NCBI GenBank assembly: GCA_020348925.1
Contig: CP070758.1
Location: 4,525,775 to 4,589,774 of the forward strand
Length of the DNA: 64,000 bases
Direction: 5' to 3'
Source: Gemmatimonadota bacterium
GTDB lineage: Bacteria > JBHIER01 > G020348925
Below are positions 1-64,000 of this stretch, one piece after another. The translations under genes were made by a program, and so were the position numbers. Every line of letters starts with the position of its first letter. Position 1 is the stretch's first letter. The notes beneath the pieces were generated by a model that worked only from the letters and a program-made list of their open reading frames with translations, was not told where the DNA came from and ran no database searches.

Positions 1-327
1 GCAACGTTTCAAGCCATGCATAAGGCTCTCGAGACACTTTCAATCCGTCCCCATTATGTCCTCATTGACGGTTTTGAGCTTCCGGAGTGTCCCTGTTGCC
101 AGAAAGCCATAATCGGTGGTGACGGCCACTCTTTTTGCATCGCAGCAGCTTCGATTGTGGCCAAAGTGACACGAGATCGCATCATGATCGATTATGATCA
201 TCGCTTTCCAGAATATGGATTTGCCAAGCATAAAGGGTACGCGACACGTGGACACAGGGCTGCCTTGGGAAAATACGGTCCCTGCGAAATTCATCGCAGA
301 TCCTTTTCTTGGAAGAGAAACGTCTGA
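1..327 (+). CDS. rnhB: Ribonuclease HII, C-terminal part (5' end outside window)
   Basis: Frame open from base 1. Motifs LIDG, GDG, IAAASIVAKVTRD, YGFAKHKGY and HRRSF are typical of RNase HII. Confidence 0.95.
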   Translation, partial: ATFQAMHKALETLSIRPHYVLIDGFELPECPCCQKAIIGGDGHSFCIAAASIVAKVTRDRIMIDYDHRFPEYGFAKHKGYATRGHRAALGKYGPCEIHRRSFSWKRNV

Positions 328-334
328 TGTTCGA

Positions 335-751
335 ATGATGACTGTATTCAAGAATCCCTTCAATTTTTCACGGAACAGATCTCTTCACGTCGATAAAAAA
401 AAAGATCTGGGAAAAAAGGGTGAGGAGCTGGCAGTACAATTCATACGGAGACAGGGCTTTGAAATTCTCGAACGAAATTACCACCATAGGCGAGGCGAGA
501 TCGACATTGTCGCTCGCGATAGAAAGACGTTGGTTTTTATTGAGGTGAAGACCGCTACGAGTAACCAGTACGGACCACCTGAAAGTTGGGTTGATTCCAG
601 GAAACAACAACAGGTTGCGAAAATAGCCGCGGCCTATCTTCAAGAACGTAAAGTTACAAATGTCGATTGTCGCTTTGACGTGATTGCTGTGGATCACACA
701 AGAGAGAACAGTATCAATCACATCCAGAATGCTTTTTGGATAGAAACATAA
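335..751 (+). CDS. yraN: YraN/UPF0102 family PD-(D/E)xK nuclease-like protein
   Basis: GKKGEELA...ILERNY...GEIDIVA...LVFIEVKT...CRFDVIAV; usual position downstream of rnhB. Start uncertain; ATG 335 chosen over the ORF start at 194, which overlaps rnhB. Confidence 0.9.
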
Positions 752-788
752 TTGGACGACAATTCCTCTCACGTTGGAGGCTGACGTT

Positions 789-1943
789 ATGGATTTTACC
801 TTCACAGAAGAACAGAACATGCTTCGGGAAACGGTGAGACGTTTCGTGGATCAAGAGGTTCGGCCGCTCGCCCAGAAGATTGACGAGGAGCATGACGTTC
901 CCAGAGAGCTCATTGATAAAATGGCCCAACTGGGCTTTCTGGGAATTGCTTTTCCCGAGGAGTACGGTGGGGTTGGTGCGGGGGAAATCGGATACTGCAT
1001 ACTGTTAGAAGAGCTGGCCAGGGCATGCGCCTCGACCTCGACGGTGGTCGGAGCCCATCAGAGCATCGGTGCTATGGCCATATACTTGGACGGGAATGAG
1101 GAACAGAAGCAGAAGTATCTGATACCCTTAGCACAGGGAGAGAAAATCGGAGCCTTTGCGTTGACTGAGCCGAATGCTGGTTCAGACGCCGCCGGTATCC
1201 AGACAACGGCTGTTGAAGATGGAGATGCGTATGTCCTGAACGGTCAGAAGATCTATATCACCAACGGATCCATTGCCGACATCATTTCGGTGTTCGCTGC
1301 GACGGATAAAGAAAAAGGGGTACGGGGGGGGATCAGTGCGTTCATCGTTGAGACCGACACCCCTGGTTTCAAAGTTGGCCACATCGAGGATAAGATGGGT
1401 ATTCGGGGATCCCAGACGGCTGAGCTGTTTTTTGAGAACATGCGCGTCCCCAAGGAGAATCTTTTAGGGCGCAAGGGATTTGGTTTTTTAACGGCCATGA
1501 AAACCCTGGACGTCGGCCGGTTGAGCCTGGCCGCCTCATGCGTGGGCGCTGCCAAGGAACTCATCAAGCTCTCCACAGAGCACGCCAAGACTCGGATACA
1601 ATTTGGAAAACCGCTGGCCGACCAACAGGCCATCAAGTGGATGCTGGCCGAAATGGCCGCGGACACCTTTGCCATTGAAAGCCTGACCTATCGGGCCGCC
1701 TGGATGCGGGATCAAGGGATGAAATTTTCCCGAGAGGCTGCCATAGCGAAAATGTTTGCTTCCGAAGTCTTAGATAGAATAGTTGATAAAGCGGTTCAGA
1801 TCCACGGCGGTATCGGGTACATGGCCGAATATCCCATTGAACGATTTTATCGGGATTCCAGAATCAATCGCATCTTCGAGGGGACAAACGAGATTCAGCG
1901 TTTGGTCATTGCCAGTGACATTATTAAAAAAGGTGGGTATTAG
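789..1943 (+). CDS. Acyl-CoA dehydrogenase (short-chain/butyryl-CoA type)
   Basis: MDFTFTEEQ start after GGAGG (776-780); [27 protein letters not shown] and [11 protein letters not shown] (catalytic Glu). Confidence 0.95.
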
Positions 1944-1967
1944 GAATCCATAGAAAAGGAGGTGGAC

Positions 1968-2720
1968 ATGAATATTGTCGTCTGCATGAAACAGGTCCCG
2001 GATACGGAGACGCGGATTAAAATTGGCTCCGACGGTCGATCCATCGATCCAGCAGATGTGGAATGGATCGTCAATCCTTACGACGAGTATGCGGTCGAGG
2101 AAGCTCTGCAGATGAAGGAGCGAACGGGTGCGGGTGAGGTGGTCGTCGTGTCTGTCGGGAACGAGCGAGCTACCACTGCCATACGAAGCTGTCTGGCAAT
2201 GGGCGCGGATCGTGGTATATTACTCAAAACAGAACACCCCTTCGGCGACACCTTTTCGATTGCTGAGGCGTTGGCCAATTTATTGAAGGAGATGGAGTTC
2301 GATGTTCTCCTGTTCGGCAAGCAAGCTGTGGATGATGACAACGCCCAAGTGGCTCAACTGGTCGCGCACATGCTCGATCTCCCGTGTGTCACCGTTGTGA
2401 CGAAATTGGAGATCGAGGGCAGTACAGCCAAAGCCCACAGGGAGGTGGAGGGAGGAACAGAGATCGTCGAAACCAGTTTGCCCTCCGTTTTCGCAGCAGA
2501 AAAAGATCTCAATCAACCGAGATACGCTTCCCTCAAAGGAATCATGACGGCCAAGAAGAAACAGATTGAGGAGAAAGAGACGCAATTGGGGCATTTCAAA
2601 ATAGAGGTTATCGAGATGTTGAAACCTCCTCCACGACCGGAAGGTCGGATTGTGGGTGAGGGGAGAGAGGCTGTGCCTGAATTGATGCAATTGCTGAAGA
2701 ATGAAGCGAACGTTATCTGA
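1968..2720 (+). CDS. etfB: Electron transfer flavoprotein subunit beta
   Basis: VCMKQVPD, NPYDEYAVEEAL, GKQAVDDD, PRYASLKGIM; AGGAGG RBS upstream. Confidence 0.95.
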   Translation: MNIVVCMKQVPDTETRIKIGSDGRSIDPADVEWIVNPYDEYAVEEALQMKERTGAGEVVVVSVGNERATTAIRSCLAMGADRGILLKTEHPFGDTFSIAEALANLLKEMEFDVLLFGKQAVDDDNAQVAQLVAHMLDLPCVTVVTKLEIEGSTAKAHREVEGGTEIVETSLPSVFAAEKDLNQPRYASLKGIMTAKKKQIEEKETQLGHFKIEVIEMLKPPPRPEGRIVGEGREAVPELMQLLKNEANVI

Positions 2721-2757
2721 GAGTAAAAATACTATGAAACAGTGAAGGGAGCTTTAG

Positions 2758-3744
2758 ATGGCAAACGGTGTTCTTGTTTTTGCTGAGCAGAGAGACGGAG
2801 TCTTTCGAGGACCGGCGTTCGAAGCGTTGACTCAGGGAAGACGGCTGGCGGGTCAACTGGGAACCGATCTCAGTGCTGCAGTTTTGGGTTCAGGAATAGC
2901 AGGTACCGTCGAGGTACTCAAGGAGTACGGCGTGGATGCAGTTTTTGTCGCAGACAGCGAACATCTTGCAAGATATACCACCGAAGGATACGCGGATGTT
3001 TTTTCCAAAATCGTTCGTGAAAAAAATCCCTCCATCGTTCTTATGCCCGCCTCATCGTTGGGCAGAGACCTGGCTCCGAGGGTGGCTGCTCATTTGGAGA
3101 CAGGACTCATCACTGAGTGCACTGCCCTGGAAATCTCTGATGGACGGTTGCTTGGTACGAGACCTGTCTATGCCGGGAAAGCCCTCATTAAAACTTTCGT
3201 GAAGACCGATCCACAAATGGCCACCTTGCGTCCGAAAGTGTTTTCGGCCGAGACGATCTCAGAGTCAAAGGAGACGCATGTCGAGCAGGTGGACGTGACA
3301 ACGGGAGCCGAACGCATTCGGGCTAAGGTTATAGAATTTCAATCCAGCGGCGGTGATCGACCCGAGCTCACCGAAGCCGATATTATTGTCTCAGGTGGGC
3401 GTGGGATGGGAAATGCGGACAGTTTTAACGTTATCGAAGACCTTGCCGATGCCTTGGGTGCGGCCGTCGGTGCGTCCCGCTCGGCGGTCGATGCCGGTTG
3501 GCGTCCCCATCCGGATCAGGTGGGGCAGACGGGCAAGACGGTCTCACCGTCTCTCTATATTGCCTGCGGTATTTCGGGCGCTATTCAGCATTTGGCTGGT
3601 ATGTCTTCGTCCAAATATATTGTGGCCATTAACAAGAATCCGGATGCCCCCATCTTCAAAGTGGCTACATACGGTATTGTTGGTGACCTCTTTGAAGTTG
3701 TTCCGGCTCTCACTGAGGAGGTCAAAAAACTACAGGCAGCATAA
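2758..3744 (+). CDS. etfA: Electron transfer flavoprotein subunit alpha
   Basis: [40 protein letters not shown] and [14 protein letters not shown]-binding motifs. Confidence 0.95.
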
Positions 3745-3759
3745 GACACTGAAAGAAAT

Positions 3760-4626
3760 ATGAGTGCGAATAGCGTGATTGTATCCCGACTGCGACATCT
3801 TCTCTTACTATGGGGTCTCTGTATTTCTTTGGGTATGCTTGCCAGTGGACAATTTCTCTGGGCTGATTCCGGTACAGATCGAGATTGTTTAGCATGTCAT
3901 AAAGATCCCTCCTTAAAGCAGACGTTATCAAACGGGCACGTTCGCTCCCTGTATGTCGACCCGAGAGAATGGACATCTGATGTACACAGAGAGTACGGAC
4001 TGTCCTGCGTCGATTGCCACACTGATGCTACTCCCTTTTCCCATCCTGTTGGCGGTTTCCATAGAAAAAGTTGTGACGTATGCCATTCCGAAGAATGCGA
4101 GGAATTCGGGCGCACTGTTCATGCCGTTCAGTCAGGTGATGAGGCGATGCCTGTCTGTTTTGATTGCCACACGAAACACAGCGTTCGACGAAAAGATGAT
4201 TCTGAAGCCAGTATTTCCAGGCGAAAGGTGGCTTTGATGTGTTCGTCGTGCCATCCTTCCGAGGCTGCACCGAAAAAACTGTTGGACAGGCTCACATTCT
4301 TCAGAGTGTCCGGCCACAAGAAGGAGGATATATCAGGACAGTACGACATGTCCCGGTGTATCGATTGCCATTTCAAGGAGGGTGCTCACGGCCAACCAGG
4401 CATTCTTGAAGAACGGTGCGCAACATGCCACAGGGTGGGTGTGGGGAACGGTATCCTGTTTACACCATCCGTTCACGCTGCCACTGTTTTGGGGAGTGGC
4501 GTTCCCTTTGGGAGTTTGAAATTTTTCTACGGACTGATTCTGATCGGGATCATCGGTGGAATAGCAGTGTTCTTCATTCGTAAACGCATCGAGTCGGGGA
4601 AAGGTGAGGAGAATTCTGCATCATGA
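3760..4626 (+). CDS. Membrane-anchored multiheme cytochrome c (7 CxxCH)
   Basis: CLACH, CVDCH, CDVCH, CFDCH, CSSCH, CIDCH, CATCH; hydrophobic N-terminal signal-like segment and a C-terminal TM helix followed by RKR. Confidence 0.9.
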   Translation: MSANSVIVSRLRHLLLLWGLCISLGMLASGQFLWADSGTDRDCLACHKDPSLKQTLSNGHVRSLYVDPREWTSDVHREYGLSCVDCHTDATPFSHPVGGFHRKSCDVCHSEECEEFGRTVHAVQSGDEAMPVCFDCHTKHSVRRKDDSEASISRRKVALMCSSCHPSEAAPKKLLDRLTFFRVSGHKKEDISGQYDMSRCIDCHFKEGAHGQPGILEERCATCHRVGVGNGILFTPSVHAATVLGSGVPFGSLKFFYGLILIGIIGGIAVFFIRKRIESGKGEENSAS

Positions 4627-5216
4627 GCTCGAAGCAGACGCACGTGAATGTTAAGCGATACGCCATGGTGGTCGATCTCAGGCGCTGCATTGGCTGTCAT
4701 GCCTGCTCCGCGGCATGCAAGAGTGAGAACGACGTTCCCCTTGGTGTCTGGCGCACCTGGGTGAAGGACTTTGAAAAGGGGACATATCCGAAGGTTCGCA
4801 GGGATTTTCTGCCACTGTTTTGCAATAACTGTGACGCCCCCCCCTGCGTTCCCGTCTGTCCCGTAGGAGCGACACGCAAAGGGGAGGACGGGATCGTCAT
4901 CATAAACCCGCACAAGTGTATTGGGTGTCGGTACTGTATGGCTGCCTGTCCTTACGGAATGCGGCACCTGCATCCAATCAATAATGTCGTCGAGAAATGC
5001 CACTGGTGTTTGCACAGAGTGAAGGCGGGTTTGGCACCCGCCTGTGTGGACGTTTGCCCGACCCAGGCCTTACACTTTGGTGCACTTCATAATCCTACCG
5101 ATAGGGTGAACCGAATGCTGATTGACAATCCGGTACAAACCTTGAAGCCGGAGCTGGGAACATCGCCTCATGTCTTCTACATAGGGTTGGATGTCAGGCT
5201 CGTGGAGGGGGAATGA
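4623..5216 (+). CDS. Four-cluster Fe-S protein, NrfC/PsrB/TtrB/DmsB family
   Basis: CIGCHACSAAC, CNNCDAPPCVPVCP, CIGCRYCMAACP, KCHWC...PACVDVCP; ATGA overlap with the upstream gene. Confidence 0.93.
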   Translation: MSSKQTHVNVKRYAMVVDLRRCIGCHACSAACKSENDVPLGVWRTWVKDFEKGTYPKVRRDFLPLFCNNCDAPPCVPVCPVGATRKGEDGIVIINPHKCIGCRYCMAACPYGMRHLHPINNVVEKCHWCLHRVKAGLAPACVDVCPTQALHFGALHNPTDRVNRMLIDNPVQTLKPELGTSPHVFYIGLDVRLVEGE

Positions 5217-6469
5217 GCGGAAAAACTCGAAACTGGATTTTACTCTCGCTTTTGGTAGTGTTCACCATAATCGGTGTGGCAGCGCTCGTAGAACGGATGG
5301 CCCAGGGCCTTATTCTGGCCAATTTTACAAGTGTATTACCCTGGGGATTATGGCTCTCGCTGTACATCTATTTCATCGGACTTTCCGCCGGATCATTTCT
5401 CCTGTCCACCCTGGTGTATGTCTTTGGGGTGAAACGGTACGAGCCCGTGGGACGCATGGCTCTTTTTCAGGCTCTCGGCTGCCTCATTCTCGGACTCATT
5501 TTCATCTTGATCGATCTGGGTCGACCGGAACGGTTTTTTCGAACGATCGTCAATTGGGCACCGTCCTCCGTTCTCGCCTGGGAGATCATGTTCTATCTGG
5601 CGTACATTGTTATTCTTTTGGTCGAGATGTGGATACTCCTTCGACCCGATCTCATTCCACGTTCCAAGCTTTTACAGAGGATCCATCGACCTCGGAGGAG
5701 TACTATTCTTACACCGAAAGAAAAAAGCATCGTGAGAATTCTGGCCATTATAGGAATTCCTGTTGCCATAGGGGTGCACGGGGGAACAGGGATGATTTTC
5801 GCCGTCGTGAAGGCTCGGCCCTTCTGGCACACAGGCCTCTTTCCACTCATTTTTCTGATTTCGGCTATGGTCTCCGGTGGAGCGCTTCTCACGTTTCTTA
5901 CGGCCTTTTTCTCGAAAATCGAACAGAGCCGCAGGGGGCAGATCGTCCGGAGCTTAGCGAAACTGACCGCAACGGTTCTGATTTTGGATATTTTTGTGCT
6001 TTTTATTGAAGTCGTAGTTGTCCTGTATGGTGATATTCCTGACCACACCCATCCGTACAATCTTCTGCTTGCTGGACCCTATTGGTGGGTGTTTTGGATC
6101 GTCCAGATCCTGGGAGGATCGGTTGTCCCATTAGTCATTATTTTTGGAAGAAGGACGAGCGACAAACTGGTGTGGCTCGGTGGTGCGGCGTTGCTCATTT
6201 TCCTCGGTGTGATCGGTGTCCGTCTGAACATTGTCATTCCGGCTCAACAGTCAGCCTGGTTTGGGGGAGGACCGGCAGCATACCATTTTCTGAAAAATCC
6301 TACCGGGTACTTTCCCAGCTCGAATGAGTGGTTGAGCAGCCTTGGTATTCTAACGCTCGGCGTCTGGGGTTTCTGGTTTGGGAGAAAGATGCTTCCCCTT
6401 GAATCGGAACATGGAATGGCGGAGACCGATGTTGAAGAGAAGGATAACACACATGAGACAGACAATTAG
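5213..6469 (+). CDS. NrfD/PsrC-family quinol-interacting membrane subunit
   Basis: PWGLWLSLYIYFIGLSAG, DLGRPERF, VHGGTG, ARPFWH; about 10 hydrophobic helices; ATGA overlap. Confidence 0.93.
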   Translation: MSGKTRNWILLSLLVVFTIIGVAALVERMAQGLILANFTSVLPWGLWLSLYIYFIGLSAGSFLLSTLVYVFGVKRYEPVGRMALFQALGCLILGLIFILIDLGRPERFFRTIVNWAPSSVLAWEIMFYLAYIVILLVEMWILLRPDLIPRSKLLQRIHRPRRSTILTPKEKSIVRILAIIGIPVAIGVHGGTGMIFAVVKARPFWHTGLFPLIFLISAMVSGGALLTFLTAFFSKIEQSRRGQIVRSLAKLTATVLILDIFVLFIEVVVVLYGDIPDHTHPYNLLLAGPYWWVFWIVQILGGSVVPLVIIFGRRTSDKLVWLGGAALLIFLGVIGVRLNIVIPAQQSAWFGGGPAAYHFLKNPTGYFPSSNEWLSSLGILTLGVWGFWFGRKMLPLESEHGMAETDVEEKDNTHETDN

Positions 6470-6496
6470 GATAGAAGAATCTTTACGGGCCATAGA

Positions 6497-8782
6497 ATGA
6501 TGGGGAAATGGACTCGGAGAGATTTCTTGCGGGTAGGGGCTGCAGGTGCTGCCGGAGTCATTTTTGGTGACGGTTGGCGTCTTTGCTCGAGCACTGCCGA
6601 AGCGCAGCAATGGTCGCCGGCCCTGGCAACGCTGGGAGAACCCATTCCCACGACGTGCGGTATGTGCCCTGCCGGCTGCGGATTGCTGTGCTATCGGGAC
6701 GGTGATGCATTGCGAGGCATCTTTGGGAATCCATCCCATCCGGAGAACAGGGGGAAGATCTGCGCCAAAGGCATTGCCGGTCTCAATTATGTCTTCGATC
6801 CTCAAAGGATTTTGTATCCCATGAGGAGAACCGGCGCGCGTGGCGAAGGAAAGTGGAGACGAATAACGTGGGATGAAGCGTATCACACCATTGCCTCGAA
6901 GCTATCCTTGCTCATGAAGGAGGGCAGGATCGATGAAGCGTTTTTCGATGTCCGAAAGGAAGAGCGGCTCGTGTCACGGTTTTTCAATGCACTTGAACAT
7001 CCGACGGTTCTCAATCGCTCGAAGCTCGGCAACCTGAACAAACGGCTGGCGCACAAGGTAACATGGGGTGCTGAAGGGGAGATCGTCGATCCAAGCACGT
7101 CGTCCTATGTTCTCGTGTTTGGATCAAATCCCCTGGAGCATCATGACTCCCATGTGGCCCTCGCCCAGCGCCTGATCGAGGGGAAGGTGAATCATGGAAC
7201 AAAGCTTGTCACGCTTGATGTCCGGCATTCGAATACGGCGGCCAAGAGCGATGAAGCATTCATGATCAAGCCGGGAACCGACGGGATCATTGCCCTGGCC
7301 ATGGCCAATGTCATTATGAAACAAAACTTGTATGACGCCGAATTTCTCGATAAATGGACGAATTATCCTTCACAGCGTCTGACGCCACATCTCGGACCCT
7401 ATCCTCCTGAGCGGGCGGCGGATGAGAGCGGCATGAGGGCTGACGACATTCGGCGCATTGCCGTTGAGTTCGCCCGGGCCAAGCCGGCCGCCATCCTTTC
7501 AGGCGGCGGTGTGAGCAAGCACAGGAATGGACTTCAGAATGAACGATGCATCTTGCTTCTTGCCGCGCTCACCGGGAATGTAGATGTTGAAGGTGGGTGT
7601 GGCTTGCCCAGAGAGCTTTCACTCCTTGAACCAGATCCTGGACCTCCGCAGAGAAGCGAAGAAATCGAACATCTGCAGCATCCGTCCTCCCTGCTGTCCT
7701 TCCTTGAAACGAAGGATACAATTGATTTTTACATGACATGCCAATCAAATCCGGTTTACGATGATCCCGAAACTGAGCGTACCGCAGAAGCTCTCAAGGA
7801 TGAAGAAAAAACATCCTTTTCGATTGCATTCGACACACATCTTACAGAAACCGGTGCTCTGGCGGATATGTTCCTTCCGGCGTCCACATTTCTTGAGGGC
7901 TGGGACGTGGAGACGCGACCGTCCAAGGGCCACCTCAGTTTGAGACAACCAGTGATCCAGCGAGGAGCGGAGACGGAGTTTTTAAGAAAAGGCCTGAAAA
8001 TATCCTCAATCCCGTTTCAACCGTTGGGTGCATCGGTCTCTGCGAGCGATATGTACCTTGAGGTGGCGAAAAGAATGGGTGGGGACATGAAAGACTATTT
8101 CCCCTTCAATAGTACTGAGGAGTATCTGGGGCGAATCGTTCCCCCGAACGCTGATCCAGGATGGTTTCAGGAACTGAAAGAGACGGGTTTCTGGATGCAT
8201 CCGGAAGGAGAGCAAAGATATAGGAGGTACACGGACCGGGGCTTTCATACGCCGTCCGGAAAATTTGAGATCTATTCTGAGACGTTGCGGAAGATGGGTG
8301 TCTCCCCACTCCCAGTCTACGATCCTATCCCCGATCATGCACGACTCGACGATCATGAATTCATCCTGACCACCTACACCCCAAATGTTCATACGCGTAG
8401 AACCGGAAACTGTAAATGGCTCACGGAGATAATGCACGACAATCCGGTCTGGATGAATACGGGAGCGGCAAAAGCCAGAGGCATTCAGCAAGGAGATACG
8501 CTTCGGATCTCTTCGCCAGTGGGAGACATCGCTGTGAGGGTCTTGCTCACGGAAGGCATTCATCCGAACACCATTGCTATAGCACAGGGTTGTGGCCACA
8601 GGGAGTGGGGAACCGTTGCGCGTGCTGAAAGACAAAAAACCGAGGATCGCGACACGAATTTGGTCTGGTGGAAGAGCGTGGGCAATGGTATTCATCCGAA
8701 TGCAATCATTCCTGTCGCGACGCATCCGAAGGGAGGAGGCCAGGCCTGGCATGATACAAAAGTATGCATTGAAAAAATATAG
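6497..8782 (+). CDS. Tat-exported molybdopterin oxidoreductase (MopB/DMSO-reductase superfamily, Psr/Phs/Arr-like branch)
   Basis: Twin-arginine TRRDFL signal; FS0 motif CGMCPAGC...ICAKG; RILYPMRR, WDEA, FGSNP, IKPGTD, ADMFLP; C-terminal dinucleotide-binding domain. Substrate cannot be assigned. Confidence 0.88.
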   Translation: MMGKWTRRDFLRVGAAGAAGVIFGDGWRLCSSTAEAQQWSPALATLGEPIPTTCGMCPAGCGLLCYRDGDALRGIFGNPSHPENRGKICAKGIAGLNYVFDPQRILYPMRRTGARGEGKWRRITWDEAYHTIASKLSLLMKEGRIDEAFFDVRKEERLVSRFFNALEHPTVLNRSKLGNLNKRLAHKVTWGAEGEIVDPSTSSYVLVFGSNPLEHHDSHVALAQRLIEGKVNHGTKLVTLDVRHSNTAAKSDEAFMIKPGTDGIIALAMANVIMKQNLYDAEFLDKWTNYPSQRLTPHLGPYPPERAADESGMRADDIRRIAVEFARAKPAAILSGGGVSKHRNGLQNERCILLLAALTGNVDVEGGCGLPRELSLLEPDPGPPQRSEEIEHLQHPSSLLSFLETKDTIDFYMTCQSNPVYDDPETERTAEALKDEEKTSFSIAFDTHLTETGALADMFLPASTFLEGWDVETRPSKGHLSLRQPVIQRGAETEFLRKGLKISSIPFQPLGASVSASDMYLEVAKRMGGDMKDYFPFNSTEEYLGRIVPPNADPGWFQELKETGFWMHPEGEQRYRRYTDRGFHTPSGKFEIYSETLRKMGVSPLPVYDPIPDHARLDDHEFILTTYTPNVHTRRTGNCKWLTEIMHDNPVWMNTGAAKARGIQQGDTLRISSPVGDIAVRVLLTEGIHPNTIAIAQGCGHREWGTVARAERQKTEDRDTNLVWWKSVGNGIHPNAIIPVATHPKGGGQAWHDTKVCIEKI

Positions 8783-8821
8783 TATGCAACGGAACTGAAT
8801 TGAAGACAAGGGAAAAGACTC

Positions 8822-10279
8822 ATGCGGAGAAATCAACAGAGAATGCGATCTCTTTTTTCGAAGTGTTTCAGGATACCGTATCGAATTGTCGCTCTTGTGC
8901 TCGTCGTGAATGGCTTTCAGTACTTTATTGCTGAGGGATCGTTGGCGCAGGAGCAGCACAACAGGCTCTACCGGGCCGATTCTGAGATTCAAAGAGTAAC
9001 CTATTCCGGGAACCACTGGGTGGGCTATCCTTCCCTCAGTGATGATGGTAATGTGATTGTTTTTCAGGAGGAGGTGCGGGACACATCGATGGTGACCGGA
9101 GAACCCCGAGTGAAAAGAATTATCAAAGCGATCACAGCCGACGGCAAAAATCAGCAGGTTCTGTTCACGGATAGTACCGTTCATGCCCCTGTTCCCTATG
9201 AGGACTCCTTTCTCCTCGTGGGGACCAAACCTCCTCTGGTCAGCGGCGATGGCGGGACAGTTATATTTGCTTTAAGTCTTTCTTCTCCAGCAGATATGAA
9301 AGATCATGTTATGGCTGTTGTGAAGACCGATGCTTCCGAATTTCAGACCATCACCTTTACGAACGAGATGTTATCTTCAAGAAATTGGAACAGGGAAAAT
9401 TTTGAAAGTGATTCGTGGGCCCGAGTGGCAAATTATGCTATCAGTGATGACGGGAGTCTCATCGCCTGTGTGGTCAAAGGTCATTTCGGGCCTGTTGCTT
9501 ATGGAAGCCTCAGTGGTATTGTTGTTGTGAGGTCCGACGGCTCGGAACAACGGACCCTCTTGGCACCACGGTTTGAAAACGATCGATGGACGTGGAATGA
9601 GTTTCCCAGAAGGCCTTTGACAGGGGGTGGGTGGGCCTTTGCCCTGACTGGTGCAGGAGAGACCATTCTCTTTGGAGCGCAGTCATCAGATGAAAGAACC
9701 GACTATGATCTCTACACGATGAAGATCGATGGATCGAAACCAAAACGCGTCACAACTGTTCAAGACCGTCTGTTCAGCTTTGCTGACATCAGTGCTGATG
9801 GCGAACGCATAACGTTTTTCTATTCCGGTAAAAAAGGGGAGGGGATTGGGACCTATGTCATGAACTCCGATGGGACAGGCCTTCATCGTCTCACCTCACA
9901 TGTCGTAGATCGTTTGGATTATGATGACGTTACGGATTCTGGAGACAAAGTATATTTTAAATCAGTAAATGGTGGTTTCGTGTTTGACATAAACCAATCC
10001 CATGAGGTTCTTATTTTTGATCGAAGCACTCCGGGATATGTTCGAAGCGGCGTGGACATGGATTTCCCCTCGTATCCCTCGTTCTGGGCTCCGGATTTTG
10101 TGAGCCGTGACGGTCACACAGTTGTGCTCGTGGGTGTCCCGGTTGGCAAGGATTTGGCGGAGTTGTTCGTCTTAACCGTAGGGAAGCTAAAAAAGACCCT
10201 CTTGATCTGTCCCTCTTGCGGAAATAGAATGGATCCATCCTGGAAATATTGCCCCTATGATGGCACGAAACTGGAGTAG
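8822..10279 (+). CDS. Exported TolB/PD40-like beta-propeller protein with C-terminal zinc ribbon
   Basis: Repeated PSLSDDG, VSGDG, ISDDG, ISADG and VSRDG blades; terminal CPSCG...CPYDG; signal-like N-terminus ending SLAQE. Confidence 0.7.
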   Translation: MRRNQQRMRSLFSKCFRIPYRIVALVLVVNGFQYFIAEGSLAQEQHNRLYRADSEIQRVTYSGNHWVGYPSLSDDGNVIVFQEEVRDTSMVTGEPRVKRIIKAITADGKNQQVLFTDSTVHAPVPYEDSFLLVGTKPPLVSGDGGTVIFALSLSSPADMKDHVMAVVKTDASEFQTITFTNEMLSSRNWNRENFESDSWARVANYAISDDGSLIACVVKGHFGPVAYGSLSGIVVVRSDGSEQRTLLAPRFENDRWTWNEFPRRPLTGGGWAFALTGAGETILFGAQSSDERTDYDLYTMKIDGSKPKRVTTVQDRLFSFADISADGERITFFYSGKKGEGIGTYVMNSDGTGLHRLTSHVVDRLDYDDVTDSGDKVYFKSVNGGFVFDINQSHEVLIFDRSTPGYVRSGVDMDFPSYPSFWAPDFVSRDGHTVVLVGVPVGKDLAELFVLTVGKLKKTLLICPSCGNRMDPSWKYCPYDGTKLE

Positions 10280-10293
10280 AGTTACAAAGAAAA

Positions 10294-10884
10294 ATGAAGA
10301 AATTATTTCTCTCAAAAAGAGCCTTGATTCTTATAGGAGTCTTCATCATTATCCTCGGTAGCCTTGGTCTGGTGAACGTAGTTCGGAATGCGTATACAGG
10401 TCCTCTTCATTGTCAAGCGTGTCATTCTGAGCAGACCGAATTGTGGCAATCCTCTGGATCGCATAGTATCGAAACACAGTGCTCCGATTGCCACGCACCG
10501 TGGCCCCGTGTTTTACCTGCGAGTGTCAATGTTTTCAGGCAGTACAGGGATGCAATCATGCCAACTCATATGACGGCACGGGAGGAGCGTATCGGTGAGA
10601 ATTGCATGCAGTGTCATGCATCTGTCCTCGACGGATCGCATACGACGTCTGGGATTGTTGCCCTGAATCACCGGGTACATCTTGAAGAGGATATGATGTG
10701 TGTCGATTGTCATCGGAATATCAGCCATGACACAATGACCGCCCGGACATACAGACCACCGAAGAGCGTTTGCTACGAATGCCACCTTCGGGATATCGAT
10801 GTCGGCTCGCAGCAAGATCAATCCTGTATGCATTGTCATCGAATTATCCTGTCCCGTAAAGAAGCCCAGGATGCATTCGAATAG
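10294..10884 (+). CDS. Membrane-anchored NapC/NirT-like multiheme cytochrome c (6 CxxCH)
   Basis: N-terminal TM anchor; CQACH, CSDCH, CMQCH, CVDCH, CYECH, CMHCH. Confidence 0.88.
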   Translation: MKKLFLSKRALILIGVFIIILGSLGLVNVVRNAYTGPLHCQACHSEQTELWQSSGSHSIETQCSDCHAPWPRVLPASVNVFRQYRDAIMPTHMTAREERIGENCMQCHASVLDGSHTTSGIVALNHRVHLEEDMMCVDCHRNISHDTMTARTYRPPKSVCYECHLRDIDVGSQQDQSCMHCHRIILSRKEAQDAFE

Positions 10885-10908
10885 AATCGTTAACGGTGCA
10901 CATGAGCT

Positions 10909-12864
10909 ATGCTAAGTTTCTTTGATCCTCTTCTTATTCTTGGAGCCTTTTGTATTTGTGGGTACGGATTCTATCGCCGCGCCGCCTTGTGGCGGATCGG
11001 CACCGCTGAGCATCGAACGGACAACTTGGGAGCGAGAAGTCGTACCACCCTGTCTCAGATTTTCGGCCACGGCCGTATTCTCAGAGAGAGAGTTCCCGGA
11101 CTGATGCACCTCTTTCTTTTTTACGGATTCGTCATTCCCTTTCTTGTCGTCATCCTCTTTCAACTGTTCTTTTCACTGCCGCCTCCTTTCGGGAATATTT
11201 TTTCGCTGATTTTGGATTGTGTCGGGTTTCTCGGATTGGTAGGTATAATCATTGCCTTTATCAGAAGATATATTCAAAAACCCACTCGGTTGGAAAGCAC
11301 ACCCCAGGATGCCATCGGACTGGCCTTGATCTCGTGTATTCTTCTCTTCGGATTTCTTGTTGAGGGATTCCGGATGGGTTCCCTCGTAACACCGGCATCC
11401 GTCTGGTCTCCGGTAGGATCGGTGGTTGCCGGAGTCTTCCACGGACTTGGCTTGAGCAGACTCTTGCATGCGACCCTGCATGGCGTTGTCTGGCGGATCC
11501 ATTTTCTCCTCATCTTGGGATTCATTGCCTATATTCCGTACTCAAAGCTTTTTCACATTCTTGTGTCGCCTCTGAATATTCTGCTTCGATCCCATGGTCC
11601 GAAAGGAGCGCTGCAGTCGATAGACATCGAAACAGCCGAAACCTTTGGTGTCAGTACCATCAAAGAATTCACATGGAAACAGCTTCTCGATCTCGATGCC
11701 TGCATGCAATGCGGCCGCTGTCAGGATCGATGTCCTGCCCACCTGAGCGAAAAACCACTCACGCCCCGGAAGGTGATCAGTGACCTCAAGAACCATCTCC
11801 ATTCAGAAGGGCCAAAGGTCTTGAAGATGAAAGCCGAAAGTGGAAGTGATGCTGGGGCAGATCAAACACTTGTTGGCGAAACTATTGCCGAGGACGAATT
11901 GTGGGCCTGCACGACGTGCCGAGCCTGCATGGAGATTTGTCCGGTATACGTTGAGCACGTCGACAAAATTGTCGATATGCGGCGCTATCAGGTACTTATG
12001 GAGAGCCGGTTTCCCCAGGAGGTCGTGGCCACATTCAAAAACATGGAGACCAATTCAAACCCATGGGGGATCGGCTGGGCCGCCCGGGCCGATTGGAGTG
12101 AAGATCTGGAAGTGAAGACACTCTCTGAGAGTAGTGATGCAGACATACTGTTTTACGTAGGTTGTGCAGGATCTTTTGACGAGAGGTACAAACAGGTGGC
12201 GGTTGCCTTTGTCAAAATTCTGAGGGCAGCGGGCATCAACTTTGCCATTCTTGGGACAGAGGAGAAGTGCTGTGGCGACTCCGCCAGGCGTATCGGTAAT
12301 GAGTACCTCTTTCAAATGATGGCCATGGAAAATATAGAGAATATGAAAAATTATGGTGTCGAAAGGGTGGTTACATTGTGTCCCCACTGTTTCAACACAT
12401 TGAAGAACGAATATCCCCAATGTGACGGTCTTTTTCATGTTGTCCATTATACGGAGTTTCTGAGCGATTTGCTTTCAAACGGTCAACTTCGCCTCGTTAA
12501 AGAGTGTGATAGGACTATTGCCTATCACGATTCCTGTTACCTCGGCCGCTATAATGATATATATGATGCTCCCCGGAAAATACTCAGCATGATCCCCGGA
12601 ATAACAAGAGTAGAACTTGAGCGATGGGGAGCGAACAGCTTCTGCTGCGGTGCCGGTGGTGGTCGTATGTGGATGGAAGAGCTCATTGGCCAGCGCATCA
12701 ATGAGGTCCGGATCGAGGAAATTCTGAAGAAAAAGCCGAACATCATAGGGACTGCCTGTCCCTATTGTCTGACAATGTTTGAGGATGGCATCAAAGCCAA
12801 GGATGCTGAAGAACAACTCGTCGCTCAAGATCTTATAGAACTTATTGCCCGATCAATGGAGTAA
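10909..12864 (+). CDS. fadF: FadF/EtfD/EMO-type membrane Fe-S oxidoreductase (NarI-like heme b domain, 2x[4Fe-4S], two CCG domains); probable ETF:quinone oxidoreductase
   Basis: Membrane His residues in GLMH, WRIH and KLFH; CMQCGRCQDRCP and CTTCRACMEICP; EKCCGD, CPHC, YHDSCYLGR, FCCGAGGG, TACPYC; same cluster as ACAD and etfBA. Confidence 0.85.
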   Translation: MLSFFDPLLILGAFCICGYGFYRRAALWRIGTAEHRTDNLGARSRTTLSQIFGHGRILRERVPGLMHLFLFYGFVIPFLVVILFQLFFSLPPPFGNIFSLILDCVGFLGLVGIIIAFIRRYIQKPTRLESTPQDAIGLALISCILLFGFLVEGFRMGSLVTPASVWSPVGSVVAGVFHGLGLSRLLHATLHGVVWRIHFLLILGFIAYIPYSKLFHILVSPLNILLRSHGPKGALQSIDIETAETFGVSTIKEFTWKQLLDLDACMQCGRCQDRCPAHLSEKPLTPRKVISDLKNHLHSEGPKVLKMKAESGSDAGADQTLVGETIAEDELWACTTCRACMEICPVYVEHVDKIVDMRRYQVLMESRFPQEVVATFKNMETNSNPWGIGWAARADWSEDLEVKTLSESSDADILFYVGCAGSFDERYKQVAVAFVKILRAAGINFAILGTEEKCCGDSARRIGNEYLFQMMAMENIENMKNYGVERVVTLCPHCFNTLKNEYPQCDGLFHVVHYTEFLSDLLSNGQLRLVKECDRTIAYHDSCYLGRYNDIYDAPRKILSMIPGITRVELERWGANSFCCGAGGGRMWMEELIGQRINEVRIEEILKKKPNIIGTACPYCLTMFEDGIKAKDAEEQLVAQDLIELIARSME

Positions 12865-12975
12865 TTCCGGAATCATCCGTATCGTCCGTTAACACGGCCA
12901 GGACAGTGAACACTGTGTTCCTACCGCAGAGTGATGTTTTGCAACCAAAATCATCTTTCGCTTTGATGGTGACCT

Positions 12976-14259
12976 ATGTCAGCTCATAAACGTACCATCT
13001 TCCTCTGGGCACTCTACGATTTTGCCAACTCGGTCTATCCCGCTGTCATAACAGCCACAATCTTTGGGGTCTATTTCACCAGACAGATTGTCGGGAATGA
13101 AACAGGCCTCGGTGATCTGTGGTGGGGGCGGGTCATCTCAGTGTCCATGCTCTTCGTGGCGCTCTCGTCTCCATCATTGGGAACAATCGCAGATCGTGCT
13201 GGGATACGGAAGAGGATGTTACTGTTCTACACCTGTCTGTGTGTGGTCTGCGTAACACTCTTCACTACGATTCAACCGGGGATGATTCTGTGGGCCGTAG
13301 TCCTTGCGGTGCTGGCCAACATCGGATTTGAAGGTGCCCTTGTCTATTACAATGCCTACCTTCCGGATATTGCACCGACAGAGCGACAGGGTTCTGTTTC
13401 GGCAATAGGATTTGGTTTTGGGTACGCCGGCTCGGCTATTGGACTCCTGATCGCACTTCCCTTGGTGGCTCGCGGGCGATTTGAACTCACCTGGCTAACG
13501 GTTGCAGCGTTCTTTGTCCTTTTTTCTCTACCGTCTTTCCTTGGTCTTCCTCCGGATAGACGGACCGACACAGCAATTTACCGAGCAGCAATCGAAGGAA
13601 TTATAGGATTCAAGAAGCTTGGAGCTGATGTTTTAAGACTTCGAGATCTGCGGCGTTTCCTGCTGGCATTTTTTGTATATATTGATGGTGTCAATACAAC
13701 CATCTACTTCTCTGCAATATTTGCTTCAGCAACATTGGGATTCACGGATGCGGAGTTGATTTCTCTCTTTCTTGTTATCCAAATATCGGCTCTTGTCGGG
13801 GCGTTAGCGATGGCAAAACCGACCGATCTTTGGGGACCGAAAAGAGTCATTTCGATGTCGTTGATTTTATGGACGACGGTGTCCGTCAGCGCTTACTTTG
13901 TGCATTCGAAGGCATTGTTCTTTATCATCGCCGTGTTGGCAGGAATGGGGCTTGGTGTTGTGCAGGCAGCAAGTCGTGCCCTCATGTCGGCCTTGATACC
14001 AGAGGGCAAGGAAGCCGAGATGTTTGGGTTTTATGCATTTTGTGGCAAATCCTCGTCGGTTATTGGCCCACTTGTGTTTGGAGCAGTATCATACAGCCTC
14101 GGGGGCAATCAACGAGCTGCAATTTTTTCTGTCGCCGCTTTCTTTCTCCTCGGTTTTATATTGGTGCAGCGAGTCAGAGATCCGCTGCGAGCGATGCAGC
14201 AGTCACGGACTGGAGAATTGGAGTGTGTTTCGAGTACACCACGGAATCTTGAACGCTGA
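12976..14259 (+). CDS. MFS transporter, UMF1/Atg22-like family
   Basis: WALYDFANS, YYNAYLPDIA, EMFGFYAFCGKSSSVIGP; about 12 TM helices. Confidence 0.88.
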   Translation: MSAHKRTIFLWALYDFANSVYPAVITATIFGVYFTRQIVGNETGLGDLWWGRVISVSMLFVALSSPSLGTIADRAGIRKRMLLFYTCLCVVCVTLFTTIQPGMILWAVVLAVLANIGFEGALVYYNAYLPDIAPTERQGSVSAIGFGFGYAGSAIGLLIALPLVARGRFELTWLTVAAFFVLFSLPSFLGLPPDRRTDTAIYRAAIEGIIGFKKLGADVLRLRDLRRFLLAFFVYIDGVNTTIYFSAIFASATLGFTDAELISLFLVIQISALVGALAMAKPTDLWGPKRVISMSLILWTTVSVSAYFVHSKALFFIIAVLAGMGLGVVQAASRALMSALIPEGKEAEMFGFYAFCGKSSSVIGPLVFGAVSYSLGGNQRAAIFSVAAFFLLGFILVQRVRDPLRAMQQSRTGELECVSSTPRNLER

Positions 14260-14455
14260 TACTCTTCGTTCCCAGAATATCAAAGAGATTTCAGTTGCAT
14301 CGGGCAGCTGTTTTTCTTTACTTTTTAAAGTTGGAACGGAATTGATGTCCCATCGTTCTTAGTATAAGATATCATTTAAAATACGAATGATAAAACATTT
14401 CCGGTAGAACCGGATGTGATGAGATGATCTTTTTAATTGGATGAGGAGGTCAGGG

Positions 14456-14971
14456 ATGGCTGACGAAAAAACAACATTCGACAAGGAGTCAATTTTATTT
14501 ACCCAACTCGTTTTAAGTTTTCAAGCTTCTGCTATGCAGCAGATGGGAAAAATTAAGAATCCGTTCACAGACGCCATTGAGCGGAACATCTCGCAGGCGC
14601 AGATGTCCATTGATATGCTGACCATGCTGCAGAACAAGACCAAAGGAAATCTCACCGAGGAAGAATCGCGTTTTCTCGATCACGTGCTCTTCGAACTGCG
14701 TATGAATTACGTTGATGAGATAAAAAAAGATCAACAGGTAGCGGAAGAGAAAGAAGAAGGGGTGGATGAGGCTACCGAGGATGCGGGTGATGCAATACCG
14801 GAAAAAGACCATGAAGTGCTGAGAAAAGAGAAAAAAACCGTTGAGGATGAAGAGGCGGTTGAACCGGAACGAACCGAAGTGAAAAGCCAAGAAAAAAAAG
14901 AGAGCCAACGTAAAAAGCCGGCAGCAAGAGCGAAAAAGAAGAAGGCGGGGTCGAAGGAAAAGAAGCTATAA
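14456..14971 (+). CDS. DUF1844-like protein with charged low-complexity tail
   Basis: AMQQMGKIKNP...AQMSIDMLTML..KTKGNLT.EE...L...L.ELRMNYV; AGGAGGT RBS at 14444-14450; E/K-rich C-terminus. Confidence 0.8.
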   Translation: MADEKTTFDKESILFTQLVLSFQASAMQQMGKIKNPFTDAIERNISQAQMSIDMLTMLQNKTKGNLTEEESRFLDHVLFELRMNYVDEIKKDQQVAEEKEEGVDEATEDAGDAIPEKDHEVLRKEKKTVEDEEAVEPERTEVKSQEKKESQRKKPAARAKKKKAGSKEKKL

Positions 14972-15047
14972 AGCGTATTCAAGGTGAAACCTTCAAAACG
15001 GTTTATGAATCGAATAGAAGAACACAAACACAAGGATGGAGGTCATT

Positions 15048-16724
15048 ATGAGAAGACGTAGAATATCTGTAGTGGCAGCCTTGTTCCTCATCATCTGTTG
15101 CTTCACCGTCGGAGGGTTGGTCTTCAATCACATAGCCGCTGCACAGGGATTGATGGCCCAGATGAATCTCTTTTCCGCAGTTCTCCGCCTGGTGAAGACA
15201 TATTATGTGGATGAGGTTGATACCGACAAACTTGTTGATAATGCCATCAAGGGTATGCTCGGTACTCTCGATCCCCATACGCATCTCATCCCTCCCAAGC
15301 AGTATGAGGATATGGACGAGCGGATGATCAGGGGAAGTTACGAGGGCATCGGGATTGCCTTTGACATAGTCAACGGATACCTGACAGTGATTTCGCCTAT
15401 TGAAGGTTCTCCTTCCGACATGCTGGGGATCAGGGCTGGTGATAAGATTGTCAAGATTGATGATGAATCGGCTCTGGGGATCACCACCGACGAAGTGTTC
15501 GAAAAACTGCGTGGTCCCAAAGGAACAAGTGTTCACGTCTCCATAAGGCGAGAGGGGGAAAGGGAACTTCTTGATTTTAAGATAATTCGAGACGAAATAA
15601 AGATTAAGAGCATTCCTTCGGCTTTTATGATTCGACCGGGTGTGGGATACATCCGGATGAGTCGGTTCGCTCGGACAACCGGCCAGGATTTAGAGACGGC
15701 TCTTGACAGTTTGGAAACTCAAGGCATGGATCGACTCATCCTTGATCTCAGGGGAAATGCTGGGGGATTTCTCTCCCAGGCGGTTGAGATCGCTGATAAA
15801 TTTGTTCCCAAAGGAAATGAGATAGTCTACACCAAGGGAAGACACGAAAAGGCGGAGGAACACTATTACTCAACGGAAGAAGCAACGCATGCCATGTACC
15901 CACTCATCGTCATGATTGACAGAGGTAGTGCGAGTGCGTCAGAAATTGTTTCCGGCGCGGTTCAGGATCTCGATCGGGGTCTGGTCGTGGGACAACCAAG
16001 TTACGGCAAAGGTCTCGTTGAAAATCAGATGAAGTTGAAAGATGGCTCAGTCCTCATGTTGACCGTGGGTCGATGGTATACGCCGAGCGGCCGGCTCATA
16101 CAAAAACCGTATACCGAAAGTTATCACCCTGATATTGACGAAGAGAGTGATACCACAACGGCGGCTGATTCTTCCGAAGTCCTTCCTGTTTTTACGACCA
16201 TTAGTGGACGAGAGGTCTTTGGGGGCGGCGGTATTAAACCGGATATCGAGTTGGATCGGGATGAACGGTATAATAGTTTTGTGAATTCGTTGGAACGGGG
16301 CAACTATTTCTTCGATTTTGCTGCCGTTTTCGTTGGAGAGCATGATATGACGAATGACTTCGATACGTTTCTCGGACAGTTTGAAGTGACCGATGAGATC
16401 TATCTGCAATTCAGAGACTTTCTCGAAGAGAAGGATTTTCATTTTGAGAACGATACTTTTCTCAAGGGTGTCACTGTGGATGATTTCATCATCGATGATA
16501 TCAAAGCTCTTCTTGCCGAAAAGAAAGATAAGTATTTGGCAACTCATTTCGAAAACAATAAATTGTACATCCAATATGCTATCAAGCGGGAAATTGCCAA
16601 AGTCCTCTGGGGACTTGAGGAATGGTACGTCATCTTCGTCAATAGTGACCCGCAAGTGATGGCTGCGTTGGATCTCTTTCCAGAAGCTGAAGACCTCATG
16701 GCCGAGAGCAAAATGATTCGGTAG
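15048..16724 (+). CDS. ctpA: Carboxyl-terminal processing protease, S41A family (PDZ plus catalytic domain)
   Basis: LDPHT, GIGI PDZ loop, ILDLRGNAGG, GSASASEIV (Ser), YGKGLV (Lys), WYTPSGRLIQ, GGIKPD; signal peptide. Confidence 0.93.
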   Translation: MRRRRISVVAALFLIICCFTVGGLVFNHIAAAQGLMAQMNLFSAVLRLVKTYYVDEVDTDKLVDNAIKGMLGTLDPHTHLIPPKQYEDMDERMIRGSYEGIGIAFDIVNGYLTVISPIEGSPSDMLGIRAGDKIVKIDDESALGITTDEVFEKLRGPKGTSVHVSIRREGERELLDFKIIRDEIKIKSIPSAFMIRPGVGYIRMSRFARTTGQDLETALDSLETQGMDRLILDLRGNAGGFLSQAVEIADKFVPKGNEIVYTKGRHEKAEEHYYSTEEATHAMYPLIVMIDRGSASASEIVSGAVQDLDRGLVVGQPSYGKGLVENQMKLKDGSVLMLTVGRWYTPSGRLIQKPYTESYHPDIDEESDTTTAADSSEVLPVFTTISGREVFGGGGIKPDIELDRDERYNSFVNSLERGNYFFDFAAVFVGEHDMTNDFDTFLGQFEVTDEIYLQFRDFLEEKDFHFENDTFLKGVTVDDFIIDDIKALLAEKKDKYLATHFENNKLYIQYAIKREIAKVLWGLEEWYVIFVNSDPQVMAALDLFPEAEDLMAESKMIR

Positions 16725-16805
16725 CGAAGAGGTCATGTTTGATACCTTCAGGGGGGGTAGGAAATCCTTTGTGAATGGGGTTCACCCCTTCAGCGGTAAA
16801 CTTAT

Positions 16806-16838
16806 AAAAAAAGGGCAGCTTGCCAGCTGTCTTTTTTT
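16806..16838. terminator. Intrinsic terminator, probably bidirectional
   Basis: AAAAAAAGGGCAGCT-TGCC-AGCTGTCTTTTTTT hairpin flanked by A and T tracts, downstream of ctpA. Confidence 0.85.
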
Positions 16839-16885
16839 ATATTATTATTCTGCTACATAGGTTGGCGTTTGACATAAAATGAGAC

Positions 16886-16914
16886 TTGACATAGAGGATC
16901 TTGTATGTTATAAT
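16886..16914 (+). promoter_or_regulatory. Consensus sigma70-type promoter with extended -10
   Basis: TTGACA (16886-16891), 17 nt spacer, TATAAT (16909-16914), with TG at 16906-16907. Confidence 0.85.
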
Positions 16915-17155
16915 ATGTTCTGTTCGTTGTTTTTTCAGAATATTTGAGAAATAGTGAAATGTGGAGAATACATGCGAACACGGCTCGAGCAAGAATTTGT
17001 GTGAAGTTCTCACATTTGCTTCGGTGATGCTCTGAACTCGGATCGACGGGAAATAGAAGGCCAGAAAGAAGAGAGATGACATAGTGAGAAATCTCACAGA
17101 GCGATCGGCACTGTCGTATGTGAACAATACATCCTAACGTCCAAGGAGATTCCTA

Positions 17156-19411
17156 TTGCCGGTGGAAAAGATGTCTGATACTTCAAAGCAGAAAAACAAA
17201 GTTCAGGTGAAGAGCGAATCCCAGAGCGACCGTCTTTATTTCGCAGTTACAATTTGTGCAGCGACATTCTTGGTTCTCCATCTCATTGCGTCATTCTTCA
17301 CCACAGGAAGAACGTGGGGATTTCACCATTGGTTGTTTTTTCCACTCCCTGTGCGAATTTTGTTTTTTTCGACCATACTCATCTGTATTCCACAGGTAAA
17401 TCGGTACATTACCCAGCACCTATTGATCCCGCTGTTGGATAGTGTTGCCAAAAGAAGAGGCTTGAAGAAAATCCATGTGGCCGTTTTTCTAGCACTGGTT
17501 TTTTTTGTTCTCTTCTGGCTTTTCCGGAGTCAAACGCACTTTCTTGGTGATGGGTACATTCGACTCAGAAGTGTGGCAATAGGAAATCAATTCATCTGGG
17601 CTGAGCCCCTTGACAGCCATATTCATTATTTGGTTTACAATGCCCTCCATAGTGCATTCGGTTGGACGTCCGATAGAACCTATGCATTGGTTAGTTGTCT
17701 CATCGGTTCCCTCTTCGTCGTCGCTCTTGTTCCGTTCTCCTCGGTTCTCGTAAAGGATATCTCCAGACGCGTCTTCATTTTTTGTGCTGTGCTCTTGATG
17801 GGATCGGTTCAACTTTTCTTCGGATACGTGGAAGATTATACGCTCGTTCTTTTCTTACTCCTTATTTATATTTTTGTCTCCGTCTTTTACCTCCAAAAAA
17901 GATGCAGCCTTTTCTTTCCAGCTTTTGTGTTGTCCCTTGCTGTCTGTACCCATACATCGGCAATAATTTTTGTGCCGTCCCTCCTGTATCTCTTCATCTA
18001 CGAAGTGAAAAAGGGAAAGTCGAGAAAACGCTCTCTTCTGTCCCTGGGTGAAGTGGCGTGCGGAATTGCACTTCCCATCGTGCTTCTCCTGATACATGTT
18101 GAGCATGTCGGCTTCAGCCTGGATCATTTCAAAAAGGAATTTACGGCAGGAAGTCATATTTTGCCTTTTCTTGCAGTCAAGGATGATCCGAATGCTTTCC
18201 GCTATGGAATTTTATCCCTCACCCACCTGAGTAATATTACGAATGAGATCATCCTCGTTGCCCCTGTTGGTCTCCTCCTGGGGTTCTCTCTCCTTTTCAG
18301 GGGAGGGGAACTCAGAAGAAAGAACAACCCGGTTTCAATATTTCTTTTGTGGTTGGCTGTCTTAGCACTGGTTTACATTTTTTTTCTCAAGCCTGATAAA
18401 GGGGCAAGTCGGGATTGGGATCTTTTTGCCATCTGTAGTATTCCGTGGACGTTGTGCGTCGCCTATCTTTTCGCAATGTCTTCAATCGGGAAAGAGAAAT
18501 TTCTCCGAATGGGACTTATCCTTCTTTGTGTCGGTTTTTTTCATACATTTCCGTGGATCGTCGTGAATGCGAGCGAGGAAGTATCGATTGAAAGATTTCG
18601 ACTCTTAATGGAAAGAGATAGCAGTCTGAGTAATATAGCGTTAGCGGATGCCTTCGATGAACTCGCCATGTATTTTCGACAGAACGGAATGGAGAAAGAG
18701 CGTATTTATTACTGTAAAAAAGCGGCTGAAGTTCTTCCGACATCAAGGTATCAAAACAATTTGGGAGCATCCTATGTCGATAATGGCATGTACCGCGAGG
18801 CCATTGCTGTCCTCACGGAAATAGATGATAACAGCTCATATGCTGCTAATGCTCATTACAACATGGGCATCGCCTATTCAAAACTCAACAGATTAGACGA
18901 GGCGCTGGTAGAATATTTAAAGGCCGTGGAGATGAATCCCCAAAACGGAAATGCTTATTTTAACCTCGCGAGTACATATTTGAAACTGAACAAACTTCAG
19001 GAGGCGCTTTCAACCCTCCACAGGGTAAATCAGCTCAATCCAAATCAGATGAAAGTCATCTATAGTTTGGGTCATACGTATCTCCAGTTGGAGAATATTG
19101 AGGAATCCATTCCTTACTTTCAGAAGGCAATACAATTGAATCCGAATTATGCCGGTTCTCATTTTAACCTGGGAGTCGCCTTTTTCAAATTGAACAGATA
19201 TCAGGATGCACTCGAAGAGTTTCAAAAAGCCTCGCGGTTGGATCCAGAAAATGAGGAACCTCATTTTAATATGGGACTTACCTATTTGAAAATAGGTGAT
19301 GCAGAGAGTGCGGCATCCGAGTTCCAACAAGTATTGCAAAAGAATCCCGATTATCATGCGGCCAGAGTCATGTTGGAACAGGTGGAACAAGAGAAGACAG
19401 ACGATGAATAA
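17156..19411 (+). CDS. Polytopic membrane protein (GT-C/PMT-like N-terminal half) with C-terminal TPR array
   Basis: More than 10 hydrophobic helices with loop motifs HFLGDG, FGYVEDY and RDWDLF, followed by about 7 TPRs (e.g. AHYNMGIAY, AYFNLASTY, SHFNLGVAF). Start is TTG 17156 (AAGGAG RBS) or ATG 17171. Confidence 0.75.
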   Translation: MPVEKMSDTSKQKNKVQVKSESQSDRLYFAVTICAATFLVLHLIASFFTTGRTWGFHHWLFFPLPVRILFFSTILICIPQVNRYITQHLLIPLLDSVAKRRGLKKIHVAVFLALVFFVLFWLFRSQTHFLGDGYIRLRSVAIGNQFIWAEPLDSHIHYLVYNALHSAFGWTSDRTYALVSCLIGSLFVVALVPFSSVLVKDISRRVFIFCAVLLMGSVQLFFGYVEDYTLVLFLLLIYIFVSVFYLQKRCSLFFPAFVLSLAVCTHTSAIIFVPSLLYLFIYEVKKGKSRKRSLLSLGEVACGIALPIVLLLIHVEHVGFSLDHFKKEFTAGSHILPFLAVKDDPNAFRYGILSLTHLSNITNEIILVAPVGLLLGFSLLFRGGELRRKNNPVSIFLLWLAVLALVYIFFLKPDKGASRDWDLFAICSIPWTLCVAYLFAMSSIGKEKFLRMGLILLCVGFFHTFPWIVVNASEEVSIERFRLLMERDSSLSNIALADAFDELAMYFRQNGMEKERIYYCKKAAEVLPTSRYQNNLGASYVDNGMYREAIAVLTEIDDNSSYAANAHYNMGIAYSKLNRLDEALVEYLKAVEMNPQNGNAYFNLASTYLKLNKLQEALSTLHRVNQLNPNQMKVIYSLGHTYLQLENIEESIPYFQKAIQLNPNYAGSHFNLGVAFFKLNRYQDALEEFQKASRLDPENEEPHFNMGLTYLKIGDAESAASEFQQVLQKNPDYHAARVMLEQVEQEKTDDE

Positions 19412-19623
19412 GGTGCACTGTGTTGAAGTGCATGCCAGTGAAATCTTGGAGAAGAGGGAGATCCGTAGAGCCAAAGCTCTGTGGGCTGTTTCCTTAGAAT
19501 CGGGAAAAAGAGCTGAAAACTGTCTTATTGGGCGTAATTGTCCTCATGCCTTTTTTCCAAATGTATTTGTGATCGAATCTCTCAGGAGCAGTACCACATG
19601 AAAGTAGAGAAAGGAGAGCTGTG

Positions 19624-19926
19624 ATGTGGCATCGAAGGACCGTTATTGTACTTTCGCTATTGTGCTTTGTCTTCACGAATATGATGGGGTGTGCTCCGGC
19701 CGTGGTCGTTAAGGAACCGCCTGCTCCGAAACTTGAGACCAAACCTCCGAAACCTTTTCCCAGGGCAGTCTGGATCGATGGCCATTGGAAATGGAATTCG
19801 GCTGCGAACAATTTCCTCTGGGTTTCCGGCCGATGGGTAAGGGAAAAGGCGGGAAAAGTTTGGATTCAGGGCCATTGGAAAAGGACCTCAGGAGGCTGGA
19901 AATGGGTCAAGGGACACTGGCGATAA
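19624..19926 (+). CDS. WXXGXW/YXWGXW-repeat small putative lipoprotein
   Basis: Signal peptide ending MMG-C, Pro-rich linker, repeats WIDGHW, WVSGRW, WIQGHW, WVKGHW; AAAGGAG RBS. Confidence 0.8.
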   Translation: MWHRRTVIVLSLLCFVFTNMMGCAPAVVVKEPPAPKLETKPPKPFPRAVWIDGHWKWNSAANNFLWVSGRWVREKAGKVWIQGHWKRTSGGWKWVKGHWR

Positions 19927-19977
19927 CATACTTTTTCCACATCCCTCTTCTCATTGTAAAAATATACTGCGAATGAT

Positions 19978-20319
19978 TTGAACCCCGGAACGATGGAGTT
20001 GCCGTGGTTGACAATGCAGCATGGCGCCGAGTCGGTAATGCCTGGCGATACAATTGTCGTCAGAGCGGGGGCGTATAAGTATCAAAAAGTTCTTCAAGCG
20101 AACCCCAAAGGCGATGCGAATTGTGATCCTCAATCAACATCTTGGATGCGGTATTTGCTATCAATATCATTCTGAAAAATGGTTCAACCAACACCTGATC
20201 AACAGTGGTCTGCCGATTGCAACGGACCGTCAGGACATTGTGAGGATGATGGGGGGATTGATATTTTGGACACAGTGAAAATTGTCGGGCTTATTTTAGA
20301 TCATGATGAATGTCCGTAA
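19978..20319 (+). pseudogene. Collapsed pseudogene: beta-helix (DUF1565-like) N-terminal motif joined to a frameshifted dockerin
   Basis: NPGTMELPWLTMQHGAESVMPGDTIVVRAGAY then KGDANCD; frameshift; INILDAVFAINIIL; frameshift; VQPTPDQQWSADCNGPSGHCEDDGGIDILDTVKIVGLILDHDECP* (20182-20319). Confidence 0.75.
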
Positions 20320-20453
20320 CGGGCCATCTTCAGCCGCACGGTATGAGCATGCTTGTTCGAAACGCTTACGCTTCAAAGAATAAACGGTTGTCTCGTTACT
20401 CTTTTTCACGCAATGACATAATGATACTTTTTCAGTCCATCCAAACTTTTTTC

Positions 20454-20482
20454 TTGACACACGCTGATACTGGTATTATAAT
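20454..20482 (+). promoter_or_regulatory. Consensus sigma70-type promoter
   Basis: TTGACA (20454-20459), 17 nt spacer, TATAAT (20477-20482), upstream of the HEPN gene. Confidence 0.85.
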
Positions 20483-20524
20483 GAGTTTTCGGAATAGTGG
20501 GTAGATCGAGGAAAGGAGTCGGGT

Positions 20525-20917
20525 ATGTCGACGGACGACAAACTGTACACTCCTGGCGATTGGTTCGAAAACGCCAGACGTGATTTGCAAAGAGTCGATG
20601 AACGACTCGAAGAGAACGAATGTGCGGACGCCGCTTTCCTTCTTCAACAATCATTAGAGAAATATCTAAAAGGATATCTTGTGTCAAAGGGCTGGGAGCT
20701 GAAACGGACTCACGATGTGGGAGATCTTTTGGACGAAGTTACGAATCACAATTCAGAGTATGCGCCTTATAAGGATCTGTGCAGAGTGATTTCGGACTAT
20801 TATTTTTTTGAGTGGAGTCCTTCGCCCGACAAAGTACCTCCGAAGGACAACATCGAGCGCGTCAAACTGCAGGCCCAAGAACTTATCTCTAAAATTACCG
20901 GTGAAGTACAAGCATAA
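20525..20917 (+). CDS. HEPN domain protein
   Basis: WFENARRDL...AAFLLQQSLEKYLKGYL...KRTHDVGDL; AAAGGAG RBS. Confidence 0.85.
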   Translation: MSTDDKLYTPGDWFENARRDLQRVDERLEENECADAAFLLQQSLEKYLKGYLVSKGWELKRTHDVGDLLDEVTNHNSEYAPYKDLCRVISDYYFFEWSPSPDKVPPKDNIERVKLQAQELISKITGEVQA

Positions 20918-20997
20918 TCGAAGATATTGCACAGAAGAGAGGATTGTTTAACAGCACAGAGAGTGCATTGGAGTCTTTTAATAATAAGGGGGAATAG

Positions 20998-23229
20998 ATG
21001 AAAACCTATGTGTTGGGAATGATGCCGAAACGGGTCTCTGTTTGTGGGATGGTTCTACTCGCAATGTTCCTTTGCGGGAGAACAGGAACAGCAGGTACAA
21101 AAGGATCCGAAGGCGTAAGAGTACTATCCAATTGTTTGGCTGATACCGTGACTGTCACTATCGGGAAAAAAACCGCGCCGGCCGGGGCAGTTTTCACGGT
21201 CCCAATATACGTCACTGAAGATTTGGCACCGTATGGAGTTCTTTCCATGGAGTTCAGGCTGTTGTTTAATGCCAGTCTGCTCTCTTTCCGCACAGTGGCC
21301 AAGGGCGAAATTATACTGGATAATAAATATCGATTCTTTTATGGTCATCAGGGAAACAGAATCTTTGTCGCCACAGCTGGAGAGGAACGGTTTGAAGGAT
21401 CAGGTACGCTGGCACTCGTCGAATTTCGGGTATTGGCGACCGCCCAGGAGGGTCAGACTGCAACATTCAGTTTCGAGCGTTTCCTGTTTAATGAAGCTGC
21501 CATAGGGCCCGCGACAAGAACCGTCGCCGGTTCTTTTACTGTCGGATCGTATCCCGATATCGAAGTCTCGGAATTGGATCACGATTTCGGGGAATTATCC
21601 GTTGGCGATTCAGCGTTTTGGACGGTCAGGATTTCGAACGAGGGCTGGGCCGATCTGATCGTTGAAAGCATGTCGGGTATACTTCAGGATTTTGGCGTGA
21701 TCTCACCACTTTTTCCCTATCAACTGGCATCCGGAGGATATTTTGATGCAACGGTCTTTTTTGCACCTGCGAATCTTGGCCTGAGGACGGACCAATTAAT
21801 TATCAGAAGCAACGATTATTTTGAAGAGGAGATACCCCTTTTTGTTAAGGGGGTGGGTATAGCACCGGATATTGCTCTGTCTGCTCGGGAGCATTCTTTC
21901 GGACAGGTGCCTGTGGGATATACCGCTGACTGGACATTTCACGTCTTCAACGTTGGAACGGACGAGCTGAATATTGATTCGGTTGCAGCGTACCCGCAGG
22001 TATTCACTGTTTTTGCTCCAAGCTTCCCCCAGACGGTTGCCGTTGGCGAAACGTTGGCCGTATCGACCCGCTTCATGCCCGTTGAGCATGGACAGACAGC
22101 GGGTGTCTTGTCACTCTTTAATAATGATCCGGATGAAAATCCCATCGATCTCTTCCTGAGCGGCATAGGAATTCCTGCTGTGCCTGAAATATCAGTTCCG
22201 GTCACCGCACACGACTACGATGGGATCTATATCGGGAGTACTGGAGAGTGGATGATGCCCATCGCAAATGTAGGAACAGCACCATTGACCGTCGATTCTA
22301 TCGTCTCAACCAGGGACGAATTTCAGGTAACCTCGATCATTTTTCCACAGACGGTGAATCCGGTGAGCGGGATTGATGTTACCGTCGACTTCCGACCTGA
22401 GAGCGTGGATGCGATTCGCGGAACCCTGATGGTGTACAGCGATGACACCACCCATCCTGTAGTCATGGTTACCCTAACCGGATATGGGTTGGAACCGGCC
22501 ATATTGACCGTTTTGGGCGGGCAGGGAAATCCGGGGACAGTGGCTAATCAAGTACCTGTTGCCATGGAGAATCAATGGCCGATCTCATCAATTGAATTCG
22601 TGTTGAGTTACCCGGAAAGTGTTCTCACGGTGACGGCAGCAATCCCCACCGAGCGAAGCCAGAATATGGCTCTCTTTCAAGTAGATTTACACTACGGTGT
22701 CGGAAAAGTGAAACTCTCCGTTTCTGATCAGACCCAGACCATTCAAACGGGATCCGGGAGTATTGTGAAATTCGCCATCAGTGTCGCCGAGGATGCACCT
22801 TTGGGGACGCATCCACTCACCCTGTCTGAAGTCATGTCCTTTGACGATCAGGGTCGGCACGTGTCTTTTGTGATGAGAGACAGCGTGTTCGCCGTTCACC
22901 CGGTTGGCGTACTGCACGAGGAGCATCACGGCCGTGAGCCTCAAACCTACGCTCTTTTCCAGAATTATCCGAATCCCTTTAATCCGGAAACCATGATTCA
23001 CTATTCAGTCGCTGGCGGCGAATCGCCCGCTCATGTTACTCTCGCCGTTTATAACCTCTTGGGACAAGAGGTGAAGGTCCTGGTGAGTGAGCCGCAGAAG
23101 GCAGGGTATTACACTGTGATGTGGGATGGCATCGATTCCTCCGGCCGCATAGTACCAAGTGGCGTTTATCTTTGCCGATTCGTAACAGCGGGGTTTGTGA
23201 ACACAAAGAAAATGATTTTAACTCGTTAA
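20998..23229 (+). CDS. Secreted scaffoldin-like protein: cohesin, 3x ASPM/Hydin (choice-of-anchor D) Ig domains, cohesin, FlgD-Ig/T9SS-type CTD
   Basis: Cohesin-like VTIG...FTVPIYV...SMEFRLLFNASLL...GSGTLALVEFRV and QVPVAMEN...IEFVLSYPESVL...GSGSIVKFAISV; three HDFG/HSFG/HDY...N.G...L.V.S...F.P Ig repeats; terminal QNYPNPFNP...YNLLGQEV...WDG...SGVY...KKMIL. Confidence 0.75.
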   Translation: MKTYVLGMMPKRVSVCGMVLLAMFLCGRTGTAGTKGSEGVRVLSNCLADTVTVTIGKKTAPAGAVFTVPIYVTEDLAPYGVLSMEFRLLFNASLLSFRTVAKGEIILDNKYRFFYGHQGNRIFVATAGEERFEGSGTLALVEFRVLATAQEGQTATFSFERFLFNEAAIGPATRTVAGSFTVGSYPDIEVSELDHDFGELSVGDSAFWTVRISNEGWADLIVESMSGILQDFGVISPLFPYQLASGGYFDATVFFAPANLGLRTDQLIIRSNDYFEEEIPLFVKGVGIAPDIALSAREHSFGQVPVGYTADWTFHVFNVGTDELNIDSVAAYPQVFTVFAPSFPQTVAVGETLAVSTRFMPVEHGQTAGVLSLFNNDPDENPIDLFLSGIGIPAVPEISVPVTAHDYDGIYIGSTGEWMMPIANVGTAPLTVDSIVSTRDEFQVTSIIFPQTVNPVSGIDVTVDFRPESVDAIRGTLMVYSDDTTHPVVMVTLTGYGLEPAILTVLGGQGNPGTVANQVPVAMENQWPISSIEFVLSYPESVLTVTAAIPTERSQNMALFQVDLHYGVGKVKLSVSDQTQTIQTGSGSIVKFAISVAEDAPLGTHPLTLSEVMSFDDQGRHVSFVMRDSVFAVHPVGVLHEEHHGREPQTYALFQNYPNPFNPETMIHYSVAGGESPAHVTLAVYNLLGQEVKVLVSEPQKAGYYTVMWDGIDSSGRIVPSGVYLCRFVTAGFVNTKKMILTR

Positions 23230-23343
23230 CCGAATCTGCGACGACTTTTTTTTGATCTTCGCGCGAGGTGTCCTACACCGTGTGATGCGTGTCAAAACAT
23301 CTCAAGAGCGAGCTTAACGGAGTGCGTTCTTGAAAAGTATATT

Positions 23344-25047
23344 TTACTCCGGAGCTGTGGACTGGCACGCACCGATTCCCAATATGACATTAATAATACC
23401 CAAGGCGTCGAGGATGTCGACACCATTGTCGCCGTTGCAGTCGGATCGGTCGAAGGGGGCACCCGTCAGTGGAGCTGTGCCCAGTATGTGGTTGACGACG
23501 GCCAGGGCATCCAGCACATCTATGCCATCTTTGCAGTCGATGTTCCCTTTTTCAAAGTCTTCCTGATCCGGATTGAATACCTCGGGACAATTATCCGTGG
23601 CACAGGTCATGGCCGGATATCCGGGATTCCCATACCCATCGCCATCGGTATCGACGCACGCATCACAGACATCGCCAATACCATCGCCATCCCTATCGGC
23701 CTGATCTGAATTGGTTTCATCCGGACAATTATCGCACACGTCACCGATACCGTCCGTATCGCCATCCTCCTGATCGGGATTGGAGATTTCCGGGCAGTTA
23801 TCGGTAAAACTGATGCTGCCATCTTCGTCGGGGTCGTCGGTATAGAGATATATTCTATCCGTTATGATGGTCACCCCGAGAGTGTTCCACGTATTGGCGA
23901 GAACGAGCACGCCGAAATTCCCCTCAGGGCAGAATCCGGCGTACGTGGCCACACCGGGATCGAACCCTGTATGCCACCAGACTGTTTTCCCTCTCTGATT
24001 TCCTCGAAACCAGGCGAGCCCTTGGTCGGTTGAGATGTGGGGAACCTGAGCGGTCGTCATGGAGTCCACGGTGCTGCTCTCAAGAACGCGCACACCGTCG
24101 ATCTCTCCCTTTTGCAACATGGCAATGAGGTGGCGGGCGAGCTGTACGTTGCTCGTTCTGATCGAGGCAACCGGATACAGAGCATAACCGATATATCCAA
24201 ACGGTACGTACGTCCCGTCGACATAATCGTATGTCATGGCAACCTTCTGTAGATCGAGACCTTCCAGGAACCATGAGGTTTCAGTCATACCCAGGGGAAT
24301 GAAGAGAGAATCCTGACAGTACTGTTCAAAAGGGACACCTGTGATGGTTTCAACGATGTATCCGATCAGGGCGAAGTTATGATTGCAGTACTCACGAACG
24401 GTACTGGGAGGGCAATCGCAAAAGTTGAGGGAGGGATAATACCGTCTTCCCCCCGGAACAAAATAATCGGCCAACCAGTCGCCCAGTTGCACCGGCGAAT
24501 CGCCTTCAACATAGAGGGCGCCCATGACATTCCAGTTGTCTCGCAAGCTTGAAGTGTGGGTCAAGAGATTCCGAAAGGTGATTGTTGAATCAGGGTAATG
24601 CGGGTTGTGGACCTCAAAGGGAAGGTAATCGTTGATGTCATCATCCAGTTCGATGTCTCCTGCTTCCCATAATTGCAACAGCGCGGCTCCAGTAAACGTT
24701 TTCGAAATCGAGGCGATCCAGAATAGGGTACTGTCTGTTACCGGAATATTCTCTTCAATATTGGCGTACCCGTATGTGCCTGTCCAGACAATCTCACCGT
24801 CGCTCACGACAGCCGCAGCCACCCCCGGCATATGTTGCAGTTCCATAGTTCGAAGGATAAACGAGTCCAAATCGGCAAGGTTCGTCATTCCAGGAGCATT
24901 GTGACTCGATGCCTCGAGGCCATAGCGGATCCATTCGTTTCTTGACTGCACTCTGAATGTTCCAGAGCCAGGTTTGGAGTTGGCGAAAAGGATCGTAGTC
25001 GCGATTGTGAGTACAAAAAGCAGGGAAAGCGTCATTCGATGTTTCAT
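23344..25047 (-). CDS. Secreted serine hydrolase (beta-lactamase class C/PBP-like) with thrombospondin type-3 repeats and C-terminal dockerin
   Basis: ASISKT (SxxK), LLTHTSS, YCN, HTG; repeats DNCP..SNPDQEDGD.DGIGDVCD; dockerin KGNIDCKDGIDVLD...SDCNGDNGVDILD. Start ATG 25047 with AAAGGAGA RBS. Confidence 0.88.
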   Translation of the reverse strand: MKHRMTLSLLFVLTIATTILFANSKPGSGTFRVQSRNEWIRYGLEASSHNAPGMTNLADLDSFILRTMELQHMPGVAAAVVSDGEIVWTGTYGYANIEENIPVTDSTLFWIASISKTFTGAALLQLWEAGDIELDDDINDYLPFEVHNPHYPDSTITFRNLLTHTSSLRDNWNVMGALYVEGDSPVQLGDWLADYFVPGGRRYYPSLNFCDCPPSTVREYCNHNFALIGYIVETITGVPFEQYCQDSLFIPLGMTETSWFLEGLDLQKVAMTYDYVDGTYVPFGYIGYALYPVASIRTSNVQLARHLIAMLQKGEIDGVRVLESSTVDSMTTAQVPHISTDQGLAWFRGNQRGKTVWWHTGFDPGVATYAGFCPEGNFGVLVLANTWNTLGVTIITDRIYLYTDDPDEDGSISFTDNCPEISNPDQEDGDTDGIGDVCDNCPDETNSDQADRDGDGIGDVCDACVDTDGDGYGNPGYPAMTCATDNCPEVFNPDQEDFEKGNIDCKDGIDVLDALAVVNHILGTAPLTGAPFDRSDCNGDNGVDILDALGIINVILGIGACQSTAPE

Positions 25048-25454
25048 TCTTCTCTCCTTTCGCTGCGTGTATGAACCATGGATCAAGGATATACGAGTAA
25101 TATGCTTGGTTTTGGCATCACGTATTACTTTAAGTCATTTATCTAACCTAAAAAAATAATAAAGTGTTTTAATTGAAGAAGAATATAAATCGAGTTGCTC
25201 TGTTTTCTTTGAGTTTTCTGGTCTTTCCAACCACTCGGTTTTAAGACACGCTTATTTGAAGCATTGTTTCAGCTTTCTCTCTATTTTTCCACACCTCAAA
25301 TGCATCAATTTGTTCAAAGGGATTTTAAAATACACGCTTTCTACCGCTGAGTGGAATTACAATTTTTTGGGTCTGTAATGAGTACAATGGCAGGGTTGAT
25401 TCTGTTTGAACCGGGTAGTGTTGTAAGAGAATTGAGAAAGGAGAGATAGATTCT

Positions 25455-26174
25455 TCAGTCTTTCAATTCCGGGTATTCGTGACGCTGCATCACCTCAGGT
25501 GTATTCGTGTTTGCTCCTCTGGTTGATAAGAGTTTTGATACTGGATAGGCTTCCATTTTTTCAGGATCAAACGGTTTGAAGAAGGATTGAATATCGTCCT
25601 GGGTCATTTCATTCTTGAGCCAATCTCTCTCTCGTTCTCGGCGAATGAGAACGGGCATTCTCTTTTTCGTATTATGGATTTTTTCCATGAGTGTATTTGC
25701 TGCTGTCGTTATGATCGAAAATGTACGGATTGTTTCTCCGTTCTCTGGAATCGTCCAGGCATCCCATATTCCAGCCAGGGAGAATATGTCATGCTCCAAA
25801 AGCGTTATGTAATAGGGATATTTTTTCTTTTCGACATGCCTCCACTCAAAAAAACCATCAACAAGAACGAGACAGCGTTTTATTCGTATCGAATGTTTAA
25901 ACGACGGTTTTTCGAAGATGGTCTCCGATCTGGCGTTCAGAGTTTTCGTCCTGAATGACTTGGCCGTCTTTTTGTTTTTGACCCACTGGGGTATGAGGCC
26001 CCATTGAAAGAATTGAATCGCATCCGGTTCTTGATTTGAAATAATAGGGAGGAGGGGGAAAGAGAACCCGGAGGCATGGTAGATCGGTCTGAACACAGGC
26101 GGTTCAACGAATTTTGCGTTGAACCGATTCTCTATGCTTTCCCTGTTTTGATCGAGGGATATGTTGTAGCACAT
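25455..26174 (-). CDS. SOS response-associated peptidase (SRAP; YedK/HMCES abasic-site-protecting family)
   Basis: N-terminal Cys2 (MCY), WGLIP, NARSET, RCLVLVDGFFEW, IH...RMP. Confidence 0.92.
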   Translation of the reverse strand: MCYNISLDQNRESIENRFNAKFVEPPVFRPIYHASGFSFPLLPIISNQEPDAIQFFQWGLIPQWVKNKKTAKSFRTKTLNARSETIFEKPSFKHSIRIKRCLVLVDGFFEWRHVEKKKYPYYITLLEHDIFSLAGIWDAWTIPENGETIRTFSIITTAANTLMEKIHNTKKRMPVLIRRERERDWLKNEMTQDDIQSFFKPFDPEKMEAYPVSKLLSTRGANTNTPEVMQRHEYPELKD

Positions 26175-26269
26175 GCGAGATACCTTTCACGTTTATGAGA
26201 CAGGAAATAAGCTGATGAAATTTGGCACAATTGAGCTCTTTGATTATTGAATTGTTCTATCCTTTGCTT

Positions 26270-26836
26270 CTATTCATTCGGAAACGTTTCCTGGATACCA
26301 TAGTTTTGTGTTCTTGCATCCTCGAATAGAAATATGTGGGGTGGATAGTAGGTGAACATTGAAAATGCTGCTATCAACATAACCATCACTATTACTGCAC
26401 AGAGTTTTGCAGGAGGACTTTTCTCCGGGGCAGTTAAGAGTTTGTAACTTACGAGTTGTCCAATGGCTATTGAGATGAAAAATATTGCAATGTCAGCTGA
26501 TAAGTAGTGGCGGCCTGTGATTGCTGTATACCCATAGAACATCACCACAATGACGAAGGGCATTGTAAGCAGTCCCGAGGTCTTCGCCAACCAGAAATTA
26601 TGTGCCACCTTCTTGGTGCATGGATATTCGATGAGGGCGAAGAGCATTCCAGGCCAGAAAGCAAGCTTGAGGTGTTCCCAGACGCTTTCGTTGACGGCGA
26701 ATATGAACGCTCCTGGTGGCCATCGGCCTACCCACTCAAATGTGAAATGGAATAAGGAGCCAACAATAAAAATAAAAACCAATCCCGACAGTTCCCATTT
26801 CAGCACAGAGTTCTGTTTTTTGGAAATCCGGTTCAT
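26270..26836 (-). CDS. Conserved membrane protein (DUF6512-like)
   Basis: GSLFHFTFEW...VNESVWEHLKL...FTYYPP..LFED; about 6 TM helices. Confidence 0.75.
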   Translation of the reverse strand: MNRISKKQNSVLKWELSGLVFIFIVGSLFHFTFEWVGRWPPGAFIFAVNESVWEHLKLAFWPGMLFALIEYPCTKKVAHNFWLAKTSGLLTMPFVIVVMFYGYTAITGRHYLSADIAIFFISIAIGQLVSYKLLTAPEKSPPAKLCAVIVMVMLIAAFSMFTYYPPHIFLFEDARTQNYGIQETFPNE

Positions 26837-27046
26837 TTCTTCAAGTTTCAGTTTACAGCAGGTAAGCGTTTCTCCTCAACTGAGGATTGATTTAATCTGT
26901 AGTTGGTATCATTGTCATTTACGAAATAATCGGAAATCTCTAATATTCGTAAACATATCCTTCAATTCTTCAGATTTTATAGAAGTAATGTTTAATAGGA
27001 GTAATGACTATCAAAGACATTATGTTAGAAAGTCAATAGGTATGGT

Positions 27047-27104
27047 AGTCTCCTTTCTTTAATTTAGAGATGTAAGCGTACACACTCACAAAGAAAGGAG
27101 GACT
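27047..27104 (+). promoter_or_regulatory. Hairpin sequestering the transposase Shine-Dalgarno sequence
   Basis: AGTCTCCTTTCTTT (27047-27060) is complementary, with one bulge, to AAAGAAAGGAGGACT (27090-27104), which contains the RBS of ATG 27108. Confidence 0.7.
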
Positions 27105-27107
27105 CCC

Positions 27108-28178
27108 ATGTGTACAAGTAAAGGTATAGATTTTTCAGGTCAAGATTTTTTTCTTGGTCTGGATGTTCATGCCAGGCAATGGAGGGTCACCATTCGGTAT
27201 CATGACATGGAGTTAAAGACCTTTTCTATGGATCCGTCTCCTTCTATTCTGGCCCGGCACATGCATCGCCACTATCCCGGTGGTCGATCCCATAGCGTCT
27301 ACGAAGCCGGATTCTGTGGATTCTGGATTCATCGAGAACTGAGTAGGCTGGGCTTTGATAATATCGTCGTTCATCCTGCCGATGTGCCGACTTCCAATAA
27401 GGAGAAGGACAGGAAAAGCGACGCGGTCGATAGTCGCAAGCTGGCCCGGGAACTGGCAAGCAAGAAGCTCAAGGGCATTTACGTTCTCGACGAGTTCCAT
27501 GAGCAGCTCAGATCGCTGGTCAGGCTGCGAGGCAAGATCACGACCAACAGCACTCGGGTGAAAAATCGCATCAAAAGTTATCTGTATGTGAACGGGATTG
27601 CCATCCCTCCTCGCTCAGAGTGTTCTCACTGGTCAAATAATTTCATTCGGTGGTTGGAGAACTTGGAGTTCGCCTTTCCGGCTGGAAGTCAATACCTGAG
27701 GCTGTGTATCGACGAACTCCGTTATCACCGTCAGCAACTGACTCAGGTGACCACATCCCTGCGGACATTGGCCCGGTCCTCTGGAATCAACCATATCATC
27801 GAGCTCCTCCGTTCTGTACCAGGCATCGGCTTTGTCACAGCTATCACCTATTATGCTGAACTGGTCGACATGGATCGTTTCGCCGGGGCAGACCGTTTGG
27901 CCGGCTTCGTCGGTTTGGTCCCTTCCGTTTCCGGTTCTGGTATCACGGAGCATGTCCGAGGGCTCACCAAAAGACGAAACCGATATCTGCGATATCTGAT
28001 CATTGAAGCTGCCTGGAGGGCTATCCGCAAGGATGAGGCCCTCTTGTATAGCTTCAATCAGTTGACGAAACGGATGAAAAAACAAGAAGCCATCATCCGT
28101 ATTGCCAGGAAACTGCTCAACCGACTTCGCTCCGTCTGGAGAAAGGAGATACCATACCGCCCAGGTGTCATGGCCTAA
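27108..28178 (+). CDS. IS110-family transposase/recombinase (DEDD RuvC-like plus Tnp_20 domain)
   Basis: GLDVH, YEAG, KSDAVDS (DEDD); SVPGIG, GLVPSVSGSG (Ser loop), RYLIIEAAW, IARKL. Reading frame intact. Confidence 0.95.
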   Translation: MCTSKGIDFSGQDFFLGLDVHARQWRVTIRYHDMELKTFSMDPSPSILARHMHRHYPGGRSHSVYEAGFCGFWIHRELSRLGFDNIVVHPADVPTSNKEKDRKSDAVDSRKLARELASKKLKGIYVLDEFHEQLRSLVRLRGKITTNSTRVKNRIKSYLYVNGIAIPPRSECSHWSNNFIRWLENLEFAFPAGSQYLRLCIDELRYHRQQLTQVTTSLRTLARSSGINHIIELLRSVPGIGFVTAITYYAELVDMDRFAGADRLAGFVGLVPSVSGSGITEHVRGLTKRRNRYLRYLIIEAAWRAIRKDEALLYSFNQLTKRMKKQEAIIRIARKLLNRLRSVWRKEIPYRPGVMA

Positions 28179-28204
28179 ACCTGATAAGGAACCATCAGCC
28201 TACC

Positions 28205-28340
28205 GTGTGGACCGCTTCATGATTATCTGCAAGTCTACCGGACTTGTTTTTCAAAGACTGCGGCCACACACTGCACGATCTGATAATGACCTGCGGCTCT
28301 GAAGCTTTCAGATGTCCGCTCATAACAGTATGATGGGTGC
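28205..28340 (+). ncRNA. Putative bridge/seek RNA (target-binding and donor-binding loops)
   Basis: Two consecutive stem/internal-loop/hairpin units whose loop strands match the element's own flank and end sequences (see findings). RNA boundaries are approximate. Confidence 0.7.
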
Positions 28341-28466
28341 TTAGCGGGTTTGCACTTTTCAGAGAACAAGAAAAACCAGACGATGTCTCACCAACATCTC
28401 AGGAAGGAGTACACCCTGTCCGAAAAAATCGTCAAGAAATCTCTTGACTTTCTACATAACAGATAA

Positions 28467-28566
28467 NNNNNNNNNNNNNNNNNNNNNNNNNNNNNNNNNN
28501 NNNNNNNNNNNNNNNNNNNNNNNNNNNNNNNNNNNNNNNNNNNNNNNNNNNNNNNNNNNNNNNNNN
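28467..28566. other. Assembly gap (100 N)
   Basis: Run of exactly 100 N; the sequence on the right starts mid-gene. Confidence 0.99.
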
Positions 28567-28567
28567 C

Positions 28568-29122
28568 CTCAGAAATTATCTCCATGCGGACTTCGTCAGG
28601 AATGAGAGTGGTGACGGGGTCATCTACGGCGTGCGAGATGATCCCATCTCCGGCGGTATCCTCTTTTTCAGTACAATGGGCGATCCGGGTGCCAATAATC
28701 AAGTCTCTCCGGATGTCATCGCACCTCTGGATGGTGCCAGTACCGTCTTTACCTACGGTCCACCGGTGTATGAGGGGGCTGCCGTGAAATACGGTGGCGA
28801 TTCGTATAGAGTTGTCTTTTTCGGTTTCGGCTTTGAAGGTATCGTAAATTTGTTGGGAGACACCGAAACACTGCGGTCCCAGATTATGAGTGATGTCCTC
28901 TCGTGGCTTCACTTCAGCAACCAGAGGGGTGATGTGAACGGTGACGGAGAGATTGACCTGCTCGATCTGATTCGGACCGTCAATGTCAATCTTGGCGTTG
29001 AACCTGGGCCCACTGAATATGAGCTGTGGGCCTCGGACTGCACCAACGATGGCACCATCGACCTTTTTGACCTTGTGGGAACGGCCAATGTCATTCTCGG
29101 CACAGGAACCTGCGAACCGTGA
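28568..29122 (+). CDS. C-terminal fragment of a dockerin-bearing protein (5' end lost in gap)
   Basis: Frame open from the gap: LRNYLHADF...AAVKYGGDSYRVVFFGFGFEGI...; dockerin RGDVNGDGEIDLLDL...WASDCTNDGTIDLFDLV...ILGTGTCEP*. Confidence 0.85.
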   Translation, partial: LRNYLHADFVRNESGDGVIYGVRDDPISGGILFFSTMGDPGANNQVSPDVIAPLDGASTVFTYGPPVYEGAAVKYGGDSYRVVFFGFGFEGIVNLLGDTETLRSQIMSDVLSWLHFSNQRGDVNGDGEIDLLDLIRTVNVNLGVEPGPTEYELWASDCTNDGTIDLFDLVGTANVILGTGTCEP

Positions 29123-29247
29123 ACAATCAGGGATCCGCTAATTGAAACGTTGTCATCATTTTTTTGTGAGCAACACTCTCTACCAAGCACCTCAAATTAT
29201 TTAAGACTGCTTCACATCATGGTATTTCGAGACAAGGAGACGGAGTC

Positions 29248-29829
29248 ATGCTCAATTGCAGAACAGTAAGAGTGGTTTTCGTTTTGATAACCACTCTTCT
29301 CATCATTCAGTCTTCAACAACTCGTGCCACTGAGTTGAAGATTGGGCAAAAAGCTCCCAATTTTGAACTGCCCACAATCTTTGGCGATTCAACGTACAAT
29401 TCCAAGGAGATATTTCCGCAGAGCGCGTTGACAGTCCTCATCTTCTGGACAAGCTACTGCCCCGATTGCTGGAAGGCACTCAAAAGTTGCCACAACCTGG
29501 CCGAGAAGGTGAAGGAAATGGAAGTTCATGTTTTGGGCATCAATTTTGATGATGAGAAACTGGCCACTGTCCGGGGATTTATCAAGGGCGAAAAGATTGA
29601 TTTTGTCAACCTCTCGGATTTTCAGGGCAAGGTACCCCGTTCCTACAAGGCCGACGTGTACGATTTCAGCACGTTCATTGTTGATCGAAAAGGAATCTTG
29701 AAGTACGTCAGTTATGATCATCCGCCTGATGTTGACAAGATTCTATTGAAGGAGATTCAGAAAATCCTTGGTGAGAAGAAGGAGCAGAAATCGAAAGAGT
29801 TGAAACCGGATAAGGACAGGAAGGTTTGA
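29248..29829 (+). CDS. Exported TlpA/ResA-like thioredoxin-fold protein
   Basis: GQKAPNFEL...FWTSYCPDC...TFIVDRKG; signal peptide; AAGGAG RBS. Confidence 0.85.
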   Translation: MLNCRTVRVVFVLITTLLIIQSSTTRATELKIGQKAPNFELPTIFGDSTYNSKEIFPQSALTVLIFWTSYCPDCWKALKSCHNLAEKVKEMEVHVLGINFDDEKLATVRGFIKGEKIDFVNLSDFQGKVPRSYKADVYDFSTFIVDRKGILKYVSYDHPPDVDKILLKEIQKILGEKKEQKSKELKPDKDRKV

Positions 29830-30014
29830 AGTGAGCGTTCCCAGAGCGAGCCTTTCCACCGGCCTTTCTGGAAAAACTTGAGGTTCCGGATCCGCTCGTG
29901 TGCGGGACAGGAATCTCTTCCAGTCCGAAGGGACACACATGCAGAAGTGTTCTATGGAGGGTTGCGCCGACGGCTGGGGAATTCTTTTGATTTCATTCAA
30001 TAAAGGAAAAATAT

Positions 30015-31709
30015 ATGAGAAGAGCCATGAAGAGAGCAGCCGGTAATCCGTTGATGATGTTCTTCTTGTTATTTATTATAACGAGTGGTCTGTTACACTC
30101 TGCGTACGCTCAATCGTCAATGGCTCGGGATGATACGGTGAAGGTGCTGCAGGAAAGAATTCGAGTCCTTGAGGAGAGGATTGAAACCCTGGAGAACCAG
30201 ATTCCTGAAATGCCAGGGGCCGGATCCAGTGAAGAAAATCAGGCGCTGCTTTCAGCCTTGAAATCCCAGTTGACGGCTCTGGCTGAGGAAGTTGAGTCGC
30301 TCAAGCTGGCACTGGACATGCAGCAGGAGAGAATGGCCCGGGTGAAGGTTTCCGGAGAAGAGCGGGTTCGGTTCATGAATATTGATACCGACGGAGCGCA
30401 GGCAATCGGTGCCTACGATGAAGAGCTGAAGCAAGAGACGACGTTCAAGTACTATTTGCGAATGGAGACCAGTGTCTCAATTTCTGAAAATCTCATCGCC
30501 GGGGCGAGGTTGCGGTTGACGAATGTCGACAAGACTATTCTTGACCTCGGCCCTGAATATCTTTCCCGGCAGGAGGGGAGTGCTTTTCTGAAGTATGCCC
30601 GGAAGGAATTCAACGGAATCATCGGGGCGTACGATATTCATCTGACACCGTTCACCCTGATGCGGTGGGACCAGGAGGACAATCCCGAGGGTGGCGGTGA
30701 GGCCGGAGGTGGGTGTCTGCCGTGCGGGGGAATTGCCGGCGCCATACCGCGCGAGAGCCTGGAGGAACTGACCCCGGTACTGTCCTTCGAAGGGGCACGA
30801 CTGAATGGGATGGTCGGAGACTTTGTCGATGTCGTCGCTTTTTACGCCCGACCTCTCCATCCCGGTAGCAAGCAATACCGGCAACATATTGTTGGTGCGC
30901 GAGCCAAACTTCTCAGTTACCACCGGCCGAGTACGTCCTTTCGCCACCTGGGCCTGACGGTGATGACGGTTCGGGATGAAGCATCCTCAATTTTTCTTCG
31001 ATTGTCATCATCGCCTCCGGCTTTAGAGAACAACATACTTGGCGTAGATGTCCATGTTCCCGTTAGTGAAGGATTCCTCCTCCGCGGGGAATGGACGTAT
31101 ACAGAGGTTACGCTGGATTCGGTCAAAGCGGGTCGCGAGAGATACGATGGGCACGGTCTTCTCGTCGGTTTCAAACTGCAGTATCCTGTAACATTTCTTA
31201 AACTTCGCTGTTCCTATGTGCGCCTTGACAGCACTTTTCAATCGGCGTATCGCGCCGTTTCGTATGTGGGAAATCGACATGGGATTCGTGCTTCTTTGAC
31301 CCTGGAGATTCCCCGGTGGAATTCGTCTGTCTCGGCATTCGCAAAAATTATGAAGGCTATTGACGCGTTCGATCCTGAGAAGGCCGACCTGAACAAGGAC
31401 CCGATTCTATTAAAAAAAGACCTGACCGAGACCTTCTATACCGGCAGCTTGGGTCTGTCATATAACCCTGTAAAAAATGTCCTCATCAGACCGAGTGTCA
31501 TCTACCGCGGCAGTCGTGGAGATACGAAAGGTATTGCTCGTGAAGTCAAAGATGATACTTATTTCTACATCGGTGAACTCGTCTTCACTCTTCATAAGGA
31601 CAACGAATTTATTATAAGATATCAGTACATCAAAGCAAAGGATAAGATTGATCCAAGCCTCGATTATTCTGCCGAGACCCTCTTCACACTCTTCAGCCTC
31701 AGATTTTGA
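30015..31709 (+). CDS. Putative outer-membrane beta-barrel with N-terminal coiled coil
   Basis: Signal peptide (SAYA-Q), heptad coiled coil, alternating amphipathic strands, terminal LFSLRF (BAM-type Phe); internal GGGCLPCGG. Confidence 0.65.
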   Translation: MRRAMKRAAGNPLMMFFLLFIITSGLLHSAYAQSSMARDDTVKVLQERIRVLEERIETLENQIPEMPGAGSSEENQALLSALKSQLTALAEEVESLKLALDMQQERMARVKVSGEERVRFMNIDTDGAQAIGAYDEELKQETTFKYYLRMETSVSISENLIAGARLRLTNVDKTILDLGPEYLSRQEGSAFLKYARKEFNGIIGAYDIHLTPFTLMRWDQEDNPEGGGEAGGGCLPCGGIAGAIPRESLEELTPVLSFEGARLNGMVGDFVDVVAFYARPLHPGSKQYRQHIVGARAKLLSYHRPSTSFRHLGLTVMTVRDEASSIFLRLSSSPPALENNILGVDVHVPVSEGFLLRGEWTYTEVTLDSVKAGRERYDGHGLLVGFKLQYPVTFLKLRCSYVRLDSTFQSAYRAVSYVGNRHGIRASLTLEIPRWNSSVSAFAKIMKAIDAFDPEKADLNKDPILLKKDLTETFYTGSLGLSYNPVKNVLIRPSVIYRGSRGDTKGIAREVKDDTYFYIGELVFTLHKDNEFIIRYQYIKAKDKIDPSLDYSAETLFTLFSLRF

Positions 31710-31846
31710 AAATTGACGATTTTTCCATTGTTCCCAAAACCGGGTGAAAGAGAGACGTGTTGTGCATATTGGTGATTTCGTTTCACTCCGGTCAGATATT
31801 TCATAAACCGTAATTTGCGATTTTTAGTAACTGCTTTAACTTAACC

Positions 31847-31931
31847 ATCATTCTGAGTCCGAGTTATCGAGCGAAGAATCTCTGACTATGTGAGTGAGTT
31901 CTTCATTTCGCTGTGCTTTGTTGAGAATGAT
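31847..31931. repeat. Degenerate palindromic REP/MITE-like intergenic element
   Basis: ATCATTCT...GAAGAA...TTCTTC...AGAATGAT nested inverted arms. Confidence 0.5.
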
Positions 31932-31982
31932 AAATCCGGCAAACAGATCTCATAAATTGCTCAGTTTTGGATAAAAAATAAC

Positions 31983-32011
31983 TTGACAATATAACGAAAA
32001 GATCATATTTT
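31983..32011 (+). promoter_or_regulatory. Putative sigma70 promoter
   Basis: TTGACA (31983-31988), 17 nt spacer, TATTTT (32006-32011), with an A-rich UP-like tract upstream. Confidence 0.6.
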
Positions 32012-32437
32012 CGAAAAACTGGTATTTTATAGTAAGTTGATACATCTTACTCAGGTCGCAACCCAGTTGTTTTTGTCATTACTGCCGAAGATGCAGCTAT
32101 CGAGGAGACAAGGAAAGAATGGTGTGTCTTGCAGCATATTCTGTTGCTCCTGTGATAGGTATTACTGTCATACCCATTTCTTTGGTCCGGGTTGTACGGT
32201 CATTTATTGAAAACTGAGCGCAATATCCTTAATGATCTCAACATGAAAGGCATGTCATTTGCTCCTTTGTAAGGTACGGGGAAATGTGACATGCCGTGTT
32301 GACTTTTCTTGGTAAAGGAAAGTTCGGACGGTATCATTGAAGCTCATTAAGCACGCTGAATTCCGATTCGAGTGATATAGCGAAGAATAAGTAAGAACAG
32401 CTTTCTTTTTTAAGTACTCTCTCCAGGAGGTTCTGAG

Positions 32438-34636
32438 ATGAAGAAAATCATACTGTCACTGATCACCCTGACTTTGATTACAGCTGTCATTTTTCAAATC
32501 CCTGGGTTCATGTCGGTCTTTCGGAGTGATGTGCGGACAACCGATAGCATTGCGTTCGCGCAAGTTCTCCGCCAAGAAAACACGGAAAAGATTATTCCAG
32601 GGATAGAGGAAGAACAATTTATCAATCTCAGAATTGATATTGCAGTTGAAGATGCAAATCTTTTAATTAACAGAACTTACGAAGTTGAAATCCAGTACGA
32701 GAACGTCGGGACTGATCCTGTTGACAGTGTAAACCTTGTGTTTTATGCCCCCAATCACCATTCGGGCAACTATTATACGATATTGAAATCCGATATAGGC
32801 AATTTTTGTCCTCGAGACGCAACATGTGACGTTGTTTCGGACGGTGACACACTCCATACGATAAGATTTGCGTTGCAGGATACCCTTTTCCCCTCAGGAG
32901 GGGGTACAATTTCATTTACACTGGAAGTCATCAACCTTTTACAATGCAAATCATTGAGCAATTGCGTCGATATTTCAGCAAGAGGGTACACTGCCAGTGA
33001 GGTCTGTGAGGAGGTCGAGGTGAACTTGCCGGATCTCGTTCCGACATTGGAATGCACTCTCAATTCTGTACTGATATGGATACACAATTTGGAATGTGAA
33101 ACGCTGATGGATGCTTTTCGTGTTACGTTTATTGTGGAAGGTCGTGATGACAGTATCCACCAAAATATCCATTTAACGATCCCTGCCGGTGACAGTGTGG
33201 CTATTCCCTCGCGATGGGTAGCGCCTGCGAGTGGTTGGTACAGGTTTCATGTTATCGCCGATTCTGACAGCATGGTGGTTGAAACGAATGAAGAGAATAA
33301 CAGCGCAACAGATTCTTGCGAGTACGATGATGATGGTCCGCCGGTTATTGACCTTGCTCCACAGCTCGATTTGATATATGAATCCTGTTGTGGCTCCTCC
33401 CGTGTCTGGATTGGAAACTTTGGAAATGGGGACGTGAACAATACTTTTCAAATTACCTTTCATGAAGGGAGTATCACCGGTCCTGAGGTGCATAGCGTTT
33501 CCATTGATCCCGTTTTCCCTGCTTGGGGAAGCACCACACTTTATGTGGATTTCGATTGTCCAATCCCTGGGGATACGATCATGTATTACGTTCATGTGGA
33601 TTTCAATAATACAGTTACCGAGATAGATGACGCCACGCTCTTTTACAACAACATAGATTCAGTATCCTGCTATTGCTGCGGCTTCTGTGATCTCGAAGTG
33701 ACGAAAACTGCTCAAACCCTTGAAACGTGTGAATGGGAGGGAAGAACCTATGGGTGCGTTTCGCCTGGAGAAATCTACACATACAGCATAACCTTGGAGA
33801 ACACCGGTACTGCGGCGTGCACGAATGTTACCGTTACCGATAATCTTCAGGGTGAAATCGAAAACGTTTTTAATGTCTCTCCAGCACCTCAATCCGTCTC
33901 TAATTTGACAATTCAATGGGTCTTCTCTTCGATTCCAGCCGACACGACAATCTCTCTAACCTTTGATGCCCAAGTGAGGTCGAGTCTTTTACCGGGAGAA
34001 TATCTGATTATCAATGACGTCGAAGAGGATGTAAAAAACAGTAGTGACCGTGATACGGTCATCGCAGTTAATCCTTGCGATTGTCCGGTTTTATCGGTGG
34101 ATCGACCGACACTATCCTGTGGAGGGACAGTTACTATAACAATCCAGTCGTGTCCTCTTGATTCACTACGGTTGGTGTTAACATATCCCAATGGCAGGGA
34201 TACCACGTTGTGGAATGATTCGAACATACCGGAGAATTGGTCCCGTAATTTCTCTAACACCGATTACGAAGGACAATACACTGTGTCATTATTTACTACT
34301 GACTTTATGGCAAAGAAATGTAGTACGGAGGTTCATTTCACTGTCGATTGTGAGCCGACATTCTATCTTGACAAGAATAAGACAACATCATCGGAGCAAT
34401 GGGTCGAGGCCATCTTTCGTGTTACAAAAGATGCGCACGTGAAAATGTATATTTGTAACCTCGTCGGTGAGATCATTCGGGAGCGTTTCGTTGATCGTGA
34501 TTATCCCGCCGGTCCTCATGATGAACGGTGGGATCTCAAGAACGATGACGGGGAACTCGTTGCCAGCGGAGTGTACGTCTTTGTCATGGAGACCGGCCAG
34601 ATCGTTGATTACAGGAAAGTGGCGGTTCTTCGATGA
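32438..34636 (+). CDS. Secreted Cys-rich Ig-fold surface protein (DUF11, CARDB-like domains) with FlgD-Ig/CTD-like C-terminus
   Basis: PDL...VIADSDSMVVETNEENNSA (CARDB); DLEVTKT...YTYSITLENTG...NVTVTD (DUF11); CNLVGEII...WDLKNDDGELVASGVYVF; CAGGAGG RBS. Confidence 0.75.
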   Translation: MKKIILSLITLTLITAVIFQIPGFMSVFRSDVRTTDSIAFAQVLRQENTEKIIPGIEEEQFINLRIDIAVEDANLLINRTYEVEIQYENVGTDPVDSVNLVFYAPNHHSGNYYTILKSDIGNFCPRDATCDVVSDGDTLHTIRFALQDTLFPSGGGTISFTLEVINLLQCKSLSNCVDISARGYTASEVCEEVEVNLPDLVPTLECTLNSVLIWIHNLECETLMDAFRVTFIVEGRDDSIHQNIHLTIPAGDSVAIPSRWVAPASGWYRFHVIADSDSMVVETNEENNSATDSCEYDDDGPPVIDLAPQLDLIYESCCGSSRVWIGNFGNGDVNNTFQITFHEGSITGPEVHSVSIDPVFPAWGSTTLYVDFDCPIPGDTIMYYVHVDFNNTVTEIDDATLFYNNIDSVSCYCCGFCDLEVTKTAQTLETCEWEGRTYGCVSPGEIYTYSITLENTGTAACTNVTVTDNLQGEIENVFNVSPAPQSVSNLTIQWVFSSIPADTTISLTFDAQVRSSLLPGEYLIINDVEEDVKNSSDRDTVIAVNPCDCPVLSVDRPTLSCGGTVTITIQSCPLDSLRLVLTYPNGRDTTLWNDSNIPENWSRNFSNTDYEGQYTVSLFTTDFMAKKCSTEVHFTVDCEPTFYLDKNKTTSSEQWVEAIFRVTKDAHVKMYICNLVGEIIRERFVDRDYPAGPHDERWDLKNDDGELVASGVYVFVMETGQIVDYRKVAVLR

Positions 34637-34739
34637 CGGTCTCTTTTAAGGGAGAACACTCAGTGGAGGCGAAGGAAGAATTCTTGAAAAAATTTGAGTG
34701 GAATACGATAATCATGCTCTGCAATTCAAGGAGGAAGCG

Positions 34740-36176
34740 ATGAAGAAAACAGGTATCATGCTCATTTTCTTGCTGCTTTTGCCGGCACTGACTTTCCCCC
34801 AATTTGAGAGTCAGACGCCAGGAACGACCGGGGCTGACTTTCTCAAAATCGGTGTCGGTGCCAGGCAGGCGGCCATGGGGAACGCCTTTACCGCCATCGC
34901 CGATGACGCCACGGCCATCTATTGGAACCCCGGTGGGCTGGGCTTTGCGAATCGTTGGAATATCAATATGGCGGGAAACAGATGGCTCTTTGACACATGG
35001 CACGGATCGTTTTTCGCTTCGAAGCATATTTGCGTTTTCGGCTATCAGCGAACGGCCCTCGGCCTGGGTGCCGTCGGCCTGGGTATGCCCAATTGGAACA
35101 GTACCAGTAATCCCGATGCAGTCCAGGGCAAAGCCAATGATCTGGCCATCATCGGCTCGGTGGGCCAGAGGATCGATTGGCTCAGCCGCAATCTTTCAAT
35201 CGGCATCAGCGGGAAGTACATTCAGCGGACGCTGGCGGATGAGTCCGCCAATGGTCTGGGAATGGACGGCGGTCTCATGTTTCGGGCCGGGCGCTTCAAA
35301 ACGGGTCTGGCAGTAACGAATTATACCATTCAAAAAGTCAAGTTCATCGAGGAGAGTTTTAAACTCCCGACAACCCTCCGCGGGGGCATGAGTCTTGCCC
35401 CTGCCCGAGGTTTTCTCCTGGCCGTCGATGTGAGCAAACCCATCGACAATGAGGCAAAAATTCATTCCGGGGCCGAGCTATGGGTGAGCGACGCTTTGGC
35501 CGTACGCTTGGGGTATAAGGCGAAAACCGGAGGTCCGGATGATATTGGTGTCAATGATTTCAGCGGATTCACGGCCGGTCTGGGCCTTCGATGGAAACAG
35601 TGGCAATTTGACTATGCCTTCAGTAATTATGATGATATTGCCAATGATGTGCTCAATGCGACGCATCAATTCTCCATCTCGCTGCGGTCGCCGAACGCCC
35701 TGGACCCGTTCAGTCTGAAGTCGCCACCTGAAATTCTGGATTATACGAAAGATCCGATAATCCTGATATGGGAACATACGTTTGAACACGATCGCGACCG
35801 ACCGGCGCACTACCTTGTTGTCATGGATGGGAGCTCTGTCCATGTTCAACAGGCTGTTGCCCAGTTTGAACAGTCCCCTAATCCTGCAACTATCTCAAGG
35901 ATTCGTGGCGACGAGAGTTTTGTATTCTCCGATACGTTTGAAATCAATTACGAGTCTTTCGATAAATGGTCTGAAATGGTTGATGGCGAAACCAAATGGT
36001 ATTTTGAGGTGGATGGAGATACCGTCGAGATACACGAAGGAGATACGTATTATTGGACCGTTCTGGCTCTTGAACCGGAAACCATGCTGTGGAGGGTGTG
36101 CAAACAGAGGGTGGGTCAATTTACTTTCGGGCCAGGACCAGAAGAGCCGGATCCAACATTCAAGCCTTACAAGTAA
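34740..36176 (+). CDS. PorV/PorQ (UPF0164)-family outer-membrane barrel with C-terminal extension
   Basis: GADFLKIGVGARQAAMGNAFTAIADDATAIYWNPGGL; LPTTLRGG; GAE...AVRLGY; FDYAF; THQFSI; about 150 extra residues after the barrel. Confidence 0.85.
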   Translation: MKKTGIMLIFLLLLPALTFPQFESQTPGTTGADFLKIGVGARQAAMGNAFTAIADDATAIYWNPGGLGFANRWNINMAGNRWLFDTWHGSFFASKHICVFGYQRTALGLGAVGLGMPNWNSTSNPDAVQGKANDLAIIGSVGQRIDWLSRNLSIGISGKYIQRTLADESANGLGMDGGLMFRAGRFKTGLAVTNYTIQKVKFIEESFKLPTTLRGGMSLAPARGFLLAVDVSKPIDNEAKIHSGAELWVSDALAVRLGYKAKTGGPDDIGVNDFSGFTAGLGLRWKQWQFDYAFSNYDDIANDVLNATHQFSISLRSPNALDPFSLKSPPEILDYTKDPIILIWEHTFEHDRDRPAHYLVVMDGSSVHVQQAVAQFEQSPNPATISRIRGDESFVFSDTFEINYESFDKWSEMVDGETKWYFEVDGDTVEIHEGDTYYWTVLALEPETMLWRVCKQRVGQFTFGPGPEEPDPTFKPYK

Positions 36177-36189
36177 GAGGAGGTCTTTA

Positions 36190-37755
36190 ATGATGTCACG
36201 AAAAATTCTTTTCAGCTTTTTGGCTGCATTGTTGCTGTTGAGCCTTCTTCCGATGTGTGGGCCGAGGTTGATCAAGCTGAGGCCGTTCATGAAAGAGTGC
36301 ATCCGCATGGAAACCGATCAGTGCGATTGGGGGAAGATGGGATCGCCCCTGTGGGTTGTGCAGGGGGATTCGGTTCAAATACACTCAACGATTTTCAACC
36401 AAGCAGGAGCAGGTTTTGTCGACGATCTTCTTATTCACGTCTATGATTCAACGATGGTCGCATGCCTACAGCTCTATGATCTCATCGGCACCCATTGGAT
36501 CAGACCGTTACCGGAATCCGATGATTGCGAGCCTTCGGTTCCATGGAGGGTTCCCGTGCCGTCCCAGAAAGAAAAGACGGCCATTCACGCCCGGAATCAG
36601 AACTATAAGCGACATATATTCTATACGCTTATCGACCCCTACGACAAGGTGGATGAGAAGATAGAGAGCAATAACGTCGCCCGGACGCCGGTCAATGTCC
36701 TGTGGAAACCTGAGCTTGAAATCACGTCGCAGGCCAAGAGTTCCATACGATTGGTCGATAGTACATACATCAATGTGGAAAGCCCCATCATTCCCATAGT
36801 CTTCTTTGGGCCGCAGAGTGCTGAATTGACAACCGATGATGAACGTGACAAAATGTTGAAGGAGATCGGAAAAAGGCTCCATAACAATCCTCAAGTTTCA
36901 CTTGTACTGAAGGGCTATGTTGACGTCAAGGATGAAATCGGAAACAGTGAGTTGGCCTTGCGAAGGGCGGAGAGTGTTCGAGAAGCTTTGGAAGCGTTAT
37001 GTCCTCATTACAAGACAGATATCCGGATAGGGCAGGGACATGATATCAATGAACCATTCTGGAGGAATCGGGAACAACCGCCTGAGAGGGACCTTCAAGA
37101 ATGGCAGCAGGAGAATCGTAGAGTTGAAATGGAAATCAAGATCGATGGTGCATCTTATTTCAATGGAATGGAACTGAGCGCATTGAAAAAAGATGATGTT
37201 GAGAAACTGGCAAAACTTCTTGTGCAAAACCAGGACATCGTCCTTATTCTCGAAAAGCCTTATCTCCCTGAGATACCACACGAACGACTCAATTTACTTT
37301 TATGGGAGTTACAGCAAGGTGGTGCGCTCTCGGTCGATTCGCCCGTACCCTGGAGGATCCCTCCCGATAGAACCGCCCATATCATGCCTGAGAAATGGGC
37401 GGAAATAGACACCCTGTTGAAAAAGTGGCAAAGCGAAGAGTTTCATGTTTTAAAGGAAATAGACGGGGAAAAGCGGCAATACCTCCAATGGCCGGATATG
37501 TCAACGCTTCCTCGAGAGACCGTCATCAAAGAGGATGACCCATGCCGGCAAGACGACGATAATTATGATCTCTCAAAAAAAGTGTATATCCGGACATACG
37601 CCTGCACAACCGCCGCGCAACCGGAGAGCCTGATGGTCAGCGGAGATCCGATCCTGTTCGAGCCGATTAGGGCTCGATACCAGTTTCAAATCATCTCACA
37701 AGATGATGGGAAGGCAACGTTCAAGATTCTGAGCTCGGCGGGAACGAGGGATCTG
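36190..37755 (+). CDS. Putative lipoprotein with CARDB-like and OmpA-like (peptidoglycan-binding) domains; 3' end lost in gap
   Basis: Signal peptide ending LLPM-C; IDPYDKVDEKIESNN; VFFGPQSAEL...LKGYVD...LALRRAESV...QENRRVE. Confidence 0.72.
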
Positions 37756-37855
37756 NNNNNNNNNNNNNNNNNNNNNNNNNNNNNNNNNNNNNNNNNNNNN
37801 NNNNNNNNNNNNNNNNNNNNNNNNNNNNNNNNNNNNNNNNNNNNNNNNNNNNNNN
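37756..37855. other. Assembly gap (100 N)
   Basis: Run of 100 N; genes on either side are unrelated and both truncated. Confidence 0.99.
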
Positions 37856-37856
37856 C

Positions 37857-39296
37857 ATCATTACGGGAAGAGTGACCGATGCCTCCACCGGATTGTCCCT
37901 TCCGAACATCATCATACTGGCCGAAGGGGATGTCGGGGGGGAAGACTATTATTTCACCCAGGCCCTGACGGATGAAAACGGGGACTACTCTGTGGGGGTG
38001 GAACCCGGAACATGGCAGGTTGTGGCCGTCGATTATATTCAGAATGAATACCAGTCATCGGATACACTGGCCGTAACCGTGGGCGAAGGCGAAACGAAGA
38101 CGCTCAATTTTCAACTCCAGAAATACACGTCCTTTGTGGAAGGCTACACCAAGAAACAGGACGGTACGCCTGTTCCCGGAATTGAGGTCATCGCCTACAC
38201 ACTTTCCTCGTTCAAGATATCCCTCGGGAATTCGAATGAACAGGGGTACTACAAACTGGGTGTGGATCCTGGTCAGGTTGTCGTTTCAACGCTCCTCGCA
38301 GCAACATCACAGGATCCTGACTGGCCGGCAGGGTACTACGCCGACCCGGGGACGGATACGGTCACGGTGACCGCCGGACAAACGGTCCAAGTTGATTTTA
38401 TCTTCAAACCTTATTCGGCCTTTATCGAGGGCGATTGTTGGGTGGATCAAACAGGATTGGCCGGCGTGGAAATAACGGCCATGTCCATGGATTTTCAGAC
38501 CTTTGAGTTCCACATATCCTTCGCCGTGTCGAACGCTCAGGGACATTACAGGATCGGTGTCATGCCCGGAACGGTCTCCATGTTGACGGCTTCCAGGGAC
38601 GGTTACGATATGACCTCACCCCTTGGCGGGTACATGGGGCTCACCATCGCCCAGGGGCAGACCATTACGGGCAAGGATTTTACTTTTGAAAGCATTTCCG
38701 GTGAGATGTCCATCAGCGGCCGGGTGACGTACGAGGCGGGCGGGGCGGCGAGTAACGTGTACGTCGTGGCTGTTTTGGATATGGAGAATTCTCCGGCGGG
38801 CTATCTCATCACCTCGACGGATGGGAGCGGGAACTACCGGTTCGACGGACTGATGGAGGGTGATTGGACGGTGGGTGTGTACAAAGAGGGGTATGGCTCC
38901 ACACCGGCCATGATCTATGAGTTCCTGTGGCCCGGCGTAGAGATTACGGATGCGGATTTCATTCTACAGGCGTCAACAGGGGTGGTGAAGGGTGATGTCA
39001 ACGATGATGGGGAGATCGACCTTTTCGATCTCCTGCTGATCGTCAATCATATTTTGGAGACCGAAACGTTGGACCCGGATGGCGTGACCAAGGCCGACTG
39101 CAACAACGATGGAGCGATCGACCTTTTGGACCTGTTGGGGATTGTGAACGTCATCCTGGGAACCGGTGCGTGCGAACCAGGAGCTTGTGGCAAGATCGTC
39201 TCTTTTTCAAGGAAGCATCTGGGCAAAATGTATTCCAGGGGGACGGGGCTCCGCAATCAAGCCCTGTTGAATAAGCACAAATTCCAACCGAGGTAA
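37857..39296 (+). CDS. C-terminal part of a protein with carboxypeptidase-regulatory-like (transthyretin/Cna-B-type) repeats and a dockerin
   Basis: Four repeats of the type ITGRVTD...TDENGDYSV.V.PG; dockerin KGDVNDDGEIDLFDL...ADCNNDGAIDLLDLL...ILGTGACEP. Confidence 0.8.
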   Translation: MITGRVTDASTGLSLPNIIILAEGDVGGEDYYFTQALTDENGDYSVGVEPGTWQVVAVDYIQNEYQSSDTLAVTVGEGETKTLNFQLQKYTSFVEGYTKKQDGTPVPGIEVIAYTLSSFKISLGNSNEQGYYKLGVDPGQVVVSTLLAATSQDPDWPAGYYADPGTDTVTVTAGQTVQVDFIFKPYSAFIEGDCWVDQTGLAGVEITAMSMDFQTFEFHISFAVSNAQGHYRIGVMPGTVSMLTASRDGYDMTSPLGGYMGLTIAQGQTITGKDFTFESISGEMSISGRVTYEAGGAASNVYVVAVLDMENSPAGYLITSTDGSGNYRFDGLMEGDWTVGVYKEGYGSTPAMIYEFLWPGVEITDADFILQASTGVVKGDVNDDGEIDLFDLLLIVNHILETETLDPDGVTKADCNNDGAIDLLDLLGIVNVILGTGACEPGACGKIVSFSRKHLGKMYSRGTGLRNQALLNKHKFQPR

Positions 39297-39364
39297 ATTC
39301 TTTCCCAGGGAATGGGGCACCCCAATCGATGCGGCTGCCCCTGGTCTCCGCCACAGAAATTTCT

Positions 39365-39397
39365 AAGCCACAGTTCGAAAAGAGCTGTGGCTTTTTT
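39365..39397 (+). terminator. Intrinsic terminator
   Basis: AAGCCACAGTTC-GAAAA-GAGCTGTGGCTT followed by a T tract. Confidence 0.8.
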
Positions 39398-39621
39398 CTT
39401 ATGCTATCGGAAAAGAGATGCAGATCAGAGAAAAAATATGGCGCACGGTTTTCCAGATGAGTGTGATGTCGCCATGAGAGGGAGACCTCCGGTGCAGGAG
39501 AACCATGTGTTCTGTGCCATTTCCCCAGGCCCCCGGACCTTTCCTCCGCCGGGGGCGTGATGCGCTTGAAGACCCGTTCATTCCGGTCACTTTCGATGTC
39601 AAAAAAAGGAAAGAAAAAGAC

Positions 39622-39650
39622 TTGACATCGAGAAAATTGGACTCTATTTT
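39622..39650 (+). promoter_or_regulatory. Putative sigma70 promoter overlapped by a 10-bp inverted repeat
   Basis: TTGACA (39622-39627), 17 nt spacer, TATTTT (39645-39650); TCGATGTCAA (39593-39602) pairs with TTGACATCGA (39622-39631). Confidence 0.6.
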
Positions 39651-40100
39651 TGACTGTTGAATGGGTTAAGTGAGCAAGCGTTTTGTCACCTCCGAACAGT
39701 TTTTCTGCCCACTTACATCATCTTGGGTCGACAACCTCATAACTACTTACGATACCAACATACATCTGAGCATATAAGGTCGATGGACTGTATGGCCTCA
39801 CGTGTCATAGACGCTCCCGTGAGCGGTTCGGGAAAAAAGAGTGTGGAGGGCTTTTTCTTTCCATATTTCTGGAAAGATCCTCGTCTCTTGTGAATAACAG
39901 AGGTTGAGAGGGTCTCTCAACCTCAACAAGGAGCCTTTGTGTCAAACGTATCCGAAGCCGACCTGTTCGGAAGGAGGTGAAAAGTCGTAGGAGGATGTCT
40001 ATCGTTTCGTTCGTACCGTGGGTCTTTTTCCGCGGCAAGTTTTTTCACGGATCCGTGTGCAGTGAGAAATTCTGCATAACTTCAGACAAAGGGGGGAACA

Positions 40101-43100
40101 ATGAATGTGCGATCGACGAAAGCAGTCGTGACAGTGGTGTTGATGGTCGCGATTGTTTTTACCGCTGTATTGAATCTCTCCGGCCAGACACTCAAGAGAA
40201 TGGACAGGAGGGTGGACCTGCCTGCGATTCCTGACCGCCCTCTCAATTCGGTGACTTCCGAGGAGGCGCGGAGGGCGGCCTTGGCCTGGTTGCAGAGCTG
40301 TCCCAGTTTTGTCAGCGGAGAGTATGCACCTGCTCCTGGTATGCTGGAAATCAAGGATCAGGAACAGAAGCAAACGGTTGCTTATGTTTTGGAGTTGGAG
40401 CCAAGGGGATTCATCATTGTCACACCGGACAGCGAGCTGAAACCCATCAAGGCCTTTTCGGAAAGTGCTCTTTTCGATCCCGCGGAGACACCTGAAAATA
40501 TCCTGCTGCATCTGTTGCGCCTTGATATATCCCAGAGGATAGACGCCCTGGATAGAGGTGTTCTCGGCTCGCATGAAAAGGCTGAGGCCCGCGCACTGTG
40601 GGAGGACTGTCTGGCCAAGGTTGATGCCCAGGGACGTGTGCTGGCGAAACGAGGTCCTGAAGAAATCCTGTGGGATGTGGAACATGGTCCCTTCCTCTCC
40701 TCAGAATGGGGGCAGGACACCGACGGAGATGACAATGCCACGTTTAATTACTACACTCCCCCCGGTCCTGACGGCACCTCTTCGAATTACGTCTGCGGTT
40801 GTGTGGCCACGGCCTTTGGGCAAATATGCAATTACTACGAGTGGCCTGATTCCGGAACCGGGTCCTACAGTTACACCTGGGACAACGGAACGGATCCAGC
40901 ACAGGTTTTGGCCGCCGACTTCGGGGGGACGACCTACGATTGGTTGAATATACTGGATATTTATCACAACGGAGGAAAAACTGCAACCCAGCGTCAGGCG
41001 GCCGGTGAGCTCTTGTACCATTGTGGTATAGCAGTGGATATGAATTATGACCACACAAGCCGAGGCGGTTCCGGGGCTGATGCAAGCAGAGTTGCTCGTG
41101 CCCTGGAAAACCATTTTCGTGGATCAGGAGTATGGGTGGAAGAAGCCGCAGCCAATTTTTGGGATCGTTTGTATAATAATATGGTCGCCCACCGCGCCGG
41201 AGAGCTCGCAATTCAGGATACGGGTCCGCCTACAACCGGCGGACACGCCGTGGTGGTTGATGGTGTCAGACACGACACCTTGGGAACAAAATTTTACCAT
41301 CTGAATATGGGATGGAGCGGCAGTCACGACACCTGGTATGATATTGCAAACCCTTTTGCTACGAGTATTTATACCTGGGACGTGGTGATCGGTTGTGTCT
41401 TGGACATCGTTCCCACTCCCGATTTGGACGATCCTGGCACGACGACCGCAAATCCTGATTTCGCGGTCACCTGGTCTGTCTCGGACAATTTGGATGCGAC
41501 GAAATATGAGCTGCAACAGGCGATTCCCGAAGCGCCACTTAGCAATTTTGCCGATGACGCTGAGGGCGGTACTGGGGACTGGATCGTGAAAGGTCTGTGG
41601 AGACAGTCAGATTACGACGCCCATGGAGGCACGTTCTCTTTTCAGGGAAACATTGCAGGAACAGGCGATGATTTTCGGCCGTTCAGTTCTCTCCAGCTTG
41701 ACAGAGCGCTCAAAATTGATCCTTCAACCACCATGGAATATTGGTGGGGAAGCCTCTATTTTGAATTCTACGAAGCCCGTCTCGAAATTTCGCCGGACGA
41801 GAAAGACTGGACGACGTTGAAGATCCACACGGAGAACAACACCGGTGCTATTGTCTGGCATCAGGAAGCGGTCACGGTGGGAGATTTGGCCGCGTATGTC
41901 GGCGAAGTTGTCTCTATAAGGTTTGTCGTAGAATTGCCTGGTTATTCCTATTTCGAACATGAACTAATTGGCTTTTACTTGGACGACTTCGCCATCCATA
42001 ACGGCTACATCGATGACTGGACCACTGTTGACAATAACATAACGACGGAATCGAAAGCCATCACCGCTACTCAGAGCGGCGATCACTGCTATCGCGTTCG
42101 GGCCTATGCTTCGGATTGGTATGACTGGTCCGATGTGGAGGTCATCAGTGTGAACCTCGACGCCGGCACCGATGTCGTCTTCATCATGGATATCACCAGC
42201 AGCACAGGGGCCCTCATGCCCGATTGGAAGAATGCGATCCCGTCCATTGCTCAGAACTGGAAGAATCAGGATCCCTGCGCCCGGTTTGCCCTCACCAGCC
42301 ATGCGGATTACCCTTTCTCGCCCTACGGTGATCCGGGACCTCCTCCGGAATGGGCTTACCGTGTTGAAACGACCTTCGATCCTGACATTACAAATTTAGA
42401 AGCGGCTCTGGGTGCCCTGCCGGAGTTATGGGGAAATGATGGCCCGGAATCCCAGTACGAGGCCATCTACCAGGTCTTGACCGGGGCGGGTCGGGACCTG
42501 GTGGACCCGGTCAACTATACGGATCCGGGCGAAATATTCCCGCAGAGTCTCGGTCAGTTGTTCCCACTCGTCATCTACCATTTCACCCACCCCGAAGTGT
42601 TTCACGACCGGGACGTCGAACCGGCCTATCCTTTCTCCGGTTCAAAACCGGTGGCCTCGAGAACGGATGTCCTGAACGAACTGCTTGCGGCCGGCGATTC
42701 GACCATGTTTATCGGGCTCACCTACGTCACCGGTCCTGCCCCGAAGAGGACTCCTGCGGCCGAGATGCAACAGGATGACAGATCAGCCCACAGGCGGGAG
42801 AGCATCGCCGCCGTCCAGAATGGTGGACCCTTGGCGGAGATGGCAGCCATCACCGGAGGGGCGGTGTTCGACGTCGGCTCGGATCTGTCCGGTCTGGGGG
42901 ATGCCATTGATTGTTCCATCATGCTCTACGGCGGTCCAGCAGGTGACGGCGATAACGACGGCGTTTCGAACAGTGAGGACAATTGCCCCTGTTACTACAA
43001 CGACGATCAGGCCAATGCGGACGGGGACATCGAGGGAGATGTGTGTGATGACTGTACGGACATCGATGGTGACGGCTACGGGAATCCAGGGTTTGCGGCC

Positions 43101-43989
43101 AACGAGTGCCCGGAGGATAACTGTCCGAATGTGGCCAATGGAGGTCAGATCAATTCGGATGGGGACAGCCACGGTGATGCCTGCGACAACTGCCCGAATA
43201 TGACCAACGAGGATCAGACCGATAGCGACGGTGACGGATACGGTGCCGCCTGCGAGTGCGATGATGCGAACCCCAAGAACTTCCCCGGCAACACCGAAGT
43301 GTGTGACGGTCTGGACAACGATTGCGACGGGCTTGTCGATCACAGCGATCCTGATTTTACGGGAAGCCCTGAATTTCATGTCGATGCCGAGCCGGAGGTG
43401 AACAGAGTGGGGTGGTATCGGAGTATCATCGGATCGGCGACCTATGATGTGACCGTCACCTCTCTCGATTGTTTTGATGGGACGGTGCAATTAAGTGTGA
43501 CGGGGTTTCCAGTCGGCTACCGGCGACACTATTTTAACCCGAGTGGAGTCGTGCTTCTTCCGCCAAGGAGCTCCGCGACGGTCAAGTTGGTGGTCGAGGT
43601 GACATCCCGAACGCCAGTGGGCGACTATGTCTTGACCGTCTCGGGGGGCGATGGGACTACGATCCTCAGCGACGATGTGATCATGGAGGTGAGACGACCA
43701 AGAGGCGTCAAGATAGTGGGAGAAGCCCCCTCGGACTATGTCCTATCTCAGAACTATCCGAATCCCTTCAATCCGCAGACGAACATCGAGTTTGGTCTGC
43801 CTGAAGAGGGGCGGGTGCGGCTGGCCGTGTACAATCTTCTGGGCCAGGAAGTGGAGGTCTTGGTCGATTCGGATCTTGAAGCCGGGTACTACAGCGTTTC
43901 TTGGGACGCCTCCGGAGTGACCACAGGCGTGTATTTCTTCCGTATCGTGGCATCGAACTATACGGAGACAAGGCGCATGGTTTTCATGA
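40101..43989 (+). CDS. Secreted C10 (streptopain-like) cysteine peptidase with Spi-like prodomain, vWA-like domain, TSP3 repeats, MopE-like motif and T9SS-type CTD (last codons in gap)
   Basis: WGQ...GCVATA (Cys), GGHAVVVDG (His), YHLNMGW; DVVFIMDITSS (MIDAS-like); DNCP repeats; EVCDGLDNDCDG; SQNYPNPFNP...YNLLGQEV...GVYF...RRMVFM. Confidence 0.88.
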
Positions 43990-44089
43990 NNNNNNNNNNN
44001 NNNNNNNNNNNNNNNNNNNNNNNNNNNNNNNNNNNNNNNNNNNNNNNNNNNNNNNNNNNNNNNNNNNNNNNNNNNNNNNNNNNNNNNNN
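43990..44089. other. Assembly gap (100 N)
   Basis: Run of 100 N. Confidence 0.99.
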
Positions 44090-44461
44090 GCAGTCTTCAC
44101 CTATTACGGATCGGCCCACACGGCGGCCGTCAAATACAGCGGTGAATTCAAAGTGGTTTACTTCGCCTTCGGTTACGAAGGGGTGGGAGCCTTCGGGACA
44201 GGCAACGCCAGATTGAGATCTTCTCTCATGGACAATATCATCGCCTGGTTTCGGTATGAGCCGCACAAGGGAGATGTCAATGAGGATGGAAACGTCGATA
44301 TCCTTGATGTGGTCGAGGCCGTAAACATCATTTTAGGGCTGGTGGAACCGACAACCGCTCAATTTTGGGCTGCCGATGTCACACAAGATGGGAGTATCGA
44401 CATTCTGGATGTCGTGAACATCGTGAACGTTATTCTCGGGCCAACGGTACCGATACGATAA
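44090..44461 (+). CDS. C-terminal fragment of a dockerin-bearing protein (paralogous to 28568-29122)
   Basis: AVFTY...AAVKYSGEFKVVYFAFGYEGV...; dockerin KGDVNEDGNVDILDVV...WAADVTQDGSIDILDVVNIVNVILG. Confidence 0.85.
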   Translation, partial: AVFTYYGSAHTAAVKYSGEFKVVYFAFGYEGVGAFGTGNARLRSSLMDNIIAWFRYEPHKGDVNEDGNVDILDVVEAVNIILGLVEPTTAQFWAADVTQDGSIDILDVVNIVNVILGPTVPIR

Positions 44462-44658
44462 AATCACGACATTCGTTCTGAGCTATGCTCCATAACACAG
44501 AAGAGAAATCGTGAAATTCACAAAAAGATTACATTGCTACGGTGCAACTATCGTCCAAATTCACACTCGGAAGAGAAGGCCGCCAGTGACATTCAATCCA
44601 TTGATCCTATCGATGAACGTTTTATGATTGAATGCTCACAGTCCTATACGGAGCAGTC

Positions 44659-47010
44659 ATGGTAAACAATTACCTCATCACTGCTATACGAAACATCAGA
44701 AAACACAAAGTTTTTTCATGCATCAATATTACTGGTCTTGCCGTGGGCATGTCGGTCTGTATGCTTATACTCCTATGGGTTCAGGATGAATTGAGCTTCG
44801 ACTCGTTTCATGAACATACGGACGATATTTACAGGGTCATCTCTGAGATTCATACAGCCGATCACATGTCTCACAACGCCAGAACTCCCAATCCCCTCGG
44901 TCCGATTCTCAAAGAGGACTTCCCCGAAATTGTCAATTTTGCCCGATTTCAGGGGTTCGACGGTTGGCTCGTTCAATCCGGGGACAAATCCTTTATCAAT
45001 GACAATCTGGGAACCGCCGATCCGTCCTTTTTCGAAATCTTCTCTTTTCCCTTTCTTCAGGGCGATCCGAAAACGGCACTCCAGGATCGCTACTCCATTG
45101 TCATCACAGAAGGGATGGCAAAAAAATACTTTGGAGACGAAGATCCTATGGGTAAAGTACTCACCATTCACCATGATTACACCGTCACAGGAATCATAGA
45201 AAACGTTCCCGAGAATTCCCACCTCCATTTTGACTGCATTTTTCCCCTAAAAAATATGGAATATTTTTGGGATGAAAATTTTGATGATTGGGAGCGAATC
45301 AAATATTACACTTACGTTCAAGTGCAACCTAAGAGCTCACACAAAATCGTGAGTCAAAAAATATCCAATGTGATAAGGGAAAATTTTCCACAATCTAACA
45401 CGACCGTTTATCTGCAGCCTTTGAAAGACATTCATCTTCGCTCGGACTTTGAATGGGATCTGGACAATTATGCCCAGGGCAACATAACCTATCTCTATAT
45501 TTTCGCACTCACGGCACTCTGTATCCTGTTGATCGCCTGCATCAACTTCATGAATCTATCCACAGCCCGATCGGCCAAGCGGGCACAGGAAGTTGGGATA
45601 CGAAAGGTCTCGGGGGCACGCAGATTGGACATCGTTCGCCAGTTCTTCGGCGAATCCATCCTCCTGACCTTCACATCCCTACTCTGCGCCGTGGGTCTGA
45701 CCTATCTACTCCTGCCTCTATTCAACGACTTGTCGAGCAAGCAGTTGAGTCTGAGGTGCGTCGTCAACGCCGGTTTTTTGATGGGACTTGCGGCAATTAC
45801 GGTTGCAACAGGAGTTGTCTCTGGAAGCTACCCTGCTCTGTATCTCTCCAAGTTTCACCCAGCACGGGTATTCAGAGGCATCTCTCGCTGGGGCACACAT
45901 ACAGGAACCTCTCTCCGAAAGACTCTGGTCATATTCCAGTTTGCTCTGACCATCATCCTCATTATCGGAACAACCGTCATACAGAATCAACTCCACTATC
46001 TGAAAAATAAAAACCTGGGTTTTACAAAAGACCACATCATTACCTTCGAATCAAGACACATGAATTATGAAGGGTTTCGAAACGAACTGCTGCAACATCC
46101 GAATATTCTGAGCATGACGCAGTCACACGCTCCAAATCGCCAACCATGGGGCGTTACCGGTTTCTACTGGGAGGGAAAAGATTACGATGAAGATATCATG
46201 CTCTATCCTGTGAATGTTGATTATGATTATGTACACACATTCGATATGAGAATGCTTGAAGGTCGTTTCTTTTCAAGAGAATATTCCACCGATGCGACAC
46301 AGGCGGCCATCGTGAATGAAACAGCAGTGAAGGTGATGAACATGGCTGCACCTGTCGGAAAACGTATTTCCCGCGGAGAGCATCAGGCGACGATCATCGG
46401 GGTTATCAAAGATTTTCATCAAAGCTCCCTGCACAATGAGATAGAACCGCTTATTCTGCGAATTTCCCAGGGCGGTCCTTACATCTGTGCCAGAATTCAC
46501 CCCCGAAATGTTTCGAAAACAATTGCCTCTATCGAAACGATATGGAGAAAATATGTGAAGGATTACCCCTTTACCTATGAGTTTCTCGATACATCGATCG
46601 AGAGGTACTATAAGAGTGAACAAAAAATGTGTGACATATTTGCATATTCCACCCTGCTGGCTATCTTCATCGCCTGCCTCGGGCTCTTTGGTCTGGCATC
46701 CTTCGTGACAGAACAACGAACAAAGGAGATCGGCATTCGTAAAATACTCGGCGCTTCATTTTCCGGGATTGTTTTCCTGCTGACCCGAGAATTCATTAAA
46801 TGGGTGCTCATGGCAAACGCCATCGCTTGGCCGATTGCCTACCTGGCCATGACCAGATGGCTGCAAGGCTTCGCCTTTCGAATCAATCTTGGAATATGGA
46901 TTTTCATTTTCTCATCGGCAATGACTATACTGATTGCGTTCAGTACAGTGAGTTATCAATCGCTGAAAGCTGCACTGATGAATCCTGTGAAGAGCTTAAG
47001 ATATGAATAA
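44659..47010 (+). CDS. Duplicated MacB/FtsX-type ABC permease, copy 1
   Basis: NYL..A.RN...INI.GLA.G; ACINFMNLSTARS..RA.EVGIRK; CLGLFGL...EQRTKEIGIRK.LGA; NPVKSLRYE. Confidence 0.92.
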   Translation: MVNNYLITAIRNIRKHKVFSCINITGLAVGMSVCMLILLWVQDELSFDSFHEHTDDIYRVISEIHTADHMSHNARTPNPLGPILKEDFPEIVNFARFQGFDGWLVQSGDKSFINDNLGTADPSFFEIFSFPFLQGDPKTALQDRYSIVITEGMAKKYFGDEDPMGKVLTIHHDYTVTGIIENVPENSHLHFDCIFPLKNMEYFWDENFDDWERIKYYTYVQVQPKSSHKIVSQKISNVIRENFPQSNTTVYLQPLKDIHLRSDFEWDLDNYAQGNITYLYIFALTALCILLIACINFMNLSTARSAKRAQEVGIRKVSGARRLDIVRQFFGESILLTFTSLLCAVGLTYLLLPLFNDLSSKQLSLRCVVNAGFLMGLAAITVATGVVSGSYPALYLSKFHPARVFRGISRWGTHTGTSLRKTLVIFQFALTIILIIGTTVIQNQLHYLKNKNLGFTKDHIITFESRHMNYEGFRNELLQHPNILSMTQSHAPNRQPWGVTGFYWEGKDYDEDIMLYPVNVDYDYVHTFDMRMLEGRFFSREYSTDATQAAIVNETAVKVMNMAAPVGKRISRGEHQATIIGVIKDFHQSSLHNEIEPLILRISQGGPYICARIHPRNVSKTIASIETIWRKYVKDYPFTYEFLDTSIERYYKSEQKMCDIFAYSTLLAIFIACLGLFGLASFVTEQRTKEIGIRKILGASFSGIVFLLTREFIKWVLMANAIAWPIAYLAMTRWLQGFAFRINLGIWIFIFSSAMTILIAFSTVSYQSLKAALMNPVKSLRYE

Positions 47011-47100
47011 CCTTCGGAACTTACAGAACTCTATGAAGGAGGGTGCAAGAATTCATTCTCCGTTCACCTTTTTCATTTTACCAGCCTGTTGGGAGAAGTG

Positions 47101-47374
47101 ATGTTTAAAAACATACTGAAGTCGGCTCTTCGAAATATCGCCAAAAATAAGTTGTTTTCGTTTATCAGTGTTGTCGGTCTCTCTCTGGCTATTGGCTGTT
47201 TTACCGTTTTGTTTATCTTTGTCGATTTTTGGAACAGCATGGACTCTTTTCATGAGAATGTTGACGAGATTTTCCTGGTAGAAATAGTGATCGATCATAT
47301 CGCTAGTAACGGTGTTTTCACAGATAGCCAAGGCTGCAAGATCGAACCCGGTTGATACGTTGAGTAGTGAATGA
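47101..47374 (+). pseudogene. Internally deleted permease copy (N-terminus fused out of frame to C-terminus)
   Basis: MFKNILKSALRNIAKNK...EIVID, then in another frame IISLVTVFSQIAKAARSNPVDTLSSE* (47294-47374). Confidence 0.85.
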
Positions 47375-47409
47375 TGGTTCGTGAAACATAATTTATGGCT
47401 TTCCACACC

Positions 47410-47438
47410 AATCCTGTGAGAGTCTGAGATATGAATGA
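47410..47438 (+). pseudogene. C-terminal remnant of a further permease copy
   Basis: AAT CCT GTG -AG AGT CTG AGA TAT GAA TGA reads NPV(x)SLRYE* with a 1-nt deletion. Confidence 0.7.
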
Positions 47439-47527
47439 TAATCAAAGGTTGAACAAAGGAGAACATGGACTGAGGAATCAGATTTTTTCAGTCATACATC
47501 TCCCCTTTTCCTTTGTTTGGAGAAACC

Positions 47528-49846
47528 ATGTTCAATAATTACCTGAAAATTGCCATCCGCAATGTGCTGAAAAATAAAGTTTTTTCCTGTATCAACAGTA
47601 CCGGTCTGGCAATCGGGATCGCCTGCTGCCTGTTGATCGCACTCTGGGTGCTCGATGAGTTGAACGTCGATCGATTTCACAAAGATGGAGATCACATCTA
47701 TCAAGTACTCGTCCGAAGCGGCGGAGAGAATGTTAGGACAACACCAACACCACTTGGGCCAACACTTCAGGAGGAATGCCCTGAAATTACCGACTGGACA
47801 CGCTATCACTGGCTCTTTGAAAGGGCGATGCTCACGTATGATGATAAATCATACTATGAAGACGGGCTCAGGATTGCAGACCCCTCCTTTTTCAGTATCT
47901 TTACATTTCTCTTCCTCAGAGGCGATCCTCAAACGGCATTGGAAGATCCATATTCGGTCGTTATGACCAAAGCCACGGCAGAAAAGTATTTCTCCTACGA
48001 AGATCCCATTGGAAAAACCGTGACTCTGAATCATGAACATAAGCTCACCGTCACCGGGGTCATTGAAAACATCCCGCGTAATTCCACGCTTGCATTCGAC
48101 ATGGTCATTCCCATGGCCTTCCGAATACATTCAGCAGGAAGCTGGTACATGGATTGGAACAATTGCTTCCCCATCACATTCATCAAACTTCAACCCGAAG
48201 CCAATATCGAAGACCTCCATCGTAAAATGGCCGACATCATTCCAACCCACGGCGGAGGAGAACAGGTTGGGCTGACTGTGTTGCCCTTTGTACAACGACA
48301 TTTTTCATTCTATTCCGATATCACATACGTCTATATATTTTCAGCAATTGCGTTTCTTATTCTGGTCATTGCCTGCTTCAATTTTATGAATCTATCGACC
48401 GCTCGATCGACCAATCGCGCCAGAGAAATAGGGATGCGGAAGATTTCAGGAGCCTTTCGAATCCATATCATCGTTCAATTCATGGGTGAATCTCTGTTCT
48501 TGTCACTTGCGGCACTCATGGGTGCACTGATCTTGGTCGCCTTCCTGCTCCCGTATTTCAACTCGCTGACCGGGAAAGCGCTTGCGTTGAGCAACGGAGC
48601 ACTGATTCCTTTCGCTGTTGCTTTTTCCTGTATCACGGGCGTTGCTGCAGGTATCTATCCTGCCTTCGTACTTTCCGGCTTCCAGCCGTACAAGGTGCTC
48701 AAGGGCGACCTCACATTAGGTGTAAAAAGCTCCACATTAAGAAAATCGCTGGTCGTCATTCAATTTTCACTATCGATCATGTTGATCATATGTATGCTGG
48801 TGATTTATAAACAGCTCGACTACATCCGGAACAAAGATATCGGTTATGATAAAGAATGGCTGGTCAAGATTCCGTTACGGGGGGGAAGCCAACAGTACTA
48901 TGACGTTCTCAAAAGTGAATTTCTGCATGAGACGAGCATACTCGGCATCACCGGGACTCAGGCGAGCCTGCCGTATCTGTCCTGGCACCAAGGGGGTTTC
49001 CACTGGAAAGGAAAGGATCCCAACGAAAACATATCCATCTCCTGTAATATGATCCAGTACGACTTCGTCGAAACTTTCCAGATCGAACTGCTTGAGGGCA
49101 GAGATTTTTCCCATGAGCATGCTGTGGATGCAACATCGAGCTGCCTGATCAACGAGGAGATGATGAACATCATGGGCCTTGAAACGGCCGAGAATGCTAT
49201 ACTGAGTCAGACCAATCAGGATTACACCATCATCGGCGTGATGAAAAATTTCCATTTCCATACATTCGGAAACCGTATCGAACCACTCGTCCTGAGGTTC
49301 ACTCCCGGAGTCAATTACATGTATATCCGGATTGCTCCTGAAGCCTTTTCTTCAACCCTCGCCTTCATCAGGGACACCTGGAACAGCACTGTACCGAATT
49401 ACCCTTTTGCGTGCAGTTTTCTCAATGATGAATTGAACAGAGGGTATCGAAATATCGAAAGGGCTGGTACACTGCTGAACGGATTTGCTTTGCTGGCGGT
49501 TGTTATTTCATGCCTCGGTCTGTTCGGCCTGGTTTCTTTCACGGTCCAACAACGGACGAAAGAAATAGGCATCCGTAAAGTCTTGGGAGCTTCTGTAGTG
49601 AGAGTCATTACGCTTTTAACAAAAGATTTCATGATGTGGATACTCCTGGCCAATATAACTGCCTGGCCCGCGGCCTGGTACGCCGCGAACAAGTGGCTGC
49701 AGAATTTCGCCTACCGTATCGATATGAACCTGTGGGTGTTCATTACGGCGGGTGCAATCGCGGTGGCCGTTGCCATGGTAACGGTGAGCTACCAATCGAT
49801 CAAGGCGGCCCTGGCCAATCCCGTAAATAGTTTGAGAACCGAATAA
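47528..49846 (+). CDS. Duplicated MacB/FtsX-type ABC permease, copy 2
   Basis: Same family motifs; ends NPVNSLRTE. Confidence 0.92.
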   Translation: MFNNYLKIAIRNVLKNKVFSCINSTGLAIGIACCLLIALWVLDELNVDRFHKDGDHIYQVLVRSGGENVRTTPTPLGPTLQEECPEITDWTRYHWLFERAMLTYDDKSYYEDGLRIADPSFFSIFTFLFLRGDPQTALEDPYSVVMTKATAEKYFSYEDPIGKTVTLNHEHKLTVTGVIENIPRNSTLAFDMVIPMAFRIHSAGSWYMDWNNCFPITFIKLQPEANIEDLHRKMADIIPTHGGGEQVGLTVLPFVQRHFSFYSDITYVYIFSAIAFLILVIACFNFMNLSTARSTNRAREIGMRKISGAFRIHIIVQFMGESLFLSLAALMGALILVAFLLPYFNSLTGKALALSNGALIPFAVAFSCITGVAAGIYPAFVLSGFQPYKVLKGDLTLGVKSSTLRKSLVVIQFSLSIMLIICMLVIYKQLDYIRNKDIGYDKEWLVKIPLRGGSQQYYDVLKSEFLHETSILGITGTQASLPYLSWHQGGFHWKGKDPNENISISCNMIQYDFVETFQIELLEGRDFSHEHAVDATSSCLINEEMMNIMGLETAENAILSQTNQDYTIIGVMKNFHFHTFGNRIEPLVLRFTPGVNYMYIRIAPEAFSSTLAFIRDTWNSTVPNYPFACSFLNDELNRGYRNIERAGTLLNGFALLAVVISCLGLFGLVSFTVQQRTKEIGIRKVLGASVVRVITLLTKDFMMWILLANITAWPAAWYAANKWLQNFAYRIDMNLWVFITAGAIAVAVAMVTVSYQSIKAALANPVNSLRTE

Positions 49847-49860
49847 CCGCAGGAGGAGCT

Positions 49861-52254
49861 ATGATTCGCAATTACCTGAAAATTGCTCTCCGCAATTTGC
49901 TGAAAAATAAAGTTTTTTCGTTTATCAATATTTCAGGACTGGCCATCGGCATGGCGGTATGTATGCTTATTCTGATGTGGGTATCGGACGAGTTGAACTA
50001 CGACTCATTTCACGAAAACGGTGACCGCATTTATCGCGTATGCATCGATGCCTTCCTGGGAACACCTTTGAAAGCCCCCGTCTGCATGGCGCCCGCAGGA
50101 CCGGCCATGAAAGAATCATTTCCCGAGGTACTGGACGCCGCCCGGCTCGTTCGACCCCGCCGGGCCTCCGTCCTCCATGAGAACAGGCCCTCTTCGGAAG
50201 ACGATGTGGGATACGCCGACGCTTCGTTCTTCAATATATTTACATTTCCCTTTGTCACCGGCGATCCGGCCACGGCCCTCAAAGCAGCCAATACGGTCGT
50301 CATTACTGAGGACGTGGCGAAAAAATATTACGGGAATGGAGATCCTCTGGGTACCACCCTTGAAATCGAGGGAATCGAGTATTCGGTGACCGGAGTCGTC
50401 AGAAATCCGCCTGCAAATTCCCATCTCAATTTTCGCATGCTTCGCTCTTTTGAGACGTTGTACCAGGAGAACAGGGATGCCCTCGAGAATTGGCTGAGCG
50501 CCAGTTACTATACCTACCTCCTTCTGGACGAAAATGCCGATATCGCCAGCCTCGAAAATAAATTCCCAGCGCTGATCGATACACACCTCGGTCCGGTGTT
50601 GAAGAGCATAGGAGGATCGGTCGCTCTGTTCCTTCAACCTCTCAACCGGATTCATCTCTATTCCCACTTGGAAGGAGATCTGGGTTCTGCGGGGGACATC
50701 TCGTATGTCTACCTCTTCTGCGGCATCGCCCTCTTTGTCCTCATCGTCGCTTGTATCAACTTCATCAATCTGGTCACGGCACGGTCTTCCATACGAGCCA
50801 GGGAGATTGGTATCCGAAAAAGCCTGGGGGCCGCCAGAGTACGACTTGTGCAGCAGTTCCTGGGGGAGTCGATCCTCTATTCTCTTTTCGCTTTCGTTCT
50901 GGGATTTTTCCTCGTGTTCTTGACCTTGCCGCTCTTCAACACCCTTCTGGATCATGACCTGAGCATCAACGCCGGGAATGCGCCGTGGTTGATTACAGCT
51001 TTCCTCGGACTGACCATTTGTGTCGGCCTCTTCGCCGGAAGTTACCCGGCCCTGTATCTGTCCGGATTCCAACCCGTCAGTGTATTGAAGAGGCATCTCA
51101 ACATCAAGATATCAAGCTCGCATTTCCGCCGAGCCCTGGTCGTCCTCCAGTTTGCCATATCCGTTTTTCTGATCATCGGCACATGGACCGTCGTGCGGCA
51201 GGTGTCCTTCATGAAAAACAAAAACCTTGGATTTGACGGGGAACAGGTTCTCATCCTGCAGAATCTTCGGGAATCCGAAGAGCATATATCATACGAGACT
51301 TTGAAAACGGAGTTCGAAAAGGTACCAGGAATTATCCGAACCGGAGCTTCGAATACGGTGATCGGACAGAGAAGAAGAAAAAGTGTCTTCATCCCCGAAG
51401 GGTTCACCCAGGAACAGTCGCAAACAATGGACTGGCTGATCATCGATGCCGATTACATCCCGGCCATGGGAATGAAAATGGCCATGGGACGAAATTTTTC
51501 CGCCCAGCTTGTCACGGATACGAGTTCCGCGATTCTTAACGAGGTCGCCGTGCGCAAGTTCGGATGGACTGAGCCCATTGGTAAAACCATCAAGCTGCCG
51601 GCGATTGATGAGGACGAAGGATACACTTTGAATGTTATTGGTGTTGTCCAAAATTTTCATGTGGCATCTCTCCGCGAGACTATCGAGCCGCTGATCATGC
51701 TCTGCGATCCCCAACAGGTTGACAATCTGGCCGTCAAACTTTCTCCTGAAAATATTTCAGGTACGATCGACCGGCTACGGAACAAATGGGGTGGATTGAT
51801 CCCGAATCGACCCTTCGATTTCTTCTTTCTCAATGACACCTTCGATGAAATGTACCGTTCCGAGGAGCGACTGGGTCATCTGATCTTCTATTTCAGCCTC
51901 CTGGCCATTTTCATCGGGTGCCTGGGCTTGTTCGGTCTGACCGCCTTTATGGTCGATCGACGAGTGAAGGAAATCGGGATTCGAAAGATCCTCGGTGCTT
52001 CGGCCGTTAATATCGTCGGATTGCTCTCTGGGGAGTTCATGCTCTTAATCTTCATCGCCGCCGGGATTGCCTGGCCGATCTCATACTTCGGACTGAATCG
52101 ATGGATGGAATCCTTCGCCTATCGGACACCTCTGGCCTGGTGGGTGTTTCTGTTGTCAGGTCTGCTCGTCCTCATCGTTGCCCTCGCAACTGTGAGCGTT
52201 CAGGCCGTCATGGCGGCCCTCACCAATCCGGTGAAGAGTCTTCGATATGAGTAA
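49861..52254 (+). CDS. Duplicated MacB/FtsX-type ABC permease, copy 3
   Basis: Same family motifs; AGGAGGAG RBS; ends NPVKSLRYE. Confidence 0.92.
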   Translation: MIRNYLKIALRNLLKNKVFSFINISGLAIGMAVCMLILMWVSDELNYDSFHENGDRIYRVCIDAFLGTPLKAPVCMAPAGPAMKESFPEVLDAARLVRPRRASVLHENRPSSEDDVGYADASFFNIFTFPFVTGDPATALKAANTVVITEDVAKKYYGNGDPLGTTLEIEGIEYSVTGVVRNPPANSHLNFRMLRSFETLYQENRDALENWLSASYYTYLLLDENADIASLENKFPALIDTHLGPVLKSIGGSVALFLQPLNRIHLYSHLEGDLGSAGDISYVYLFCGIALFVLIVACINFINLVTARSSIRAREIGIRKSLGAARVRLVQQFLGESILYSLFAFVLGFFLVFLTLPLFNTLLDHDLSINAGNAPWLITAFLGLTICVGLFAGSYPALYLSGFQPVSVLKRHLNIKISSSHFRRALVVLQFAISVFLIIGTWTVVRQVSFMKNKNLGFDGEQVLILQNLRESEEHISYETLKTEFEKVPGIIRTGASNTVIGQRRRKSVFIPEGFTQEQSQTMDWLIIDADYIPAMGMKMAMGRNFSAQLVTDTSSAILNEVAVRKFGWTEPIGKTIKLPAIDEDEGYTLNVIGVVQNFHVASLRETIEPLIMLCDPQQVDNLAVKLSPENISGTIDRLRNKWGGLIPNRPFDFFFLNDTFDEMYRSEERLGHLIFYFSLLAIFIGCLGLFGLTAFMVDRRVKEIGIRKILGASAVNIVGLLSGEFMLLIFIAAGIAWPISYFGLNRWMESFAYRTPLAWWVFLLSGLLVLIVALATVSVQAVMAALTNPVKSLRYE

Positions 52255-52360
52255 AAAGATGAGAATAATGACGAGTTCAGGAATATGGAGACTGAGACTC
52301 AGGAACTTCAAACAAACATTTCATTGCGACCGGAATCTCTAAGCTGGACAAGGGGGAACT

Positions 52361-54763
52361 ATGTTTCACAATCATTTGAGAGTAGCGTTCCGAATTCTAT
52401 TAAAGAACAAAGTCTTTTCCTCCATTAATATTTCCGGCCTTGCCATCGGGATAGCCTGTTGTATTTTAATATCCTTGTGGATTCAGGATGAGCTGAGCTA
52501 TGACGGTTTTCATGAACACAAAGAGAACATATTCAGAGTGGTTACGGTTTTTCGCAATGACGGAACCGAAGTGTATGGTGAACAGACACCCGCCCCCCTC
52601 GCTTTCACTCTCAAGAATACGTTCCCTGAGATAGAGAAATCAACGACCGTTTGTGGCAGCTGGGTTACCGGAAATTTGCGGACGACGATTGCTGTCGGAG
52701 ACAATTCCTTTTATACCGACAACTTGATTCTGACCGATTCCTCCTTTTTTGAGATCTTTTCATTTCCCTTTCTGTATGGTGAGAAGGCGACTGCCCTGTC
52801 CGATCCAAATACTGTCGTCCTCACCAGTTCTGTGGCGAACAGGTGCTTCGGAGATGTTGATCCCCTGAACAAAACCATTCACATTGACGGGAATCCTGTG
52901 ATTGTCTCCGGAATTATCGAGGACATTCCGGATAACTCCCATTTACAATTCGATGTCGTTCTGCCGTTGACTCATGTCAGAAACACCGACCGGGGCTTCT
53001 TTTTAAACAAATGGGATTCGTACGGATTCTCAACGTATGTTCTTCTGCGGGGCGGCACGCCTGTGAGAGAGCTCGATGCAAAAATCGACGATCTGATCAT
53101 CAAAAACGATCCGTTTTTTGGCGCAACGGCCGGTCACATATTCTTGCAATCTCTGTCCAGGATTCGTTTGTTCAATGTTGACGGAAGCGCCGGACTGGCC
53201 CGTTATGTCTATATATTTGCTACAATAGCGGTGATCGTCCTGCTCATCGCCTGCATCAATTATATGAACCTTTCAACCGCCCGTTCCGAAAAAAGATCGA
53301 AAGAGATAGGTTTGAGGAAAGTCGTCGGGTCAAGGAGGACACTGATAATCAGACAGTTTTTTAGTGAATCATTCTTGTACGCTTTCATTTCATTTTTGAT
53401 TTCACTTGGTATCGTTATAATCTTTCTTCCTCATTTCAACGAGTTAACTGGAAAGCGAATTGATTTTACCATCATGAATCCCGGCCTTATCGTGGGGGCA
53501 ATCCTGGCTGCTCTTTTTACAGGAATTGTGTCCGGCTCGTATCCGGCGTTATATCTCTCATCCTTTCTCCCCATAGATATATTCAAAAAATCGACGCATT
53601 CTGGAATCGGGAAATCTCTTGTGAGAAAATCCCTCGTCGTTCTTCAATTCACATTATCCATCGCTTTAATCATATGCATGATGATCGTCTCTCATCAGGT
53701 TGGGTTTATGAGACATGCCGAAATCGGATTCAGCAAGGAAAACATCATAACGCTTCCAGTCAACGGAAGCATTGAAAACAGACTGGAGTCATTCAGGCAC
53801 GAACTGAAAAAAAATCCCAACATTCTTGATGTCGCTTTCAAAAGTTCCAGTTCTCTCCGTTCGGGTGCAACGTCTGGTACAATTTCGTGGGAAGGGAAGG
53901 ACCCGGATCTGCAGATAAACTGGTGTCACCCGATGGTCGATCATGACTACTTTCACACATTAAACATGAAAATTGTCGAGGGAAGGGATTTCTCAAGGGA
54001 TAACCAGTCGGATCAGAAACAGGGTTTCATTCTGAACGAAGAAGCGGTTCGACAGAGTGGCCTCCAGCAACCGGTTGGAAAATCTATTTCCGTGAACGGC
54101 AGAACCGGTATCATAATCGGTGTTGTGCAGAACGCCCAACTGAATTCGCTCAGATTCCAGGTGCAACCGGAAGTATATCATCTTTCACAAACGTTCCGGG
54201 AAAAGTTCCAGACTCTTTTCATAAAGCTTGGTTCTGCTGAAAATAATACGAAATTTAGTTCGTTGAGGACATTGCTGACCCACATCGAACATGTCTGGAA
54301 ACAGTTCATGCCGGGGGCCCCCTTCGAATACAGATTTCTGGATGAAACAATCGAGGACCTGTACAGAGCGGAAATGCGTGTGAGTGGTATTCTAAATTAC
54401 TTCACGCTGTTAGCAGTCTTTCTCTCATGCCTTGGACTCTATGGCCTAACATCATTCATGGCAGAACAACGCCGAAAAGAGATTGGTGTGCGAAAAGTGC
54501 TCGGAGCATCAATTCCGGGAATCGTCATCGCATTTTCGAGAGAATTCACGAAATGGGTGTTTCTCGCCAATATCATAGCCTGGCCCCTGGCGTACTATGT
54601 CATGAACAGATGGTTGGAGAATTTTTCATACCGGGTAAAACTCGGAATAGAGACATTTCTTCTGGCGGCGTTTCTGGCGCTCACCGTCGCCCTGCTAACC
54701 GTCAGTTATCAATCGCTAAAAGCGGCTCTGGCCAATCCTGTGGAAAGCCTCAGATATGAATAG
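52361..54763 (+). CDS. Duplicated MacB/FtsX-type ABC permease, copy 4
   Basis: Same family motifs; ends NPVESLRYE. Confidence 0.92.
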   Translation: MFHNHLRVAFRILLKNKVFSSINISGLAIGIACCILISLWIQDELSYDGFHEHKENIFRVVTVFRNDGTEVYGEQTPAPLAFTLKNTFPEIEKSTTVCGSWVTGNLRTTIAVGDNSFYTDNLILTDSSFFEIFSFPFLYGEKATALSDPNTVVLTSSVANRCFGDVDPLNKTIHIDGNPVIVSGIIEDIPDNSHLQFDVVLPLTHVRNTDRGFFLNKWDSYGFSTYVLLRGGTPVRELDAKIDDLIIKNDPFFGATAGHIFLQSLSRIRLFNVDGSAGLARYVYIFATIAVIVLLIACINYMNLSTARSEKRSKEIGLRKVVGSRRTLIIRQFFSESFLYAFISFLISLGIVIIFLPHFNELTGKRIDFTIMNPGLIVGAILAALFTGIVSGSYPALYLSSFLPIDIFKKSTHSGIGKSLVRKSLVVLQFTLSIALIICMMIVSHQVGFMRHAEIGFSKENIITLPVNGSIENRLESFRHELKKNPNILDVAFKSSSSLRSGATSGTISWEGKDPDLQINWCHPMVDHDYFHTLNMKIVEGRDFSRDNQSDQKQGFILNEEAVRQSGLQQPVGKSISVNGRTGIIIGVVQNAQLNSLRFQVQPEVYHLSQTFREKFQTLFIKLGSAENNTKFSSLRTLLTHIEHVWKQFMPGAPFEYRFLDETIEDLYRAEMRVSGILNYFTLLAVFLSCLGLYGLTSFMAEQRRKEIGVRKVLGASIPGIVIAFSREFTKWVFLANIIAWPLAYYVMNRWLENFSYRVKLGIETFLLAAFLALTVALLTVSYQSLKAALANPVESLRYE

Positions 54764-54828
54764 CAAAATCCTTAGTAATACATTACTGTGAAGAGCACTG
54801 GTTGTATTTCTGAAATAGGGCATCTTTT

Positions 54829-57165
54829 ATGTTTAAGAATTATATCGTAATCGCTTTGAGAAACATAAAGAGATACAAAGGATATTCATGTATAAACATA
54901 ATCGGACTTGCCACTGGCATGGTCTGTTGTCTGTTCATTGCCCTGTGGATACTCGATGAACTCAGTTACGACCGATTCCATGAAGACACCGACCGCCTCT
55001 ATCAGGTACTGGTACATAGGCTGAATCAAAACCGTCCCGCAACACCTATTCCTCTTGCTCCTGCCCTAAAAAAAGAAGTCCCCGAAATTGTATATGCTAC
55101 GCGATATGGATGGCTTTTAGAGGTTCTGCTCAGTCACGGTGATCGAGCATATTATGAAAGCGAAATTCGAGTTGTGGATGCCGATTTTTTCAAAATCCTT
55201 ACTTTCCCGTTACTCAAAGGTAATCCGAATTCGGTTTTGAACGACATCAACTCCATCGTCATATCGAAAACCATTGCACAAAAATATTTTCCAGATGAAG
55301 ACCCCATTGGGAAAGTGCTAACAATGAACCATCGTCGTGATTTCGTTGTTACTGGCGTCATGAGAGATATACCCCAAAATTCAACACTTCAGTTTGATAT
55401 GGTCGTGAGACATGAAATTTGGAATATGAAGGCATACGAACGAAAACTGGACCCAACAGATTGGAGTTGGCACAGCCCCAGTATTGTTGTGAGGATTCCT
55501 GAGAACATGTCCCCGGAGGATATAAACGTTAAAATCAAAGACTTTATTCGAAAACATGACAATGAACAGAATGCTTCCATCTCTTTGATGCCGTTTACTA
55601 AAAGAAATATTGTTTTTCGGGATACACATAACTACATCACCATTTTCTCAGTCGTGGCAATTTTTCTTCTTATCATTGCCTGCATCAACTTCATGAACTT
55701 TTCAACAGCACGCTCGTCCAACCGCGCCTGTGAAATCGTTATTCGAAAAGTTTCCGGTGCTCAACGTAACAATATCTTCGTGCAATTTTTAAGTGAAGCA
55801 TTTGTGCTGACGATCACAGCTCTTATTGTAGCTTTACTATTGATATCAGTCTTGCTGCCTTTTTTTAACAACCTGGTTGGGAGACAGTTTACGCTGGATG
55901 CATTGAGAAACTGGACCATTCTTCCTGTACTCGGCGGTTTGGCTCTTACTACAGCACTTGTTTCTGGTAGTTATCCGGCTCTTTTTCTGTCCTCATTGAA
56001 ACCGACGACTGTTCTCAGGAACACATCGAAGGCAGGCGCTCCAGGCTCTCTCGTCAGAAAAATTCTGGTCGTTTTTCAGTTCTCCACATCCATTTTTTTA
56101 GTTATCGGAACAGGTACGATTTACAGACAACTTGAATACATGAAAAGTAAGGACGTTGGGTATGTCAAGGATAATCTTCTCACTATTTCTCTAAAAGGTG
56201 AAAGTAGACAATATTATGAGGCATTGAAAATGAGACTATTGTCCGATGAAAGCATAGTCAGTGTCTCCGGAACGTCTGATGATCTTCCCGAATTTGATTG
56301 GAATATAGATATCAGCGACCGGAAGGGAGCGAATCTCGATAGAGAAATGTCTGTGGATTTCAATTATGTCGATTACAATTTTTTTGAGACGTTGGGTATT
56401 GAAATGATTGATGGGGGAGATTATACGGAAGAAAACATTTCGGGAGGCGATAATATCCTTGTCGTGAATGAAAAATTGGTCGAATTGATGGGATTCAATA
56501 TTGGCGTCGGACATCGCCTCCATTTCGAAGGTGATGAGGGAATAATCGTGGGTGTAATTGAAAACGTTCATTTCCGGCCGTTGACCGATTTTATGAGACC
56601 AATTGTTTTTCTTCTGCAACCTCAACAGGTGAACTATTTGGTGTTACGGTTACAAGGGAAAAATATATTCTCCTCACTTCGATTCATTAAAAAAACGTGG
56701 GAAGAAATAATGCCGCTGTATCCTTTCGAATACGAGTTTGTCACCGAACGTTTCAACCGTCGCTACACTGGTATTGAAAGAATGGGCCATCTTTTCAACG
56801 TGTTCACATTTATTGCCATCTTTATCGCGTGTCTCGGTCTCTTCGGTTTGGCCTCTTTTATTTCCGAACAACGATCGAAGGAGATTGGTATTCGAAAAGC
56901 TTTAGGGGCTTCAGTTTCAGGAATTATGCTCATGCTATCTAGAGAATTCTTACTGTGGGTGCTTATGGCCAATTGCATTGCCTGGCCCATCGCCTGGTTA
57001 ATCATGAACACATGGCTCGACAAATTTGCATATCGAATTACAATGAGTGGCTCCACATTTGTCATGGCTGGGACTCTGGCCCTGATGATTGCATTCCTTA
57101 CGGTGAGTTATCAAACAATGAAGGCAGCCCTGGCCAATCCGGTAAAGAGCTTGAGATACGAATAA
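54829..57165 (+). CDS. Duplicated MacB/FtsX-type ABC permease, copy 5
   Basis: Same family motifs; ends NPVKSLRYE. Confidence 0.92.
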   Translation: MFKNYIVIALRNIKRYKGYSCINIIGLATGMVCCLFIALWILDELSYDRFHEDTDRLYQVLVHRLNQNRPATPIPLAPALKKEVPEIVYATRYGWLLEVLLSHGDRAYYESEIRVVDADFFKILTFPLLKGNPNSVLNDINSIVISKTIAQKYFPDEDPIGKVLTMNHRRDFVVTGVMRDIPQNSTLQFDMVVRHEIWNMKAYERKLDPTDWSWHSPSIVVRIPENMSPEDINVKIKDFIRKHDNEQNASISLMPFTKRNIVFRDTHNYITIFSVVAIFLLIIACINFMNFSTARSSNRACEIVIRKVSGAQRNNIFVQFLSEAFVLTITALIVALLLISVLLPFFNNLVGRQFTLDALRNWTILPVLGGLALTTALVSGSYPALFLSSLKPTTVLRNTSKAGAPGSLVRKILVVFQFSTSIFLVIGTGTIYRQLEYMKSKDVGYVKDNLLTISLKGESRQYYEALKMRLLSDESIVSVSGTSDDLPEFDWNIDISDRKGANLDREMSVDFNYVDYNFFETLGIEMIDGGDYTEENISGGDNILVVNEKLVELMGFNIGVGHRLHFEGDEGIIVGVIENVHFRPLTDFMRPIVFLLQPQQVNYLVLRLQGKNIFSSLRFIKKTWEEIMPLYPFEYEFVTERFNRRYTGIERMGHLFNVFTFIAIFIACLGLFGLASFISEQRSKEIGIRKALGASVSGIMLMLSREFLLWVLMANCIAWPIAWLIMNTWLDKFAYRITMSGSTFVMAGTLALMIAFLTVSYQTMKAALANPVKSLRYE

Positions 57166-57252
57166 AAATATGAGATGTCAAATGTGTCTAATCTTCGAGA
57201 ACCGTTTTACATTTCACGTCCACGTCTGACGTTTCACATAGAGGAGCAAATC

Positions 57253-59601
57253 ATGTTTAAAAACTACCTAAAAATCGCATTGAGGAACATGGAACGGCAC
57301 AAAGGATATTCTTTGATCAACATCTTTGGTCTTGCCGTTGGTATGAGCTGCATGATTCTCATACTGTTATGGATTCAGGATGAACTCAGTTATGATAGGT
57401 TTCATAAGAATGCTAAGGAGATTTATCGACTCGTTCCCCAGGAAAGTGGAATACGATATGCGGTATCTCACGCACCGATTGGTCATACCTTAAAAGAAGA
57501 TTATTCTGAAATAGTAAGTGCCTCACGAGTTAGTATTGGTGAGGATCGGTCTCTTTTAAAATATCAGGATAAACGATTCGAGCAAAATGGGAAAATGGTT
57601 GATCCTGATTTTTTGAAGATCTTTTCATTTTCATTTGTCAAAGGTAATCCCGATACCGCTCTAAATGATCCAACTGCGATAGTCCTTTCAGAGAGTCTTG
57701 CAAAAAAGCTTTTCGATAATAAAGAGCCAATCGGAGAAATTATTCACGTTGATGATCATATTGTTTGTAAAGTAACTGGTGTTTTTGAGAATATCCCACA
57801 TAACTCTCATTTGCAATTCGATTTTTTACGTCCATTTGTGGAAGGGGAGTGGTCTCAAAATTGGAATGATTGGTCTTATTACACCTACATTCAACTTCAA
57901 AAAAACAGTTCGATCTTAGAAATGAATCAAAAGATAAATGATTGTTTTAAAAAACATAAATCACCGGCTAAGAACATCGCAGAATACACAATCCAACCTT
58001 TAAATCGAATCCATCTTTATTCGAACTTCAAGTTTGATGTCGAAGGAAATAGTGATATTCAATATGTGTATATCTTTACAATCATTGCGATATTTATTTT
58101 GCTGATCGCCTGCATCAATTTCATGAACCTTTCCACAGCTCGTTCTGCTAATCGAGCCAAAGAGATTGGAATCAGAAAAGTTGTTGGCTCGGCAAGACTC
58201 CAAGTAATGAAGCAATTTTTTGGTGAATCAATTCTTATAGCCTTTTTGGCCTTTATCATCGCTATATTTTTAGTAGTGTTTTTACTGCCCATATTCAATG
58301 ACTTCTCCGGGAAGCACTTGTCATTCAATTACCTTGAGTATCCTCTTATCCTGAGCTCCATTGCTATCATTATTATAACTGGGATTGTCGCCGGTAGTTA
58401 TCCAGCAATACTGCTCTCATCTCATAAACCAATAAATGTGTTAAGAACGACAACGAAATTAGACAGCAAGGGTGAGAATTTTAGAAAGATATTGGTCGTC
58501 ACCCAATTTACACTTTCAATTGGCTTAATAATAAGCACAATGGTCGTGGCAAACCAATTTAATTTTATGAAAAATGCTAAATTGGGCTTTGACAAAGAAA
58601 ATTTGCTATATCTACAATTAAGAGGGATTAACAGAGAAAAAATTGAATCGTTGAAAACCGAATTACTTCGCCACCCCAATATCGTAAATGCCTCAGTATC
58701 AAATTCCCTTCTCAATGAAATGTTGAATGGAACTTCCGGTGCGGAATGGGAAGGTAAGGCGGAAGATAAAAGGGTACAAATGCAGTTTATTGCAGTCGAC
58801 TATGATTACATGGATACGTTCAAAATGCAAATGGCGCAAGGAAGATTTTTTTCGAAAGAATTTGCAACTGATATTAAGGAAGCTGTGATATTAAATCAAG
58901 CTGCAATAAAGGCAATGGAACTGGAATCTCCAATTGGAAAACGGTTCAAATGTTTTTGGAAACCCGATGCAAGAATAATTGGAGTGATAAAAGACTTTCA
59001 TTACAGACCTCTGCGTGAAGAATTGAAACCTATTATTTTGGGAGTTGTGAGTGATCGCATCAATTACCTTACGATCAGAACAAAGCCGATCCAGTCCGGT
59101 GTTTCGGATCTGATTCACTTCTTAGAGAACAAGTGGAAAGAATATAATTACGATTATCCTTTTGAATTCCATTTTTTGGACGACACAATTGACGAACTTT
59201 ATGCAGCAGAACAGCGGATGAGCACAATCTATAAATACTTTACTTTTCTTGCAATATGCATTGCTTGTCTTGGACTGTTTGGATTGGCTTCCTATTCAGC
59301 CGAACGACGCACCAAAGAAATCGGTATCCGAAAAGTAATGGGAGCTTCAGTACCGGGAATTATAGGCATGCTAACCAAAGATTTTTTAAAATGGGTTTTA
59401 TTTTCCAACATCATCGCCTGGCCCATCGCCTGGTATGCCATGAATACATGGCTGCAGAATTTTGCATATCGAGTGAATATTGGAATCTGGACATTTATTT
59501 TATCTGCGTCATTGGCATTAATCATTGCACTGGTTACGGTGAGTTATCAATCGATGAAAGCAGCTCTGGCCAATCCGGTGGAGAGTTTAAGCTATGAATA
59601 G
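57253..59601 (+). CDS. Duplicated MacB/FtsX-type ABC permease, copy 6
   Basis: GAGGAG RBS then MFKNYLKIALRN; ends NPVESLSYE. Confidence 0.92.
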   Translation: MFKNYLKIALRNMERHKGYSLINIFGLAVGMSCMILILLWIQDELSYDRFHKNAKEIYRLVPQESGIRYAVSHAPIGHTLKEDYSEIVSASRVSIGEDRSLLKYQDKRFEQNGKMVDPDFLKIFSFSFVKGNPDTALNDPTAIVLSESLAKKLFDNKEPIGEIIHVDDHIVCKVTGVFENIPHNSHLQFDFLRPFVEGEWSQNWNDWSYYTYIQLQKNSSILEMNQKINDCFKKHKSPAKNIAEYTIQPLNRIHLYSNFKFDVEGNSDIQYVYIFTIIAIFILLIACINFMNLSTARSANRAKEIGIRKVVGSARLQVMKQFFGESILIAFLAFIIAIFLVVFLLPIFNDFSGKHLSFNYLEYPLILSSIAIIIITGIVAGSYPAILLSSHKPINVLRTTTKLDSKGENFRKILVVTQFTLSIGLIISTMVVANQFNFMKNAKLGFDKENLLYLQLRGINREKIESLKTELLRHPNIVNASVSNSLLNEMLNGTSGAEWEGKAEDKRVQMQFIAVDYDYMDTFKMQMAQGRFFSKEFATDIKEAVILNQAAIKAMELESPIGKRFKCFWKPDARIIGVIKDFHYRPLREELKPIILGVVSDRINYLTIRTKPIQSGVSDLIHFLENKWKEYNYDYPFEFHFLDDTIDELYAAEQRMSTIYKYFTFLAICIACLGLFGLASYSAERRTKEIGIRKVMGASVPGIIGMLTKDFLKWVLFSNIIAWPIAWYAMNTWLQNFAYRVNIGIWTFILSASLALIIALVTVSYQSMKAALANPVESLSYE

Positions 59602-59637
59602 ACCAAACTAACAAAACCACGCCAACGGAGAGAGATC

Positions 59638-61959
59638 ATGTTCCATAATTACTTCAAAGTAGCCTTGCGAAATATCCGTAGGAATACAAAATACTCATTG
59701 ATCAACTTGACCGGACTGGGTATGGGTATCGCCTGTTCGCTTTTCATTTTTGTCTACGTTCAGGACGAGTTTAGCTACGACCGGTTTCATAACGATATCG
59801 GAACCGTCTATCAGGTTCTGTCCCACACCGACGTAGGGAACAATGCGGTTACTCCGGTGCCTCTGGGCCCGGTGTTGAAGGACGAATTTCCCGAAATAGA
59901 AAAGATGACCAGGTACCACTGGATGTGGGGGGAAACCGTATTGAGTCATGGCGACAAGACCTTCGTCGAAAACGGGATTCGCCTCGTCGATCCCTCCTTT
60001 TTCAGCATCTTTGCCTTTCCTTTCCTCAAAGGGGATCCTCAAACAGCATTGGACGACATCCATTCTATTGTCATCAGCGAGGAAACTGCCCGTAAGTATT
60101 TTGCCCATGGGGATCCCATCGGGAAAATACTTACTATGAACCACGAGCATGAGTTCGTCGTTACCGGAGTGATTGAAAATATTCCTCACAATTCGACGCT
60201 TCAATTCGATATGGTAATCCCCATTGAATTCAACATAACTCACTTCGACAGCTGGTACCAGGACTGGAATAATCTCTTCGTTTACACGTTTATTCAGTGC
60301 AGGAAAACGAGCCGGGTCGATGTGGTCAATGACAAGATTGCCGCAACGGTCACCAGACATGGGGGTCAAGAGAATCTAACCCTCTCGGTACTACCCTTTG
60401 CGGATCGGCACTTTTTCTTCTTCGCCGAGAAACAGACAGTATACGCCTTCTTGACCATTGCAGTTTTTATTCTCTTCATCGGATGTTTCAATTTCATGAA
60501 CCTGGCAACAGCCCGGTCCACCAAGAGGGCCGCGGAAATTGGAATGAGGAAAATCGTAGGAGCGCATCGTAAACAGATCGTATATCAATTTCTGGGAGAA
60601 TCCCTTCTTTTGACATTGATGGCAGGCTGCATCGCCGTCTTGATTTTCATTTTTCTGTTCCCACTCTTTCGAAATATCACCGGCAAAGAGATTGACATAT
60701 CGTATGCTTTTGTGCTCTGGTGTTCCTCGGCGGTCACACTCTTCACGGGTTTTGCCGCAGGAAGCTATCCCGCCTTTTTTCTTTCAAACTTCAAGGATCT
60801 CAATGTCTTGAGAGGCAATTATGCATCAGGCTCCAGAGGACAATGCTTGAGAAAAACTATTGTAACGGTTCAATTCACACTGTCGATTCTCCTTATGCTG
60901 GGCATGTGTGTCGTGTACCAACAGACACAATACATCCTGAACAAAGATATTGGATATAATAGAGACAATATTATCAGTATCCCCATGGGAGGTGGAAGCG
61001 AAAAGTACTTTCAAACCTTTAAAAATGAATTGCTCAAGGATCCTGAAATTTTAGGGGTAACAGGTACGGCAGCGGCCCTGCCTTTTGTGAACTGGCGGAT
61101 TCATGGGTTCCAGTGGCAGGGAAAAGACCCCGACGCAAAGATATCCATCAGTTTCAATGCGGTTGATTATGATTTCTTTGAGACGCTGCAAATCAATATT
61201 GTAGATGGCGGGAGTTTCACCAAAGAGTCCTTTTCCGAAAACACATTTTCTCTCATCGTCAATGAAGAAATGGCGAAGCTGATGAGATTGAATTCGGTCA
61301 TAGGCGCTTCCCTGACCCGAGGGGAACAGTCAGGAACAGTCATTGGCGTTGTTGAAAATTTTCATTTCAATCCCCTCCGCTATCATATCGAGCCTCTTGT
61401 TCTCCAACTCGATCCCAGAGAAATTGATAATGTCCTGATTCGTGTTCAACCGGAAAACCTCTCCTCCACCCTCTCTTTCATTGAGGATACATGGAAAGAA
61501 GTTATTCCCCACTACCCCTTTCAATACAGTTTACTCGATGAAGATTATGAGAGAAATCTATTCAGCCTGAAAAGAACTGGATATTTGCTTGCCGCTTTCT
61601 CTATTTTAGCCATTATCATTTCCTGTCTCGGTCTCTTCGGTCTATCGTCCCATGCCGCCGAACAGCGGACAAAGGAGATCGGCATACGTAAAGTACTCGG
61701 TGCCTCAATTTTCAGTATCGTACGGTATATATCGAAAGAATTAGTGATCCTTGTGGTGATCGCAAATTTACTCGTCTGGCCTGTGGCGTATTATGTCATG
61801 AGCACATGGCTGCGAAACTTCGCATACAGAACCAGTATCGAATGGTGGATCTTTCTGCTGGCCGGAGGGTCGGCTGTATGTATCGCGATTTTGACAGTGA
61901 GCGTTCAATCGGTGAAGGCGGCAGTGGCGAATCCGGTGAAAAGTCTGAGATATGAGTAA
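59638..61959 (+). CDS. Duplicated MacB/FtsX-type ABC permease, copy 7
   Basis: Same family motifs; ends NPVKSLRYE. Confidence 0.92.
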   Translation: MFHNYFKVALRNIRRNTKYSLINLTGLGMGIACSLFIFVYVQDEFSYDRFHNDIGTVYQVLSHTDVGNNAVTPVPLGPVLKDEFPEIEKMTRYHWMWGETVLSHGDKTFVENGIRLVDPSFFSIFAFPFLKGDPQTALDDIHSIVISEETARKYFAHGDPIGKILTMNHEHEFVVTGVIENIPHNSTLQFDMVIPIEFNITHFDSWYQDWNNLFVYTFIQCRKTSRVDVVNDKIAATVTRHGGQENLTLSVLPFADRHFFFFAEKQTVYAFLTIAVFILFIGCFNFMNLATARSTKRAAEIGMRKIVGAHRKQIVYQFLGESLLLTLMAGCIAVLIFIFLFPLFRNITGKEIDISYAFVLWCSSAVTLFTGFAAGSYPAFFLSNFKDLNVLRGNYASGSRGQCLRKTIVTVQFTLSILLMLGMCVVYQQTQYILNKDIGYNRDNIISIPMGGGSEKYFQTFKNELLKDPEILGVTGTAAALPFVNWRIHGFQWQGKDPDAKISISFNAVDYDFFETLQINIVDGGSFTKESFSENTFSLIVNEEMAKLMRLNSVIGASLTRGEQSGTVIGVVENFHFNPLRYHIEPLVLQLDPREIDNVLIRVQPENLSSTLSFIEDTWKEVIPHYPFQYSLLDEDYERNLFSLKRTGYLLAAFSILAIIISCLGLFGLSSHAAEQRTKEIGIRKVLGASIFSIVRYISKELVILVVIANLLVWPVAYYVMSTWLRNFAYRTSIEWWIFLLAGGSAVCIAILTVSVQSVKAAVANPVKSLRYE

Positions 61960-61975
61960 ACACCGAGGCATTATC

Positions 61976-62908
61976 ATGAACAGATTTTTATCCATTTTAT
62001 ATTTATTGCTTTTAACGCCAGTGACAGTGTGTCCGCAGGCAAAGGAATTTCCAAAACTCACTGGTTTTTATCTTGGCCAAACACCGCCGGGTAAAACCCC
62101 GGTTGCGTTTCCGTTTGATTATATGCTGGAGGGGTATCGACTTCACAGTGCACCGGTCTTCACACCCGACGGCAGAGAGGTCTATTTCTCTGCAATGGAT
62201 TTCAGTATTCGATACTCCGAAAAAATATTTGTCATGAAAATGATCGATAGTACCTGGACTCCTCCCCAGATCGCTTCGTTTTCAGGAGATTCTTTTGATG
62301 GCTCACCTTCAATATCCAGAGATGGTAAATATTTGTTTTTCTCTTCGGCAAGGAAACTGGATGAAGACGGGATGAATGAAACCGGGCATAGAAATATCTG
62401 GTATGTGACAAGAATGGGCCAAGAGTGGAGTTCACCAAAACCACTCAGTTATAGGACAACAGGATGGGAAAACGGGAGCGATCTTTCAGAACGGGGAAAT
62501 CTTTTTTTCGACTCGTCCGACATTTATTCAATAAAATTTCCTCCGGATGAAAAATACACCGCTGAAAAATTAGGGAGTGCCATAAACTCCAGCGCAACCG
62601 AACTACATCCATGTGTTGCATCGGATGAACGTTTCATTGTCTTTTATTCAAGCAGACCAGGTCATTTTGGAGAAAGAGGAGGTGATTTATACATCAGTTT
62701 TCGAAATAACGACGGAACATGGAAACAGGCAATAAACATTGGGAAACAATTCAACAGGGGACATCTCTCGACCAGTTTTCCTCGCCTCTCGCCCGACGGG
62801 AAATATTTTTTCTTTCTCAAGCTCATAGCTGTCCCCTGGCAGTGCGAGGTGTTCTGGGTCTCGGTGGATGCGCTCACTGATTTGGACAAACAGTCAGATA
62901 GGAACTGA
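61976..62908 (+). CDS. Exported PD40/TolB-like beta-propeller protein
   Basis: YLGQTPPGKTP, PVFTPDGREVYFS, PSISRDGKYLFFSS, PRLSPDGKYFFF; signal peptide. Confidence 0.8.
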   Translation: MNRFLSILYLLLLTPVTVCPQAKEFPKLTGFYLGQTPPGKTPVAFPFDYMLEGYRLHSAPVFTPDGREVYFSAMDFSIRYSEKIFVMKMIDSTWTPPQIASFSGDSFDGSPSISRDGKYLFFSSARKLDEDGMNETGHRNIWYVTRMGQEWSSPKPLSYRTTGWENGSDLSERGNLFFDSSDIYSIKFPPDEKYTAEKLGSAINSSATELHPCVASDERFIVFYSSRPGHFGERGGDLYISFRNNDGTWKQAINIGKQFNRGHLSTSFPRLSPDGKYFFFLKLIAVPWQCEVFWVSVDALTDLDKQSDRN

Positions 62909-62910
62909 AC

Positions 62911-63768
62911 ATGAGATTCCTTATTCTACTATTACTTTTATGTAATGTTATTCTATGCGTCCCTTTCGAAATCAGAAGCCAAGAAAAACCGATCGATCCC
63001 GGAAGCATTTCGTTCACGATTCTTTACAATGATGTGCCCTTGAACGAATCGTTTATCGGCGATCAGGGTTTTTCATGTTTCATTGAGATCCCTGACCATG
63101 CCTTTTTGTTCGATGCGGGCAGAATCGCTGAGCATCTTGCTCGAAATACAGAGAAATCTGGGATAGATTGTTCCAAGATAGATTTTATTTTCATTTCTCA
63201 TCTTCATTCCGATCACATCGGAGGATTACCCGGTATTATTGAGAAATGTGACAGACCCCTATTATATCTTCCGTTTTCATTTCCCAAAACGCAAACTGCG
63301 AAAGGACGGACGTTTATTGTTGAAAGACTTGATAGAGTAAAACGGTATGTTTCTGATGTTGTCGAGATAAAGGAACCGGTCAAACTGAACGAGTATTTCT
63401 ATTCAACAGGAATGATTGAGGATCGAACATACGAGCAGGCGTTCATCATCACGACAACGAAAGGATTGATGATAGTAACAGGATGTTCCCATCCGGGAAT
63501 TGTAGAAATTGTTCGGCGTGCCAAAACATTCATGAAGAGAGAAGTATATTTTGTAATGGGTGGATTTCACCTCGCTGCTACAGATTCCGAAGAAGTAAAA
63601 AGTATTGCCACTGAATTAAGGGGATTAACAAAATTTATAGCTCCGTGTCACTGCACCGGTGAAGCAGCACAAGAAACATTCAGATCTGTTTTTAGGGAAG
63701 ATTACATCGAAATAAAAACGGGTCTCACGTTCAAAGTTGTCGCGAAGAACGAAAATGTAATTGATTAA
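62911..63768 (+). CDS. Exported metallo-beta-lactamase-fold hydrolase
   Basis: LFDAG, ISHLHSDHIGG (HxHxDH), TGCSHPG, GGFHL, PCHCTG; signal peptide. Confidence 0.88.
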   Translation: MRFLILLLLLCNVILCVPFEIRSQEKPIDPGSISFTILYNDVPLNESFIGDQGFSCFIEIPDHAFLFDAGRIAEHLARNTEKSGIDCSKIDFIFISHLHSDHIGGLPGIIEKCDRPLLYLPFSFPKTQTAKGRTFIVERLDRVKRYVSDVVEIKEPVKLNEYFYSTGMIEDRTYEQAFIITTTKGLMIVTGCSHPGIVEIVRRAKTFMKREVYFVMGGFHLAATDSEEVKSIATELRGLTKFIAPCHCTGEAAQETFRSVFREDYIEIKTGLTFKVVAKNENVID

Positions 63769-64000
63769 AAAGTATTACAAAATAAAAAATTACGGCGAAA
63801 AAGGAGATCTGAGGGTATTCTGGGTATCTGCAAAAATCATTGACGAAATTAGAACAAAAGAAAACAAGGGATAATTATCTTGCAGGAGTATCACAATGAA
63901 ATTTTCTGGTTCCACCAACATGTAGGCGGTCGTAACTTGAATACTTTTCAATGAAAAGTACTCTTGATCGCGACAGCCATAGAGATTTCTATTGATGGCT

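Follow-up and report, generated by a model that had tools for sequence, protein, structure and literature searches.

RNA-guided recombination by IS110-family elements was published in 2024 and has since been reviewed and engineered. In IS621, one of the systems to which we compare our locus, the core is described as CT (PMC11208158). Subterminal repeats and a long 3′ non-coding region are given as the marks of the IS1111 group (PMC11208160; PMC11187229), whose guide RNA is placed 3′ of the open reading frame by Durrant et al. (PMC11208160) and whose seekRNAs are reported to carry the match to the top strand of the target 5′ of the match to the bottom strand (PMC11187229). Many IS1111 elements, moreover, are stated to have multi-loop donor sites (Durrant et al., PMC11208160).

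Here we analyze an element in a 64-kb stretch of DNA (hereafter the window) that is a clear new example of the RNA-guided recombinase system first described in 2024, and not a new kind of system or a new principle. In particular, positions 27018–28460 very probably constitute an autonomous IS1111-type member of the IS110 family, with 28205–28269 as the target-binding loop of its 3′-encoded bridge/seek RNA. What is new is the member itself together with its natural target, and close relatives may already be listed in the supplementary table of predicted bridge RNAs of Durrant et al. An earlier note on this DNA had called the recombinase probably uncharacterised; indeed, we identified no described element to which it corresponds, but the kind of system is known, and an NCBI model already names IS110 RNA-guided transposases. 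Raw sequence was enough for the scan to recognise an RNA-guided recombinase.

The element and its insertion point

The recombinase gene (27108–28178, + strand) encodes a 356-aa protein with a DEDD RuvC-like domain and a Tnp domain that carries a GLVPSVSGSG motif, as judged from Pfam, NCBIfam, homologs and the PDB. The protein matches PF01548 (E 3.5e-9) and PF02371 (E 2.3e-19), and its score with the NCBIfam model NF033542, 'IS110 family RNA-guided transposase', is 193.9 bits against a cut-off of 140. Residues D19, E66, D105 and D108, as well as G269, L270 and P272, are invariant in 27 homologs, in which S277 is nearly invariant; by analogy with the GL-P----S(T)G motif given in PMC11187229, S277 would be the nucleophile. 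A search of the PDB returned the ISCro4 and IS621 transposases as distant matches (E 6.7e-6 for the IS621 comparison), and the catalytic D, E and DxxD of the recombinase align with ISCro4.

The left subterminal inverted repeat (TTATGTTAGAAAGTCAA, 27020–27036, + strand) has the same motif as the left ends of relatives, and the right repeat (TTGACTTTCTACATAA, 28444–28459, + strand) is kept in relatives as TTGACTTTTTACATAA. The two repeats match at 16 of 17 bases, with one extra T, and fall within the 7–17 bp that define subterminal inverted repeats in the IS1111 group. A −10-like TATGTT (27021–27026) lies inside the left repeat and a −35-like TTGACT (28444–28449) inside the right one; promoter and terminator scans gave nothing beyond chance numbers. 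About 280–288 nt of non-coding DNA follow the gene (28179–28460), compared with 90 nt upstream of it (27018–27107). The Pfam matches, the match to NF033542 and the downstream non-coding region all bear out the earlier assignment to the IS110/IS1111 type with a guide RNA 3′ of the open reading frame.

The insertion point could be read from the copies of the element and from sites that lack it. The genome is a single scaffold with 205 gaps of 100 N, and besides the window copy it contains six partial copies (A–F), all of which abut gaps; the collapse of IS copies in assembly explains many of the gaps in this host genome. In the window itself, a gap of 100 N (28467–28566) covers the right flank. 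The left junctions of copies A, D and the window have TATCAAAGA(C/A)ATTATG in common, and the right junctions of copies B, C and F have ..ACATAACAGATA in common, with ..ACATAAC AGATA common to all right junctions; in fragment E, bases 27082–27179 of the IS are joined to AGATAATCATCAC. The flanks belong to a repeat family, of which the member at G000:C1:~4309382(-) is empty. This empty target reads ..GGTTATCAAAGA|TAACCATTAC, or, with longer left context, ..TTATCAAAGA|TAACCATTAC.., and as a family member ..AAAGTAATGGTTATCAAAGATAACCATTACTTTGG. The left flanks of the window copy and of copy D align in register with its left arm through TATCAAAGA, and its right part lines up with the right flanks of copies B and E.

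Occupied counterparts of two empty sites were found in metagenomes. A 336-nt contig from metagenome X3 joins the 30 nt upstream of the ~4309382(-) site to the left end of the IS: these 30 nt are identical, the contig then aligns to window positions 26993–27197, and TATCAAAGA is followed by CATTATG. In metagenomes X1 and X2, the right end of the IS runs into CCAACACTCTG, the same sequence that follows AGATAA at the empty site near 3418643. By this occupied copy of the target from a sediment metagenome (X3), the insertion point is fixed immediately 3′ of TCAAAGA. At the empty sites the sequence is AAAGA|TAA, and C27018 is specific to the element, the empty site having T at that position. From the comparison of occupied and empty sites in the genome and the metagenome contigs, C27018 is the first base of the element and C28460 the last, with AG(A) on both sides and no other duplication at the junctions, as found for the IS1111 group. 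Thus the left target half TCAAAGA occupies 27011–27017, with the core AG at 27015–27016 and A27017 common to target and element, and 28461–28466 holds the second copy of the core, AGA (28461–28463), and then TAA, with which the right flank begins. The insertion sequence proper (27018–28460, + strand), whose extent agrees with the sequence common to the other genome copies, is ~1446 bp long when one AGA core copy is counted, and the relatives L039 and L040 are 1446 bp.

The element looks intact and recently active, since there are at least seven insertion places in the genome and since metagenome contigs carry the IS at two sites that lack it here; the earlier note had likewise taken it to be intact. 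The left flank of the window copy was also sought, as an empty site, in 40 related genomes, none of which matched, the organism being without a close relative among those 40. None of the contigs from metagenomes X1–X4 bridges the gap at 28467–28566, and no joint that skips the IS is listed among them at the window locus. A 759-nt contig from X2 aligns over 88 nt to 28567–28654 and then continues leftwards with sequence that is neither IS nor target-like, so that the 100-N gap is a placeholder for several hundred bases.

Several further features of this genome were observed. At the left flank of copy A (G000:C1:736387-736420), the left end of the IS abuts the palindrome family described below in the opposite orientation; the junction forms a 16-nt perfect palindrome, TCTTTGATATCAAAGA, and an intact target-like 14-mer lies on the other strand, an orientation that is not fully explained by a target reading of the flank. 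At the locus of copy E (G000:C1:1386941-1387038, minus strand; L006/L031), the 98-nt internal piece of the IS (window 27082–27179) covers the ribosome-binding site and the first 24 codons, and lies between unrelated sequence and a target-like right half, AGATAATCATCACTTTGGATTTTT; this piece may have arisen by deletion, by aberrant recombination or as a chimera of the assembly. The genome also contains a second, unrelated IS110-family gene (G000:C1:2693137-2693961), with 25% identity to the recombinase, and a fragment of a third (G000:C1:3494227-3494502). Two genes upstream of the IS, the window contains a 239-aa open reading frame (25455–26174, − strand) whose product starts with MCYN, an N-terminal Met-Cys that is presumably typical of SRAP/YedK-type abasic-site sensors.

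The target-binding loop and its covariation with the junctions

The target-binding loop module (28205–28269, + strand), which was delineated by folding, covariation and a covariance model, starts 27 nt after the recombinase stop codon. Its outer stem is formed by GTGTGG-A-CCGC (28205–28215), with a bulged A at 28211, and GCGGCCACAC (28260–28269), and its inner hairpin by CAAGTC/GACTTG (28230–28246). A 76-nt stretch around the loop adopts this structure at −27.8 kcal/mol (z = −4.1), and only one of 200 shuffled sequences folds as well. Between the two helices, the 5′ strand of the internal loop contains the right target guide ATGATTATCT (28219–28228, + strand), which is complementary to the top strand of the core AG plus ATAATCAT and matches the right junctions of copies B and E as well as the family consensus. 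Read as its reverse complement, this strand gives C-AG-ATAATCAT, that is, the last base of the element, the core and the right target; within it, TTATCT (28223–28228) is the reverse complement of AGATAA (28461–28466). The 3′ strand (28251–28258, + strand), TCAAAGAC, is identical to 27011–27018 and comprises TCAA-AG followed by AC: the left target and core (28251–28256), then the first bases of the element (28257–28258). The left guide proper is therefore short, consisting of TCAA and the core. In the loop, the match to the top strand lies 5′ of the match to the bottom strand. The core is AG on the strand of the open reading frame and CT on the other, and the AG of the loop is invariant in 26 of 26 aligned loops, in keeping with the earlier proposal of a bottom-strand CT core as in IS621.

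All of the coordinates and letters that had been given earlier for the stem, hairpin and loop strands are right to the base. The same account had presented TCAAAGAC as the left junction, which holds insofar as the sequence is identical to 27011–27018; only TCAAAGA of it, however, is flank, and C27018 is the first base of the element. By itself the 8-mer is at chance level, with 3 occurrences in the 64-kb window compared with 2.99 expected, and the significance of the loop accordingly derives from its position at the junction, from the occupied and empty sites, and from the covariation of loop and junction among relatives. Rfam 15, searched with 26500–28467, has no family that matches at E = 10 or below.

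Among 8,000 scored candidates, 3,798 relatives of the recombinase were found at E <= 1e-30, and we fetched 77 loci from genomes (43–59% identity) and 80 from metagenomes (45–91% identity). The relatives have in common the inverted repeats TTATGTTAAAAAG / TTGACTTTTTACATAAC and the stem with its bulged A. In a first stem scan, which covered 74 loci and the window, 16 were without a stem and 12 picks were dropped by eye as false (L042, L047, L053, L060, L063, L067, L074, L081, L087, L106, L109 and L112), in several of which a covariance model later placed the module. This model was built from an alignment of 26 modules in which GAC, the loop AG and GC are invariant and compensatory changes occur at 12 of 14 consensus pairs. 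In the 64-kb window it has one match, the target-binding loop (48.9 bits, E 1.5e-13). It finds the module in 57 of 69 genome loci (25 of which were seeds; of the 44 loci not used as seeds, 32 have it) and in 63 of the 80 metagenome loci, an independent set, in every case on the strand of the open reading frame and just 3′ of the recombinase gene.

In these relatives, the two loop strands tend to agree with the flanking DNA, the 5′ strand (as its reverse complement) with what immediately follows ..ACATAAC and the 3′ strand with what immediately precedes the left repeat. We scored exact matches of at least 8 nt between each loop strand and the junctions of its own or of other elements. For the 5′ strand, own junctions were matched in 19/37 cases and crossed junctions in 33/1024 in a first set, and in 29/54 and 61/2071 cases, respectively, in a second; for the 3′ strand the figures were 18/37 and 34/1024 in the first set and 29/61 and 125/2338 in the second, all of these counts overstating the statistical weight because related sequences are not independent. 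(In the second set, loops were set by the covariance model, and 8 elements for the 5′ strand and 1 for the 3′ strand were left out for having too little flank.) About half of the elements thus match their own junctions, compared with 3–5% across elements, and the matching bases lie directly next to the inverted repeats. Elements whose stems and repeats are alike vary widely in the sequences that are matched, and where relatives differ in their loops but not in these parts, their insertion sites differ accordingly. The earlier note had proposed that homologous elements be collected and compared for covariation of guide and target, and in both sets own matches lie far above crossed ones. Together with the match of the loop strands to both target halves and with the empty and occupied sites, this covariation supports its reading of the module as a target-binding loop.

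The two bases that follow the core on the 3′ strand are the first two of the element in 31 of 46 distinct relatives, compared with 8.4 on average and at most 17 in 2000 shuffling runs. Read on the other strand, these bases would occupy the place of the handshake guide of IS621 as it is described in PMC11208158, and by this analogy the AC at 28257–28258 is likely a counterpart of that guide.

The preferred target of the IS is the centre (the central loop) of a REP-like palindrome family with the consensus aAAAGTGA.tAaTA-TCAAAGA-tAAtC.TCACTTT. The family has 10 strict members as well as more degenerate ones (examples in G000:C1 are 4309394(-), 973370(-), 964402(-), 1210223(-), 1440640(-), 23657(+) and 601842(+)), is often followed by GGATTTTT..AAAAATCACTATTTCAACC, and is hereby marked as an insertion hotspot in the host genome. 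The 14-mer predicted from the guides has no exact occurrence in the genome, 7 with at most one mismatch and 78 with at most two, the rough expectation for the last class being ~30 in random sequence of the same size. Most of the 7 sites belong to the palindrome family, and two coincide with insertions of the IS. It had also been predicted from the guide that the right flank of the window copy, hidden by the gap, continues AGATAATC(A/T). This prediction agrees with copies B (AGATAATCAA) and E (AGATAATCAT) and very nearly with the X1/X2 contigs (AGATAACCAA) and the empty site at ~4309382 (AGATAACCAT), but not with copies C (AGATAATGTA) and F (AGATATTCTT). At these two of the six right junctions, only 2–4 bases beyond the core match the right guide; either off-target insertion is common, or other determinants act.

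Some of the relatives were notable for their context. In L086 (at 3591 and 5710), L091, L101 and L069, two copies lie within a few kb, those of L086 with two guide-module matches 2.1 kb apart, an arrangement that points to insertions in tandem or next to each other. The metagenome scan yielded a single close relative (L116, 91% identity), whose sequence stops 17 nt past the gene and so is without the guide region. The right flanks of the Ignavibacteriota relatives L050, L051, L061, L064/65/69/71, L075 and L082 have GCTTGA....TGGTTAGGC-like sequences that resemble the target of ISKpn4/ISPst6. We take that target to be an integron attC-type site, and these relatives may be IS1111-attC-like elements.

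A candidate donor-binding module and alternative readings

Downstream of the target-binding loop lies a second module (28282–28328, + strand), recognised by its identity to the right end and by its conservation, that is a candidate for binding the donor. It consists of a 5′ strand, GATAATGACCT (28282–28292), an inner hairpin (28293–28319) and a 3′ strand, CATAACAG (28321–28328), the last of which is identical to the right end plus core at 28455–28462. Relatives keep ..TTGCAGC-hairpin-GACTGTT(T/A)ATAACAG(G/A)TTGATT downstream of the loop. In a subgroup with the right end ACATAGAAGG, the 3′ strand of the module changes to GATAGAAGG, and the 5′ strand varies along with the 3-nt spacer of the left end, which is itself variable (ACTTCT, CCATCT, TTATCT): matches of at least 6 nt to the core plus left end occur in 8/25 own comparisons and 4/284 crossed ones. 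The inner stem shows compensatory changes at 5 of 6 pairs. In the window, ATAATG and CT match the left end with a 1-nt irregularity, the 6-nt match ATAATG having been read by eye. An outer closing stem was looked for in this module and not found. Taken together, these patterns of sequence make it probable that 28282–28328 is a donor-binding loop.

A different division of labor would be that only a short seekRNA (28205–28269) is used, with the ends recognised by the protein through the subterminal repeats and with 28282–28328 as a structural or regulatory piece. We consider this unlikely, although there is precedent in ISEc11, for which an 82-nt short seekRNA alone is reported to have supported movement better than the long form and for which the donor flanks had to change together with the guide (PMC11187229). 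The matches of the donor module are short in the clade (4–6 nt), and conservation of the end sequence could alone give the match of CATAACAG. What speaks for the donor-binding reading instead is that both strands of the module vary with the ends they match, the 3′ strand with the right end in the ACATAGAAGG subgroup and the 5′ strand with the left-end spacer at the own and crossed frequencies given above, and that the inner stem is maintained by compensation at 5 of its 6 pairs.

The loop at 28205–28269 could itself be read as the donor-binding loop, in which case TCAAAGAC and CAGATA would be the ends of the element, its boundaries would be TATC... and ...GATA with a TA core, and the loop would read the joined ends of the circle. 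Indeed, each of the three left junctions in the genome has TATCAAAGA ahead of the inverted repeat and every right junction finishes in CAGATA, so that both look at first like element sequence, and the flank of copy A fits a boundary after GATA when set against the other strand of the empty site. The empty site, however, already has TATCAAAGA, followed there by TAAC, whereas in the occupied site the same TATCAAAGA is followed by CATTATG, and on the evidence of the empty site and the occupied X3 contig we rejected the placement of the ends at TATC/GATA around a TA core. The flanks of the window copy and of copy D, moreover, are in register with the palindrome family through TATCAAAGA, the loop-matched sequences differ among relatives with the same inverted repeats, as expected of targets, and a separate module carries a conserved sequence that matches the ends. 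A donor-binding role for this loop is thus highly improbable. That the stem-loop is instead a transcription terminator or an mRNA-stabilising hairpin of the recombinase gene, with junction matches by chance, we dismiss as next to impossible: it does lie 27 nt past the stop codon, and the count of its 8-mer in the window equals chance, but no T-run follows it, it is absent from the list of the terminator scan, its internal loop with invariant GAC, AG and GC is kept across elements of 43–61% protein identity, and matches of at least 8 nt to its own junctions are roughly tenfold or more above those across elements.

Proposed mechanism and comparison with known systems

With 28205–28269 as the target-binding loop and 28282–28328 as the probable donor-binding loop, the following course of events can be proposed, in which the making of the RNA, its binding to the protein and the chemistry of recombination are what we infer. 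The element would excise to a circle joined through one core, and the circle junction would put TTGACT (28444–28449) 17 nt from TATGTT (27021–27026), raising, by analogy with the junction promoters named in the review PMC13604230, the possibility of a promoter at the junction. The recombinase gene and the 3′ RNA would then be transcribed. In the target, the 5′ strand of the internal loop (28219–28228) would pair with the top strand from the core AG rightwards (AG-ATAATCAT) and the 3′ strand (28251–28256) with the bottom strand from the core leftwards (TCAA-AG), so that both strands of TCAA-AG-ATAA(T/C)CAT would be read around a 2-nt core. The AC of the 3′ strand probably acts like the handshake guide of IS621, stabilising the exchanged strand, and the second module (28282–28328) probably reads the joined ends, CATAACAG corresponding to the right end plus core and GATAATG..CT to the core plus left end. 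The DEDD/Ser recombinase, with the serine of its GL-P----SG motif, would exchange strands at the core, by which the circular form of the element would be placed after TCAAAG, within the central loop of the palindrome AAAGTGA..TA-TCAAAGA-TAA..TCACTTT.

As a natural case the locus is well documented: the insertion point and the target family are defined, the target is seen both empty and occupied, and in more than 100 related elements the guides vary with the targets. Its value to the field is material: as far as can be read from sequence, a clade of diverse IS1111-type scaffolds in which both loops and the handshake-like positions are present. It is possible, though somewhat short of probable, that the element represents a large undescribed IS1111-type clade of sediment and anaerobic phyla (Ignavibacteriota, Bacteroidota, KSB1 and others), characterised by a two-loop bridge RNA, a CT core and a covarying handshake, and here retargeted to the centre of a palindrome, where DNA structure may add to site choice. 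The size of this putative clade would be more than 3,700 homologous proteins at E <= 1e-30. Such a clade would offer many natural 'reprogramming' pairs for engineering, as well as a compact scaffold of a ~140-nt RNA and a 356-aa protein.

The IS1111 seekRNA elements ISEc11, ISPa11 and ISKpn4/ISPst6/ISPa25, as described by Siddiquee et al. in 2024 (PMC11187229), resemble the element in the long non-coding region downstream of the recombinase gene, in the subterminal inverted repeats, in the GL-P----SG motif, in the order of the guides (top-strand match 5′ of bottom-strand match, overlapping at the insertion point) and in the choice of repeated palindromic or structured sites as targets. The module here is 65 nt, or ~140 nt with the second module, comparable to the short (82–96 nt) and long (148–172 nt) seekRNAs of Table 1 in PMC13604230, and the relatives L050, L051, L061 and L064 lie beside GCTTGA..TGGTTAGGC, which resembles the ISKpn4/ISPst6 target in the same table. 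Unlike in those elements, the target here is the centre of the AAAGTGA..TCACTTT palindrome family. The element is, in addition, known from sequence alone and is compared with them by description rather than by sequence identity, and its host is a sediment bacterium of uncultured type, to which none of the 40 genomes searched is closely related.

As described for IS621 (Durrant et al. 2024, PMC11208160; Hiraizumi et al. 2024, PMC11208158), an internal loop would here read both target strands around a 2-nt core, and two bases next to the core match the other substrate, as in the IS621 handshake guide; the second loop of IS621 reads the donor, and its counterpart here is the candidate module at 28282–28328. 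Both systems have a DEDD + Ser recombinase, but the two proteins are only remotely similar (PDB E 6.7e-6). Unlike in IS621, where the RNA is 5′ of the gene, the RNA here is 3′ of it, the order of the loop strands is reversed relative to the direction of the RNA, the subterminal repeats are long, and the donor module is without a clear closing stem. Finally, ISPpu10 and related REP-targeting IS110 elements are reported to insert into multiple copies of one conserved, stem-loop-forming intergenic sequence (bioRxiv 10.64898/2026.03.19.712850), as the element analyzed here does; whereas ISPpu10 is described as inserting beside a GC-rich 5′ stem-loop, the insertion here is in the centre of the palindrome.

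Follow-up and report, generated by a model that had tools for sequence, protein, structure and literature searches.

The stretch of DNA analysed here, 64,000 nt of a Gemmatimonadota bacterium genome and called the window below, holds at positions 27015-28462 of the + strand an insertion sequence of the IS110 family and IS1111 type, consisting of a transposase gene, a non-coding right end and subterminal inverted repeats. The gene (27108-28178, +) encodes a DEDD transposase of the IS110 family of 356 aa. It matches the Pfam families DEDD_Tnp_IS110 (PF01548, 3.5e-09) and Transposase_20 (PF02371, 2.3e-19), as well as the NCBIfam model NF033542, 'IS110 family RNA-guided transposase', with 193.9 bits against a cut-off of 140. 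Its nearest relatives of solved structure in the PDB are distant: ISCro4 (E = 1.8e-07), with which the first aspartate and the KSDAVD motif align, and IS621 (E = 6.7e-06), whose match covers the C-terminal part. The translation also contains GLVPSVSGSG, which is the IS1111 motif GL-P----SG of the C-terminal domain. The gene is flanked by 93 nt of non-coding DNA on the left (27015-27107) and 284 nt on the right (28179-28462). A long non-coding region 3' of the gene, subterminal inverted repeats and a GL-P----S(t)G motif are traits reported for IS1111-type elements (PMC11187229). Here the inverted repeat, which is subterminal, joins 27020-27036 to 28444-28459 over 16-17 nt with one indel; repeats of about 7-17 bp are typical of the group. 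Because of this repeat and the GL-P----SG motif, we place the element in the IS1111 group.

The genome is assembled as one scaffold with 205 gaps of 100 N each, and one of these gaps (28467-28566) hides the right flank of the copy in the window. The remaining copies of the element are partial, each lying at the edge of a 100-N gap. They supply three further right ends (L003, L004 and L007), two left ends (L002 and L005) and an odd internal piece (L006). The element is a collapsed repeat, present at least four times in the genome and probably behind several of the assembly breaks.

The left end of the element, which forms the right half of the donor (27017-27036, +), begins with the variable bases ACAT (27017-27020), followed by a TATGTT box (27021-27026) that is conserved in homologues; the inverted-repeat arm TTATGTTAGAAAGTCAA spans 27020-27036 and pairs with 28444-28459. 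An AG dinucleotide immediately precedes this end (27015-27016), and AG stands 4 nt before the TATGTT box in 58 of the 69 loci that could be parsed; the three left ends in this genome have T-ATCAA-AG in common. The right end, or left donor half (28444-28460, +), contains TTGACT (28444-28449) and the other inverted-repeat arm (28444-28459) and finishes with CATAAC (28455-28460). It is followed by AG at 28461-28462, which is common to the other right ends L003, L004 and L007. Of 34 distinct right ends, 29 have a TTG 12 nt before their final 5 nt. When the two ends are joined as CATAAC-AG-ACAT, TTGACT (28444-28449) and TATGTT (27021-27026) would form a -35/-10 pair with a 17-nt spacer, going by the hexamer consensus that the search tool gives, and a promoter arising at the circle junction has been reported for IS1111-type elements (PMC11187229). 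We place the crossover at the AG (27015-27016 and 28461-28462) because AG is invariant in 30 of 30 aligned modules of the second RNA loop described below, because of the spacing between AG and TATGTT at the left end, and because of the 17-nt promoter spacer.

The left and right junctions of the genome copies share not only AG but also conserved flanks. We take the copies to be alike beyond their ends because the element inserts into a conserved site, so that target sequence would be common to them as well. A search of this genome for the empty target site, allowing up to 3 mismatches in 20 nt, gave 0 matches. Two other placements of the boundary were rejected. Ends at a TA dinucleotide (27009-27010 and 28464-28465) had been placed where the genome copies diverge, but the conserved target sequence is also common to the copies, the guides of the first loop and the locus L008 put the crossover further in, and the -35 and -10 boxes would be 27 nt apart. 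A CA/ACA core would give a 13-nt spacer between the boxes and lies outside the invariant AG.

Some homologues differ from this arrangement. The right end of L061, about 320-350 nt past the stop codon, reads CTGGAAAG and then, 1 nt later, TTGTAAAG; the guide in its second loop matches TTGTAAAG, the second of the two, and the element looks as if it adjoins the remnant of a related right end. In Bacteroidales loci such as L044, L030 and L067, the joined ends put a TTG-containing box about 20 nt from a TATGTTTG box, an arrangement that we take to resemble the two-box Bacteroidetes promoter type rather than sigma-70, and the junction promoter may be adapted to the host.

The right non-coding end encodes two consecutive loops of similar layout on the + strand. 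Loop 1 (28205-28270) has an outer stem formed by 28205-28215 and 28260-28270, a hairpin at 28229-28247, a 5' guide strand ATGATTATCT (28219-28228) and a 3' guide strand TTCAAAG (28250-28256) that is followed by AC at 28257-28258. Loop 2 (28273-28340) is enclosed by an outer stem whose 5' arm GCACGATC (28273-28280) pairs with the 3' arm GATGGGTGC (28332-28340) in the minimum-energy fold, and its inner hairpin (28293-28319) folds at -11.0 kcal/mol. Between hairpin and outer stem lie a 5' guide, ATAATGACC (28283-28291), and a 3' guide, CATAACAG (28321-28328). An earlier reading made from the sequence alone had described these outer arms, this hairpin and both strands, and all of them are present where it had put them.

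That reading had further proposed that the loop-2 strands match the ends of the element. Indeed, the 3' guide is identical to the top strand at 28455-28462, and is therefore complementary to the bottom strand, and the 5' guide, complementary to the top strand, agrees with the reverse complement of 27015-27023 (AGACATTAT) at 7 of 9 positions. The extent of the matched sequence needs correcting: CATAACAG corresponds to the final 6 nt of the right end plus the AG core, and the 5' guide to AG and the 7 nt with which the left end begins, so that both matched sequences abut the crossover point. The two mismatches of the 5' guide adjoin the core, one of them opposite the A of the core, and at the variable bases of the left end the guide scores 3 of 4. 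To gauge these matches, we compared them with the rest of the window. CATAACAG occurs 4 times in the window as a whole against 1.31 expected, and only 8 of 62193 segments of 11 nt have an exact 8-mer in common with the final 12 nt of the right end; for the left end, 1223 of 62190 segments of 12 nt reach 7/9 when set against the reverse complement of its first 13 nt. Taken singly, the 3'-strand match is rare and the 5'-strand match, at about 2%, is marginal; the latter is given weight because of the homologues.

A scan of one genome per species yielded 79 homologous loci at 42-57% protein identity, mostly from assemblies of KSB1, Calditrichota, Ignavibacteria and Bacteroidales. Seventeen non-coding regions that were aligned have the same two-loop layout. 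Defined as a four-pair stem, a T and then a strand with AG at positions 7-8, the loop-2 module was found in 69 of 80 sources (the 79 loci and the window), the module of L028 being reset by hand; of the 11 sources in which the pattern was missing, two have no downstream DNA and nine do not fit it. The AG at positions 7-8 of the strand that follows the inner hairpin is the one that is invariant in the 30 aligned modules. In the window and in the homologues, both loops have the guide order of IS1111, with the guide complementary to the top strand 5' of the guide complementary to the bottom strand.

The 5' strand of loop 2 was compared with the left end in a fixed register, taking the 9 nt before the hairpin (with one spacer base) against the reverse complement of AG, 4 nt and TAT. 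The left end could be anchored in 58 of the 69 loci, giving 31 distinct pairs of guide and end. At the four variable bases of the left end, 108 of 124 positions were complementary and every one of the 31 pairs scored 3/4 or 4/4, against a mean of 1.5 of 4 when guides were paired with foreign left ends. This sum was reached by 0 of 20000 permutations, a test that ignores relatedness; sliding the register by 1-3 nt, a control that keeps relatedness, gave only 27-43 of 124. The guides change together with the ends, as with ATAT opposite ATAT (L016), CCAT opposite ATGG (L023) and GGAA opposite TTCC in many Bacteroidales.

The 3' strand behaves in the same way. Positions 2-8 of the 3' guide were sought in the downstream DNA of their own locus, and among 63 loci this 7-mer was matched at 7/7 in 30, 6/7 in 26, 5/7 in 6 and 4/7 in 1; guides taken from loci with a different guide reached 7/7 in 38 of 2134 pairings. 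Variant guides occur with matching variant ends: ATAAGAG (L012), ATAATAG (L015), ATAGAAG (L050, L054, L082 and L084), ATAGTAG (L077), TGTAAAG (L061) and the TGGAAAG and TGGGAA groups. Misses include L028 and L063 (5/7 each) and L062 (6/7). The right end was also placed independently of the guide, by means of the left inverted-repeat arm, in 38 loci that give 23 distinct pairs. In this comparison 85 of 115 positions agreed with the 3' strand, a total reached by 0 of 20000 permutations and contrasting with 22-44 of 115 after register shifts. Fourteen of the 23 pairs scored 5/5 and 8 scored low; we attribute the low pairs to the search for the inverted-repeat arm having landed elsewhere, automatic detection having taken other repeats in several loci, and in L010 and L016 the guide search gives an exact end with a TTGACT box next to it. 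Conservation of the donor ends within subfamilies means that the 31 and 23 distinct pairs overstate the number of independent changes, and relatedness inflates the permutation tests; the register-shift control, which keeps relatedness, still separates cleanly. Homologues with different ends that kept the same loop strands would have spoken against the sequence-only reading, and the opposite was seen: variant ends come with variant strands.

Loop 1 follows the target. The reverse complement of its 5' guide, AGATAATCAT, matches AG plus the right flanks at the right junctions of the other copies in this genome (9/10 in L003, 8/10 in L007 and 7/10 in L004), and its TTCAAAG agrees with the common left flank ATCAAAG at 6 of 7 positions. 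For the homologues, we used as a query the reverse complement of the right-junction dinucleotide (the core) plus 7 nt of right flank. Among 47 distinct queries, 9 were matched at 9/9 and 12 at 8/9 in the non-coding DNA that precedes loop 2, in every case immediately 5' of the first hairpin, and foreign queries reached 9/9 in 1 of 2062 cases. Within loop 2, target flanks were not enriched (own mean 5.2, foreign 5.3-5.45). The alternative assignment of loop 1 as the donor loop, considered on the ground that its 3' strand contains TCAAAGAC, was rejected: TCAAAGAC is the conserved left target flank. The 3' strand of the target loop extends beyond AG by 2 nt, and these agree with the opening 2 nt of the left end at 35 of 50 positions (25 distinct pairs; 0 of 20000 permutations), a handshake-like match with AC on both sides in the window. 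In loop 2 the reciprocal signal is weak (23 of 70 positions, reached by 266 of 20000 permutations).

Taken together, sequence matches, covariation with the ends and stems that keep pairing through change form the basis of our interpretation. We consider that 28273-28340 is very probably, at roughly 0.88, the donor-binding loop of a two-loop bridge RNA (a long seekRNA) that this IS1111-type element encodes on the + strand of its right non-coding end. This is the function that the sequence-only reading had proposed, and it gains from both loop-2 strands tracking the ends in homologues and from target flanks matching loop 1; because of these two observations the RNA would be bispecific, with loop 1 reading the target and loop 2 the donor. 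By analogy with published work on IS621 and IS1111, which is the source for transcription, protein binding and catalysis, the ends would abut after excision of the element as ...CATAAC-AG-ACATTAT..., giving a predicted circle junction of ...TTGACTTTCTACATAAC-AG-ACATTATGTT. Loop 1 would read the target in the same way as loop 2 reads these joined ends, and the DEDD transposase would recombine donor and target at AG.

The working RNA might instead be a short seekRNA in which loop 1 is the sole loop. In that case the protein would find the ends by way of the subterminal inverted repeats and nothing would depend on the loop-2 matches, with loop 2 still present in the DNA and perhaps in a long precursor. 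Such a reading draws on the tested IS1111 members, for which the predominant co-purified RNA is reported to be 82-96 nt with longer forms scarcer (PMC11187229), and on the overlap between the matched end sequences and the conserved inverted repeat. Against this, the loop-2 strands vary, in a fixed register, together with the variable end bases, which is unexpected without selection for pairing, and 69 of 80 sources, at 42-57% protein identity, retain the module and its stems. We regard a loop-1-only RNA as unlikely.

The structure of the module also supports a donor-binding loop that acts as RNA. The stretch 28200-28366, which contains both loops, folds better than 200 of 200 shuffles (z = -3.24), and 30 of 50 distinct inner hairpins have z below -2. 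When 30 modules were aligned with MAFFT and folded with RNAalifold, the base of the inner stem alone was recovered, with 6 pairs, 4 of which changed on both sides. One of these pairs is A-U in 16 sequences and G-C in 13, a compensatory change; a different pair, G-C in 23 and G-U in 7, is compatible with the + strand only. The outer stem was poorly aligned by MAFFT and was therefore examined by duplex energy: in 45 distinct pairs of outer flanks, the mean was -6.7 kcal/mol with the own partner and -2.8 with foreign partners (n = 1586; Mann-Whitney p = 4e-10, uncorrected for relatedness).

These observations bear on a second alternative, in which the repeats are internal copies of the ends that serve as transposase sites at the DNA level and not as RNA guides. 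Insertion sequence ends often carry repeated protein sites, and CATAACAG is a direct repeat of the right end, located 127 nt upstream of it. Yet the repeats sit in a conserved stem-loop-stem in which compensatory and G-U changes preserve the pairing, the second repeat has the inverse orientation at a symmetrical position, and loop 1 has the same architecture but reads the target, all of which makes a role as DNA sites very improbable. That the matches in the window arose by chance is hardly credible, since, although about 2% of random segments equal the 5'-strand match alone, the 3'-strand match is so rare and both recur with covariation in the homologues.

One suggestion of the sequence-only reading was not borne out. 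For the stems proposed as possibly accessory at 28379-28433, folding is no better than in shuffled sequence (z = -0.29, with 73 of 200 shuffles doing as well), and this stretch gave no alignment among the 17 non-coding regions compared. A search of 26800-28468 against Rfam 15, with E up to 10, found no matching family, and no intrinsic terminator was found after loop 2 on the + strand. One metatranscriptome run, from a wetland, contained 13% of the sampled words, and its contigs, 90-99% alike, cover 27518-28389. The one hint of transcription is a contig from a relative that spans 28226-28389, including loop 2, with 11 differences; DNA carry-over could have produced it, and strand, transcript ends and expression are not readable from it. 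This relative (run X1) has G for A at 28289, a mismatched position of the 5' donor guide in the window, and its 3' guide is unchanged over 28321-28331.

We compared the predicted RNA with described systems, starting with IS621, whose bridge RNA has guide strands that both include the core (PMC11208160), with a 2-nt handshake guide after the 3' guides (PMC11208158). In both cases a single RNA would carry two internal loops, one reading the target and the other the joined ends; in each loop, two guide strands pair with opposite DNA strands and overlap at a 2-nt core; and past the core a 2-nt extension, comparable to the handshake guide, matches the non-cognate DNA. The element differs from IS621 in several respects. 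Its RNA lies 3' of the transposase gene, in the right end, rather than before the gene; the order of the guides is reversed, the one complementary to the top strand being on the 5' side in both loops; the core is AG rather than CT; and the inverted repeats are long and subterminal, with a protein that is only distantly related.

The IS1111-family seekRNAs of ISEc11, ISPa11, ISKpn4 and ISPst6 are described with the top-strand match 5' of the bottom-strand match, and in the tested IS1111 elements the predominant transposase-bound RNA is one of 82-96 nt that is described through its target matches (PMC11187229); seekRNA lengths are also tabulated in PMC13604230. With these the RNA at our locus shares its place in the downstream non-coding region, its guide order and matches that overlap in the target, and the elements share subterminal inverted repeats, the GL-P----SG motif and, as predicted here, a promoter at the circle junction (PMC11187229). 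The difference lies in the second loop: the text of that report (PMC11187229) describes seekRNAs through target matches only, whereas here a second loop covaries with the ends. For 93.0% of IS1111 elements a bridge RNA was predicted by Durrant et al. (PMC11208160), and the predictions given for ISCARN28, ISAzs32 and ISPa11 resemble ours in having a right-end RNA with loop nucleotides that match target and donor. According to these authors, the donor-binding nucleotides of many IS1111 orthologues lie in a multi-loop, whereas here they occupy a simple internal loop like that of the target. Bridge RNAs, or long seekRNAs, are a kind of system already described, and the RNA predicted at this locus is a further member.

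The picture of how bridge-RNA systems work is unchanged by this result. What the comparison of about 60 natural relatives supports is that an IS1111-type RNA reads the ends of its own element in addition to the target. It also gives a guide register for this clade (9 nt for the 5' guide, 6 nt plus AG for the 3' guide, AG as the core and 2 nt for the handshake), which is useful for annotating elements in genomes of Bacteroidota, Ignavibacteriota, Calditrichota and KSB1. The family is in addition a source of compact orthologues for the engineering of bridge recombinases.

The homologues revealed an asymmetry between the two junctions. The left junction is AG in essentially all elements, whereas the right-junction dinucleotide of 35 distinct elements (L008-L086) is AG in 18, AA in 5, GG in 4, AT in 4, AC in 3 and TG in 1. 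At the 17 right junctions other than AG, the 5' guide of the target loop reads the same dinucleotide (AA, AT or GG) in 9 and AG in 0. In the 3' strand of the target loop, AG and 2 nt of the left end together make up a 4-nt handshake. Because the donor AG stays on the left and the right dinucleotide follows the 5' guide of the target loop, we tentatively raise the possibility, to which we give clearly less than even odds, that natural copies are footprints of single-strand transfer, in which only the first strand is exchanged and the product is fixed by replication. For IS110-type elements, single-strand insertion or excision is described in two preprints, and if this reading were true, the single-strand insertion reported there would extend to IS1111 elements.

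Two further observations concern the surroundings of the element and its copies. An ORF of 239 aa at 25455-26174 (-) has a translation that begins with MC and, read by eye, looks like an SOS-response-associated peptidase. The odd internal piece L006 (G000:C1:1386941-1387038) consists of 98 nt of the transposase gene, equivalent to 27082-27179 of the window, fused directly to sequence that begins AGATAATCATCAC, a perfect match to the right-flank guide of the target loop. Its right flank is related to that of L003, and the piece may have arisen by aberrant recombination or be a chimera of the assembly next to a gap.
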